64,000 nucleotides of DNA from Octopus sinensis (Eukaryota), in assembly GCF_006345805.1 (NCBI RefSeq), contig NC_042998.1, forward strand, positions 14,136,001 through 14,200,000. The letters run 5' to 3'. Of this stretch, positions 1-64,000 are shown one piece after another. The translations under genes were made by a program, and so were the position numbers. The notes below the pieces were generated by a model. The model ran no database searches, was not told the DNA's origin, and saw only the letters and a program-made list of their open reading frames with translations. Position 1 is the first letter of the stretch; each line of letters starts with the position of its first letter.

Positions 1-849
1 GCATATGAAATGTATGACTTTGAGACACAAAGAGAAATAAATTTATCCGGTGAATTCAAGCAAATTAAGTAATTTATGTTTTTGGCTTTCTCTTTCTCTC
101 TTTCTCTCTATCTCTCTCTGTAAGACAGAGATGGGGGAGAGAGCGAAGAAGATGGAAGATCATCTTCTGTATTGTGAGCCTCAGAGATATAGAGTTTTGT
201 GGAAATTAAACCGATTCTCTTGAGAGTAAAGTATTAGGATTTATAACCACAGAAAAATTATTCTAGAAGTATCCCGCTGAATTTTAGGGCTAAAACGAAA
301 AGTGCTCCCTTGAGCATTGCAGACATCTCTCATATTCGGCATCAAATGTGATGTGTTACGAGATAATTTAGCAGACCTGTTGATTAACGGTGAAGGTTTC
401 TATCTCAAGCTATGTTAATGATTTCCAAGTCTTGGTAATATGAGCAAAATGAAATTTCGATTCGAGAAAGGATTGTAATACAATCCAACCTAGAGTGCAT
501 TCTCTAACAAATGCTTCCGAAGAGAAAATAAAACCGAATTGCCAGGCTTGAAAGGACTTCCATGAAAGATCAGCTTGAATAGAACCCATGTGGGCCTTAA
601 TAACAAAAACTTCATGAAATATCAGAAACTTGAAATATTTTTCGTAAATATTTAGTTAATTGGTAGACTGCTTGGGCACCATCTAAATTAAAACGAATTT
701 TCCTATCATTTTCATTATTCGGATTTTGTTGACTTGATATAAGAAAATGTTTTCTAGCATAACTTGCAGATAAATGCGGTCATTTCCGTTTGGTCTAATT
801 CGTACTGAGCAATATGAACAGACTATAATATATATATATTTATTTTTAT

Positions 850-1236
850 ATTCTTATACTTATAGTCATTCGACTGCAGTTATGCTTGGGTACCTCCTTA
901 GAAATTTTGTTCGATCAATACATACGTCAAATCTGTAAATCACTTATCACGATTTCTGACGAACCATTATTTCGCATGGATATTAAAAATTCCGACTCTG
1001 TAAGCCTCAGTGAGAGACGGACCCAAACAATGCCATATACATTTATTTACACGCATTTGCATGTATATATGCATACACATCGAGCCGGTACATAGTTTCT
1101 TGTAGACCAAACTCACTCACAAAGCTTTAGTCGCGCTATAGCAGTAGACATCTGATTTAGGTGTACTCAGTAGAACTGAACCTGGAAACACGTAGTTACA
1201 AATCAGATTTCTTAACCATACAGCCGTACCTACGTC
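850..1236 (-). mobile_element. degenerate tRNA-derived SINE, family A
   Basis: Diverged match to the family A 3' module (gtcattcgactgcagttatgc) and head (gaactgaacctggaaacacgt...cttaaccatacagcc) in reverse orientation. Confidence 0.6.
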
Positions 1237-1256
1237 TATTGCATTTACTCTCAAAA

Positions 1257-1588
1257 GGCGACGAGCTGGCAGAAACGTTAGCACGCCGGGCGAAATGCGT
1301 AGTCGTATTTCGTCTCTGGGGTCGATATAATCGATTTAATCCGTTTGTGTGTCCTTGTTTGTCCCTTCTGTGCTTAAGCCCTTGTGGGTAGTAAAGAAAA
1401 AAGTATTTCGTCTGCCGTTACGTTCTGAGTTCAAATTCCGCCGAGGTCGACTTTGCCTTTCATCCTTTCGGGGTCGATAAATAAAGTACCAGTTTCGCAG
1501 TGGAGTCTATGTAATCGACTTAATTCGTTTGTCTGTCCTTGTTTGTCCCTTCTGTGTTTAGCCCGTTGTGGGTAGTAAATATAAATAT
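1257..1588 (+). mobile_element. tRNA-derived SINE, family B, two-unit copy
   Basis: Head GGCGACGAGCTGGCAGAAACGTTAGC (A-box-like), GAGTTCAAATTCC (B-box-like), body GCCTTTCATCCTTTCGGGGTCGAT; 13-bp direct flanks ATTTACTCTCAAA at 1243-1255 and 1589-1601. Confidence 0.85.
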
Positions 1589-1596
1589 ATTTACTC

Positions 1597-2101
1597 TCAA
1601 ACCACTTCATTTAAGTGTACGTCTTGTATCCTTGGAGCTTCTTTGATAAGCAGCTTCTTTACTGTTGTTGTTCTTCTTCTGCCCCATGTCAACTCTAATT
1701 GAGGAGCCATATGATCAACCATTTTCCAACCATGGCGTTCCAGCTTACAGAGGCATCGTGTACTCGTATGATTGACTATCGTATTATGCAATGTGTTCTT
1801 TTTCTTTTTACTAAACGGTTTTAAGACATTTGTGGAATATTTACCACTTATTTCTAGAAAGCCGAATGTACATAAGACTGAGCCTCCGTTGGGTATAGGT
1901 GTTCCATGAACTGGAACCACAACTGTATTTCTGATGGTCATGTGTTGTCTTCTCCTTGTGATGTTCCTGTTAAAGAAGATCGCAGGCCTAACTTTAAATT
2001 GTGATCTTAAGACATCTGCTGTGCCAGACCGACCACATTTTGCTACGGTCGTAGCGGCATAAAATTGGGTGGCAGCAGCCAACAATATTCGCCAGAAATA
2101 T
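1597..2101 (-). CDS. candidate terminal coding exon of an unidentified host gene
   Basis: Only long (about 167 codons) non-repetitive, non-TE open frame in the window; preceded by an acceptor-like ...acatttcAG at 2102-2104; no recognisable domain. Confidence 0.25.
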
Positions 2102-3514
2102 CTGAAATGTGTTGATTAATTTTGTTGTGACTCATTCTCTAATAAGTACGGCTAATTACCGCCTTACACAAACCTTATGAACAGCCATAATAAAACACTG
2201 TATCTGTAAAGCATAGAACATATGGGGAAATTTTTAGATCCGTTCATATTTGCGCCAACTAACCGTGATCTTGCTACGCTTCCAAGTGCTTGAACTACAT
2301 GTAAGGTTAATTTCAAAAGCGACCAGATAACACCATTATCAAAAACTTCTGTATTTTAAACAGAGTTAAGTCAGTTGCCAGCATTAGTACATAGTGAGAT
2401 TTCCTCCTCAAACACGTTTTTCCAAGATAAATTGACCTGTAGCTTTTAATGCTATACATAACCTAGAAAATGCAGTATAAGAATCAAGCTAAATTTTCTC
2501 TCAAACTACGTAGTTCATGTATTACTCATACACTGCGAATTCTGGCCAGGCCAAATGGCATGAAAGAGATACGCTCCTTCAGGTTAACTTGTACTTGACG
2601 CTATACATGAAGATGAATTATTTGGATACATGCCAAATATATATTGAAGGGTACGAGATATTTTCATGTCCATTCACGCAAAACATCTACTCAGTTACAC
2701 TATATTTGTTGTTTAAAATATGTAAGTCAGAGAAAGAAGAAGTAGATATGTCAACGAAAATGGTGTAATGGAGGCCAGAAAAAAAGAAGCTATGAGAGAA
2801 AATGGACAGTTGAAAAGAGGAAAGAGATAAATACTAGCAAGAAGAAAAGAAGAGGAAAGAAAATAACTAACAAAAGATGTACAGAAAAATAAAATGAAGT
2901 ATAGAAAAGCCAGAAAAAATATGAAACTGAACGAATAAGAGAAAAACAACACAACGAAAGCAGGAAAGAAAGAAACAAAGAAACTCAAATAAAAACGAAA
3001 AGAGTTTGTAAAGCAAGAACGAAATGTCGCTATAAATAAGTTAACACCAAAAAAAAAAATGCGGGGTGGGGTTAGAGAAGCTGAGTAATAAAATATTTAA
3101 GCAACATAAAAAAAAAAGGATGTGAGTGTCGTATAGCCCCGAGATCAAACCCTGACTGAGAAGACCTAAGTTCGTAATGTCTGCCAACTAACCTCCCCGC
3201 CATATTTTTTTCAAGCTATTTCTCCATTGCTATAATCCAAACAGTGGTATATCAGTACTCAGATGATAAGTTGTTGTATACAGGAGTTTGAGAGGCGAAT
3301 GAAGTGTTTTTCGTTCGCTTCAGAAAAAACAAGATGTGTTGTAAAAGACGATTATAAAGGAGCGCGGAGCAAAACCGAGATGTTGCAAATTATCGGAGAG
3401 ACATTTAAATAATATACCGACAAATCTATGAATATCCTATCTCCCTTTCTCTCTCTCTCTCTCTCTCTCTCACTATATATATATGTGTGTCTCTACATAC
3501 ATACATACATACAT

Positions 3515-3557
<43 letters not shown>

Positions 3558-3587
3558 TATATATATATATAATATATATATATATAT

Positions 3588-3790
3588 AGTTAATCCAAAC
3601 ATGAAGAGAAAACGCAACAACGCGAGGACGTGGAACAAGTATAGTGTTATTGAACGCTCATGAAAGGAAAGAAAGAATGGAGATTTAACGTTTCGAGGGG
3701 AGCTCTTTGTCAGAAATATAGAAAAAGGGAAACGTCCAAGGAAGGGAAGACAAAGAAAGAAAATCGCCAACGATACACACGCGGTCACAC
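3588..3790 (-). mobile_element. (TA)n-embedded non-autonomous PLE-like mini-element with degenerate hammerhead
   Basis: Minus strand 3717-3683 reads ATTT-CTGACAA-A-GAG-CTCCC-CTC-GAAACGTT-AAAT (stem I, core with G8A, stem II, palindromic ACGT); flanked on both sides by (TA)n. Confidence 0.6.
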
Positions 3791-3793
3791 ATT

Positions 3794-3824
<31 letters not shown>

Positions 3825-3963
3825 TTATTTATTTATTTATATATATTTATTTATTTATTTATATATATTTATTTATTTATTTATATATATATATATATTT
3901 ATTATATATATAATATTTATTTATATATTATATATATTATATTTATTTATATATATATTTATT

Positions 3964-3994
<31 letters not shown>

Positions 3995-4350
3995 ATTTTA
4001 TTTACATATATATATTTATATATATTATTTATTATATATATTTTATTTAATATATATATATATATATTTATTTATATATATATATATTTATTTATATATA
4101 TATATTTATTTATATATATATTTATTATATATATATATTTATTTATATGTATATATATTTATTTATATATATATATTTATTTATATATATATATTTATTT
4201 ATATATATTATATTTATTTATATATATATATTTATTTATATATATATATTTATAATATATATATATATTTTTTATTTATATATATTTATTTATTTATATA
4301 TATATATATATATTTATTTATTTATTTATTTATTTATATATATACATGTA
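3791..4350. repeat. long imperfect (TA)n/(TTTA)n microsatellite
   Basis: Directly visible; source of the spurious 282-aa IY-rich ORF. Confidence 0.95.
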
Positions 4351-4759
4351 TATCTATATCAACATACATATTTATATTATATAGACGCAAGATAAGCTTC
4401 TCGTCTATTTGCATAGGAATGAGATTTATTCGAGTTAACAAGCGATGCTCTCGGTTCGATCTATACCAATGTTCCGAGAACGCCCATCAACTTCATTGCA
4501 TAACATGAACTATTTATCTATAAAGTCCTTCACATTTCTATTGTATAGTAAACATTACTGCTCATTAGCTTGCATTTGTCTATGTAAATATGTTGTCTTA
4601 GCTATTTAAGTATTATCATATATCCTCTGATCCTATCGTATATTTGAATACATGTATGCGATCCCGAATTCTTTTTAATGCAAGGATTGGTTTATTAAGC
4701 AGCGCATTGGCAAAGAGTCGGATGAAAAAGACTTCAAATATTAATCTATGCTTCATCTC

Positions 4760-4905
4760 TCATCTTTATTATCCTTTTGCCGAACCACTAAGTTACGGAG
4801 ACGTATACATACCAGCATCAGTTGTCAAGCGATTTTGGGAGGACAAACACAGACACACAAACATATACACACATATACATAAATATGTATATATATATAT
4901 ATATA

Positions 4906-4940
<35 letters not shown>

Positions 4941-4948
4941 ATATATAT

Positions 4949-4981
<33 letters not shown>

Positions 4982-4988
4982 GCGACGG
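4760..4988 (-). mobile_element. SINE family A, partial copy
   Basis: ttttgccgaaccactaagttacggagacgt...gttgtcaagcgat...gacaaacacagac followed by internal (TA)n and tgcgacgg. Confidence 0.8.
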
Positions 4989-5000
4989 ATATATGGATAG

Positions 5001-5037
<37 letters not shown>

Positions 5038-5294
5038 TGGAGAGATAAAGAGATATAGAAAGAGAGTTAGAGACAGATATATTTTGGTGTTTTGATGATA
5101 TTTTTCTTGAGAACACATTCATCGTGATAATGGCGATTTGTCGTCTATCTTCAGCATATTAAGTGTCCACTTTAGTGGTCATTCCTCCTAATATTGAATA
5201 TAGAGAGAGTAAGTTAGAGAGAGAGAGATTGATACGACAAGCTGCTTTTAGTTTCTATCAACCAAATTCTATCAAAGTTTTGAACACTTATATT

Positions 5295-5460
5295 CTTTTT
5301 TTTTTTCTTTAAGCCATTAGCCTGTGGCCATGCTGGAGCACTGCATTTAGTCGAGCAAAGTGACGCGAGTACTTATTCTATCGTTTTTTTTTGCCGAACC
5401 ACTAAGTTGTCAAGCGATGTTGGCGGGACAAACACGGACACACAAGCAAATACACACACA
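5295..5460 (-). mobile_element. SINE family A, 3' module fragment
   Basis: ctgtggccatgctggagcac...tttgccgaaccactaagttgtcaagcgatg with internal deletion. Confidence 0.7.
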
Positions 5461-5505
5461 TACATACATATGTACATATATATATATATATATATATAAA
5501 TATAT

Positions 5506-5732
5506 CTCTTTCTCTTTTTCTGTTTTACTTGTTTCAGTCATTTTTAGTGCGGCCATGCTGGTGCACCGCCTTTAATCGAGCAACTCGACCCCGGGACTTA
5601 TTCTTTGTAAGCCCAGTACTTATTTTATTGGTCTATTTTGCCGAACCGGTAAGTGACGGGGACATAAACACACCAGCATCGGTTGTCAAGCAATGCTAGG
5701 GGGGACAAACACAGACGCACAAACATACACGC

Positions 5733-5812
<80 letters not shown>

Positions 5813-5977
5813 TATATGCGACGGGCTTCTTTCAGTTTCCATCTACCGAATCCAGTCACAATTATTTGGTCAGCCAGAGGCTATAGAAGAAGACATTTGC
5901 CCAAGGTGCTGCTCAGTGGCACAAAAACCCTGTACTATGTGGTATAGAACCAAACTCCTTATCACGCAATCACGCTC
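5506..5977 (-). mobile_element. SINE family A, near full-length
   Basis: Reverse copy with 3' module, internal (TA)n and diverged tRNA-like head. Confidence 0.85.
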
Positions 5978-6274
5978 ATATAAAAACAAATAGTTAAAGA
6001 ATGCTAAATACAAATGCATTCCTATGTCGTAATATGTATATAAACTTATGCATATATACATACACAGACACACACATAGATGTATAAACCTGACATAGTA
6101 CTGTTTAAATTGAGGAATTTTTACATTTGGCAAATGAACAGCTCTGCAACTAACTAGAATATTGTTTTGGCTATGGCCAATGTTTATATCAAATAACTAG
6201 ACAGAATGTATCTCGTATATATCCACGTAAAGAAAATACGCTTTTATTTACGTGTTTAAATATTCCAGAGCATA

Positions 6275-7198
6275 CAGTAATCCCTCGACGCATCACCTTT
6301 CACCTATTGTGCACTCAATATATCGCGGTTCACCTATCGCACACTCAGTACATCGCAGATTTTTCTGGCTAATATATGTGAATTTATATTGCGGACTTCT
6401 CAGAATATCGTGGGTTTCTCAGGCCGAGAGGTATTTATAATTTTTTTTATATTTTAATAATTTCTGTAGTAAAATACGCATTTTCACGCCTGATAATTAA
6501 TAAATGAAAATACAAAACAGTACTGTACTACATAACACATCAATTAAAATATATTAAAAGAAAATACGTAGTGTGCCGTGGATGAGTAAACAAAGAATTG
6601 CACGCACTGTATGGAAAATAAAACTCGGAGTTGAGTGTGTGGTACTGATTTGCATTTATAATAAATTATAGGCGCAGGAGTGGCTGTGTGGTAAGAAGCT
6701 TGCTAACCAGCCACATGGTTCCGGGTTCAGTCCCACTGCGTGGCATCTTGGGCAAGTGTCTTCTGCTATAGCCTAGGGCCGACCAATGCCTTGTGAGTGG
6801 ATTTGGTAGGCGGAAACTGAAAGAAGCCTGTCGTATATATGTATATATGTATATGTATGTGTGTGTGTTTGTGTGTCTGTGTTTGTCCCTCCAGCATTGC
6901 CTGACAGCCGATGCTGGTGTGTTTACGTCCCCGTCACTTGGCGGTTCGGCAAAAGAGACCGATAGAATAAGTACTGGGCTTACAAAGAATAAGTTCCGGG
7001 GTCGATTTCCTCGACTAAAGGCGGTGCTCCATCATGACCGCAGTCAAATGACTGAAACAAGTAAAAGAGTAAAAGAGTAAAAGAGTATACAAATTATAAA
7101 AAATGATTAAAAAAAATATATGCATAATACAGTACTCTTTCTACTCCGCAGATTTTCACACATCGCGGGAGATTTAGAAACGTAACACCCGCGATAGT
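6275..7198. mobile_element. Tigger/pogo-like MITE (right end truncated), interrupted by a SINE
   Basis: Left end TA|CAGTAATCCCTCGAC with subterminal ATCGCGG-type motifs; right part ...cacatcgcggg...aacacccgcgatagtc lacks the final GAGGGATTACTG; SINE A nested at 6671-7085. Confidence 0.6.
6671..7085 (+). mobile_element. SINE family A, full-length
   Basis: Head GGCGCAGGAGTGGCTGTGTGGTAAG (A-box) ... GGTTCAGTCCC (B-box), internal (TA/TG)n, 3' module ending (AAAAGAGT)n; TSD-like aaattata on both sides. Confidence 0.9.
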
Positions 7199-7235
7199 CC
7201 TTTCTGCAGGCAACATCTGCAAACAAATATTTATG

Positions 7236-7506
7236 CCCTATTTAACATTGTCCCGAGGGAGATCAAAGAGGAAAAGGATCCCATCAACTTTAAACGGAGT
7301 CTGGATAGATTCCTTCAAAGAATACCAGATAAGCCACCCATAATTGGATACAACTCACCCAACAAAAACTCACTACTTGAACAAAACTTGACTCAAACAA
7401 AACTTGACTTAAACAGGATTCGAAAATCCTATCAGGTGGTGCTATTAAGTTAGACATGGCCTGGACCAATCTTTGGTCGAAACATATCTAAGTTTATCTA
7501 AGTTTA
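7236..7506 (+). mobile_element. CR1-group LINE 3' end (same family as 57860-58425)
   Basis: LFNIVPREIKEEKDPINFKRSLDRFLQRIPDKP-type ORF2 C-terminus, 3' UTR hairpin GACCAA-TCT-TTGGTC and (ATCTAAGTTT)n tail; near-identical to 58155-58425. Confidence 0.8.
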
Positions 7507-7789
7507 TATAGTATAGGCATGTAGAATCACATACACACTCACAAACACACACACACATATTCACTTGCACACTCAAACACAGATATATACAGAGAGAGAG
7601 AGATTGAGAAAGGGAGAGAAATACAGAAAGTGAAGGGGAGGAAGAAATTTGGAGGCGAACTAATACAACAGATTTTCATTTCAAGTCTTAAAAATTAAAT
7701 GGTTTGTTAACAGTGCAAAACTTTCCGTCCACATCATTGGAGTTCAAACACTTTACTGCATTATGTCTAATAACTGCTTTTGGTATTGG

Positions 7790-8451
7790 CACAAAAACTG
7801 TAATTTATGCAGATGAGCAAATTCCACAACTAGAGTGGCACTTCAATTTATCAACTCCAGTGGGACGAAAGCTAAACTTGTCCTCATCGTGATTGGAACT
7901 CAGAGTTTTGTGTCAGACGAAAGACGTTAAAGTGACATATTCACACTCAAGTTATTATCCTATTTCTTTACTACCCACAAGGGGCTAAACACAGAGAGGA
8001 CAAACAAGGACAGACAAACGGATTAAGTTGGTTACAGCGACCCCAGTGCGTAACTGGTACTTAATTTATCGACCCCGAAAGGATGAAAGGCAAAGTCGAC
8101 CGCGGCGGAATTTGAACTCAGAACGTAGCGGCAGACAAAATACCGATTTCTTTACTACTCACAAGGGGCTAAACACAAAGGGGACAAACAAAGACACACA
8201 AACGGAATAAGTCGATTATATCGACCCCAGTGCGTAACTGGTACTTATTTAATCGACGCCGAAAGGATGAAAAGCAAAGTCGACCTAGGCGGAATTTGAA
8301 CTCAGAACGTAACAGCAGACGAAATACGGCTACGCATTTCGCCCGGCGTGCTAACGCTTCTGCCCGCTCGCCACCTTTTAACATAAAGGCAGACGAAATA
8401 TTGTCAAGCATTTCGACCGCCGCGCTAATGATTCTGCCAGCTCTCCACCTT
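7790..8451 (-). mobile_element. SINE family B cluster (young tandem units next to older diverged pieces)
   Basis: Two about 185-bp units plus head at 7960-8375, a second diverged head at about 8387-8450 and an old body at about 7790-7930. Confidence 0.8.
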
Positions 8452-9317
8452 TCACACTCAAATTATTATCGAAATTAAAAGTCCAGTCCAAAAACAGTAA
8501 TTCAGTGTCTCCTCGTGCGCATGAATTTAGTCTCCATCGTATTATTTAAAAGCAAATAGTCTTATTTTAGCGACCATTATACTATATATTAAAAAAATAT
8601 TCTATATATATTTTTTTCACTTTCGCTGACTAACATAATTCAAACAACAAACATTGTGTTCTAAGTAAATGTCTTGCGCGAATGAGCATAAAAATATCTC
8701 ATAACCTTTAATATAGGTTTGGCATACATCCAAATACTTCACCTTCATGTAATGCGTCAAGTGCAAGTTAACCTAATGGAATCTATCCTTTTCAAGCCAT
8801 TTAGCTTGACAAGAAATCGTAGTGTATGAGTAATACATGAAACGAATGGATAAGCAGGAAATTTACTTTCATTCCACAGTACTAAATAATGCTAGCCGAA
8901 GTATTTTCCTTTCAGGTCAGATTGTAAGGACAATTTATTAGCACACGATCAAAGTCGACTCGTTTACAACAGTTAGAAAAGCCCGCACATTCATTATGTA
9001 AAGGGACATGCGAAGGGAATAGATTTTAAAGGATATGATTAAATTCACAGAGATCTCGATGTGCGACTATCAGCAACATATCATAGAGTACTAGCGTATA
9101 TATGCTATATTATTTCCCAGAGTATTCGATTTTGAAAAAATGCAAAAATGTGCTAAACTTATCCGGAACAACTGATTATGGTCAGTGAAACTAAGCTGAC
9201 CATAAACTGACGTATGGCCAGTCATTTGCCTAAGCACTTCCTCTGGATAAATCATGGTAATAATGATTGCGTATACACGCAACAGCATTCCCTCAGTATG
9301 TACACTTACACAACACA

Positions 9318-9693
9318 AGTGCGTGACTGAGTGGTAAGAAGCTTGCTTCCCTACCACATGGTTTCGGGTTCAGTCCCACTGCGAGGCACTTGGGCAAGAG
9401 ATTTCTACTGTAGCCTCGGGCTGACCAAAGCCTTGTTGAGTGGATTTGGTAGATAGGAACTGACAGGAGCCCGTCGTATATATATATATGTGTGTGTGTG
9501 CGTGTGTGTGTCCGTCCACCATCAATTCACAACAGATGGTGGTGTGTTCATGTCCCCGTAACCTAGCGGTTCAGCCAGAGAGACCGATAGAATACTAGGC
9601 TTACAAAGAATAATTTCTGCAACAAAAATCTTTTAAGGCGGTGCTCCAGGATGACCGCAGTCAAACGACTGAAACAAGTAAAAGAATAAAAGA

Positions 9694-9695
<2 letters not shown>
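9318..9695 (+). mobile_element. SINE family A
   Basis: gtggtaagaagcttgcttccctaccacatggtttcgggttcagtcccactgcg ... gactgaaacaagtaaaagaataaaagaat. Confidence 0.88.
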
Positions 9696-9769
<74 letters not shown>

Positions 9770-9821
9770 TGAGAGAGAGGCAGACAGATATACAGAGACA
9801 GAAAGGCAGAGAGAACGAGCT

Positions 9822-10235
9822 GGCGGCGAGCTGGCAGAAACGTTAGCACGCCGAGCGAAATGCTTAGCTGTATTTCGTCTGCCGTTAGTTTTGAGTTCAA
9901 ATTCCGCCGACGTCAACTTTGCATTTCCCCCTTTCGGGGTCGATTAAATAAGTACTAGTTACGCACTGGGGTCGATATAATCGACTTAATCCGTTTTTCT
10001 GTCCTTGTTTGTCCTCTCGGTGTTTAGCCCCTTGTGGGTAGTAAAGAAATAGGTATTTCGTCTGCCGCTACGTTCAGAGTTCAAATTCCGCCGAGAACGA
10101 CTTTGCCTTTCATCCTTTCGAGGTCGATTAAATAAGTTCCAGTTACGCACTGGGGTCGATATAATCAACTTAATCCGTTTGTCTGTCCTTGTTTTTCCCC
10201 TGTGTGTGGAGCCCCTTGTGGGTAGTAAAGAAATA
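9822..10235 (+). mobile_element. SINE family B, two-unit copy
   Basis: Head GGCGGCGAGCTGGCAGAAACGTTAGC plus two tandem body units; TSD-like AGAAAGG(G)CAGAGAG at about 9800-9813 and 10238-10252. Confidence 0.88.
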
Positions 10236-10615
10236 AAAGAAAGGGCAGAGAGAGAAAGAGAGACTGGTGGATGTGTACATCTATCTGGTCATCTGCACAC
10301 ACACATCGATATATGAATATAGATTTTAGAATCAGCCAGTTTTTACAACTAATAGTACTTGTAGGGGGGATGCGCTGTAACACCATGTCGCTCTTTATAC
10401 CATTTGTTGGCTGATTCTCAAATCTTGGTGGATGAAGCCTTTGCACCACGCAGGAGATAACCTTCCAACCCATGGGTTCGTGTTCGGTAGTTGTAGGTCG
10501 TGAGGACTTTATGAGGTCAAATTGCAAATCCTACATCATCCACACTTAGTCACCATTCATGACACACAAACGAAACGTTGAGCTTATGCTTTGGCATGGT
10601 GGCCACCTCACAGCA

Positions 10616-10735
10616 CTAGAGCAATGTGAAACGAAGTGCTTTGCTCAAGCGCACAACACACCAGCCTTTCCGGGAATCAAACCCATGGTCGCAGGGGCGT
10701 GAGTGCAACTCCATAACTACTTGGCGAAGCGCGTT
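10616..10735 (-). mobile_element. SINE family C (CORE-like), head and core
   Basis: Minus strand ...agtagttatggag...ggtttgattcccgg...tggtgtgttgtgcgcttgagcaaagcacttcgtttcacattgctctagt: tRNA-like head plus CORE-like block. Confidence 0.7.
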
Positions 10736-11691
10736 CACAAGCCAAATAGGCCGTGAAAATTGCGAAGTAAAAATGACGAAATTATCAATCACCAAATCCA
10801 AAACTCTTTTTGTCTTTATAGTTCGATACCTTATTGATCCGCTAAAATACGACAAATAAGTGTCTGTAATTTTTTCTTTCAATATTTTGGTACCAAGGAG
10901 AAATTTTGTCACTATCATTCGTTCATTCCAGCGAATGTTTTTACATGTGATCTTAGAAAAACATTACATGCAAAGTTATTACAAAGAAGTAGATTTTGTC
11001 TACGTTAATTGTATTAGAAGGAATAAACAATTATAAAATAGAACATTGAAATATTTCAGACGAATACATATAATTTAAAGAGGTTATTCCAAATCTGAGG
11101 CAATATAATTAACGGTTACTTGCGATAATTCTATTCAAAACGAAGAAAATGAAATACAGTTTTAAATCACTAATAAATATAATTGCACACAAGTCTATAT
11201 TAAAGCGTGTGTGAATTAGTGCCTATATATATCTATGCATAAAGTAAAGAAATATCTATCTATGCATATTGAAACATCTACACATATAAAATGCATGCAC
11301 ACACACATATGCATATATATATACATATCCTATAACATCTCAAAAGTGTATACAAATGTGGAACAGCACCAGCTGATACATTCTCTCCCTCAGAAATTTC
11401 TCAAAGAGACTTGTGTACTAAGAAACACAAAAGTTCATTTAAGATGTCTTAAGAGGATTATCAGACAGAGTGTTTCAACTTCATTATATCTCCTCAGTTC
11501 CGTACGTTCCGGTCGTTTAGTGCTAAACTGAAGTGTTCGTTTTGACACTGGAAAGGTGTAAACGAAACTTTTGCTGGTTCGTGCAACATATGAAGATAAA
11601 ATAGAATCAACATACGCACTTCAAATAGCTTCACATAAAAATATAATGACCTGTACCATTACCATATATATACATGCATGCATACATACAT

Positions 11692-11724
<33 letters not shown>

Positions 11725-11725
<1 letters not shown>

Positions 11726-11965
11726 GTAAAATAATATGGGACAATTATTCAATAGCCAAGATAAAACTCTGAGTTTCGGATGCCGTATTTCAGATGGCCA
11801 GATAACCGAAGAGATGGTGTTGTAGATTTCCACCTCGGCATCCGAAACTCGGAGTTTTATCTTGGCTATTGAATAATTGTCACATATTATTTTACAGATA
11901 AATTTCCTCTATTTACATAATATTAATGTCTCTTTCTTTCTTTTGTTATCTTACCGCTTTTACCA
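11725..11965 (+). mobile_element. (TA)n-embedded fold-back mini-element (PLE pseudo-LTR-like)
   Basis: 61-bp inverted arms 11725-11785 / 11836-11896 plus 70-bp unique 3' tail; (TA)n on both sides; hammerhead fold at 11797-11866. Confidence 0.75.
11797..11866 (+). ncRNA. putative minimal type I hammerhead ribozyme, U4C core variant
   Basis: Stem I GCCAGATAA / TTATCT(T)GGC; core CCGAAGA; stem II GATG...CATC(C); GAAA; near-palindromic stem III ACTC-G-GAGT; GTT triplet. Confidence 0.55.
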
Positions 11966-12367
11966 ATATATATATATATATATATCGGAGTAAATGCGCT
12001 AAGCAGTATTTACGTATAATCACAATTTAGGTTAGTTGAAAATTGTTTGTCACATATTTCAACTGCTATTTAATATTTCTTCACAAATATCTGTTCTCCC
12101 TTGTTCTCTCGCTTTGTACTTTCCAGGCATTTTCGATCAAATCTACCGCGAATTGACATGGAATCAGTTGATGGAAATGTAAACTTCATTTGCTTAAGGT
12201 GTCTTCGTGGTTCATTTCGCTATGAAGCATGTAGGCTGGATTTTATCTATTCCATTCCTTAATTTGTATATATTTATATGTATGTATATATATATGTATG
12301 TATGTATATATATATATGTATATATATATGTATATATATATATATATATAATATATATAATATATAT

Positions 12368-12628
12368 AGAAGCATCAATGATAGGTTCAAAGAACACCTG
12401 GACAACTAATTTGAAAGGAAGCCAAACTCCATATTCTACCAACATGCTGTAGACTGCCACAAGGGATCCTTAGGGAAGCTTAAGTTGAACATCCTATCAA
12501 CACATCCCACCGATGCAATGTTGAGACAGGTCACAGAAGCTGTTTGTATACAAGAATACAAACCTACTCTCAACCGAAAGTCCGAATGGAGTAACATCCA
12601 GATCCCATTGAGAAGGACTATTCTATAA
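12368..12628 (+). pseudogene. GIY-YIG endonuclease C-terminal fragment of a Penelope-like element (Naiad-like)
   Basis: Manual translation RSINDRFKEHLDN*FERKPNSIFYQHAVDCHKGSLGKLKLNILSTHPTDAMLRQVTEAVCIQEYKPTLNRKSEWSNIQIP: R..EH, H...H, RQ..EA..I, LN.K.EW motifs; one internal stop at 12407-12409. Confidence 0.75.
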
Positions 12629-12989
12629 CCACCCCTCTCTCTCTCTCTCCCTTTTACCTGTAGTCCTTACATACAGGTTGCAATGCGTATGTGCAGTTAT
12701 ATACAACGGTATGAGCGAACGTTGTTTGATACGTACAGTTGCACTTAGGCGTTGTATCCATTCACGGTTAGACGATGATGAGAGGAACAAACATACACCC
12801 ACACACATATATATATATGTGTGTGCGTCTATACAAACATATATGTGAATATGTATACAACCTTCAGCAAAGTAACAGTCATGTACACAACTTGGACGGA
12901 CACATGCCAGTACACGGACATACGTTCACATACACATACACATGTACACACTGACACGTCTGCCCATTCTCCTAGAAACTCACATACAT

Positions 12990-13230
12990 ACGTAGCACAT
13001 GAATGCAAACATATATACATACCTACGTATGGGCATATACACGTACATACGCACGTACATGTACGCACACACATACATGGGCACATGCATACGAGCGCGT
13101 ATACATACATACGCACATGCGTACGTATGTACATACACACATACATACACACATACATACACACACATACATACATACATACATACATACATACATACAT
13201 ACATACATACGCACATACATACATACATAC
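12990..13230. repeat. (CATA)n/(CA)n compound microsatellite
   Basis: Directly visible. Confidence 0.9.
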
Positions 13231-13586
13231 GCACAATAGTAAAATAATAGTTCTGTGATATAGAGATAAAGATCTGATAATAGTTTTTAGGGTATAGTTT
13301 TGGGAGTAAGCATCGTAAATCACTTTCTAGCTTCGGCCGTAGGAAGTTGAAATTTGATAGCTTTGTGATGAGTGGTCACTCTACATCCATCCATCGCTAC
13401 AGGTTTATAGCTTTATGTTTTATAGAGTGTATGTGCGTGCATATACACACACATACATATATATATACATACATACATACATACATACATACATACATGC
13501 ATACAGAGGCGTATGCACGTACATGCATACGTACATACATACACACATGTATGCATACATAGACACATACATACGTACATATATAT

Positions 13587-13813
13587 GACGAACTAACTGT
13601 TACTTTCTTAGATGCAGCACGGATTTTGTCAGTGAACAGGTCGCGGATTTTAGCGACGAAAATATTTTGACAAATTAAACTTAAATGTTGAAGTGAATCG
13701 AACGGCTTTTGTGTGTTTCTTAAATGGCTTATAAACACCTTCCACGCTGCAATTGTTTTCGTTTCAGCACACGATCTCAGATCAAAATACTTGCTATGCG
13801 AGTACATCTCCGT
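13587..13813 (+). mobile_element. (TA)n-abutting non-coding mini-element carrying a hammerhead variant
   Basis: Non-repetitive 230-bp island between microsatellites containing the fold at 13625-13674. Confidence 0.6.
13625..13674 (+). ncRNA. putative minimal hammerhead ribozyme with compensatory G3:C8 core
   Basis: TTTGTCA-GTGAACA-G-GTCGC-GGATTTTA-GCGAC-GAA-AATATT-T-TGACAAA: perfect 7-bp stem I, 5-bp stem II, palindromic stem III, core GUGAACA instead of CUGANGA. Confidence 0.65.
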
Positions 13814-13833
13814 AATATATAATATATATAATA

Positions 13834-13882
<49 letters not shown>

Positions 13883-13886
<4 letters not shown>

Positions 13887-14441
13887 CAACAATTGAGGGT
13901 AAAATTAATTAATTAATCAATTTCACCAAGTGTTCAGTATGCAAAGGGACCATTTAAGGCGAATTCAATATTATACATTATATAAAAGGGCTTAGTAAAT
14001 AAATACTTTGCCGCATACTATCTCATTAGAAATAGCAGCTAAAAAAACATTATAAAACTATTTCTAATACTTAAAGAAAACTCTCTCATATAGTGTTTGC
14101 TCAATTCAACTCACGGAAGTATGGGGGGTAGAGACATTAAAAAATCAGATGCAAAGGTTATTTGAGAAAGTACGTTTCAAGATTAGTCAACTCGACACTT
14201 CTATCATCAGCTCCGAACTCCCTGGTTTGGATTTGAAAACACTGAAAGTGGGAGCATACTCTTCGGCCTCCTATCGCTCTGAAGATCTACCCCCCATACT
14301 TCGTGAGTTGAATTGAGCAACACTATATGAGAGAGGTTTTCTTTAAGTATAGAAATAGTTTTATAATGTTTTTTAGCTGCTATTTCTAATGAGTTCAGTA
14401 TGCGGCAAAGTAATTTATTTTACTAAGCCCTTTTATATAAT
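13883..14441 (-). mobile_element. (TA)n-embedded fold-back mini-element (PLE pseudo-LTR-like)
   Basis: About 155-bp inverted arms 13977-14132 / 14286-14441, unique tail 13883-13976, degenerate hammerhead on minus strand at 14167-14214 (GGAG-CTGATGA...GAAACGTA-CTTT). Confidence 0.75.
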
Positions 14442-14521
14442 ATATATATTATATATAATATATATATATATATGTATTAAATATATATATAGATGTATAT
14501 ATATATATATGTATATATATG

Positions 14522-14552
<31 letters not shown>

Positions 14553-14555
14553 GTA

Positions 14556-14586
<31 letters not shown>

Positions 14587-14700
14587 TGTAAATATATATA
14601 TATGTATATATATATATATGTAAATATATATATATGTAAATATATATATATGTATATATATATATGTATATATATATATATGTAAATATATTATATGTAA

Positions 14701-14731
<31 letters not shown>

Positions 14732-14765
14732 TGTATGTATATATATATGTATGTATATATATATG

Positions 14766-14797
<32 letters not shown>

Positions 14798-14883
14798 TAT
14801 ATATATGTTGTATATATATATGCATGTATGTATATATAATATATGTATGTATGTATATATAATATATGTATATATTATATGTG

Positions 14884-14921
<38 letters not shown>

Positions 14922-14947
14922 AATATATATATACATATATATATATA
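14442..14947. repeat. (TA)n/(TATG)n microsatellite
   Basis: Directly visible. Confidence 0.95.
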
Positions 14948-15152
14948 GCTCCATATTTAAGAGATGAGGAATTATGTAAATTATTTACAATTGACGGATA
15001 TTTGTCCTTATCTTGTTTGTTGTTAAGACAACGTTTCAGCTAATATTACCTCCAGCCTTCATCAGGTGTATTGGGGAAATTTCGAATTTGGGTTCTCAAT
15101 CCCAAATTTTATTTAATTTGCTTTGCGACTTACTCCTACCCTCGAAATATGG
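14948..15152 (-). mobile_element. (TA)n-embedded mini-element with hammerhead motif
   Basis: Minus strand 15069-15026 ACAC-CTGATGA-A-GGCTGG-AGGTAATA-TTAGCT-GAAACGTT-GTCT; (TA)n on both sides. Confidence 0.7.
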
Positions 15153-15153
15153 A

Positions 15154-15247
<94 letters not shown>

Positions 15248-15712
15248 ATGTATGTATGCATGTATGTATGTATGCATGTATGTATATATGTATGTATAAT
15301 AGAATATTCTGTCAAGTGCGTTTATTGTTAATTTTGATTGCCCGCTTTTGCAAAAAAAAAAATCAATTATTTCTCTTCCTAATTTCAGAAAGAACCTTTC
15401 GTCTTAACTTACAATTTCTGTGTGTTAATGTAAGTGAGAAAACGAAAACTCCTGGGATGTTATGGCGACAATAATATAAGCATGATCTGGACATTTATTT
15501 TCAAGAAGCAAGTATATTTGAGAAGATTCTCTCCGACAATGTCTCTAACTAGCACAGCTTTATCTTTGTATATATATATATATATATATCTTTCAACTAT
15601 TTACTTTTCATTGTTTCCTCGCTCTTTCAAAAACATGTATGTAGGTAGATAAATGGATATATACTCTTTTACACCACCTGTTTCTGTTTTGTTTTGTTTT
15701 TTTGCGAATTCT

Positions 15713-15772
<60 letters not shown>

Positions 15773-15776
15773 TACA

Positions 15777-16127
15777 CACATATATAAGAGAGTGACCACT
15801 ATATGGTCGACTCTAGCGCTAAAAATAGGTCCGCTATGGTATTAGCCACTAAAAAATGGTTTCTATATTTTTTGTTATTTTTCATATGCCCTGCTCGTTT
15901 ACGTTAAATGTTGTGCTGACTTTCCTTGGAAACAATTTTTTAGTGGCTAATACCATAGCGGATCTATTTTTAGCGCTAGAGTCAACCATATAGTGGTCAC
16001 TCTCTTATATATGTGTATATAAATTTTTTATTGTATCGCTGGTTTTTTATGCGCTAAGCCACTTGCTGTTAAATTGATGGTATTATTAAATTAATATCCA
16101 ACTTTTCACCCTTATTTTTTTTATTTG
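15777..16127 (+). mobile_element. (TA)n-embedded fold-back mini-element
   Basis: About 87-bp inverted arms 15777-15863 / 15929-16015 plus 110-bp tail ending ttaatatccaacttttcacccttatt, then (TA)n. Confidence 0.7.
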
Positions 16128-16337
16128 ATATATATATATATATATATATATACCGATTAAAACACTTACACCATTTAGGCTATCTAATGTCATTCACGTT
16201 TATGATATAATTGTCACAAGATCCACATAAGGAATTCCGCAGTGTTCGTTGAGTTTATAAGGAATTCCAGAAGCGGAAAATTTTGTTAGCAATAACCTTT
16301 ATTCAACACTGTGTTTATACATGTGCAAGAATATATT

Positions 16338-17292
16338 CTTTTCTACGCTAAGCACAAGGCCCGAAATTTGGTGGGAGATGGCCAGTCGATTAGATCGACC
16401 CCAGTACGCAACTGGTATTTAATTTATCGACTCCGAAAGGATGAAAGGCAAAGTCGACCTCAGTGGAATTTGAACTCAGAACGTAGACAGACGAAATAAC
16501 GCTAAGCATTTTGCCCGCCGTGCTAGCGTTTCTTATTTATTTACTGCCTACAAGGGGTTACACACGGAGGGGACAAACAAGCACTGACAAAGGGATTAAT
16601 TCGATTATATCGACCCCAGTGCGTAACTGGTACTTAATTTATTGACCCCGATATGACGAAAGGCAAAGTCGACCTCGGTAGAATTTGAACTCAGAACGTA
16701 ACGTCAGACAAAATACCGCTAAGCATTTGACCCGGTGTGTTAACGTTTCTTATTTCTTTATTGCCCACAAGGGGCGAAACATAGAGGGGCAAAGAAGGAT
16801 ATATAAAGGGATTAAGTCGATTACATCAAACCCAGTACGTAACTGGTACTTAATTTATCGACCCCGAAATGATGAAAGGCAAAGTCGACCTCGGCGGAAT
16901 TTGATCTCAGAACGTAAAGACAGATAAAATACCTATTTCTATTTCTTTACTACCCACAAGGGGCTAAACACAGAGAGGACAAACAATGTCAGAGAAAGGG
17001 ATTAAGTCGATTATATCGACTCCAGTGCGTAACTGGTACTTATTTAATCGACACCGAAAGGATGAAAGGCAACGTCAACCTCGGCGGAATTTGAACTCAG
17101 AACATAGCGGCAGAGAAAATACCGATTTCTTTACTACTCACAAGGGGCTAAATACAGAGGGGACAAACAAGGACACACAAACGGATTAAGTCGATTATAC
17201 CGACCCCAGTGCGTAACTCAGAACGTAGCTGCAGACGAAATACGGCTACGCATTTCGCCCAGCGTGCTATCGATTCTGCCAGCTCGCCGCCG
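16338..17292 (-). mobile_element. SINE family B tandem array (about 5 units)
   Basis: Repeated cgaccccagtgcgtaactggtac...gatgaaaggcaaagtcgacctcggcggaatttgaactcagaacgt units; complete head at 17235-17292. Confidence 0.88.
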
Positions 17293-18010
17293 GCTCGTGC
17301 TCTCTGCCTTTCTTTCTCTGTATATCTGTATGTCTGTCTGTCTGCCTCTCTCTCACTCTCTTTTTCTCTCTCTCTTATGCACAAAAATATATTGCTTTGT
17401 ATACATTACGTACTTTTCGTAATAGAAGTCTGTAGTTTCATTCCCTAAAAAAGGCGCAGGTATTTCACTTTGCCTCAATTAAAATACACATTTTAGTATG
17501 GCTTTGACAGTTTCTTCTCCCTATCTTTGTCACATAAAAAAAATCAAAATACGAGTATTCATAAAACCATCTGCTAGTAAATTCGCCGCACTTTCTTAAT
17601 TGCTCTACTTGTCTCGCTTATCTTTGTCTTCAATCTTCCCTTGGAGAAAATATTATATTTAATAAAACAAATATATCTAACCAACAATTTCCACCCATGC
17701 TTACAATTCAATAATTGCTCAGAACACTCAACATAGCACAATCTTTCACCATATTTTTATACATCTTGAATCTATCATTTTCATAACAGTACAGCAAAGA
17801 ATTCCTGTCTAGAACTCGCTCTCAATCACCTCGTTTTACCAATTCTCCCTTGTTTCTTCCCTTCCTTCTCTTACGTGTCTCTCTGTAAGTCTAGCTGTCC
17901 GTCTGTATGTTTGCGTGTCTGTTTGTCTCTCGGGCTCCCTCTCTCTCCCACTCTCTCTCAACTGATCGTCTTTATGTTTTATCTATTTTACACGACAAAT
18001 AGTTATTTGT

Positions 18011-18184
18011 GGCGTAGGACTGACTGTGTGGTAAGTAGCTTGCTTCCCAACCACATAGTTTCAGGTTCAGTCCCACAGCGTAGCACCTTGGGCGAGTGTC
18101 TTCTACTATATCATCAGACCAATCAAAGCCTTGTGAGTGAATTTGGTAGAATCCCGTCGCGTCGTATATATATATATATATATA

Positions 18185-18227
<43 letters not shown>

Positions 18228-18449
18228 TGTATATGTTTGTGCGTCTGTGTTTGTCCCCCCGACATCGCTTGACAACCGATGCTGGTGTGCTTACGTCCCC
18301 GTCGTTTAGCGGTTCGGCAAGAAAGACCAATAGTACTAGGCTTACAAAGAATATGTCCTGGGGTTGTTTTGCTCTACTAAAGGCGGTGATCCAGCATGGC
18401 CGCAGTCAAATGACTGAAACAAATAAAAGAATAAAATAATAAAAAGAAT
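18011..18449 (+). mobile_element. SINE family A, full-length
   Basis: Head, internal (TA)n(TG)n, 3' module and A-rich tail. Confidence 0.88.
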
Positions 18450-18558
18450 ATAAATATATATAAATTAGAAAAAAAAACCTTTTATCAATTCAATAATGAA
18501 AAAATATATATATATATATACGCACATATATATAGTTACACACACATATGAGTGTAGT

Positions 18559-18607
<49 letters not shown>

Positions 18608-19261
18608 TATATATGCATATATGATATATGTGTGTGTCTGTCTGTGTTTGTGAGTATGTTTGTGTGCGCGCGTGTATGACTATGGAACTGAAGCACATTG
18701 TAAAACCTAACCCTTACTTTCCGCCATCAACTAACCTTCACCTCAATTGTGATATTATTATACATTCATCTATATATCACCTTTCTACTTCAGCACGGAT
18801 TTAAGTACACTCCAGAACATCGAATAAACCTCCACACATCCACATACTCACATACTACTCTCTCTCTCTCTTTTCTCTCTCTCTCTCTCTCTCTCTCTCC
18901 CCTCACTCACACACACGCTCACACATGAACACACACACTCTCTCTCTCTGTCTCTTTCGTTTCCTCTCCCGCTCCCAAACATGCTTACGCACATTTTTAT
19001 TCACTCTAACTCACACACAAGGAATATTTGCACGTAGCTGTCGTTGCAATCAATAAGCAATATTAAATCTCCAGCAAAGACACTTAATACTGAATGACCT
19101 GCCGGTAAATTCATTTAACAGGAAGTTACTGTTCCCTGCTGCTTGGCAGTGATTGCAGTGTATGATTGAGTGCAGCGTTTAATTACTCTACAGCGTTAAT
19201 CTCACATCTCCCAATTAGCAAAATTGTTAGTCCTATTCCAGAGTATAATCTACTCACTCAC

Positions 19262-19338
19262 AGCCTGCTTAACCACTGATATCTAGGAGAGAACCCATTC
19301 CAGACAACCACCAGAACAGCAACGTTTGTCAATAGAAA
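19262..19338 (-). other. candidate internal exon (77 nt)
   Basis: Minus strand ttttgttttttgttcacAG acceptor and GCT|GTGAGT donor; one open frame FLLTNVAVLVVVWNGFSPRYQWLSR. Confidence 0.3.
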
Positions 19339-19994
19339 CTGTGAACAAAAAACAAAACGTAAAAGGAAATTGCATATATAATCATGTAACATTAGTTGTA
19401 ATTTAAAAGCTAAAAGTAGTAAACGATATTTTCTGCTTGTTGCTTGCATATTTTGGTGTAACGGCATGTGTAGCAGGTGGAGGTAAAAACAGCATGTATT
19501 TATGCATCAGAATAAAAAGAGAAACGGAGTAAAAGAGACAAGAGCGAGATAGAAAGAGCGTGACTACATAAGGTCGATTAATCTGCCAGATATAGCCATC
19601 ATATAACTGCAACTACCTTAATAATAAAAAGGATAGACAGAATATATTTGTTGTTTTGCAGAAAGTATTCCACACTATGGACTTATAGTTCAGATTTGAA
19701 GAGATTTCATGTCATACTCGTTCAATGAAGATCGACTGGTAGGGTGAAGGTTAAAGCGTGCAGTAACAATATCAGCCAAAAATACTATACAGAAACGATG
19801 AATATTTCTGAAAATTTGCTCAACGTACAGAAAGTATGAAACTTGGAGAAGTTGAGAAAATAAAGTAATGCAGAAAATATCGGAGGAAGAGAAAATAAGA
19901 GATTAATTGTTAGAGAGAGGGAGGCAGCACCACAGAATACATGAATTTCTTTTTTCCGTTTTTCTATCCATTTAGTAGTGAGCGCAATATTCTA

Positions 19995-21279
19995 TCAGGT
20001 CATCCTATAAGTTCTGTCCGAATTTTGAATAAAGAAAACAAATGATCAAATGTTATATTTAATTGAAATTCAATCATCAATGTACTTTCCCTGATTATCT
20101 ATGACTTCCTTCTATCTATTTACAAGCTTTTTAATCCCATCAATGTAAAACTCTTTTGGTTTCAGAGTGAAGAACTCTGAAATGTCAGTTTCGACCTCCT
20201 CCTGGCTTTCGAAAGTTATGTCCCCGAAATGATTCTGTAAATTACGACACAAATGGTAGTCTGAATGAGCAAGGTCGGGAGAATAAGGTGGATCAGGAAT
20301 GTTTTCCCAACCAAACTCTTCGATCTTCTGTGATGTGATCTTTGCATTGTGGGTTCGCGCATTCTCCTGATGAAACATCACTCCTATCCGATTCACTAAA
20401 GCGGGTTTTTTTCTTCAAAGCTTGGTTCAAACGCTCTAATTGCTGACAGTAGATTTGAGCATTGATTATTGGATTAGGTTGTAACAATTCAAACTGAATT
20501 ACGCCTTTGTAATCCCACCAGATAGAGAGAAGAACCTTTTTCCCATGAAGTTCCCTTCTTGGTTGTGTTTGAGCTTTTTCCCTTTTACCAAGCCACTGTT
20601 TACGACGTTTAACATTTCGATAGAAGGTTCATTTTTCGTCACCAGTCACAAGTCTATCCAAAAGGGGCAAAATGACTTCGCGAGAACGGAAACAAGAGCA
20701 GATGTCAACTCGAGATTTGCGGTTGCTTTCAGGACAATTCATGAGGCACCTATTTTCCAAGTTTAGGAATCTTTCCAAGTTGTTGAAAATGACGATTGAC
20801 AGTTGAACTAAGCTTTATTGTCAATTCTTCAACCGATAATGCAGGATTTCCTTCAAGTAATGTCTGAAGGAGCTTATCATCAAACTCAACTGGACGTCAT
20901 ATTCGATCCCCATCTTCAAGGCTAAAATCTCCACTTCGGAATTTTGCAAACCCTCTTCTGCAAGTTCTTTCACTCAAGCATTTTACCCATAAACTGAGTG
21001 TATGTTTCGAGTCGCTTCGGCTGCAGAGTTTCTTTTTTTGTACCCATAAGGTATTATGTGCCTCAAATACTCTTTGGACACTTCCATGTTTGGACACTTC
21101 CAAGGGTTTTAATCAAAGAATTTTTAATTCTATTATTTTGTAAAATAACATTTAATCAGTTTAAATCTACACAAGTGCATAAAAATAATTTTTAATTCCA
21201 TCAGTCATTCTAAAATACTATTAAATTTCATTCAATTTTAAACAAGTTAAAATCGGACAGAACTTATAGGATGACCTAA
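19995..21279 (-). mobile_element. full-length mariner DNA transposon (1285 bp), inactive
   Basis: TIRs TCAGGTCATCCTATAAGTTCTGTCCG / CGGACAGAACTTATAGGATGACCTAA with TA at 19993-19994 and 21280-21281. Confidence 0.93.
20070..21087 (-). pseudogene. mariner transposase pseudogene
   Basis: MEVSKEYLRH start, VPHEL, VTGDEK, HQENARTH, PPYSPDLAHSDYHL, ends GKYIDD*; multiple frameshifts and stops. Confidence 0.9.
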
Positions 21280-22259
21280 TACAAAACGCAGTCAGACGCC
21301 AGGGCATACTATTGATGGTTTCTCTATGCTCAGTATATATAAATCTATCTGTCCACAGATTCTTGCTGCGTGTTAGACAGGTCTATCACTCGAGGATGAG
21401 ATATGGCCTGGCTATGAGCACTTTCGAAGAATTTGAACCGAAAATGCAGTCAGATTAAAGAGATACAACAAAGCAGCTTTACAAGTATTTGTAGTTAGTA
21501 ACAAACACATAAGAATGAATACAAAAATCTATGCAAATAGGAAGAGGTTCTTTTTAACTTAGGAGAATTGAAAGCAAAATTCCACTTTATGAATAACTAT
21601 TAGGAACAAAGACTCATATGTAGTATAAGTGAAAACAATTTACGGTGTGAAACATGCTTGTTTCTTATTTCTACGGTGAATATTTAGAGTTGAGTGCAAA
21701 AAGTCATAGAAGCAACTGTTGAAGTGTTTCAACTTCAAACTTACATTAGTGCTTCACGCAGAAATCGTGTTCTTGTATTATCACCTTTACAATTCTGTTT
21801 CTTCTGTCAACAAGGTTGTCATGATTTATTTCAACGTTAAGTTATCATAGCTCTTCCCTTTAGATTTAAAGTGAAAACAGAAAATATTGTTAAATTTTAT
21901 ATCTTTACTTGCAAGGTGAATTTCGATGAACTTCACATATTACTATAAGTTAATATATTCATCAGAGGTGTAAAATAAAAAATAAAAATTTCCTTTTAAA
22001 GCAGAGATAATAGAAATTGCTTTTTCTTCTTCATAAATGTTTGACTTCCCAAATATCTGGAAAGGTGTTATTTACGCGAAGCACAGTTTAACAGTTAAAT
22101 AAAATATGTATGTTCACACACAAAGAACAAAATTTGTAGGTGTTTGAATCTGTAATCCTTATAGTCAGTAGATTGGAATGGGAGTAAATACCATTCATTC
22201 TACAAGTGAACGTCTAAGGAAGCGAAGCTACAGCTGCTGAAATATATAATCTTTTGTGC

Positions 22260-22830
22260 ATGCATACATATGTATATATATATATATAATATATATATAT
22301 ATATTATATATAGAGATATATGAATATATATGTGTGTGTGTGGGTGTGTGTGTTGTTGTGTATATATATATATGGATGTATATGTATATATAAGTGTAAT
22401 ATATGTATATGTATGTATATGTATATATATATATGTATAGTATATATATATATATACATGTATATTATGTTATATAACATGTATATGTATATATATATAT
22501 GTATATGTATATATATATGTATGTTATATATGTATTTGTATATATATATATGTATATGTATATATGTATAGGTATATATATGTATATGTATATATATACA
22601 TGTATATGTATATTATATATATATATTATATATATATATATATATATATGTATATTATATATATTATGTAATATAATATATATAATGTATATATATATTA
22701 TATGTATATATTATATTATATATGTATATATATATATATATGTATAGTATATTATATATATATGTATATGTATATATATATATAATGTATTTATATATAT
22801 ATATAATATATATATAAGATATATATATAT

Positions 22831-22872
<42 letters not shown>
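22260..22872. repeat. (TA)n/(TATATG)n microsatellite
   Basis: Directly visible. Confidence 0.95.
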
Positions 22873-22875
<3 letters not shown>

Positions 22876-23081
22876 GTGAAATAGAAAGATGAATAATCTT
22901 GTAGTAGATTAATCAAAAGTTTAACCGATACCTTAGTAGCAAAAATCACAGCAGTAAACAGCACGGTTGGAGGTACAAACATATGGTGAGCAACCGTGCG
23001 TTGGTGCGGATAATTGAAATTAAAACATTATTGGTGAATTGAAGAAATGGAGCTGAACGCAGATTGAACAGAAATCGTTTT

Positions 23082-23165
23082 ATTTCATTCTACACGTGTT
23101 TCGAAAGGCACAAATTACCAAAATCCATTAGGGACCATATTGTGTCTTTCTCTTCAGGAAGAAAA
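23082..23165 (-). ncRNA. putative type I hammerhead ribozyme (inverted copy)
   Basis: Reverse complement of the 23293-23382 fold; core at 23151-23157, ACACGTGT at 23092-23099. Confidence 0.7.
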
Positions 23166-23292
23166 TAGGAAATCCGTTGGAAAAACAAAAACAGAACAGA
23201 GGCGGAGCAAAAACAAATCGAACTATGCTCCTAAGAGCCCATGGCGAAACTGTTTTTGTTTTTGTTCTGTTTTGTTTTTCCAACGGATTCCT

Positions 23293-23382
23293 ATTTCTTC
23301 CTGAAGAGAAAGACACAATATGGTCCCATTATTCAATCGGATTTTGGTAATTGTGCCTTTCGAAACACGTGTAGAATGAAAT
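23293..23382 (+). ncRNA. putative type I hammerhead ribozyme with canonical core
   Basis: Stem I ATTTCTTC / GAA(T)GAAAT; CTGAAGA 23301-23307; stem II GAAAG(A)CACAAT / ATTGTG(C)CTTTC; GAAA 23362-23365; palindromic ACACGTGT; GTA cleavage triplet. Confidence 0.78.
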
Positions 23383-24229
23383 AAAACGATTTCTGTTCAA
23401 TCTGCGTTCAGCTCCATTTCTTCAATTCACCAATAATGTTTTATATATATATATATATATAAGTAATACTAAGCAATAAGGGTTTAGCAACGAGTTATAT
23501 ATATATATATATATATATATCTATATGTAGATATATGTGTCTGTATGTAATATGTATATATAGGTATGAATATATGTATATATATATGTGTGTATGTGTG
23601 TGTAGGTATCTATGTATGTATATGTATTTAAATTTGTATGCATGTGTAGGTTAGTTAGATACCCACATTCATATAATATATTATAATGTTTGTCGCTTGG
23701 ATATAATGCATACATGTTCACAATGAGTTTTATGAACGCCAGCATTTATATATATATATATATATATAAGTATACAGATATACACCAAAATAAAAGATCA
23801 GGAATTTTTCAATGATATACAACTATTGCCTTTCAGATTTCTAAGAAGCGAAATGTAATAAAAATGAACATTTTTTTTCATATTTCTCCTTTTTTTGGCT
23901 TCTCATTTAATTTTTTTCTTTGCAACTGTTCCTGTAGATATGCCGGTTGTTATTGTTGATTTTATGTTATCGTATAAGTTTTTGTAGTTTGATGCTGTTG
24001 TTGTTGTTATTGCCGTTCTGGTTGAAACAGCCAAATATATTTGTCAAATAATACGAGCTCTATCTGGAATATTGGTAAATAGTTATAACATGTTCTTTGA
24101 ATAAATTGATGTGTATTTCTTTTACTTGTCTTTATTGTCTTAGGTTTTTACTTTATGTTTAGACGATGAATGTATCATTGCTTGTCCTCTATATTTCATG
24201 CTCTGTCCATATACATAGATATATAAGTT

Positions 24230-24289
<60 letters not shown>

Positions 24290-24290
<1 letters not shown>

Positions 24291-24347
24291 GATAGATAGA
24301 TAGTAGATAGTTGATGGATAGGTAGGTGGGTAGGTAGGTAGACAGAC

Positions 24348-24442
<95 letters not shown>

Positions 24443-24576
24443 GGAGAGACGGATAGATAGATAGGTTGATAGAGAAACGGATAGATAGGTTGATAGGTAG
24501 TAGAAGATTGATAGATAGATAGATAGATAGATAGATAGGTAGATCGATAGATAGACAGACAGACGGATATATATAT

Positions 24577-24608
<32 letters not shown>

Positions 24609-24642
24609 ATAGATAGACAGAGATATAGATAGACATATAGAC

Positions 24643-24719
<77 letters not shown>

Positions 24720-24720
24720 T
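24290..24720. repeat. (GATA)n microsatellite
   Basis: Directly visible; source of the IYLS ORFs. Confidence 0.95.
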
Positions 24721-25255
24721 GTCTGAACAGAAATATATATAAATATACGTACGTGCACACTTACATATATACATATATATAATTTTACATATATGTGTAT
24801 TTATAAAGCTACGTGATATGTATGAAAACTTTTCAAATATATAGATGTTATTTATATATTTCTATATGGAAATCTGTCGATTTTCATTTATTTACCGTTC
24901 ATAAAAGTTACAAGCAAGTAATACAATTATGCGGAAGCGGTCGTGAAAACGACAACAAAGGCGATGTATGATTTAGGCGGGAAATAACATGCATAACTAC
25001 ATAAATATAATCGGAGATATCTAGACGTTTATCTATTGAATATCTACAAGCAGCAGCATATGTATATGTATGAGTGTGTGTGTGGGGGGGGTATCATTAT
25101 GACCCTACTAGCAGCAACCTGTTTTACCATGCAAACATCTTAGTCTTCAGAGGAAAGAGTATTTGTTTAATAATGCCGTATGAGGCTTATAAGAACAGGA
25201 ACCCCTATATTACAAAAAAGTCACCTTGAAATCAATGATAAAAAGAAGTTAAAAC

Positions 25256-25712
25256 GGACCTTTTCGGTTTGAACGGCAGTTTTTTGTAGCGGTGTCATAT
25301 GAAATTGTCACCCATAATTATGACCCTAGTATCGATCTATTGCATTTCAATCTATTTTATGGTTAGGGTTAGAGTTAGGGTTAGTTAAGGTTTGTTAGGG
25401 TTACAGTTAGGGGTGGGGGAAGTGTATCTTTTTTTTCTTCAGAAATGTCAATAAACCGAATCTATTTCTTAAACGAGTGACATATTCATACGGCACAGAA
25501 CGTTTTCACCTCAATAGACGGTCATTGATTTGTTTGAAATTGCAGAAATTGAAGAAAAAAAGCAACAAATATCTTACAAACTATAGAATTTTCTCAATAA
25601 AGCCAAGAGAAAAAGATGTTTTATAAACACATTCTACCAGTATACGAAGTTTAAAAGTGTTTAGTTACGTGGAAATTATTTTTAAAAAGTGCCGTTCAAA
25701 CCGAAAAGATCC
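25256..25712. mobile_element. non-autonomous DNA transposon (MITE) with 8-bp TSD, Merlin-like termini, internal TTAGGG-like tract
   Basis: TIRs GGACCTTTTCGGTTTGAACGGCAGTTTTT / AAAAAGTGCCGTTCAAACCGAAAAGATCC; exact TSD GTTAAAAC at 25248-25255 and 25713-25720. Confidence 0.85.
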
Positions 25713-26667
25713 GTTAAAACACCTGATACAGGGCGAATCGTGGTCAATCCTAATATATTTGGAGCATATCATTTGAAACGATCAATCTCTCATTTTTACG
25801 TTACCAGTTATTTCTTATTATAAAATCTCGTTTATTTAAATCTCTAAAGAGAAAAGAATATTGTGTACTATAAATCATCTCCGGTTAGGTCAAATTTATA
25901 TATAATTTACGATACATTATTGACAATATCATTTCTGATTTTTATATAACTTATGTTATATGTGAATAAACATGATAAATACCTTGATCCAAATAACATC
26001 AGGCCGTTGAGAATAGAACACTGAGATACTAGGAAGGTGCACCATTTTGCTACTTATTCTGTAAAATTATTTTCAGAATATAGCTGCTTACCTTATCTGA
26101 ATTCCTGTATATTTTATAGTAATAACATTTTTTTAGCATCAGAATAATTTCCAACGCGTGGTTATAAACCCGCGAGATATGATTCAACAACGAGAGCAGA
26201 AAATCTGAATTTTTATAAGAACGGGCGATATCTTTAGTGCATAAATTCGCAAAAATTTAAATATAAAAGTGTTTAACATACTGCATATGAGTGTATACTC
26301 TAACTCCTATGTTCCTTACCCATATGGATCACTATTCACAAATATTTTTACATAGAAATTTCTATTTGTATCTCAGGAGATGTTAATGTAATTTTCTAAG
26401 ATTACAAATGTAATTCTCTGAACAAGAAGGATTCAATGTATTTGCTTCAATGTATTCAATGTTATTTGCTTATGAATGTAGTCCTTCTGCGGTGATTCTA
26501 CGCATTTAATCTATACTCTGATATCACGATTTACCGAACACTGAAACATATGTAGCTGACTAAATAAATTATTACCATGTTCATATATATGTAGATATTT
26601 ATATATGTATATATATATACACACACATGCACATATATATACATATATATACACATATATATTACAT

Positions 26668-26715
<48 letters not shown>

Positions 26716-26889
26716 TATAATATAATATATATATATAACATATGCATATATATACATATACACATATATACATATATAATATATATATATATATATACAT
26801 ATACACATATATACATATATAAATAATATATATATATGCATATATACATATCTATATGTACATAGTTACGTTTATACGTATATATATGT

Positions 26890-27343
26890 GCATATGTATG
26901 CACAGGACATCATAAAATGTAAACAACATAAAATACAAAACACGAATACATGGAATATGAACTCTTTCTGTGAACAACGAAAGAAACAAATGGAAAACAA
27001 GACAAAAAACATAAAGAACGACTCTTCATCAGTTGCCGGCTGTTTATTTAATCCGTATTTCGAGCACTTCACAAGATATGCCTTCGATAAAGCAGTTGTT
27101 TCCGCAAGGCAAATTAAATAAAATTTTGGATGGATTTTGCGGAGGGTCAAAATAGGTAACAAAAGCAGGACAGTAAAAACAAATAGGAAGGGCTGCTAAG
27201 CGTAAACGATATGTGGTAGCGAACGTGGAGAAACAACTGTAGGAAGAAGACAGGGAAGAATACGACTGGTTTGTCCAGCTACAACAGAAAGAAACACAAG
27301 TTAGAATAAAGAGGGCCGATGTCTTGTCTGTCCTCTGCCTCTA

Positions 27344-27345
<2 letters not shown>
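26890..27345 (-). mobile_element. (TA)n-embedded non-coding element, homologous to 46521-47573
   Basis: Shared blocks acaggaca.ca.aaa, ...gcaaat.aa.taaaatt.tg...tttt.gc.gaggg.aaaa and the same GAAA-N25-CTGANGA arrangement on the minus strand. Confidence 0.6.
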
Positions 27346-27375
<30 letters not shown>

Positions 27376-27390
<15 letters not shown>

Positions 27391-27733
27391 CTAAAAAAAA
27401 ACCTAAGTAGTCAGCCGTAGCCGATAGAGTAGAATCAAGTAGATCACCAACGATCAAACTACAAAGAAAAGAAAATCCTCTAGAGTAAAATTCAGTGGAC
27501 ACCAGAACAAAATGTGGGCAAGACAAATGAAAATTATTATAAAAAACAAGAATTATTCGCAGACCGGCGGTTTCGCCTATTAACGAATGAATCACTTACG
27601 TAATCCCACGTCCAGCCGTTTAAATATACACATATATTAGAATTTTCTGTGATTTTTCAGATTTTTGTATGCTAGGCTACTGGTTTTAAATTGATATTAA
27701 TTAATTAATATTCAATTTATCTCCCTCATTATT

Positions 27734-27735
<2 letters not shown>
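27376..27735. mobile_element. (TA)n-embedded mini-element fragment(s)
   Basis: Island between (TA)n tracts; minus-strand GGC-GAAACCGCCGGTC half-hammerhead at about 27561-27577; right end aattgatattaattaattaat...ctccctcattatt resembles the tails at 13883-13930 and 16070-16127. Confidence 0.5.
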
Positions 27736-27768
<33 letters not shown>

Positions 27769-27774
27769 TATACA

Positions 27775-27987
27775 CGAGGGGGTTGCTACAAAATTCTCGC
27801 ATTAAGATTATCGCGAAAAGTCTGGTTGAATGCCCAACTTTCCGAGTTCTTTTAGGAAGGGTTTAGGAAGGCTGGAGAATCGCTGCAATAAGTATATGAA
27901 TCTTAGAGTGGAATATGTTGAATAATATCATAATTAACTAATCCTGTATATTCTTTTAGCTATAACGAGGAACTTTTCAGCACCTCG
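27775..27987 (+). mobile_element. non-autonomous mariner (internal deletion derivative)
   Basis: Imperfect TIRs CGAGGGGGTTGCTACAAAATTC / GGAACTTTTCAGCACCTCG|TA; retains transposase end LENRCNKYMNLRVEYVE*. Confidence 0.7.
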
Positions 27988-28181
27988 TAGTATATACAAG
28001 TAAAAATACAACAATTTTTGTCCCTAAAAAATTTATTCTAATAAAAAACTCGCAAAAAAATATAAGTATTTTCAGAGTATAGTACAAGAAACATCGAGCA
28101 AAATTCTACAGAGAACCCATAATTTGGTCTCCCTAATAATGAATATATATCGACGCACAGGATTCTATGGACATTCGTGGC

Positions 28182-28222
<41 letters not shown>

Positions 28223-28249
28223 ATATATATATATATATTATATCTTTTT

Positions 28250-28464
28250 TCTTTACTCTTTACTCTTTTATTTGTTTCAGTTATTTGACTGCGGCCATGC
28301 TGGAGCACCGCCTTAAATCGAGCAATTCGACCCCGAGACTTATTCTTTGTAAGCCCAGTACTTATTCTATCGGTCTCTTTTTGCCGAACCGCTAAGTGAC
28401 GGGGACGTAAACACACCAGCATCGGTTGTCAAATAGTGCTAGGAGGACAAATACAGACACACAA

Positions 28465-28495
<31 letters not shown>

Positions 28496-28666
28496 CATAT
28501 ATACGACAGGCTTCTTTCAGTTTCTGTCAACCAAATCCACTCACAAGGCATTGGTCGGCCCGGGGCTATAGCAGAAGACACTTGCCCAAGATGCCACGCA
28601 GTGGGACTGAACCCAGAACCATGTGGTTGGTTAGCAAGCTACTTACCACACAGCCACTCCTGCGCC
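28250..28666 (-). mobile_element. SINE family A, full-length young copy
   Basis: Complete reverse copy ending cacacagccactcctgcgcc. Confidence 0.92.
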
Positions 28667-28692
28667 ATATATATATATATATATATATATAT

Positions 28693-28887
28693 GGGAGAAT
28701 TCACAAAACAAAAGCAAAAGACAAAGGCACGTGGTGTAAACAACAGACAGATGTATTAGTATAACGCTCGTGAAGTGAAAATGTCTTTAACGTTTCGAAC
28801 CTACGCTCTTCCACATAAAGGAACACAGAAAGGGACAAGGAGAGAAGATAAAGAATGTGTAGTGGCTACCGATCTATCATGGCGAAA
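28693..28887 (-). mobile_element. (TA)n-abutting mini-element with degenerate hammerhead
   Basis: Minus 28820-28785 CTTT-ATGTGGA-A-GAGC-GTAG-GTTC-GAAACGTT-AAAG; 3' end gaattctccc(TA)n also seen at 15665-15715. Confidence 0.55.
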
Positions 28888-29082
28888 CATACACACACAC
28901 CCAAGTATATACATACAATGTTGTATGTTTATACTTGTGTGTGTGTGTCTATACTAACACACAGTAACACAAGAGAAAATTAATACGTTAATGCATTTCC
29001 AAATATACTGACATCGCTATTCGATTTTTCACAAAGAAAAATTACATGACGCAGTTTTCCGCAATGTAACAACAGCAAAAAT

Positions 29083-29228
29083 AAAATAATAATAAATAAA
29101 GACAGTGATAATGATGATGATGACGACGACAACAGCAAAACAACAACAACAACAACAACAATAATAATAATATTAATAATATTAATAATAATAATAATAA
29201 TAATGTTGATGATGATGACGATGATGAC

Positions 29229-29268
<40 letters not shown>

Positions 29269-29442
29269 TTGGCGATGATAATGAAGATGATGATGATGAT
29301 GATGAAAATGATTTTGATGAGAATGATGATGATGATGATGATAATGACTACGATGATGATGCTGGATGTTATGGGAATGATGATGATGATGATGATGATA
29401 ATAATAATAATAATAATAATAATTATAATAATAATAATATAT
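29083..29442. repeat. compound trinucleotide microsatellite (AAT/GAT/AAC)
   Basis: Directly visible; poly-His/poly-Met ORFs are artefacts. Confidence 0.95.
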
Positions 29443-29760
29443 TGCTGACACTAATCGAATACAAAAATCAGTATTTACATCGGAAAATATGTAAGCACTA
29501 CAAAATCGGTACCCTTGCTTACTGGCATGAACATCCTCATGAGCCAATCGTTGAAGATAAAACTGTCACTATTCTCTGAAATTTTGGTTTCAAGAATATC
29601 TCAGCAGTTTCAACGTTACAACTACCGCTAAAATATGTCCTTAGAGCAGCTACTGAGTTTTGTCATTAAAAAACTTCAACAGTCATATCATTGCAAAATA
29701 TCATGTAAGATCACGTACGATCAGTCTTAAACTGCTTCATTATTAACACAACATTTAAGA

Positions 29761-30232
29761 CGGAGAGCTGGCAGACTCATTAACAAGCCGGGTGAATTGC
29801 TTAGACGAATTTCGTCTGCTGCTACATTCCGGAGTTCAAATTCCGCTGAGGTCGACTTCGCCTTTCATCGTTTCGGGGTCGATTAAGTAAGTACCAGTTA
29901 CGCACTGGGGTCGATATAATCGACTTAATCCGTTTGTCTGTCCTTGTTTGTCCTCTCTGTGTTTAGCCCCTTGTGGGTAGTAAAGAAATAGATATTTCGT
30001 CTGCCGCTACGTTCTGAGTTCAAATTCCGCATAGGTCGACTTTGCCTTTCATCCTGTCGGGGACGATTAAATAAGTACCAGTTACGCACTGGGGTCGATA
30101 TAATCGACTTAATCCGTTTGTCTGTCCTTGTCTGTGCCCTCATTGTGATAAATTAAGTACCAGTGAAACACTGGGGTCGATGTGATCGTTTAGTCCCCTC
30201 CCTCCAAATTTCAGACCTTGTGCCTATAGTAA
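29761..30232 (+). mobile_element. SINE family B multi-unit copy
   Basis: Diverged head, two young body units, then an older-type tail (tcccctcctccaaatttcagaccttgtgcctatagta). Confidence 0.85.
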
Positions 30233-30541
30233 TGCTGAGACCCCCTTCGGTTATGGCTGACCATGGGATTGCACCTAGAAAGTTACCCTCTCAGGCACAT
30301 GTCCGGGCAAGGTTGTTTACGGAAGACCAGCAGTCGCCCATGCATACCAGTCTGCCCTCACTCCGCCTCCAGTGTTATCCAAGGAAAAGGCTTGGCACCT
30401 GTGACACCGCAACTCATTTCTACAGCTGAATAAAGTGAAATGAAGTGCCTTGTTCAAGAACACAACATGCAGCCCGGTCCGGGATTCGTACTCACAATCT
30501 TACGATCGTAAGCTCGACGCTTTAACCATTGAGCCATGCGA
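30233..30541 (-). mobile_element. SINE family C nested in the tail of a family B copy
   Basis: Reverse head cgcatggctcaatggttaaagcgtcgagcttacgatcg, CORE-like block; flanks tgcctatagta / tgcctacagta. Confidence 0.85.
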
Positions 30542-30846
30542 TTTACATGCCTACAGTAGAAAGGATTATTAATACAACATAGCTGTGTGGTTGCAACTAC
30601 TAATTAAACGTATCATTACAACTATCACTGAGAGACTCTATTGCAAACAGCACTAAGTTGTGTCATTACAGCCACCAGTGAGATCTTATTGCAGTTACAC
30701 CCAGTATTATATTACAGTCATCGCTGATGCTATTATGAAGACCGCTGATGAGGCGTTTAATGCAACTTATGTTCTGTTTTATGAAATTCACCGCGGAGCT
30801 GATTCTTAGCATTGACGGCCGAGCTGTGTCATTACAACATTTCCTA

Positions 30847-31080
30847 AAAAAATATCAGTGGACAATGTCAATTCCTCTAAGCATTTTTAGTTAAAGCCTG
30901 TAGCAGTTGCAATGGTGCACCTAGTTAAAACACATATATATATTCTAATATACCCAACACTGAGTTGAGCTTCGTTATAAGATCCACAGACCTGTGTTTT
31001 ACCCAGGTGCGCCATTGCAACTGCTGCAGGCTTTAACTAAAAATGCTCAGAGGAATTGACAATGTCCACTGAAATTTTTT
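30847..31080. mobile_element. palindromic MITE-like element
   Basis: About 88-bp inverted repeats 30847-30934 / 30993-31080 around a 58-bp spacer; no clear TSD. Confidence 0.65.
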
Positions 31081-31221
31081 ATTACTACTTATGTACTTTC
31101 GCAATCCACTGAGCTACCACATCTAATTTTTATCATAAATTTTGAAACAGTCCCGCATGTTATGAAAATATTTCCCAATTTTTTTTTATATACACGTTCT
31201 CAGTAATTTCACTTATTCATA

Positions 31222-31572
31222 GGCGCGGGAGTGGGTGTGCGGTAAGAAGCTTGCTTCCCAACCAAGTGGTTCCGGGTTCAGCCCCACTGCATGGCGCCTT
31301 GGTCAAATGTCTGCTAAAGACTTGTGAGTGGATTTGGTAGACGGAAACTGAAAGAAGCCTGTCGTATAGATGTATATATACATATATATGTGTGTGTCTG
31401 TCTGTCTGTCTGTGTTTGTCCCCCCACCCCCATCGCAACTTGACAACCAGTGTTAATGTATTTACGCCCCCGTAATTTAGCGGTTCGGCGTCAATTCATT
31501 CAACTAAAAGTTCAGGGTGGTGTTCCAGAATGGCCGCAGTATAATGACTGAAACAGGTAAAAGATAAAGATA
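31222..31572 (+). mobile_element. SINE family A with internal deletions
   Basis: Head ggcgcgggagtgggtgtgcggtaagaagc and 3' module. Confidence 0.85.
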
Positions 31573-31736
31573 GATTTATCTGTTTCTCACTTTTGTAATA
31601 ATCTTCGATTTAAAAAAAAAAAAAACCCTCGGACTTCATTGGGCTCAGTCCACACAAACGCACGTGTGTGTGTCTTTGTGTGTGTAAAGTATTCCGCTGT
31701 TAAGTAAAGAACTGGATCAGAATTCACCTTCAAATC

Positions 31737-32331
31737 CGGTAACATTTGCCGGTCATTCGGAAAGCTCACAGCAGCCATATTCCTACCGCTCTATGTCACG
31801 CTGGTGAGACTCATATTTGAGTACGGGATTCAAGCCTCTTCTCCTTATCTCCTCAAAGACATACAGCATCTCGAAATAGTCCAGAAGCTGGCTACCCGCA
31901 TGGCTCTTGGTCTCAAGCATTTGTCTTATGAAGAAAGGCTGAAGACGCTCGACCTTTATTCTGTAGAAAAACGACTACGCCGTGGTGATCTCATTCTTGC
32001 TCACAATATCATAAGCGGAAAGTGTAACCTCTCGAAAGAGCTGTTCTTCACTCCTGCACCAGAGCGTCGGCTGCGGGGTCACTCCGAAAAGCTCTATCTG
32101 CGACGATTTCATCTCAATCGAAGGAGAGGGGCTTTCTCCGTCCGGGTTGCGGATCCGTGGAATAAGCTACCGGACGAGATAGTGAAGATGCCGACGACCG
32201 CTCGGTTCAAAGCCTCCCTTGACCACAAATGGCCTGAACTCTTTGCATGAACACCACCCTGTACATAACTCCATGTCCCACTACATGGCCTTGCTTTTTG
32301 CTTTTTGAGCCAAAAAATTAACTTAACTTAA
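31737..32331 (+). mobile_element. CR1-clade LINE, 5'-truncated 3' end of ORF2 plus 3' UTR
   Basis: LYVTLVRLIFEYGIQASSPYLLKDIQHLEIVQKLATR...LSYEERLKTLDLYS...RRGDLI...FSVRVADPWNKLP; stop at 32250; (ACTTA)n tail. Confidence 0.9.
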
Positions 32332-33004
32332 GGTGATTTCGGAAAAATAATCATTACGTAGCCTTCATTCGTGTTATGAAATGTTTATATTTGAATAAAT
32401 ATCTTCTGCAAGTTCTAGCTTGTTAAAATTGTCATCTAATTTCGTTATATATATATAGTATGATACATGATTTTAGCTTGATTTGTGTTATGCAAAAATG
32501 TCTTATTATTTTGTCTTCGATACGACACACATTTTTCTCTTATTTACTTTAATCTAATTCCTCAATTAGATTATCGTTTTGCTTTCGGTTTTATTTTCTA
32601 ATACCGAAATTCTTTACGTAAGTATAGTAAAAGTGATTCTTCTTAACAAAGAAATACTTTACTTGCAAGTAATTTAATCATGTATGAGGTATTACAAAGT
32701 TTCATTTTGTAAAACCATTTAGTAGGCGGTGTCACCAGAGTTTCAGTTAGACTACGGGTTTATTATTTATATTTATATTTTTGATTCCGCACTCTTGGCT
32801 CACAGTTCAAGTCTCACTGAGTTTAACTTCACAACCTCATTTTTTTAAAGATCGATAAAGAGTATATGGTACCTATTGGGGCAGATTCTTCTTCTTCCGG
32901 TCTTCTTTTGAGATTTGCTTATGGTAAACAAGATACCGTTTTGTAAAACACACGCACACATATATATAACATCTGGAAAAGTAAAGAAAAAATGTTACCC
33001 TTCA

Positions 33005-33031
33005 CCCTATATGTATGTATATATATATGTG

Positions 33032-33067
<36 letters not shown>

Positions 33068-33087
33068 ATATATATATATATAATATA

Positions 33088-33119
<32 letters not shown>

Positions 33120-33164
33120 GTATATATATATATATGCATATATATATGTATATATATATGTGAT

Positions 33165-33198
<34 letters not shown>

Positions 33199-33245
33199 AA
33201 TTATAATATATATATACATATATACATATATACATACATACACAG

Positions 33246-33275
<30 letters not shown>
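33005..33275. repeat. (TA)n microsatellite
   Basis: Directly visible. Confidence 0.9.
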
Positions 33276-33276
<1 letters not shown>

Positions 33277-33965
33277 CTTTTACGAATATTATATTACAAA
33301 CGTATAGTGCTTATCATAGAAGTCAGTAGAGGTCGCTCTTCGAAGTATTACCGTATCTTTTCTTTATTATTTTAAAGACAAAACTAAAGCAATTACTGAT
33401 AGCATTCCATGACTCCTTACAATTGCTATACGAGGTAAAGACGAGGCGTCTATAAGGTCATTCGACCTTCTAAAATTAGCAGTAAAATCTTTGTAAAAAT
33501 CACACCCGACTGTCTTTTGAAAAATGAAAGGAGACATGTGTATCCAGGATAAGGTAGTCATTGAGTAGTTATCGATACATTAAACATGAAAAAAGACTCA
33601 TTGATCACTGCTCCATCTCCTTTGATCATGAAACTGCTGAATCGGGGCTGACCTAGTACTAAACATGAACAACGATTTATATTCTAAAGATTGAAGTTAT
33701 CATCAAATAATCTGACAAATATTGTTCTTTCCGTGTCTGAAAGCTACAAATAGTTTTCCAACTCCTTCAGGTTAACAAACACCCACAGTCACACGCACAA
33801 CGATACGAGTACACAGGCACATACACCCATCCACAGGTACACTCGCATTTTACACAAACACGCTATTTTAGATTCTATTTTAGACACCAGAATAGAAACT
33901 TGTTTAAAAAACGGAAAACTTGGATAATATTTTTGTAGATGTTCAGAAGAGTATCACGTCAGACA

Positions 33966-34024
<59 letters not shown>

Positions 34025-34344
34025 TATACGTACACTTACAGAATTTGCTCATATACACAAATACACACACACATAAATATATGTATATTTGTGGTCTATA
34101 TGTACGTAAGAGCGTATATATGCGTTCAAGGATAGACAGATAGTGCGTTTCTGAGATAGTAATAGAGAAATAGATTTAGTGGACCATCTCCTTTATTCCT
34201 CATTATTAATGTATAGATTTGAAACCACCCTTCAACTACAAAGAAAGAGAAATGGCTAGTTTCAGAGATAAAAAAAACCCAGATAAATAGATAGGTACGT
34301 ATCCATACATATGTACACACACAAACACAGAAGCGCACACACTA

Positions 34345-34422
34345 ACACACACATATATATATATATATAGCCATATATATATATATATATATGTATACAC
34401 AGACAAACATCACTCTCTCTCT

Positions 34423-34471
<49 letters not shown>

Positions 34472-34489
34472 ACATCTCTCTCTCTCTCT

Positions 34490-34534
<45 letters not shown>

Positions 34535-34650
34535 CAAACATATCTCTCTCTCTGTTTATATATATATATATATATATGTGTCTGTCTGTCTGTGTATGTA
34601 TGTATGTATGTATGTATGTATGTATGTATGTATGTATGTATGTATGTATG

Positions 34651-34682
<32 letters not shown>

Positions 34683-34702
34683 TGTATGTATGTATGTATG
34701 TA
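34345..34702. repeat. three (TA)n-CAGACAAACATCTCTCTC units followed by (TATG)n
   Basis: Directly visible. Confidence 0.85.
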
Positions 34703-35677
34703 TAAAGAGGGAGTGATGAGTGAGAGAGGCAGACAGAGAGAGATTGATAGGAAAAGAAAGGGAGAAACTGAGAGTGAGATAGAAAGAAATAAACAGTAAT
34801 TGGAAAATAGAAAAGTGCACAGAGATATATTACATTTTAAACAACAGTGCCAACCAGTTGGTCCTTCTCTAATACACATTTTAATGAAGTAACACACACA
34901 ATAGCATACAAGAAAACACATATACACACACATATACATATATGTGTGTATGTGTGTATACATATACGAAGATCCTTCATGATAAACACACTCACACACG
35001 CACCTATAAATACATACAAATATATGTGTTTGTGCGTGTGTGTGTATGTATATATAAAATAATATATTTTAAGTATGTATGTTTTATGTATGTATTAATA
35101 TACATATACCTACACCTCCAAAATCTACACAAATACACACAAATACACACACGTACGTACATATAAACATATATGCGGACAGTTTGTGTTATTATTATTT
35201 TTATTTTTTTCTCTTTTCCTTTCGTGCAAAGATATAGATATATATTTTAAAGATAACCAGACGCAAGATGACGACGACGGCGACGACGCACCAATATTCG
35301 CTATCCGAGACAAAAGAAAGAAATGGAAAAAAGTAAAATTAAATATCAAATCAATATTAGAAAAAAAAATATAGCAACGTACAATTATCGAAATAATTTT
35401 GCTCACAAAATAGTAGATAGCTCCAGAACGACAACAGCTTGCAAGAGTAGAGAAAATCTTATATATCTTACGCAAAGGCTCTCCTTAATTTTTTTTTCCC
35501 AAGATAGAATGATTCGACGTCCTTCAATTAAAATTGTTAAATACTAGTTTAGCTAGAAATGTGACGTAAATTTTTAAAGACGTATTGCAGTCACTCGTTG
35601 TGATCTGAAATCATATTGGTTGCATTTTATTTTTAATTCTTCCCTCTCTGTAAGACTAACAATCATGTATCATTATA

Positions 35678-35830
35678 GGCGCAGGAGTGGCTTTGTGGTA
35701 AGTAGCTTTCTTACCAACTACATGGTTCCGGGTTCAGTCCCACTGTGTCGCAACTTGGGCAAATGTCTTCTACTAAAACCTCGGGCCTTGTGAGTGGATT
35801 TGGTAGACGGAAACTGAAAGAAGCCCGTCG

Positions 35831-35876
<46 letters not shown>

Positions 35877-36082
35877 TGTGTGTCTGTGTTCCCACCCCCA
35901 ACATCGCTTGACAACCGATGGTGGTGTGTTTACGTTCCCGTAAAATAGCGGTTCGGCAAAGAGACCGATAGAATAAGTACTAAGCTTACAAAGAATAAGT
36001 CCTGGGGTCGATTTGCCCGTCTAAAGGCGGTGCTCCATCATGGCCGCAGTCAAATGACTGAAACAAATAAAAAAAGAAAGAA
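35678..36082 (+). mobile_element. SINE family A, full-length
   Basis: Head, internal (TG)n, 3' module. Confidence 0.9.
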
Positions 36083-36495
36083 TATATGTGTAAGTATCGC
36101 AACGGGAGAACATGATGTTGCTCAATACTGTATAAATAGCAGCGTACTTCCTCTCCAAATCACACCTTTTATACTGCCTTAGAAAATGTTAGATTCCTGG
36201 ATAGGTATGAGTTCAGAGTTTCTATGGTTTTGTAAATAACGATATAGTCAAGGTGGCATTGCTTCCATGAGTTGTCAGTCTATTGGAATTAAACGCCGAC
36301 AGTAAAACTGATACAAAACTGACACAAGAAAAGAATTTAGAGTGAAACTTACTTTCAGAAATGTCATTACTTGACTGCCTATACAGCTAAGAAGAGTCAG
36401 TCAAATGTACAGCCTTACCCCGATGTCTTATTGAAAGACATAAAAATTATAGATAACCTGATTGTAACAAAAATATATCTCAGAAATAAATTCCG

Positions 36496-36700
36496 TGGGT
36501 TGGCATAATCGTTAGCGCGCAGAAAACATCGCTCAGCGGCATTTTGACCGTCTTTACGTTTTGAGTTCAAATTCCGCCGAGGCCGATTTTGGCTTTCCTC
36601 CTTTCAAGGCGTATAAAATATGTAGCAGCTGAGCACAGGGGTTAATGTAATCAACTTACCCCCTCCCCAGAATTGGTTGGCCTTGTGTCAAAATGTGAAG
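36496..36700 (+). mobile_element. SINE family B, old monomer
   Basis: ttggcataatcgttagc...gagttcaaattccgccgaggccgattttggctttcctcctttc...ccctccccagaattggttggccttgtgtc. Confidence 0.7.
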
Positions 36701-37578
36701 GCAATATATCTCATTAAGAGAAAATACACACCTGATACTTGGCTTGAATCTCCTTCTCTCTATCTTATTCTCACCTTTTTTGTCTGTTTCTCGGTCTCTT
36801 TCTTTCATTCTTTCTTTCTGTCTCTGTCTGTCTGTCTCTCCCTCTGTCTCTGTGTTAGTTCCTCTCTCTCTCACTCTCTCTCTCATGTCAGGCATGGAAC
36901 AAATTGTCGACAAGAGAAGCTAACGTTGATGAGACATTGTTTTTCCCTCGACACAAAACAACGCTGGGTCTGCGCCTCAGGAACTGATTGAATTGAAATT
37001 CATTCATCGTTTCTTTGTTTGCTGATCGCTTTTAAACTGAAAGCTTGTTGTGAAATCCCGATGACACTCATGCGATTCGCATGAGAATCAGCAGCGTAAA
37101 TGAAACGAATTGCAGAGCCAGCTTGTTGGGATCTTATCTATACTTATCTCTACATTATATCTGTCGGCAATGATTTATGCATTATATTAGGAACCGAGAA
37201 AATGGGAACATTGATTTAAATCGACCGACATAAGTTATTTGAGTCAACTGGCGTAAATTATTTAATTCAGCCAGCGCAATTTATTTAATTCAATTAACGT
37301 AAGTTGTGTCAAGCAGCTGAAGTTATTTCAGTCAACAAACAAACAAATGCGGATCACATTGCGAAGGTAAAATGATGTATTTATAATTCTGTTTGGTTCT
37401 TGTCTACGTTTTTTTAATATATTTTTTGACGCATGAATATATTGTTTGTATATTAAATGATAGAAGAAGTGGCATTTAGATTTAGCCAACACTAGCAACA
37501 CTAACAACATTAGCAACACTTATTTAGCAACAATTATTTCTTTCCTTTTTGTCTATACAACTGGAAAATATAGCAATA

Positions 37579-38152
37579 GGCGCAGGCTCTTAAATGGAAG
37601 GGTATTGCCTGCAGTCGATTGGGAAGGCTGAAAAGCGATTTTGACCCTGTGGACCCCATTGGCCACAACACATCTGGTTTTTCAAGATTTTTTTTAAATG
37701 GCTGGCTGCAGGTATCCGGTGATACTTGAGGGACATAACCCTAAGTCCTAAGTGTCACTCGTGCCTGCAGCCATGCCACATTGAAAAGAACTGCCCCCAA
37801 GACCATGGTAAGGTCCTGGAACAGTCACTGGATGCCACCTCCACTACCCGGTCAAAGGGTGAGTTGGATGTGGTTGAAAGATGCCCGTCGTATATATGCA
37901 TATATATATATGAGTGTGTGTGTGTGTGTGTGTGTGTATGTACGTGTGTCTGTGTTTATCCCCCCTCCCAAATCGCTTGAAAACCGATGCTGGTGTGTTT
38001 ACGTCCCCGTAACTTAGCGGTTCGGCAAAAGGGACCGATAGAATAAATACCTGGCTTCCAAAGTATAAGTCTTGGGGTCGATTTGCTCGGCTAAAGGCGG
38101 TGCTCCACATGGCCGCACTCAGATGACTGAAACAAGTAAAAGAGTAAAAGAA
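37579..38152 (+). mobile_element. chimeric SINE family A whose head is replaced by a LINE ORF1-like fragment
   Basis: GGCGCAGG, then 288 bp of foreign sequence, then tgaaagatgcccgtcg and an intact 3' module. Confidence 0.75.
37698..37800 (+). pseudogene. CCHC zinc-knuckle fragment (non-LTR retrotransposon ORF1-like)
   Basis: Removing the 7-bp duplication CCTAAGT (37740-37753) gives MAGCRYPVILEGHNPKCHSCLQPCHIEKNCPQ with CX2CX4HX4C. Confidence 0.65.
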
Positions 38153-38619
38153 TAATAGCTTTGGTTTCCTTTCTATTTAAGAAAGTAAAGTGTGACGTAT
38201 TGGGTATTCGAGTTTTGTTTCAAATAGACCGAGGAAATGGTGTTCGGGGATTCCGTAACTGCATAGCGATGAATGACGTTTGCCTGGAGAACATTCAATA
38301 TCGAGCCAATACTCAATTGGGATTTTCTTTTATCGGTGTCTGCGGGATAAAACGTTAAGTTTTTTCTAGGGGTGAAGCGAACTCAAAGTGTAACAGAGTA
38401 GCCCAAATGTGTTCATCAGATAAACCTATCAAGAATAATTTTGTCTACTGCCCTCAAGAAAAATTTATATTTGATGCTCCTCCGATAACGCTATACGGAC
38501 AAATGTACCAGTGCCATATCATCATCTTTATATCAATACTTCAACTACTAATACTAATACTAATCATAATATTATTCTTCTCTGTATCGTTCCAAATTTC
38601 AGTAATAATTGTAATGATG

Positions 38620-38670
38620 ATACTGGTGATGAGGAAGACGTCGACGACGCCGACGACGGCAATGATGATG

Positions 38671-38701
<31 letters not shown>

Positions 38702-38878
38702 AAAAGAAGAAGCAGAAAAAAAGAAGTAGTAGTAGAAGAAGAAGAAGAAGAAGAGAAGAAGAAGAAGAAGAAGAAGAAGAAGAAGAAGAGAAGAAGAAGA
38801 AGAAGAAGAAAAAGAAAATGAAGAAGAAGAAGAAGAAGCGGAAGAAGAAGAAGAAGAAGAAAAAGAAGAAGAAGATAT
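38620..38878. repeat. (GAT)n-(GAA)n compound microsatellite
   Basis: Directly visible. Confidence 0.95.
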
Positions 38879-38880
38879 AA

Positions 38881-39513
38881 TCCAGTCTGGGACGGAGGAG
38901 TAGCAGTATTACGTTCATTTTGGCAATTTCATGCCACTATGTTTCTGCAGTAATGGTTTTTCCGGGTTTTAAGAAGTTACAGTGGATGACTCCAGCAGTA
39001 CACCAACAAACAGTCACCATAACCTTTTTTTTTCTTTTTCTAATAACTCGTGCTTAAAGCAGGCTTTTGGTGCTTCATTCTGGTCCAACGACTGCGAAGA
39101 GCGATTTTTATTATTGTACAGAATCCGCTTTTCATCGCAAGTCACAATACGATCAAAAAATGGATCGGTCTGGTTACAGAGAAAAAGCGACGAGCAAATT
39201 TTACATCTCTGATTTTTCTGATTTTCATTCAAATCGTGTGGTACCCATTTGTCGAGCTATTTTGATTTTCCGGTCACATGCAAATGGTTGCCGGCAGTTC
39301 TCTGGCTAACTTGATGCTCTTTTGCCAGTTCTCGAGAGGTTTTACGTAGATCTTTCTCAATGACAGCCTCTAACTGACCATTATCGCTGACAGATTGGCG
39401 TCCAGTGCGTTCACGATCTTCAAGTCTCAGGTCTCCACTGCTAAATCGTTTAAACCATTTTGGAGCTGACCACGGAGTGGTAATTTCCTCGCTAAACGTC
39501 TCGTTGATATCAC
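38881..39513 (-). pseudogene. mariner transposase internal fragment (Hsmar1/cecropia-like)
   Basis: WVPHDLNENQKNQR, DPFFDRIVTCDEKRILYNN, VTVCWCTAGVIHCNFLKPGKTITAE; no TIRs seen. Confidence 0.88.
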
Positions 39514-39523
39514 GCTGCTGCTG

Positions 39524-39559
<36 letters not shown>

Positions 39560-39685
39560 ATTAACACTACTGCTGCTGCTACTACTATTACTACTACTAC
39601 TACTAATTAATACTACTGCTGCTGCTACTACTACTATTACTGCTACTACTATAATTAATACTACTGCTGCCGCTACTACTACTAT

Positions 39686-39739
<54 letters not shown>

Positions 39740-39747
39740 AACTGCTA

Positions 39748-39817
<70 letters not shown>
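39514..39817. repeat. (CTG)n-(CTA)n-(ATA)n microsatellite
   Basis: Directly visible. Confidence 0.95.
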
Positions 39818-39818
<1 letters not shown>

Positions 39819-40041
39819 TTCATTTATTTGCCACAAGGACGAAGGATGGGGGCGGGGAAATACAGAGGCAGACTTAAAGCGTGGGGGTTTACTTATAATA
39901 ATGAAATGATCAACATCATCAACTTCCGTCAAATTTGTCGTCGTCGAATTAAACTTCATCATCCCTGTTATCATCATTATTTTCGTCATCTTCATCACGA
40001 CCCTCCTCTTCGTATCCCGCCTCCTTTATCATCACCATCAT

Positions 40042-40081
<40 letters not shown>

Positions 40082-40517
40082 GACGGCAACACCAGCAATA
40101 GCAGCAATTACAACATCATTACCGTCGTTGTCATCGTCGAGATTTTTGTTTCTTTTTTCATCGTCTGTGTCTTGTATTTTATGCCTGACTTTCCTGCATT
40201 ATATAATATTTTTTAATGTCTATTTAAAATAGCTAAAATAATATTGTTAACACTCTACCTTGGTTTTACAGATCAGTTGTTTCGCACATATAAACGCATC
40301 GAACTGTGCAAGACTTGCTTCAACCATTTATGACCTTATCGTATAAAACTATAGCATAATTGATTAGAAAATGATTTGATATAGTGAGTCAATTATATTG
40401 TTAAGCATCAAGGCGGTCAATGGAGATTGTTTACTACCATCAGTGATACATTATGTTATCGAAAATGTGTTCGTTATGCGTGTTTGTATGCATATGCGTA
40501 TGTTTGTACTTATATGC

Positions 40518-40581
<64 letters not shown>

Positions 40582-41158
40582 TGTGTGTGTGTGTGTGTGT
40601 GCGTCTGTGGTGTGCGTGTGTATGTATCTATATATATATGCGTGTGTATGTATGTATCTATATATATATACATATATAGATACATACACACGCACACCAC
40701 ACACACACACACAGATATATATATATATTAACATATAAGTACAAACATACGTATATGCATACATATATATCTATATATATATATATATATATGTGTGTAT
40801 GTGTGTATATGTATGTAATATATATATATGTATGTATGTGTATTTATATATATGTATATATGTATGTTCGTATGTATGTGTATATGTATATGTATATGTG
40901 TGTGTATGAGTGCGGTTATATAGTAGCAGAATAGTTAGAGCATGATAAACAATGTCTCACAGTATTTATTGCAAATCTCTACGTTCTACGTTCGAATCAT
41001 ACCTAGGTCATTCGTTCAACGAAACTGGAAACATGTAACCACTGCATAGTAGTGCACTTGCCGTCGCGAGCTGAAGTCGAAATAAGCGTCGGTGTCATCA
41101 ACCATGATCTACACAATTGCTAAGTGCCGAAGCTTCACTAAAATGTGGAGCTATGTTA

Positions 41159-41373
41159 CAGTTTTTGCTGAAAAATTCCTGGCTCTAAAGGTATCACGAC
41201 ATGACTTATAGGAGGCCCAACATTCTTTGTTCTTTTACAGGGCTTAAAAAATCGAAGGAACGGTGCAATACGTGTGTGAATCTGAGAGGGAGAATATATT
41301 GAATAAAATCATTATTAACTGATTCTCCTGTATTTTCTTTTACCCGAAACCAGGAACTTTTCAGCACCCTTCG
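41159..41373 (+). mobile_element. non-autonomous mariner, same family as 27775-27987
   Basis: tgctgaaaaattcctgg / ccaggaacttttcagcacccttcg|TA and the same transposase 3' remnant. Confidence 0.7.
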
Positions 41374-42395
41374 TATCATTAAATCCGGCTATCACTTGAG
41401 TCTATCGTGCAAAACAGACCACCGAAGAATATTGTACATTTTCTCCACTTTCTGGTCATGGCGAAACTTGTAATGAAGTAAATGAAATTAATAGAAATGA
41501 TGTTAGGCGCTTTGGAAATTCAAGGCCTCAACTTCTTCAAATACCGTTTGGAGGTGAAGATAAAGTTTGAAATAGGAAGTACAGATCCCTAGCAATTTGT
41601 TTCAAATGGGAGTGACAAGGACAAATGAACATTCTTTCAAACTACACTTGATTACCAGAGGCCTCACATTTAGTTGGCCTGATAACTACAATATGAGGTA
41701 GCGTTTTTGATTGAATTTTAAGTAGATTTTCTGTAAAATTTAAATGTCGTATACGATTTTCTTTTTCTAATTGTTTTATTAATTCGATAAAAAAGATCCA
41801 TCGTTTTATAACTTGTCCTTTTAAAGTTCTCTCATCCATCAGTTATCAAAGAATAAATTCTACTCCTTCTCCGTGTTCCTTTCTCATCATCATCGGCAGC
41901 AACAACAGCACCAGCAGTAATAGTAGTAGCAGCAGGAAGCGGAGGTGAATTAAATGATATAACGGTCATGACTGATCGAGAAGATATTTGCATGGCGTAG
42001 TTACATACTTTTAACTTCTGTGTAGGAATCAAAACGTGAAGGCTTGTTTTTTTTCTGGTTTGGTTCAGAGTTTGTTACATTTCATAGAGGTACGCAACGT
42101 TGAATATGATTTACGATCTAGGGAGTCCGAAACGAGTTCATAAAGAGGTGAAGCTGTCAGCTTTTCGAAAGGGTAATAACAGTTGACATGAATCAAATTT
42201 CCTTAAACGAAATATATCATTGATTCACTTTTATAGCAGCATACTTATTGCTATGCTTTACAGTAACTGCCATGATTGTTTTAAGCGTATTCTTCTCTTT
42301 TTGTATGCAATAAATTCCTAAATATTTAGATAAACGGTTCAGTAGAAAACTGCTGCCTATACATACATTCAAACATACACAGTGAGGAAGAGACC

Positions 42396-42531
<136 letters not shown>

Positions 42532-43208
42532 CATATTTTTAAAATATATATCGAGAAAGATCGTTTTTATTGTTAAACTTTTTTTTAATAACATTAGCCA
42601 AATGTTATAGATTTGAAAATAAAATGTAAAGCAATTTCTGTGTGCATCAGAATTTATGCTTTTTAATCTACAACGCTTCTCGAAAATCTGTTAAACCATC
42701 TAGGTATAACACAGAAATGTGTTTTCTCTTTTGTACTAGGCCGAAGAACCGTACGTTTTATAGTGTTATGATAATGAGAAAATAGATATAATTGAAGTTC
42801 AAGCCTTTCCAATAAGACATAATTTTTCGGAGCAACCATCCTATTCTACGGTGAAGAAAGCTCCTATATACTGAAAAAGCATTGCAGTGTACATATATAT
42901 CTATGTGTGTGTGTGTGTGGTTCCTCTGCTTTGTGACAGAAGTAGTTACAAAGAGTGAGAGAAAGTTGTGGTGTAGCCCACCATGGTGTAACTCACTATG
43001 GTGTGGTAAACTTTCAGACCCTAGACTAGATTGCAATGGTTCAGCTCTCCCCCCGTTAAAAGCCACCGTTTACAGAATAAGCATAACAACGTAGCTTTTG
43101 CGCCCCTATGGTGAGTGGATCTTCAAGTTGCCACATGCATTCTTAGTAGCATAGAGTAGGCTCGAATTAGAGATTATTCTTTGTGGCTAATGGCGTGAGT
43201 TCTGATTG

Positions 43209-43440
43209 GAAGAAGAAGAAGAAGAAGAAGAAGAAGAAGAAGAAGAAGAAGAAGAAGAAGAAGAAAAAGAAGAGAAGAAGACGAAGAAGAAGAAAAAGAA
43301 AAAGAAGACGAAGAAGAAGAAAAGGAAGAAGAAAAAGAAGAAGAAGAAGAAGAAGAAGAAGAAGAAAAAGAAAAAGAAGACGAAGAAGAAGAAAAAGAAG
43401 AAGAAGAAGAAGGAGACGAAGAAGAAGAAGAAGAAGAACG

Positions 43441-43471
<31 letters not shown>
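43209..43471. repeat. (GAA)n-(CAA)n microsatellite
   Basis: Directly visible. Confidence 0.97.
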
Positions 43472-44182
43472 CTGACTGGTTTCCGCCTTCTTTTTGTGGT
43501 GATGGAAGAAGCGGCGAGATACTATAACGTTCAAAATTACGTCAAATGTTCTAAGAAGTGAAAAAATGCGTCTCAAGTTGGACTCGAACTCAGTATGTAT
43601 AACTCTGATTAGTAGAAATTTACTTCTTGCTACATTGCTAGCCATTAAATGTGTTGAGCATATTAACAACCTACTGATTTAACTCGATTATACATATATC
43701 TTGATCAAATTAGACGAACACCATAGAATAAACTTAAGCTTCAGGCAAATCAAGTCTCACAACCTGATTTCCATTATTTGTTATTGCAATTTAGCATTTC
43801 ACCTACGTCATTAATGCCCTTGAGAAAGGCATAAACATCGCAAAGTCTTATTTCCCCTTCCCATAGAGTTCTAAGGTATGGTCTCCTATAAAAGAAATCA
43901 ATTTCTTGATCAAATTAGCCTTCACACTCTACTGACTAGAGTAAATTCCTTGTCTGTGGAGATAGCGAGAGGCAGAGAGAGAGAGAGAGACAGAGAGAGA
44001 CGGAGAGAGACAGAGAGAGAGAGTAGAGGGTGGGAGGGGAAAACTGAGACAGAGTGACAAGGGTTTTCTCCCTTAAGGTTTATTTTATTAAGTCTCAACT
44101 TCATTGAACAGAAGTTCAGAGAAAAGATCACAGGGGCGGCAAACAATATTTAGTTTCTTCTGAGATCAATATTTACGACTAT

Positions 44183-44338
44183 TCATCATCATCACCATCA
44201 TCACCATCAACATCATCATCATCATCATCATTATCATCATCATCACCGTCCTCTTCCCCATCATCAACATCATCATCATCACCGTCATCATCATCATCAT
44301 CTTCAGCATCATCGTTGTCGTCGTCATCGTCGTCGTTG

Positions 44339-44391
<53 letters not shown>

Positions 44392-44549
44392 TTCAGCATC
44401 ATCACAACCGTCGTGATTATAATAAAAACATTAAAAATGAAAAGAGAAAGGCAACAAATAATATTAGAATCATTACATTCCATTCTTCAACTTGAAAAGT
44501 TTTTAACGTCGATAGTAATAGAGAGACTATTTCTATTTTATCATCATCA

Positions 44550-44602
<53 letters not shown>

Positions 44603-44660
44603 TCTTAACGTTGTTGTTATCATAATTGTTATTATTAGCAGAAACATCATCATTATTATC

Positions 44661-44696
<36 letters not shown>

Positions 44697-44700
44697 GCTG
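44183..44700. repeat. (CAT)n/(TAT)n microsatellite cluster
   Basis: Directly visible. Confidence 0.92.
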
Positions 44701-45305
44701 CTGCTATTATTTGAGGTTTGAAATGACGGACAACAAAAGATCGCCATATTAAATGCTGTAACTTTATCGTTATCTCCTTTTCATCTCTCCAGTATCAATA
44801 AAATAACTAGTAGGCATGTGTATTCCTTCAACTGAATAGGTTATACACCTCCCTAAATATTTGTAGCCATTTCTATATTAAATGCAAGAAATCGTTATGA
44901 TCGTTGTTACCGAGACTGAGACTAAGGCATAAATCGTTGAGACCGAACTCAATGATTTTACATTCTTTTTTATCCAATTATGTCCTTCACCGTCCCGTGT
45001 TCAATCCTATCGAACAGGGGTTCTCATACAGTTTTTATCTATGTACGTCTTTTATTCTTATTTTTTTCAGGTGAACACTCATAGTCATTCAATGTTTAAA
45101 AACTAGTTTTGCAGAAGCTTCTAAATTCCTATTTCTTTTCCACACATTAACCTGTGTAGGTTGAACTATGTAAAATGTTAGAGAAAGCAATCTAGCTGTT
45201 CCTGGCAATGCCTATCAATAGCTACATTTAAGGTAAAATTTCTTCAGGGACCGTTAAACCTATTGTGCATCCCCAATTAACTATTTTGTTACCTACTGAT
45301 ACCAA

Positions 45306-45356
<51 letters not shown>

Positions 45357-45359
<3 letters not shown>

Positions 45360-45746
45360 TTTACTCTTTTACTTGTTTCAGTCATTTGACTGCGGCCATG
45401 CTGGAGCACTGCCTTGGTCGAGCAAATCGACCCCGGGACTTATTCGTTGTAAGCCCAGTACTTATTCTATCGGTCTCTTTTGCCGAACCGCTAAGTGACG
45501 GGGACGTAAACATACCAGCATCGGTTGTCAAGCAATGCTAGGGGGACAAACACAGACACACAAACATATACACACACATACATATATGTATACATATATA
45601 CGACAGGCTTCTTTCAGCTTCCGTCTACCAAATCCACTCACAAGGCATTGGTCGGCCCGGGGCTATAGCAGAAGACACTTGCCCAAGATGCCACGCAGTG
45701 GGACTGAATCCGGAACCATGTGGTTGGTAAGCAAGCTACTTACCAC
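45357..45746 (-). mobile_element. SINE family A (lacks first few bases of head)
   Basis: Near-identical to 28250-28666; abuts a family C head back-to-back. Confidence 0.9.
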
Positions 45747-46028
45747 GGCGCATGGCTCTTTGGTTAGAGTGTAGAGCTCACGATCGTGAGGTTGTGAGTT
45801 CGATTCCTGGACAGGGCTATGTGTTGTGTTCTTGAGCAAGACACTTTATTTCACGTGGCTCCAGTTAACTCAGCTGTAGAAATGAGTTACGACATCAGTG
45901 TTGTAGAGAGGGGAGGCTGGTATGCATGGGTGACTGCTGGCCTTCCACAAAAAATCTTGCCCGGATTTGTGCTTCGGAGGGTAACTTTCGAGGTGCAATC
46001 CCATGGCCATTCATGACAGAAGGGGATC
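45747..46028 (+). mobile_element. SINE family C (tRNA head + CORE-like block)
   Basis: GGCGCATGGCTC..TGGTTAGAG, GAGTTCGATTCC, gtgttgtgttcttgagcaagacactttatttcac. Confidence 0.85.
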
Positions 46029-46422
46029 TCCTCCTATAGTTTAGGTATCAGTTAGAGGAGTTTAATACCTCTAAGGTATAGTTTAATAATTTACAACCCG
46101 ATCTACTTGCCCAACGGAACAATAAACTAGCCAATATACTACAGTGAAACCTCTCCCCAGCGAAATAACCAGCTCAAGAACAAAATATAATGTAAGACTA
46201 ATTAATTTAGCCTCAATTACCGTCACCTTGTGTATCAATTATTTTCGCATTCTCACCGATGTATCAATCTCTTTTTCGTATTCTGAAGAGATTTACTAAA
46301 ACTAGTAAATTGAAACGATCATAAATGCTACCTCCTTTGCTATTTAATTAAATGAAAGTCATACCAGTGAAAACGATGTTTCCCCTTGTAATTTACAGCC
46401 ATTTTTCTTCTCGTATATATTA

Positions 46423-47607
<1,185 letters not shown>

Positions 47608-49149
47608 GATTGGTCGCTGTTTAATTACGTATTTAGGACTTGGTTGTAATTTACTTATTGAATTCATTTACCGATACAGTTATACATAGGGGAAATGCGT
47701 TTGAAAGTTGTGGGTTTCTTTTGTATGTTTGTTCCCAAACAACACTTATTTTAGTGCTATTGACTCCGCCGTTACTGCCCAGGTGTCGAAATCATAATGA
47801 TATACCTGGGGCAGCTAATGTTAGAGGTATTTTGGATTGTTGGTACGGCTGTTTTTGTATGTGGAATAATATTATAACACATCCTTTTGTTATATATATA
47901 TATATAAGTTAACACATACAGTCACACTTCAATTCTACCATGGTTTTCACAACTTGATTTCAAGTTAGGAGAGTGTCTTCACATCTATACAGAATGTGTA
48001 TAAAAAACACATTAGAAAACCACCAGACACCTGTATTTCAGCTTATTTGTACCATTTCACTGATAGGCAATTAAGAGAAGCCTGTCCCTGTATATAGAAT
48101 TTAGAGCATAAAATGCTTGCTGAAGCGTGCTAAAGCCCGTCATTTGGTAATAAAAATTCATATGAGTATGCACAACAACAAAAATCAATACAGAGCACGC
48201 GAACACCTTCCTTCAAACTGGAACTTGATCCTGGTTTTAAATATCAGTAGTAGTTTGGATCAATGCTATGTATAAAGTAATCAGAAACTGAAACACAGAA
48301 TTCCTGTCCACTTTACGAGGTTTCCTTTATGGGATTTCATTTCCTGGTGGGAAAGAGAGAGTCAAAATTTTGACGACATATCGAATATTGCAAGATATAC
48401 AACAAATTATGAAATGAAGATATAGTCTGATACATTAAAGCAGAGTTGCCTAAACCAAAATCAACAAAAGGGTCAGCTAGTACTGGTAAATTATGCACTG
48501 AATTAATACAGCAACCTAAAGCTGGTAGTTTGAAATTATTTCACCCAATTTTTACGCTGAAGAATTTTTTTTTTTACAAAGCTTTGGCAGAAAAGAAACT
48601 AAATTAGTAGTCTCTTATTCAATGTACCATATTCTGGCTCTTCATCCGGTAAAGATACGACTGATAAGCAGAATTCTTGTGCAATCCATTATAGATGTCA
48701 GACAATTAAAAACTTTATATAAATCTACAATAAAAGGTTTTGCATAGTGGAAAGAAAATATTACTTCTGACGTGTGTGTTTATGTGTGTGTGTGTGCCTA
48801 TGTGTGTGTTTATGTGTATGTTTTTATGTGTGGTGTGACTGTGTGCGCGCGTGTGTGTATGGTTTCCGTATTTCTCTTGCAAGATTACTGATGTGAACTG
48901 ATGTTTTGAAACAAATTGTGTTGCATCTTGTAATGATTCTCCCGACATACAGCAAGCAATATGTACTAAGTTGAGAGAAAAGTGCTTTCGGATTTTTATT
49001 GGTGATTTTTGGCAACTTGTATCTTCGGTTCATATCACTAATTAGATACAACCTGTGATCCGAACGTTGCTCAATTGCTTATTCGTTCTTTTCCATGTAT
49101 AACATACAAAGAGTTATAGTTTGTTCTTTATTTTACAGCTTTCATAACG

Positions 49150-50145
49150 ATTAATGAAAAAATTACAATTAGAACCATTTAACACTCCTTGTAGAAACAA
49201 AACAGACAGTGCAAATGCAGCGATAAAAGAAACTAATGATGTGGAAGGCCCAGGAAATCTCAACGAACGAGAGACACAGTACTGGTTAAAGCGTTTCAAG
49301 GAAGTTGATACCAGCCTTGAAGACAAATCAAGGCTCGGTAGAAATTCTATTGCGGAAAATAAAATTCTTGCTTGCAAAGGTTGAACAACAGTCAAGCATA
49401 GGCAATCGTACATTGCCGACAAAACTTGGTATTTCACAAAACACCATCAATCGACATCTCCGCAAGCCAGGCCTTGTGAACAGACGCTATCGAGAAGATC
49501 CTCATGTAATGACCAATGACCATAGTCAATAATATGGGAACAGTTGAAAACAAATTCTGACAAATCCATGAGACGTTCGTTTTCGATATCGAATTCTAGC
49601 TAGACATGTTTAAAAAGTGGATTTATTTACGCAATTTTAATCAGAGAAATAAGTGGTTTCGATTCAGCGAGGCTTCATACCAACTTGTCAATCACAGGCA
49701 GTTTGAAGAGATGGCCGCATTATGTCTTTCGGGGAATATTGAGGGGTGTGTTGCACTTAGAGCTTTTCGCAGATGGCCATACTGTGAATACCAACCTTTA
49801 AATTCAACGAATGCATGGGGTATATAATGCTTTGATCGTCCGCTACTTGGCATTGTTCAATTACAGCATTATGCCCTACCACACGCTGCCTATGTAACCA
49901 ACTACAATCATGATGAAATTGAGGGGCTGTATGTGCGGCTTCACCCTGCCTAATGTCAGGAACCTGCACCGTTAAATTACGCCCTTCTTTGAGCCATGGT
50001 TATTTCTCGCACCGTTAGAGGTTCAACAATTTGGATAAGGTTGAAAACGGGTGCAGGTTTTTTTTTTTACCTCTAAACCTAAAATGGTATAATTGAGCTT
50101 CTGATACAAGAGTCAACAGAATATGATGGGATATATTTTTAAAAT
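49150..50145 (+). pseudogene. highly decayed mariner transposase
   Basis: N-terminal HTH-like ANAAIKETNDVEGPGNLNERETQYWLKRFKEVDTSLEDKSRLGR, KLGISQNTINRHLRK, eroded downstream motifs. Confidence 0.75.
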
Positions 50146-51310
50146 CTTTTGTATGTAATTTCTTGAACTATTAATTTAAGCTTGGGATGCCCGCACTCGC
50201 TCACACAGATACGCGTCACGTGCGCACGTACACACACCCACACACTCTCCCACACTCACACACATACACACACACTCCACACACAAACTCACGTAACAGT
50301 CATATTTATAATGATGGCTTAATTTGTATAAGATATGTGTGTCGGAAAAATGAAGAACCGTTAAGAATCAGCAAAATTTGTTGCACAAATTCTTTAGAAA
50401 ACTTTACAAGCTGGTGTCTTGCAGCGTCACTTACATCGTAATTGATTCCAAAATCCGTAAGCAGAATTACTAAGGTTCAGACTTACCTAGTCTTATCTAG
50501 TCCGTCGCAGGCGGTTATTATATATTTTCTATCTTGTTAATGTAATTTACTCTTCGTTCTTATCTTGGTTGCATTATTTTCTTATTGACATTTGAAGTGT
50601 TCTTATTTCTCAGAGGACTACAATTTTTTTCTTGTACTTTTTTTTATTTCATAAACATTCGAGTGCTATATTACATCATATAAGTGTTATATTATATGTA
50701 TTATAATGTTTCTATACTTGAGTATATCAATTTCTTGTATAATTTACTTCGGTCTTTGACCTCCAGAAATATTTGAATTCTTAATTCTGCTTAGTAGACA
50801 GTTTTTATATAATAATATTCTGTTATATTTCTACAGTATTTTTTTCCAATTTTCTTTTGATGCTATTAATACATATATCCGTTGTGTCTATATGTGTGTG
50901 GGGTATGTATACCCCCCACACACGCAGACACACACATACTTATTTCACTATGTATGCATCTATATAAGCGTAAATATTTTTGCGTTTGTGCGTTTGCTTA
51001 TGTCAATGCATAAAAACAGGAAAATGTTTACACATTTGTATTAGAAACACAACTCTTTTTGCGTTAAATCTTTTTCCTGTATGGCATTGCTAGAAGAATG
51101 TCGGTGGTCGACCTGTGAGAAATAGCAGCAAAATCTTTCACCAAATGTATAACTGATGTCTAAAATGCAAGGATTATTTAGATAATTAAGTTGTAAAGAT
51201 AGCATGTCCGAAAACAAAATACATTATTTTCATATTTTATCTCGAATACGCTCTGTCATACATCTCCTCGCAAGTAGTTATATTGGTGTTACTGTATGTG
51301 CATGCGTGAA

Positions 51311-51612
51311 GTCGCATGGCTCAGTGGTTAGAGCGTCGAACTTACGATCGTGAGGTTGTGAGTTCGAATCCCGGACCGGGCAAGCCACTTTATTTCACGT
51401 TGCTCCAGTGAAATCAAATGTAGAAATGAGTTGCGACGTCACAGATGCCGAGCTCTATCGGCCTTGGATAACACTGGTGGCGTGGAGAGGAGAGGCCGGT
51501 GTGCATGGGCGACTGCTGGTCTTCCATAAACTACCTTGCCCGGACTTGTGCCTGGGAGGGTAATTTTTCTAGGTGCAATCCAATGACCAGTATTGACCGA
51601 AGTGGGGGTCTC
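51311..51612 (+). mobile_element. SINE family C
   Basis: gcatggctcagtggttagagcgtcgaacttacgatcgtgaggttgtgagttcgaatcccggaccggg; same 3' end as 30233-30541 and 45747-46028. Confidence 0.88.
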
Positions 51613-52046
51613 AGTATGAACATGCATGTGTGTCTATGTCTATTGGCTTCACGTTACGGCCACCTTAAGTTACGAGGTGTCACATTGGGAGTAATTGTAA
51701 CGTATGACCTTGAGCTTCGGGATACTGAAACTTACATTAACTTGTATAAATTTTAATAATTTAAAAACGACTTATTCTTCTTAGACAAAGGCCCATTCTC
51801 GACGTCTTACCTCATATCAATGCATAGTTAGCAATTTGGAAATATGTAATCACAAGACATATACATACGTAAATTAGCAAACATATGTCCATGTGTATTT
51901 GCGTGCATTACTATAAACACTTGCGATGTGTGGGTGAAATTCGTCACTATGAATATTTGTCTCTATAAGAGATATAAAATTCTAGTCACAATAAGTTTGT
52001 GTCTTTGTGACTTTCTCTCTCTCTTCCTATATGTATATATATATGT

Positions 52047-52354
52047 GGAGGCGCAATGGCCCAGTAGTTTGGGCAGCGGACTCGCGGTCGTAGGATCGCG
52101 GTTTCGATTCCCAGACCGGGCGTTGTGAGTGTTTATTGAGCGAAAACACCTAAAGCTCCACGAGGCTCCGGCAGGGGATGGTGGTGATCCCTGCTGTACT
52201 CTTTCGCTACAATTTACTCTCACTCTTTCTTCTGTTGGCCCGCTCGCTTAGCCAGCGGGGTGGCGTCATTTGAAGGCTAAAAAACAATGCGAAGCGTATT
52301 GTGACCAGCGTTATGTAACAGCATCTGGTAGCCTGGTCGGTCACGGTGATCACG

Positions 52355-52360
<6 letters not shown>
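52047..52360 (+). mobile_element. tRNA-derived SINE, family D
   Basis: GGAGGCGCAATGGCCCAGTAGTTTGG (A-box) ... GTTTCGATTCCC (B-box), GC-rich body, (TCACGGTGA)2 tail, inserted in (TA)n. Confidence 0.85.
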
Positions 52361-52426
<66 letters not shown>

Positions 52427-52439
52427 GAAGCATGTTATT

Positions 52440-52540
52440 TCACAAATTACACACGTGTTGTTGGCGATTTCTTTTCCTTCTTTTTACTCGTCTCTTTCTC
52501 CTTTTCCGACGAAGACCCATGCACGAAACGACAAATTCTC
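52440..52540 (+). mobile_element. fragment of the 3588-3790 mini-element family with hammerhead remnant
   Basis: gtgttgttggcgatttc matches the reverse of 3760-3780; TTTT-CCGACGA-A-GACCCATGCAC-GAAACGAC-AAAT. Confidence 0.45.
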
Positions 52541-52554
52541 TCCTGAAGAGCTGT

Positions 52555-53205
52555 ATGCGTGTTAATCCTATTTTGTTGCAGTATCTGGACCTGTATTTTG
52601 ATGGCGATGTTAGTATCTTCGGAGCCATGCAGTGGCACACGATCAGGATTTTGTTTAACTCTGAATAGAAAAAAGTTTCATGCAAGTACTTCCTGAATTT
52701 TACATATGTTTCCCGAATTCTTTCTATGGAACCGAGTCTTAACCTCTGCAGTGTTTCCCAGTAACCACCTGTTACATTGTAAAAATCATCTTTGCGTAGC
52801 TTTGCTTGAATGCTTCAACTTCTGCCCCTGTCCAAATTTAGGACCAGCTGTCTAAGCGGCTGAGGAGAAATGCCTCAAGGGGTATGTTCATGATTTCCTG
52901 TCCTCTCGTTCTGAATGTTCTGAGGATGTATCCGGCCAGTCAACTGTAATTTATTGACAGCTTAGTACTATGTACACGGAGCGCACTGATTATGATACAC
53001 GAATTGCAATCCCTCCAGCGCCAGTGTATACTGTCTGCATTTCATTGAGCTTCAAGTGCTGGTCACACAGGGCTTGGAATTTCCCAACAGATAAATTGCA
53101 TGTTATCGCCCTCAGCGTAGCTCTATATTGGATGAAACTCGTATTCCATGGTCGCAGCATCTCAAGGTTTTTGAATTTTCTGAGATCCTTTTGCATCATC
53201 TGCAC
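52555..53205 (-). pseudogene. decayed CR1-group LINE ORF2 fragment
   Basis: LAGYILRTFRTRGQEIM, LSRLD, HCMAPKILTSPSKYRSRYCN blocks with many stops and frameshifts. Confidence 0.65.
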
Positions 53206-53217
53206 CACACATATGTA

Positions 53218-53639
53218 GGCATCGGAGCAGTTGTGTGGTAAGTAGCTTGATTACAAACCACATGGTTCCCGGTTCCGTCCCGCTGCGTGACAACTTGGGC
53301 AAGTGTATTCTACTATAGCCTCGGCACGACCAAAGCCTTGTGAGTGGATTCGGTAGATGGAAACTGAAAGAAGACTGTCGTATATATGTATATATATATA
53401 CATATATATATATGTGTGTGTGTGTGTGTGGTGTGTGTGTGTGTTTGTCCCCCCAACATCGCTTGACAACCGATGCTGGTGTGTTTACGTCTCCGTAATT
53501 AGCGGTTCGGCAAAAGAGAAGGATAGAATAAGTACTAGGTATCGAAAGATTACGTTCTGGGGGCGATTTGTTCGACTAAAGGCGGTGCTCAGCATGGTGA
53601 CAATCAGATGACTGAAACAATTAAAGGGGTAAAAGAATA
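53218..53639 (+). mobile_element. SINE family A, full-length
   Basis: Head, internal microsatellite, 3' module. Confidence 0.88.
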
Positions 53640-53752
53640 ATAGTATAAACACATACCTACAAACAGACATACACACGCACGCATGCACACGCACACACAT
53701 GTTATACATACATATACACACATATATATATATATGTATGTACATCTATGCA

Positions 53753-55024
53753 TTGGGTCATCCCATAAATAATGAAGTTTTTTTTCAATTGCACGAACTA
53801 AAAGTCTGAGGCTGACGGTATAAACTACCTGCATCAATTTACTATAAAGGCTGGTAGTGCTTTTACCATGTATTATTCTTAGTGCAAGTGTTGAAGAGTG
53901 CAGTTCGAATTTAACAGTCGTTTTTTCAAAGCTATAATGGAAGTGACAAAGTAGCATATGCGGCATATTTTACTTTATGAGTTCAATAAAGGCAACAACA
54001 CAACGGAAAGTGTTAGGAATATTAATGCATTATGGGGATCGGACAATAAGCGTATGCCAGTGTTAACCGTCGTTCCCGGAAATTCCAAGCTGAAAACTAC
54101 ACCCTAGAAGATTAACATCGTCCTGGAAGATCTGTAGAGCTAGACGAGGACGCCCTGCAAAATTCCATCTTAACTATTGAGGAACTAGCAGAGAAGCTTG
54201 CATATAATCATTCTACCATTAATTGAAACCTGCGTCCCATCGAAATAATTAGCAAATTGGGTCAATGGGTTCCTCACAAAATTTCCGAGTCTAATCGTGC
54301 GCAGAGAGTGAATGTGTGCTCTTCTTTGCTGTCACGTCTCACGAATAAACCTATTTTGGACCGAATAGTGACTGGTGACGAGGAATGCGTTCTCTATAAA
54401 AACGTCAAGCGCCGAAGACAGGGTGTAGGGAAAGGAGAAACACTGGCCCCCAGGTTAAATAAGGTCTTCACCTACGTAAGCTTTTGTTATCTATTTGGTG
54501 GGATATGAAAGGTTTAGTCCACTTTTAACTTTTAAACCCAAACAAAACGATAACAATGGAGAACTACTGCGAGTAGCTTGAGTGTCTTAAGTCAGCGCTA
54601 AAAGAAAAATAACCATCTTTGTTTTCAAGACGAAAAGTGTTTTTCCATTAGGATAATGCTCGGTCACACACAGCGAGGATGACATTCCAAAGGTTGGAGC
54701 AGTTTGAATGGGAAACGATATCCAACTCACCATATTCGCCGGACATTACTCCATCTGATTATCACTAATTCCGCAGTCTTCAAAACCATTTGGACGGGAA
54801 AACATGTGAATTCTGTTGTAGATGAGGTGAGAATAGAACTGGAGGAGTATTTTTCGTCACGGACATGTGAATTTTGGAAGAGGGGCCTTGTAAGTTTAAC
54901 AGATAGATGGAAGGGCATTGTAGAAAATGAAGGAGAGTATATCTTTGAATTAAAAAATAAATTATTTTAATTTTGAAAAGTAAAAGAAGTATAAAAAAAT
55001 CCGTATATTGATGGGATAACCCAA
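53753..55024 (+). mobile_element. full-length mariner DNA transposon (about 1272 bp), inactive
   Basis: Imperfect TIRs TTGGGTCATCCCATAAATAATG / ATATTGATGGGATAACCCAA; flanks CA and TG (mutated TA). Confidence 0.9.
53937..54952 (+). pseudogene. mariner transposase pseudogene
   Basis: MEVTK start, WVPHKI, IVTGDEE, DNARSH, YSPDITPSDYH, DRWKGIVENEGEYI. Confidence 0.9.
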
Positions 55025-55676
55025 TGTGTATGTATTTTTGTACATATATATATATATATCAAGTAGTTGTAGGTAAGCTCTAAAAAGCAATGATATTTAT
55101 GATAAGGAATCCCAGGACAGAAGTAACTGCCATTCTCCCACCCATCCTTGCTTATAGCCAGTTTAAATTTTGATTACAACTTACCCGAGAATGATATTAC
55201 ATTTCTTAAATATTACTTAAATTATGTCTCTTCGAATTTCCTTGTGTGAATATTGTACTGCGTGTGTTTAGAAATAAGCATCGTCATGCATAAGTGTGTT
55301 ATGATCAATCTTCATATAACTCACTTTATAATATGAAAATCAATAGAAAAATTAATTTCGATTTATGGGATTTCATATTACATTAAGATAATCAGGAAGG
55401 CGATGGATTCCTGTATAACACAATGCGCGAATCCGTTCCAGTAATGTATTCTATAAAACGTGAACAAGCACTAGAGAATAAAAATCCTATTTTCTTCTCT
55501 CAGTCTTCCTGTATAGACAGTTGTAATTATTAATTGATAATTACAAGAATCAGTTAATGAGTACATTTCTCACAATATTTTTGATCTTGAGAAGCATTCC
55601 GTTTGATATTGAGTTAAATGTTGGTAGTAACAATATGAATTTATACATGATTTGCTGAGTCGGGTGTCTAATTTTC

Positions 55677-56064
55677 ATTTGTGCCTCTTACTAAATAACC
55701 CGATGGTGGTTATATTGAATATTTGTATTGAAGTGAGGATGAAAATAACGTAAAACGTGTGTCGAAATCTCAGTGGTCAAGGCTAAAATGGATGTTTAGT
55801 CTACTTTTTATTTGTGCCTCTTACTAAATAACCCGATGGTGGTTATATTGAATATTTGTATTGAAGTGAGGATGAAAATAACGTAAAACGTGTGTCGAAT
55901 TCTCATTGGTCAAGGCTAAAATGGATGTTTAGTCTACTTTTTATTTGTGCCTCTTCCTAAATATCCCGATGGTGGTTATATTGAATATTTGTATTGAAGT
56001 GAGGATGAAAATAACGTGAAACTTGTGTCGAAATCTCAGTGGTCGAGGCTAAAATGGATGTTTA
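55677..56064. repeat. tandem repeat, 133-bp unit x 2.9
   Basis: tttgtgcctctt starts at 55678, 55811 and 55944; units nearly identical. Confidence 0.92.
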
Positions 56065-56310
56065 CGATTCTTGTAGATAATCATGATAATCATTGTTGAG
56101 CGAGTGCCTACCGACCATTGTAATGTTTAATTGCCTTCATTGATAACACGATGGGTATCAGTGGGGTCAGTTCTAGAGTGGATCGCAATTCTGGAAGCTA
56201 AAAGCTAAAAGTATGATTTGGAAAATTTGTCAGCAGGAGGCTGTCTGCAACGAAGAATAATAATAGATTGTGAGTGGGTGCAAGATGAAAACTCAGAAAT
56301 TAAATCATAT

Positions 56311-56341
<31 letters not shown>

Positions 56342-56382
56342 TTGTGTGTGTGCGTATGAGTGTGTGTGTGTGTGTATATATA

Positions 56383-56415
<33 letters not shown>

Positions 56416-56439
56416 ATGTATATATATATACATATATAA

Positions 56440-56479
<40 letters not shown>

Positions 56480-56638
56480 TATATATAAATCTATGTTTAT
56501 AGAAATGTGTATATATGTGTAAAAGTGTATATTCATACATTATTTCTTCATTTTACTATTACGTACAATCATAAAACCATGAGTGTATATCTATACGTGT
56601 ATTTACGTACAAACATTTATATCTGAAAGCTTACTACA

Positions 56639-56725
<87 letters not shown>

Positions 56726-57859
56726 CATACTTATTTGTGTCTGTGTACGAATAGGTTCATATATGTGTGTGTATGTATTTATCTATGCATGTATGAACTA
56801 TGTGTTTACGGAAAGAACTTTAGTTTTGTGAATCTAATCAATACTTTATCATTTTCTAGAAGAAAATCTGGCTGTTTTATTTTAGCATCACTGTTTTATT
56901 TTTAATACTTCTCTTAACCTCCCTTTCTTTACCAAAAATACCTTCTGTTGCATCGATATTCAGCATCTTGTAAAATGATTGAAACGTAAATATTTTAGAA
57001 TTAGTAGTTTTCAACTTGTAAAGAATCATAACGTATGGTTGCATTCATAAAGAGAATTTTTTTGTCCTTTTTTTGTATTGTTATTTCATTTTATACTTCG
57101 TTTTTCCTTGAATACTTTTGTGACGTTTGAGGGTCAAATTAGTTTGTTAAACCTTGTTACGATTCTTCCGAACAATAACACAAATTCTTTTTTCAAAATT
57201 TCTGTCTGTGATAAATTTTATTTTTTACGTTTTGCCGTAAATATTACAATAGTTCAGAGCCACATATCTGTGAATTCATACTACCGTTTTAAACATTTGG
57301 CTTTCCTTTCTCAAATTTCTCATGTCCTATAAACATATCTAGTTAATGTACCATTGCAATCTGACTGTGAATAGGAACGATATAGAGACACAGTTCAACG
57401 CTCTAAACAGCAGCTGCAATTATTAATTCGTAATTGATATATTTACAATGTTCTGTTAAACTCTTCTCTAAAATCGAGAGTAGGGATTAAGCACCTCTAA
57501 CGACATTGATATAAACACACGAAGCAATATAAATCACGTTCTTAGTAATCGAACATTGCATTGGTTAAGGAAAAGCACTTGCATCACCACTAGTAAATTC
57601 CCGTAAGGCAAATGCAGAATGAGAAAGTTACACATTGTGTTTCCTCATCGTTAATACCTTGCGTCCATTAGCTGATGCTCGCAATATTTTGTTAAAGCTT
57701 ACTTTGGGATGGAATGCAGCAGCAACAACTCCTCCGCAAATTCCAAGCCTTGAAAGATGAAATACACAATAACAGTTATTCGATAACATTTTGAGTAAAT
57801 ATTCGTTAGACTCTGAGCGATTGCTTACAGGACAATTCCTCCTCACACAAGACAAAACA

Positions 57860-58425
57860 TCTCCAGAATTGAGTCACCCCAGAGGGCTCTCACTAAACAA
57901 ATTGAAGGCATGGCTGCTCTCGATTATTGGGATCGCCTTAAAGCCTTGAAACTTTACTCCCTCCAGCGTCGCCGTGAGCGGTACATCATTTGTACGATGT
58001 GGAAAATATACCGCCAACTTTGCCCAAACGACCTAAACATTAGCTTCAAGGTTCATCCAAGACTTGGACCACGGGCTATACGTCCCCTGCCCAATTCAAG
58101 ATCACAATATACATGTACACTGCAACATAATTTCTTTTCCTCAACAGGCCCTGCTCTATTTAACATTGTCCCGAGGGAGATCAAAGAGGAAAGGATCCCA
58201 TCAACTCTAAACAGAGTCTGGATAGATTCCTTCAAAGAATACCAGATAAGCCACCCATAACTGGATACAACTCACCCAACAAGAACTCACTACTTGAACA
58301 AAACTTGACTTAAACAAAACTTGACTTAAACAGGATTCGAATAATCCTATCAGGTGGTGCTATTAAGTTAGACATGGCCTGGACCAATCTTTGGTCGAAA
58401 CATATCTAAGTTTATCTAAGTTTAT
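57860..58425 (+). mobile_element. CR1-group LINE, 5'-truncated 3' end
   Basis: IESPQRALTKQIEGMAALDYWDRLKALKLYSLQRRRERY...GPALFNIVP; 3' UTR hairpin and (ATCTAAGTTT)n tail. Confidence 0.88.
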
Positions 58426-59722
58426 ATCATTAACTTCGTACAGCTATTACTTAAATAATTTTTTTCTTTACACTTATTTTGTATGTTACCACGCTGATTT
58501 GAAACACATCTGTTGTATTTGTCTTCGGTCTTGAAGATAACCGATACAAGATCATTAGCTCTCAGTCCCTCTCATCTCGGACCAGATGGCTAATCGCTTT
58601 ATTGTCTGCAGGGGTTACGAGCTGTTGACTGCATTCTCAGGTGTACATGAAATACGAACGCTTCACTTGTTCAGTTGCCAAACGCAATATGTTTTAATGT
58701 TGAGCATATATATAAAAAAACAGAAAGCGGCAATATCATGAGAACATCCCATACTGGATCTTTTGCAATCTACTTTTTCATAAGAAGCAAAATAGCTGCT
58801 GTTCCAGCTGCTTAGATATTTCTTGTAATGCCGAACAGACTACAATTGTGTACTATAATAGTATTTTATACTATTTTACTGAATCTATTAATCATAGAAT
58901 TTTAAGATTGCAATATTGCCACAAAACTTGAGATAGAGCATATGTGATTTAATCGGACCAAGTTCTTTACTGGTAGTCGAGAATGAGAAAAACCGTATAA
59001 ATATAGAACTAAATATCAATAGCGTCAAACTTTTAGTCCGACACTTTTACGCCACCGCATTTCCGTCTACGCAATAATAGCAATGATTTTCGATATTACA
59101 CGTTTGTAGAATAAACATAGAATAAACAATATTAATAGCTTCAAATATTTCCATATTTTAGGAGTGTAAGTATTGTGTAAAATCTTCTTGTAATGTTGAG
59201 GGAGTAATCTGGGGAGTTACAAACTTTCCCTATTGTGACATTCGCAAAATTTGAGTGGTATAGTAATTTTTTTTATAAAGTTCTGTGGGTGTAGGCATGT
59301 GCGTTTTGTATGAAACCAATTTCATCACCATATTATTTCTAAAATACTTGTGTAAGCAACCTCATAGATCTGAATATATTTGTATACCATTCAAAGAAAT
59401 TCAGATTTCCATGTCCTGAATTCGTTACCTTCATCAGGATTCTTCGTTTGCCAATAATTTAAGAACTAAGTTTCTTTTAAACTGAATATTTCATAAACAA
59501 TCCACAGGTTGCATTGTTAGGAACATGGTATGCAACGAATCTAATTTCAGGCAACTTAATCTAATTAGTTATTACATATATCCTCTAACATTTATCACTT
59601 TACCGTTTCTCTCGTTTTTCATTCCTCCTCTCTAACGTGATTTATTTTGAAACTCTTCGGCGTCGTAAATGCTGTATATGGGCATAGGTCTCATTTCTGA
59701 AGAGATATTTCGTTGAAAGTAA

Positions 59723-59948
59723 AGCGGCGAGCTGGCAGAAGCGTTAGCACGCCGGGCGAAATGCTTAGCGATATTTCGTCTGCCGCTACGTTCTAAGTTC
59801 AAATTCCTGCACTGGAGTCGATATAATCGACTTAATCCGTTTGTCTGTCTTTGTTTTTCCTCTCTGTGTTTAGCCCGTTGTAGGTAGTAAAGAAATAGAT
59901 ATTTCGTCTGCCGCTACGTTCTGAGTTCAAATTCCACCGAGGTCGACG
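59723..59948 (+). mobile_element. SINE family B, deleted unit plus start of a second unit
   Basis: gcggcgagctggcagaagcgttagcacgccgggcgaaatg... then restart at tatttcgtctgccgctacg. Confidence 0.85.
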
Positions 59949-61227
59949 TCGGGGATTCTTTGTTGAAAATCTCCAATCAGATCACTCATTAGATTGTCTT
60001 AATTTCACTTATCAAGAACTAGAATATAAATGTTCTTAGTTAGCAGTTTTATACTTTTTCGATAGTTGAACACATTACAATTTACATCAAATCTAAGCAC
60101 ATGCACTAGCGTAGGTCATTAAAAAGAATCCGGTTTTTCTAAATACAGAAGCATGTATGACTTTACAGACAACACGCGGCATACCTACGGGCCAGGAGAG
60201 TGTAATTCAGCAGATCAAAAAGATGTTGCATATTCTAACAGAAGAATATCGTAATAAGAAATTAGCATTTCAAATCGTCTTTCTCCAACCTATTTTTACA
60301 TTATATTCCTGTTCGTTATCAAAGAAGAATTATTCATGTGAAAGATAAGCATTCTTTATTTTCCTACATATTTGTCTACATCGTAATTTAAAGATCTACT
60401 TACAGTTGCATCATTTTACTTTTTTTATTTGTTTATTACCAGAAGCGTAATCGCGATTTCTTTTTCAAAGAAATTAAAATAAATTATTGATAAATTTATA
60501 TGTAAGCTAATCATTTCTAACAACTTACTTTCTTCTCTTTTTAATTAAGCTGTAAGGATTTTAGTCAGCAGAAACGTGTTCATCTGTTGACTATTAATTA
60601 GCAAGGAATACCAAGAGATCCATAACTAAATAAACAATCGTGACAGAAGGCGGAAATTTTCTGAAACTCATCGTGGGTGTTTACGAAGCTAACTAACGAT
60701 AAACCGAAAAGTGCCTTTCAATATTTTCAAATATTTATATATTCTATTCCATTGTTGCGCAGTATTATTTACAGGATGGGGAATTCAAACTATGGGATCG
60801 ATTTTGTTTAGTTCTATGTCGTTATATGTGAATGAGTATCTTCCAGGCTTGCAGTTATGATAATGAGCTTTAGCTGAAGCATTTCTGTGTGCCTGTAACC
60901 TACTTCAATTTCCATCACTTTACACAACTTCATAACGAGTGCGCTGCCTAAAAGGCATGAATATCATGATTTCATTGGTATTTGCTATGCCAAACACGGA
61001 ATACACACACACATAGACACACACAAATATATCTCTTCTGGTGACGTGGATTCGAGCCCCACCGGTAGCTTTCGAATATTTCTATCCAAAAGGTGTTTTC
61101 AACACAATATTTTCATATTATTATTAGAGATGAATTGTTGCGTGTGCTTAGAGATAGTTCAACAAATAATTATTTCACGTTCTTTAGAAGCTTTATAAAA
61201 GTCTTATGATGCAAATATATGTATATA

Positions 61228-61400
61228 TTCTTTTATTTGTTTTAACCACGGCCTTGCTGGAGTACCTTGAGGGGTGTTAGTCAAAGACAGCGACACCTAG
61301 TACTCATTCTATCGATCACTTTTGCCGAACCTTTCTGTTGCGGATTCATTAACGCATTAGCAACGGTTGTTAAGTGATGATGCGGGTACAAACGCACACA
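61228..61400 (-). mobile_element. degenerate SINE family A 3' module
   Basis: cacggccttgctggagtacc...tactcattctatcgatcacttttgccgaacc. Confidence 0.6.
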
Positions 61401-61589
61401 CAGACACAGACACACACAGACACATATACAGCTTGGTGTATAGTTTAAAATGTTATTGAGTGCAAAAGTGATGTCTATTGTCTAAAAGAAATCTTTCTGT
61501 TTTCCTATCAAAAAGCATATATTGGATGTGTTTTATGTCTACCTGTGTGTATGTGCATGCGTGTGTGTGTGGTGTGTATGTGTGTGTGT

Positions 61590-61624
<35 letters not shown>

Positions 61625-61631
61625 TCTCTCG

Positions 61632-61676
<45 letters not shown>

Positions 61677-62175
61677 GTATGTATGTATTGAAGTTTCTTT
61701 CAATATGTTTTGAAAAATTACCAGCTGCGAGTCGATGTGTGTGAAGGATTTCTCTCCTTGAAAACAAGAATTAGGACTTTTCTTTGAGTTAGATGGATTC
61801 TTTTGAGTGTCTCCACCTGTGTGTATGTGTGTTTTTGTGATGCTTTCTTTTTTTTGTATGTGTGTACATCCGTGTATGTGTGTGTGTACAGATGTGTGTG
61901 TGTGTGTGCGTGTCTTTATGATGCTTTCTTTTGTATATGTGTGGGTTTGTGTGTACTTGTGATGTTTTCTTTTTTGTGTATGTGTTATGTTTGTGTGTGT
62001 GTGTTTCTGGTGTTCTCTATTGTATGTGTATGTGAGTGTATGTGTGTGTGTGTGTTTGTGTGTGTGTTCTGGCATATATGTATATTTCATACAAGATTTA
62101 GGAGGTGATGGGAAGTATATTTTTAAAATGATAATATGTAGAAAATTGTTTTAAATTGTTTTTAAGTACCTGTTA

Positions 62176-63290
62176 TTATATATTGGTTGTGGGTGGATCT
62201 TTACTTAATTGTGGTTTATACTTGCTGATAAATTGTCTTTCTTTATTCAGAGTTTGTGGCTGATTGAAGGAATCTGAGCACTTGCAGAGGGGAAATATTT
62301 TGAAATTAGATAAGACCATTCCTGCACAAGTTGCAATGTGGCTGCTTAAAGGAATTTTTCTTGTGCATTTTCTCGGATCTGCTGGCGATGGGTCATCATT
62401 CTGTTGCATAACGATCCACCCGTCTGGCCTATGTAATTATATTGGCAACCATTGCATGTGATTTGGTAGATCAGGTTTTTCATGTTGCACGTGAGATTAG
62501 ACTGACTGAGGTTTGGCAAGTTTAAATTCTGGTCCCTCAATTAGGTAAAGGTAAGTGTCGCAGTTTGTTCTCTCACATTTTATGCCCGTTGTGTTGGGGG
62601 TTTCTTTGTGTGTACTTGCTCCGATGACCATGGGTTTTTGTGTTTGGGCTACCTTTTGCTTTTGATGATTTGTTGTCTCTCTAAGATTTTTCTCATTTTT
62701 TCATTTGCAAATAACATGGGGAGGTGTCTCTGGGTGTGATCAAATATTTCGGTGTTCTTGAGATTGAAGGTTGACACGAATGGTAGGACATTTTCTTTCG
62801 TTTTTGTTTTTGTTTGTTTTTTTTCCATTTGATTGATATCCATTTCTTTTGCCTTGTTTATTCCGTTGGTGATTATGCCAGGGGGAAGGATCTTTGGATA
62901 AGTGTGTCTTTCAGTTCCTCCTGTCATTGTTCACGTTTGAATGGTTCTGATAATATGGTACAAATTCGCTTTGCCAGGTTGAAGAGAATGTTGAGTTTGG
63001 TGTGTTTCGGGTGAGATGACGTGAAAAGTTTGTACAATATGTCCGTTTCTATATTCCCATCTTGGTTTTTGATTAGGATATCTAGAAAGGCAAGTTTTTT
63101 GTGGGGGTTAAACTCCATTGTGAACTAGATGTTATTGCTGCGGTTGTTTATCATGTTTTTGAATTCAGTTAACTTGTCAATGTTTTCCTGCCATAAAATA
63201 AAGCAATCATCTTGGTATCTTTTCCATTTATTTCTTAGTCGTGTATGGAACGTGTCACTAAATATTAGATGATGATTTATCATGTCTAGG
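62176..63290 (-). pseudogene. Penelope-like element (Neptune-type) RT C-terminal half + GIY-YIG endonuclease
   Basis: WKRYQDDCFILW, LAFLDILI, IETDILYK, SSHPKH, LPFVSTFN, KCERTNCDT Cys motif, NLIYQITCNGCQYNYIGQT...RMMTHRQQI, KERQFISKYKPQL; frameshifted. Confidence 0.92.
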
Positions 63291-63303
63291 TCGTCTCTAT
63301 GTA

Positions 63304-64000
63304 TCAGGTCATCCTATGAGTTCTGTCCAAATTTTTAATAAAGAAAACAAAAGATCAAATGTCATATTTAATTGAAAATTAATCATCAATGTACTTTTCC
63401 TGATTATCTATGACTTACTTTCATCTATTTACAAGCTTTGTAATCCCATCAATGTAAAACTCTTTTGGTTTCAAAGCGAAGAACTGTAAAATGTCAGTTT
63501 CGACCTCCTCCTGGCTTGCGAAAGTTATCTCCCGCAAATGATCCTGTAAACTATGAAAGAAATGGTAGTCTGAAGGAGCAAGGTTGGGAGAATATTGTGG
63601 ATGAGAAATTTTTTCCCAACCAAGGTCTTCAATTTCTGTGATATGATCTTTGCAGTGTGGGGTCGCGCATTGTCCTAATGAAATATCACTCCTTTTCGAT
63701 TCTCTAAAGTGGGTCATTTCTTTGTTCAAAGCTTCGTTGAAACGCTCTAATTATTGACAGTAGACTTGAGGATTGATTGTTGCATTAGGTGGTAACAATT
63801 CAAAGTGAATTACTCTTGCGCAATCCCACCAGATATAGAGAAGAACCTCTTTTCCATGAAGTTCCCTTCTCGGTTGTGGTTGAGCTTTTTCCCTTTTACG
63901 AAGCCACTGTTTACGACATTTAACATTTCGATAGAAGATCTATTTTCCGTAACCAGTCACAAGTCTATCCGAAATGGGTGAGATGAGTTCGCGGGAATGG
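63304..64000 (-). mobile_element. mariner transposon (same family as 19995-21279), runs off window; interrupts the PLE
   Basis: TA|TCAGGTCATCCTATGAGTTCTGTCC TIR; QYSPNLAPSDYHFF; colinear with 19995-20690. Confidence 0.92.

What the first reader, a model, noticed from the sequence alone, without database searches (positions are those of the whole stretch)
13625..13674. Natural hammerhead with swapped core pair (G3:C8)
Seen: TTTGTCA GTGAACA G GTCGC GGATTTTA GCGAC GAA AATATT T TGACAAA; all helices are perfect and the only core changes are C3G and G8C together, plus one extra G before stem II and a UUU triplet. Established: C3-G8 form a Watson-Crick pair in the active hammerhead and double swaps can restore activity. 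Inference: a compensatory change implies selection for function, and standard CUGANGA searches would miss this family entirely.
Basis: partly seen in the sequence, partly recalled or inferred. Interest (0 to 1): 0.82.

Follow-up and report, generated by a model that had tools for sequence, protein, structure and literature searches.

The report
Swapped-core hammerhead in octopus retrotransposon
A jumping gene present in thousands of copies in what is likely an octopus genome carries a small hammerhead RNA motif whose two paired core letters are swapped (G3-C8 instead of C3-G8); its relatives keep that pair in other forms, so it likely still cuts itself, slowly and in pairs, but cutting is untested.

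Summary
The motif is real. It lies in the 3' pseudo-LTR of a 5'-truncated Penelope-like retrotransposon (PLE). 5,276 genomic copies match its core. G3:C8 is the family state: 74 of 79 unbiased copies, and no C3:G8 copy. The sister family has C3:G8 at the same place. Eight related elements from metagenomes have C:G (6) or U:A (2) and never a mismatch. On the protein tree G:C is derived. The swap is therefore natural covariation in a minimal, dimer-type PLE hammerhead. Cleavage is untested and probably weak: stem III forms only between two copies, and most copies were reverse-transcribed with the ribozyme uncut. Evidence against strict need: 178 G3·G8 copies, including a small propagated sublineage, and A9C in the sister family. 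In print I found natural U3:A8 and engineered C3G/G8C partial rescue, but no natural G3:C8; four key papers were not held. This scan already noted G3:C8 in phages and protist PLEs. Verdict: new variant of a known kind, interest 0.42.

The parts
12367..13815 (+). 5'-truncated copy of a Penelope-like retrotransposon (family A), set between (TA)n tracts
   Evidence: 92.8% match to the near-full-length copy L040; common 3' end in 30 copies; flanking TA arrays
12374..12628 (+). C-terminal remnant of the element's ORF (GIY-YIG-type endonuclease end), interrupted by one stop
   Evidence: unbroken in L040 (839 aa), whose relatives hit RVT_1 and GIY-YIG and whose model matches telomerase RT best
12629..13609 (+). 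3' untranslated part of the element, with (TACA)n tracts
   Evidence: shared by other copies
13610..13610 (+). likely transcription start of the pseudo-LTR (inferred)
   Evidence: 68 of 100 copies begin at 13604-13629, mode 13610; 12 of 14 copies starting here have a G in front where the element has C/T
13625..13631 (+). hammerhead stem I, 5' strand
13632..13639 (+). core G3 U4 G5 A6 A7 C8 A9 plus inserted G
13640..13657 (+). stem-loop II (5 bp; the loop differs between subfamilies)
13658..13667 (+). G12 A13 A14, palindromic stem III block AAUAUU, U17 (predicted cut after 13667)
13668..13674 (+). hammerhead stem I, 3' strand
13724..13815 (+). first 30 codons of the element's ORF, which shows that this end is a pseudo-LTR; includes the 'tail' from about 13758 to 13815
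   Evidence: in L082/L083 this frame runs on into the ORF; 3' ends cluster at 13753-64 (37 of 100) and 13814-15 (50 of 100)

Best explanation
It is the minimal type I hammerhead motif in the pseudo-LTR of a Penelope-like retrotransposon, with the core pair fixed as G3:C8 where relatives have C3:G8 or U3:A8, and it likely still self-cleaves after U17, slowly and only when two copies pair or the element's protein assists. Shown: position in the pseudo-LTR, fixation in the family, and Watson-Crick covariation across related elements. Inferred: transcription starts about 15 nt upstream of stem I. In a transcript spanning two pseudo-LTRs, the two AAUAUU palindromes would form a 6-bp stem III and both sites could be cut, giving a unit-length RNA. 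Short transcripts with one motif would stay uncut and be pasted back whole, which would explain the thousands of ~150-200 nt copies that retain it. The fixed U17 may have allowed G3, because C17 could pair with G3 and trap an inactive fold.
For: (1) Element identity: unbroken 839-aa ORF; telomerase RT is the best fold match; RVT_1 and GIY-YIG in 3 of 24 aligned relatives each; the 3' end reads in frame into the ORF start; inverted partners near 42 of 100 copies. (2) Fixation: 92 of the first 100 of 5,276 matches, 74 of 79 unbiased copies, 78 of 100 in an older-looking loop class; 0 C3:G8. (3) Covariation: the sister family has C3:G8 in 40 of 43 parsed copies (2,811 matches). 9 of 12 metagenome loci with DNA past the ORF end (8 elements) carry the motif on the sense strand 90-400 nt downstream, with C:G in 6 and U:A in 2. 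The pair is standard in 11 of 11 rows; covariation score 0.885 against 0.231 shuffled and at most 0.19 slid. Family A is sister to B (SH-aLRT 100), so G:C is derived. (4) Subfamily changes fall in loop II (4 alignment columns at 38-50%), and the one common stem change keeps a U·G pair. (5) Stem III block fully self-complementary in 10 of 11 rows, with six different sequences. (6) C3G/G8C partly restores cleavage in a lizard PLE hammerhead, which needs the element's protein (PMC11167929). (7) U17 in 93 of 93 family A copies against C17 in 31 of 43 family B copies; G3-C8 reported less active with C17 than with G17 (data not shown there; PMC3884650). (8) Suggestive only: mismatched 3:8 cores in 4 of 7 pseudo-LTRs joined to the ORF against 5 of 79 background (p 0.002; 3 of 6, p 0.01), as expected if intact ribozymes there are cut.
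Against: No cleavage data. Only 2 of 100 copies begin exactly at the cut site, and both are inversion junctions through stem I, while 79 of 100 begin upstream of the core. G3·G8 occurs 178 times against 19 for C3·C8, in all subfamilies, and four independent copies share a linked stem II change, so a mismatched master did propagate. The sister family spread with A9C (90 of the first 100 matches). The dimer is predicted only 0.6 kcal/mol better than two monomers. In the lizard element, ribozyme mutants did not affect insertion in vitro. Three motifs (L102, L105, L115) were found with a looser pattern or by eye, and all rows were chosen for their structure, which inflates. The tree is a quick one without bootstrap.
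Confidence: 0.68

Rival explanations
1. The fold is kept but no longer cuts to any useful extent. It serves as a structure near the 5' end of the RNA (binding of the ORF protein, translation) or overlaps the internal promoter, and the 3:8 pair is kept for folding.
For: The motif lies at about +16 to +65 from the inferred start site, where Penelope has internal promoter elements (PMC2377424). Most copies are uncut; A9C in the sister family and in L103; cleavage dispensable in vitro.
Against: The 3:8 pair belongs to the active conformation (PMC3884650). U4, G5, A6, A13 and A14 are invariant in 11 rows while the stems turn over. A DNA promoter role would not explain pairing covariation.
Confidence: 0.22
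2. The ribozyme died in the ancestor of family A, and two neutral changes happened to be complementary and were amplified by a successful master.
For: G3·G8 copies exist and spread. Only one origin of G:C is seen here, and a second hit is complementary one time in three.
Against: All other core positions, three stems and the palindrome stay intact across subfamilies up to about 5-8% diverged while loop II changes. G:C is the majority even in the older class. Both other changes at position 3 in the clade are also compensated.
Confidence: 0.09
3. A chance hairpin in AT-rich DNA.
For: Folding z-score only -1.36; no Rfam match.
Against: Canonical hammerheads at the homologous place in the sister family and in other organisms; 0.6 sites expected per 95 kb shuffled against 5 found; Rfam also misses those.
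Confidence: 0.01

Closest known systems
Minimal type I hammerheads of Penelope-like elements (Cervera and de la Pena 2014, PMC4209133)
   Same: Located in the pseudo-LTR, sense strand; nucleotide inserted between 9 and 10.1; G10.1-C11.1; palindromic stem III; U17 common; thousands of solo copies and opposite-strand pairs.
   Different: G3:C8. None of the 56 motifs in their Fig. S3 has G3; their natural variant is U3:A8. The inserted base is G (their consensus H; G in one row). Stem I is longer (7 bp).
Poseidon element PAc hammerhead of Anolis (Frangieh et al. 2024, PMC11167929)
   Same: PLE hammerhead at the ORF start; 'tail' with two 3' ends; the engineered C3G/G8C form partly cleaves; uncut RNA is the main template.
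   Different: There the swap is a laboratory mutant and here it is the natural state. This element has a Cys linker before the endonuclease, which Penelope/Poseidon lacks; the start codon lies 56 nt past the cut site, not inside the ribozyme.
Natural core variants of hammerheads (Perreault et al. 2011, PMC3088659)
   Same: Covariation at 3 and 8 seen in nature.
   Different: The passages read report U3:A8 only.
Neptune/Nematis clades of PLEs (Craig et al. 2021, PMC8557442)
   Same: RT followed by CX2-5CxxC linker and C-terminal GIY-YIG-type endonuclease; (TA)n targets; inverted 5'-truncated partners.
   Different: The clade was not placed against reference sequences here.

Membership tests
Type I hammerhead ribozyme | Three-way junction, stems I and II around the core | tested here: met
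Type I hammerhead ribozyme | Literal CUGANGA box | tested here: not met
   GUGAACA in 92 of first 100 matches; 0 C3:G8
Type I hammerhead ribozyme | Watson-Crick pair between positions 3 and 8 | tested here: met
   G:C here; C:G or U:A in relatives, 11 of 11 rows paired
Type I hammerhead ribozyme | U4 G5 A6, A9, G12 A13 A14, A15.1-U16.1, H17 | tested here: met
   (majority at every position; U17 93 of 93)
Type I hammerhead ribozyme | Stem III within one molecule | tested here: not met
   left open in the predicted fold; +5.4 kcal/mol to force one pair
Type I hammerhead ribozyme | Self-cleavage after position 17 | not testable with these tools
   only contigs were available for laying; needs an assay
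Type I hammerhead ribozyme | Loop I-loop II tertiary contacts of fast hammerheads | not tested
   loop II varies between subfamilies, as in minimal PLE motifs
PLE minimal hammerheads | Position in the pseudo-LTR, sense strand | tested here: met
PLE minimal hammerheads | Palindromic stem III for dimer pairing; extra base before stem II | tested here: met
Penelope-like elements, endonuclease-bearing | Single ORF with telomerase-like RT and C-terminal GIY-YIG | tested here: met
   ORF; fold closest to TERT, E 9e-7, low TM-scores; Pfam hits in relatives but not in the ORF itself; motif positions (motif names partly recalled)
Penelope-like elements, endonuclease-bearing | Pseudo-LTR, tail, inverted truncated partners | tested here: met
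Neptune versus Nematis clade | CX2-5CxxC linker | tested here: met
   CQSNCAVC at residue 710; definition
Neptune versus Nematis clade | Placement on an RT tree with reference elements | not tested
   no reference proteins were held
Non-LTR retrozymes (tandem arrays of hammerhead units) | Head-to-tail arrays of short units | tested here: inconclusive
   copies are mostly dispersed or inverted pairs; two to three direct repeats in L322-L325

The most novel reading that the evidence does not exclude
The family is a genomic record of what PLE hammerheads do in vivo. The G3:C8 ribozyme cuts only in two-copy transcripts, so pseudo-LTRs that survive joined to the ORF are enriched for dead cores while single-copy capped RNAs insert uncut. 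The swap itself went through a viable G3·G8 stage that is still visible, and was permitted by a fixed U17.
Probability: 0.25. Interest if true: 0.7.

Novelty: new variant of a known kind. Interest (0 to 1): 0.42.

Why it matters
It completes, with natural sequences from one clade of elements, the covariation test of the hammerhead's hidden core pair: C:G, U:A and G:C all occur at homologous sites. That argues that PLE hammerheads, whose role is open and which look dispensable in vitro, are still selected for the active conformation. It also shows that CUGANGA descriptors can miss thousands of motifs in one animal genome, so PLE families scored as lacking a hammerhead should be rescanned. The family offers matched natural variants (G:C, G·G, C:G with A9C, U17 versus C17) for direct assay. 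The chemistry is not new: the swap is known to work partly as a laboratory mutant.

Tried and rejected
Rfam at gathering and E-value thresholds gave no hammerhead match for the window or for canonical relatives, so it is uninformative. Pfam and PDB sequence searches of the element's own ORF found nothing. Expression: no RNA holder was listed on record, and only contigs could be laid, which cannot show ends or strand; they gave only the lead to the loop II subfamilies. A search of the genome with a distant homolog returned only families A and B (stricter first look, so not proof of absence). My first guess that the 3' end joins the ORF directly was wrong; further codons lie between. 'G3·G8 is one ancestral subfamily' was not supported, because it is scattered over all loop types at the same divergence; it is richer in an older-looking class (9 of 100, p 0.008) but is still the minority, so relic intermediate versus reversion or hotspot is unresolved. 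An intron ending at 13611 was suggested by a branch-point-like motif, but no copy showed a spliced junction. Copy starts at the cut site were sought and are not enriched. The one C3:G8 hit among held loci belongs to a decayed B-like element. The careful tree did not finish; the quick tree was used. Earlier-notes look-ups by place and by sequence were empty. Not held: Lunse 2016, Przybilski and Hammann 2007, Nelson and Uhlenbeck 2008, Martick and Scott 2006. The window's own broken endonuclease remnant was not scanned against Pfam; its identity rests on its match to L040.

Full report
Observation. The 50 bases are as described and are the only hit of a type I descriptor with any 3:8 pair in the window. 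Stems I (7 bp) and II (5 bp) are perfect. Stem III (AAUAUU) cannot close in one molecule: the predicted fold leaves it open, one forced pair costs 5.4 kcal/mol, and a two-copy structure is only 0.6 kcal/mol better than two monomers. Rfam finds nothing here or in canonical relatives.

Context. The motif is part of a repeat. A pattern over stem I and the core, with positions 3 and 8 left free, has 5,276 exact matches in the 2.7-Gb genome and 0 for the reversed control; a marker 3' of the motif has 9,883. The window copy runs 12367-13815 between TA tracts and matches L040 at 92.8%. L040 holds an unbroken 839-codon frame. Pfam and PDB sequence searches of it are blank, but 139 homologs exist, 3 of 24 aligned rows hit RVT_1 and 3 hit GIY-YIG, and the model (pLDDT 85) matches telomerase RT best (low TM-scores). 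The frame has YVDD, a CX3CxxC linker and a C-terminal endonuclease-type motif set, which by the definitions in PMC8557442 (passages) points to Neptune or Nematis; I did not place it on a reference tree. The bases after the hammerhead read from ATG 13724 in frame into the ORF in L082 and L083, so this end is a pseudo-LTR. 3' ends cluster at 13753-64 (37 of 100) and 13814-15 (50 of 100), the PLE tail signature, and 42 of 100 copies have an opposite-strand partner within 450 nt. The host is inferred to be an octopus, because a protein named Octopus vulgaris falls inside family B.

Is G3:C8 the family state? Yes. It is found in 92 of the first 100 pattern matches, 74 of 79 informative copies among 100 picked by the downstream marker, and 78 of 100 in an older-looking loop class. 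Genome-wide within the pattern there are 178 G3·G8, 19 C3·C8 and 0 C3:G8. Subfamily differences lie in loop II; minor-letter fractions are 0.029 in the core, 0.020 in stem III and 0.239 in loop II, and the one frequent stem change keeps a U·G pair. Clonal copies cannot by themselves show selection.

Is it compensatory? A sister family (about 54% protein identity) carries the same architecture at the same place, with C3:G8 in 40 of 43 parsed copies of 44 held, A9C in 37 and C17 in 31. Of 26 metagenome relatives, 12 have DNA beyond the ORF end. A strict scan found five motifs, all sense and just downstream, against 0.6 expected in shuffles. A looser scan not requiring the 3:8 pair added L105, and I read L102 and L115/L117 (one element, G12A) by eye. 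L108, L110 and L111 had none. The eight elements show C:G six times and U:A twice. In the 11-row alignment the pair is standard in all rows (C:G 7, G:C 2, U:A 2); the whole structure scores 0.885 against 0.231 shuffled and at most 0.19 slid, with the caveat that rows were chosen for structure. The stem III block is self-complementary in 10 of 11 rows. A quick protein tree of 31 rows joins A and B (SH-aLRT 100) among C:G and U:A relatives, so G:C is derived, and all three changes at position 3 are compensated.

How it likely works. 68 of 100 copies begin at 13604-13629, most often at A13610, and 12 of the 14 that begin there have a G in front where the element has C or T. This fits copying of a cap on a transcript starting 15 nt before stem I, although several of those G's could come from inversion junctions or target DNA. 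Most copies thus came from RNA with an uncut ribozyme, as expected for a motif that is inert alone. Only 2 of 100 start at the cut site, both at junctions through stem I. In a two-pseudo-LTR transcript the palindromes could pair and both sites be cut, the model of PMC4209133 (main text parts 1-2 of 4 read), where such motifs cleaved weakly as dimers. One hint of cleavage in vivo: among 21 loci holding the ORF start, seven events have a hammerhead directly joined to the ORF, and four of these have a mismatched 3:8 pair, against 5 of 79 in the background (p 0.002; p 0.01 if two tandem copies count once). The numbers are small and these copies look older. U17 is fixed in A while B is mostly C17; PMC3884650 (passages) reports, without showing data, that G3-C8 is less active with C17 than with G17, so U17 may have been permissive (inference).

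Against. G3·G8 is nine times commoner than C3·C8, occurs in every subfamily at equal divergence, is 9% of the older class, and in four independent copies is linked to a stem II change, so mismatched masters could spread. Family B spread with A9C. In the Anolis element, ribozyme mutants did not impair insertion in vitro and cleavage needed the protein (PMC11167929, passages). Cleavage is therefore probably slow and not needed for every insertion.

Prior knowledge. Natural U3:A8 is reported (PMC3088659 passages; PMC4209133). Engineered C3G/G8C partial rescue is reported (PMC8495972, one passage). None of the 56 motifs in Fig. S3 of PMC4209133 (supplement file 2, parts 1-2 of 3; file 1 not searchable) nor the hammerhead table of PMC8557442 has G3. 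Searches (listings) showed no natural G3:C8. I also read passages of PMC6765202, PMC6155905, PMC2377424 and bioRxiv 10.64898/2026.07.22.740005 (the preprint's supplements were not seen). Lunse 2016, the largest survey of PLE hammerhead variants, was not held and could contain such cases. Seven earlier notes of this scan describe G3:C8 motifs in protist PLEs and phages (unchecked), so the swap is not unique to this genome; what this case adds is a high-copy animal family with a phylogenetic frame.

Verdict. A genuine PLE hammerhead with a naturally swapped core pair: new variant of a known kind. Probability that it still cleaves as described is about 0.68. Interest 0.42.

Noticed in passing
G000 family B, e.g. 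L096:6864-6911 and L103:2490-2537: Sister family (2,811 matches) and one metagenome relative carry C at the normally fixed A9; a minority of family B copies (4 of first 100) keep A9. Possibly a second tolerated core variant.
   Followed up: partly
L102:4966-5016: Related hammerhead with U15.1-A16.1 in place of A15.1-U16.1 and a palindromic stem III, followed by a pseudo-LTR-like repeat of the ORF start.
   Followed up: partly
window 13592-13611: Branch-point-like ACTAAC, pyrimidine tract and AG just before the hammerhead, at the inferred start site; PLE 5' regions often hold introns, but no spliced copy was found.
   Followed up: partly
L128, L130, L131, L148, L149, L153, L154: A head-to-head pair of short pseudo-LTRs with one shared junction has been amplified as a unit (7 of 30 loci of the second loop type), a palindromic non-autonomous derivative; several carry a stem II change.
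   Followed up: no
L225, L248 (G000 C1): Inversion junctions that use the stem I repeat itself, one arm starting exactly at the predicted cut site.
   Followed up: partly
window 11718-11903: 186-nt palindromic element, 68-nt arms 94% complementary, beside a TA tract; MITE-like.
   Followed up: no
window 13978-14440: Nested inverted repeats (22, 25 and 56 nt arms) right after the PLE; another copy flanks L014; MITE-like.
   Followed up: no
window 7962-8452, 9870-10235, 16384-17218: Tandem arrays of a 184-216 nt SINE-like unit; resembles octopus OR2 SINE from recall, not tested.
   Followed up: no
window 20112-20628 and 63421-63750 (minus strand): Frames that read like mariner/Tc1 transposase fragments (label recalled).
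   Followed up: no
window 31708-32250 and 57817-58260: Frames that read like the C-terminal end of LINE (CR1/L2-type) ORF2 (label recalled).
   Followed up: no
window 55666-56064: Three copies of a 133-nt tandem unit, 95% alike; not examined.
   Followed up: no
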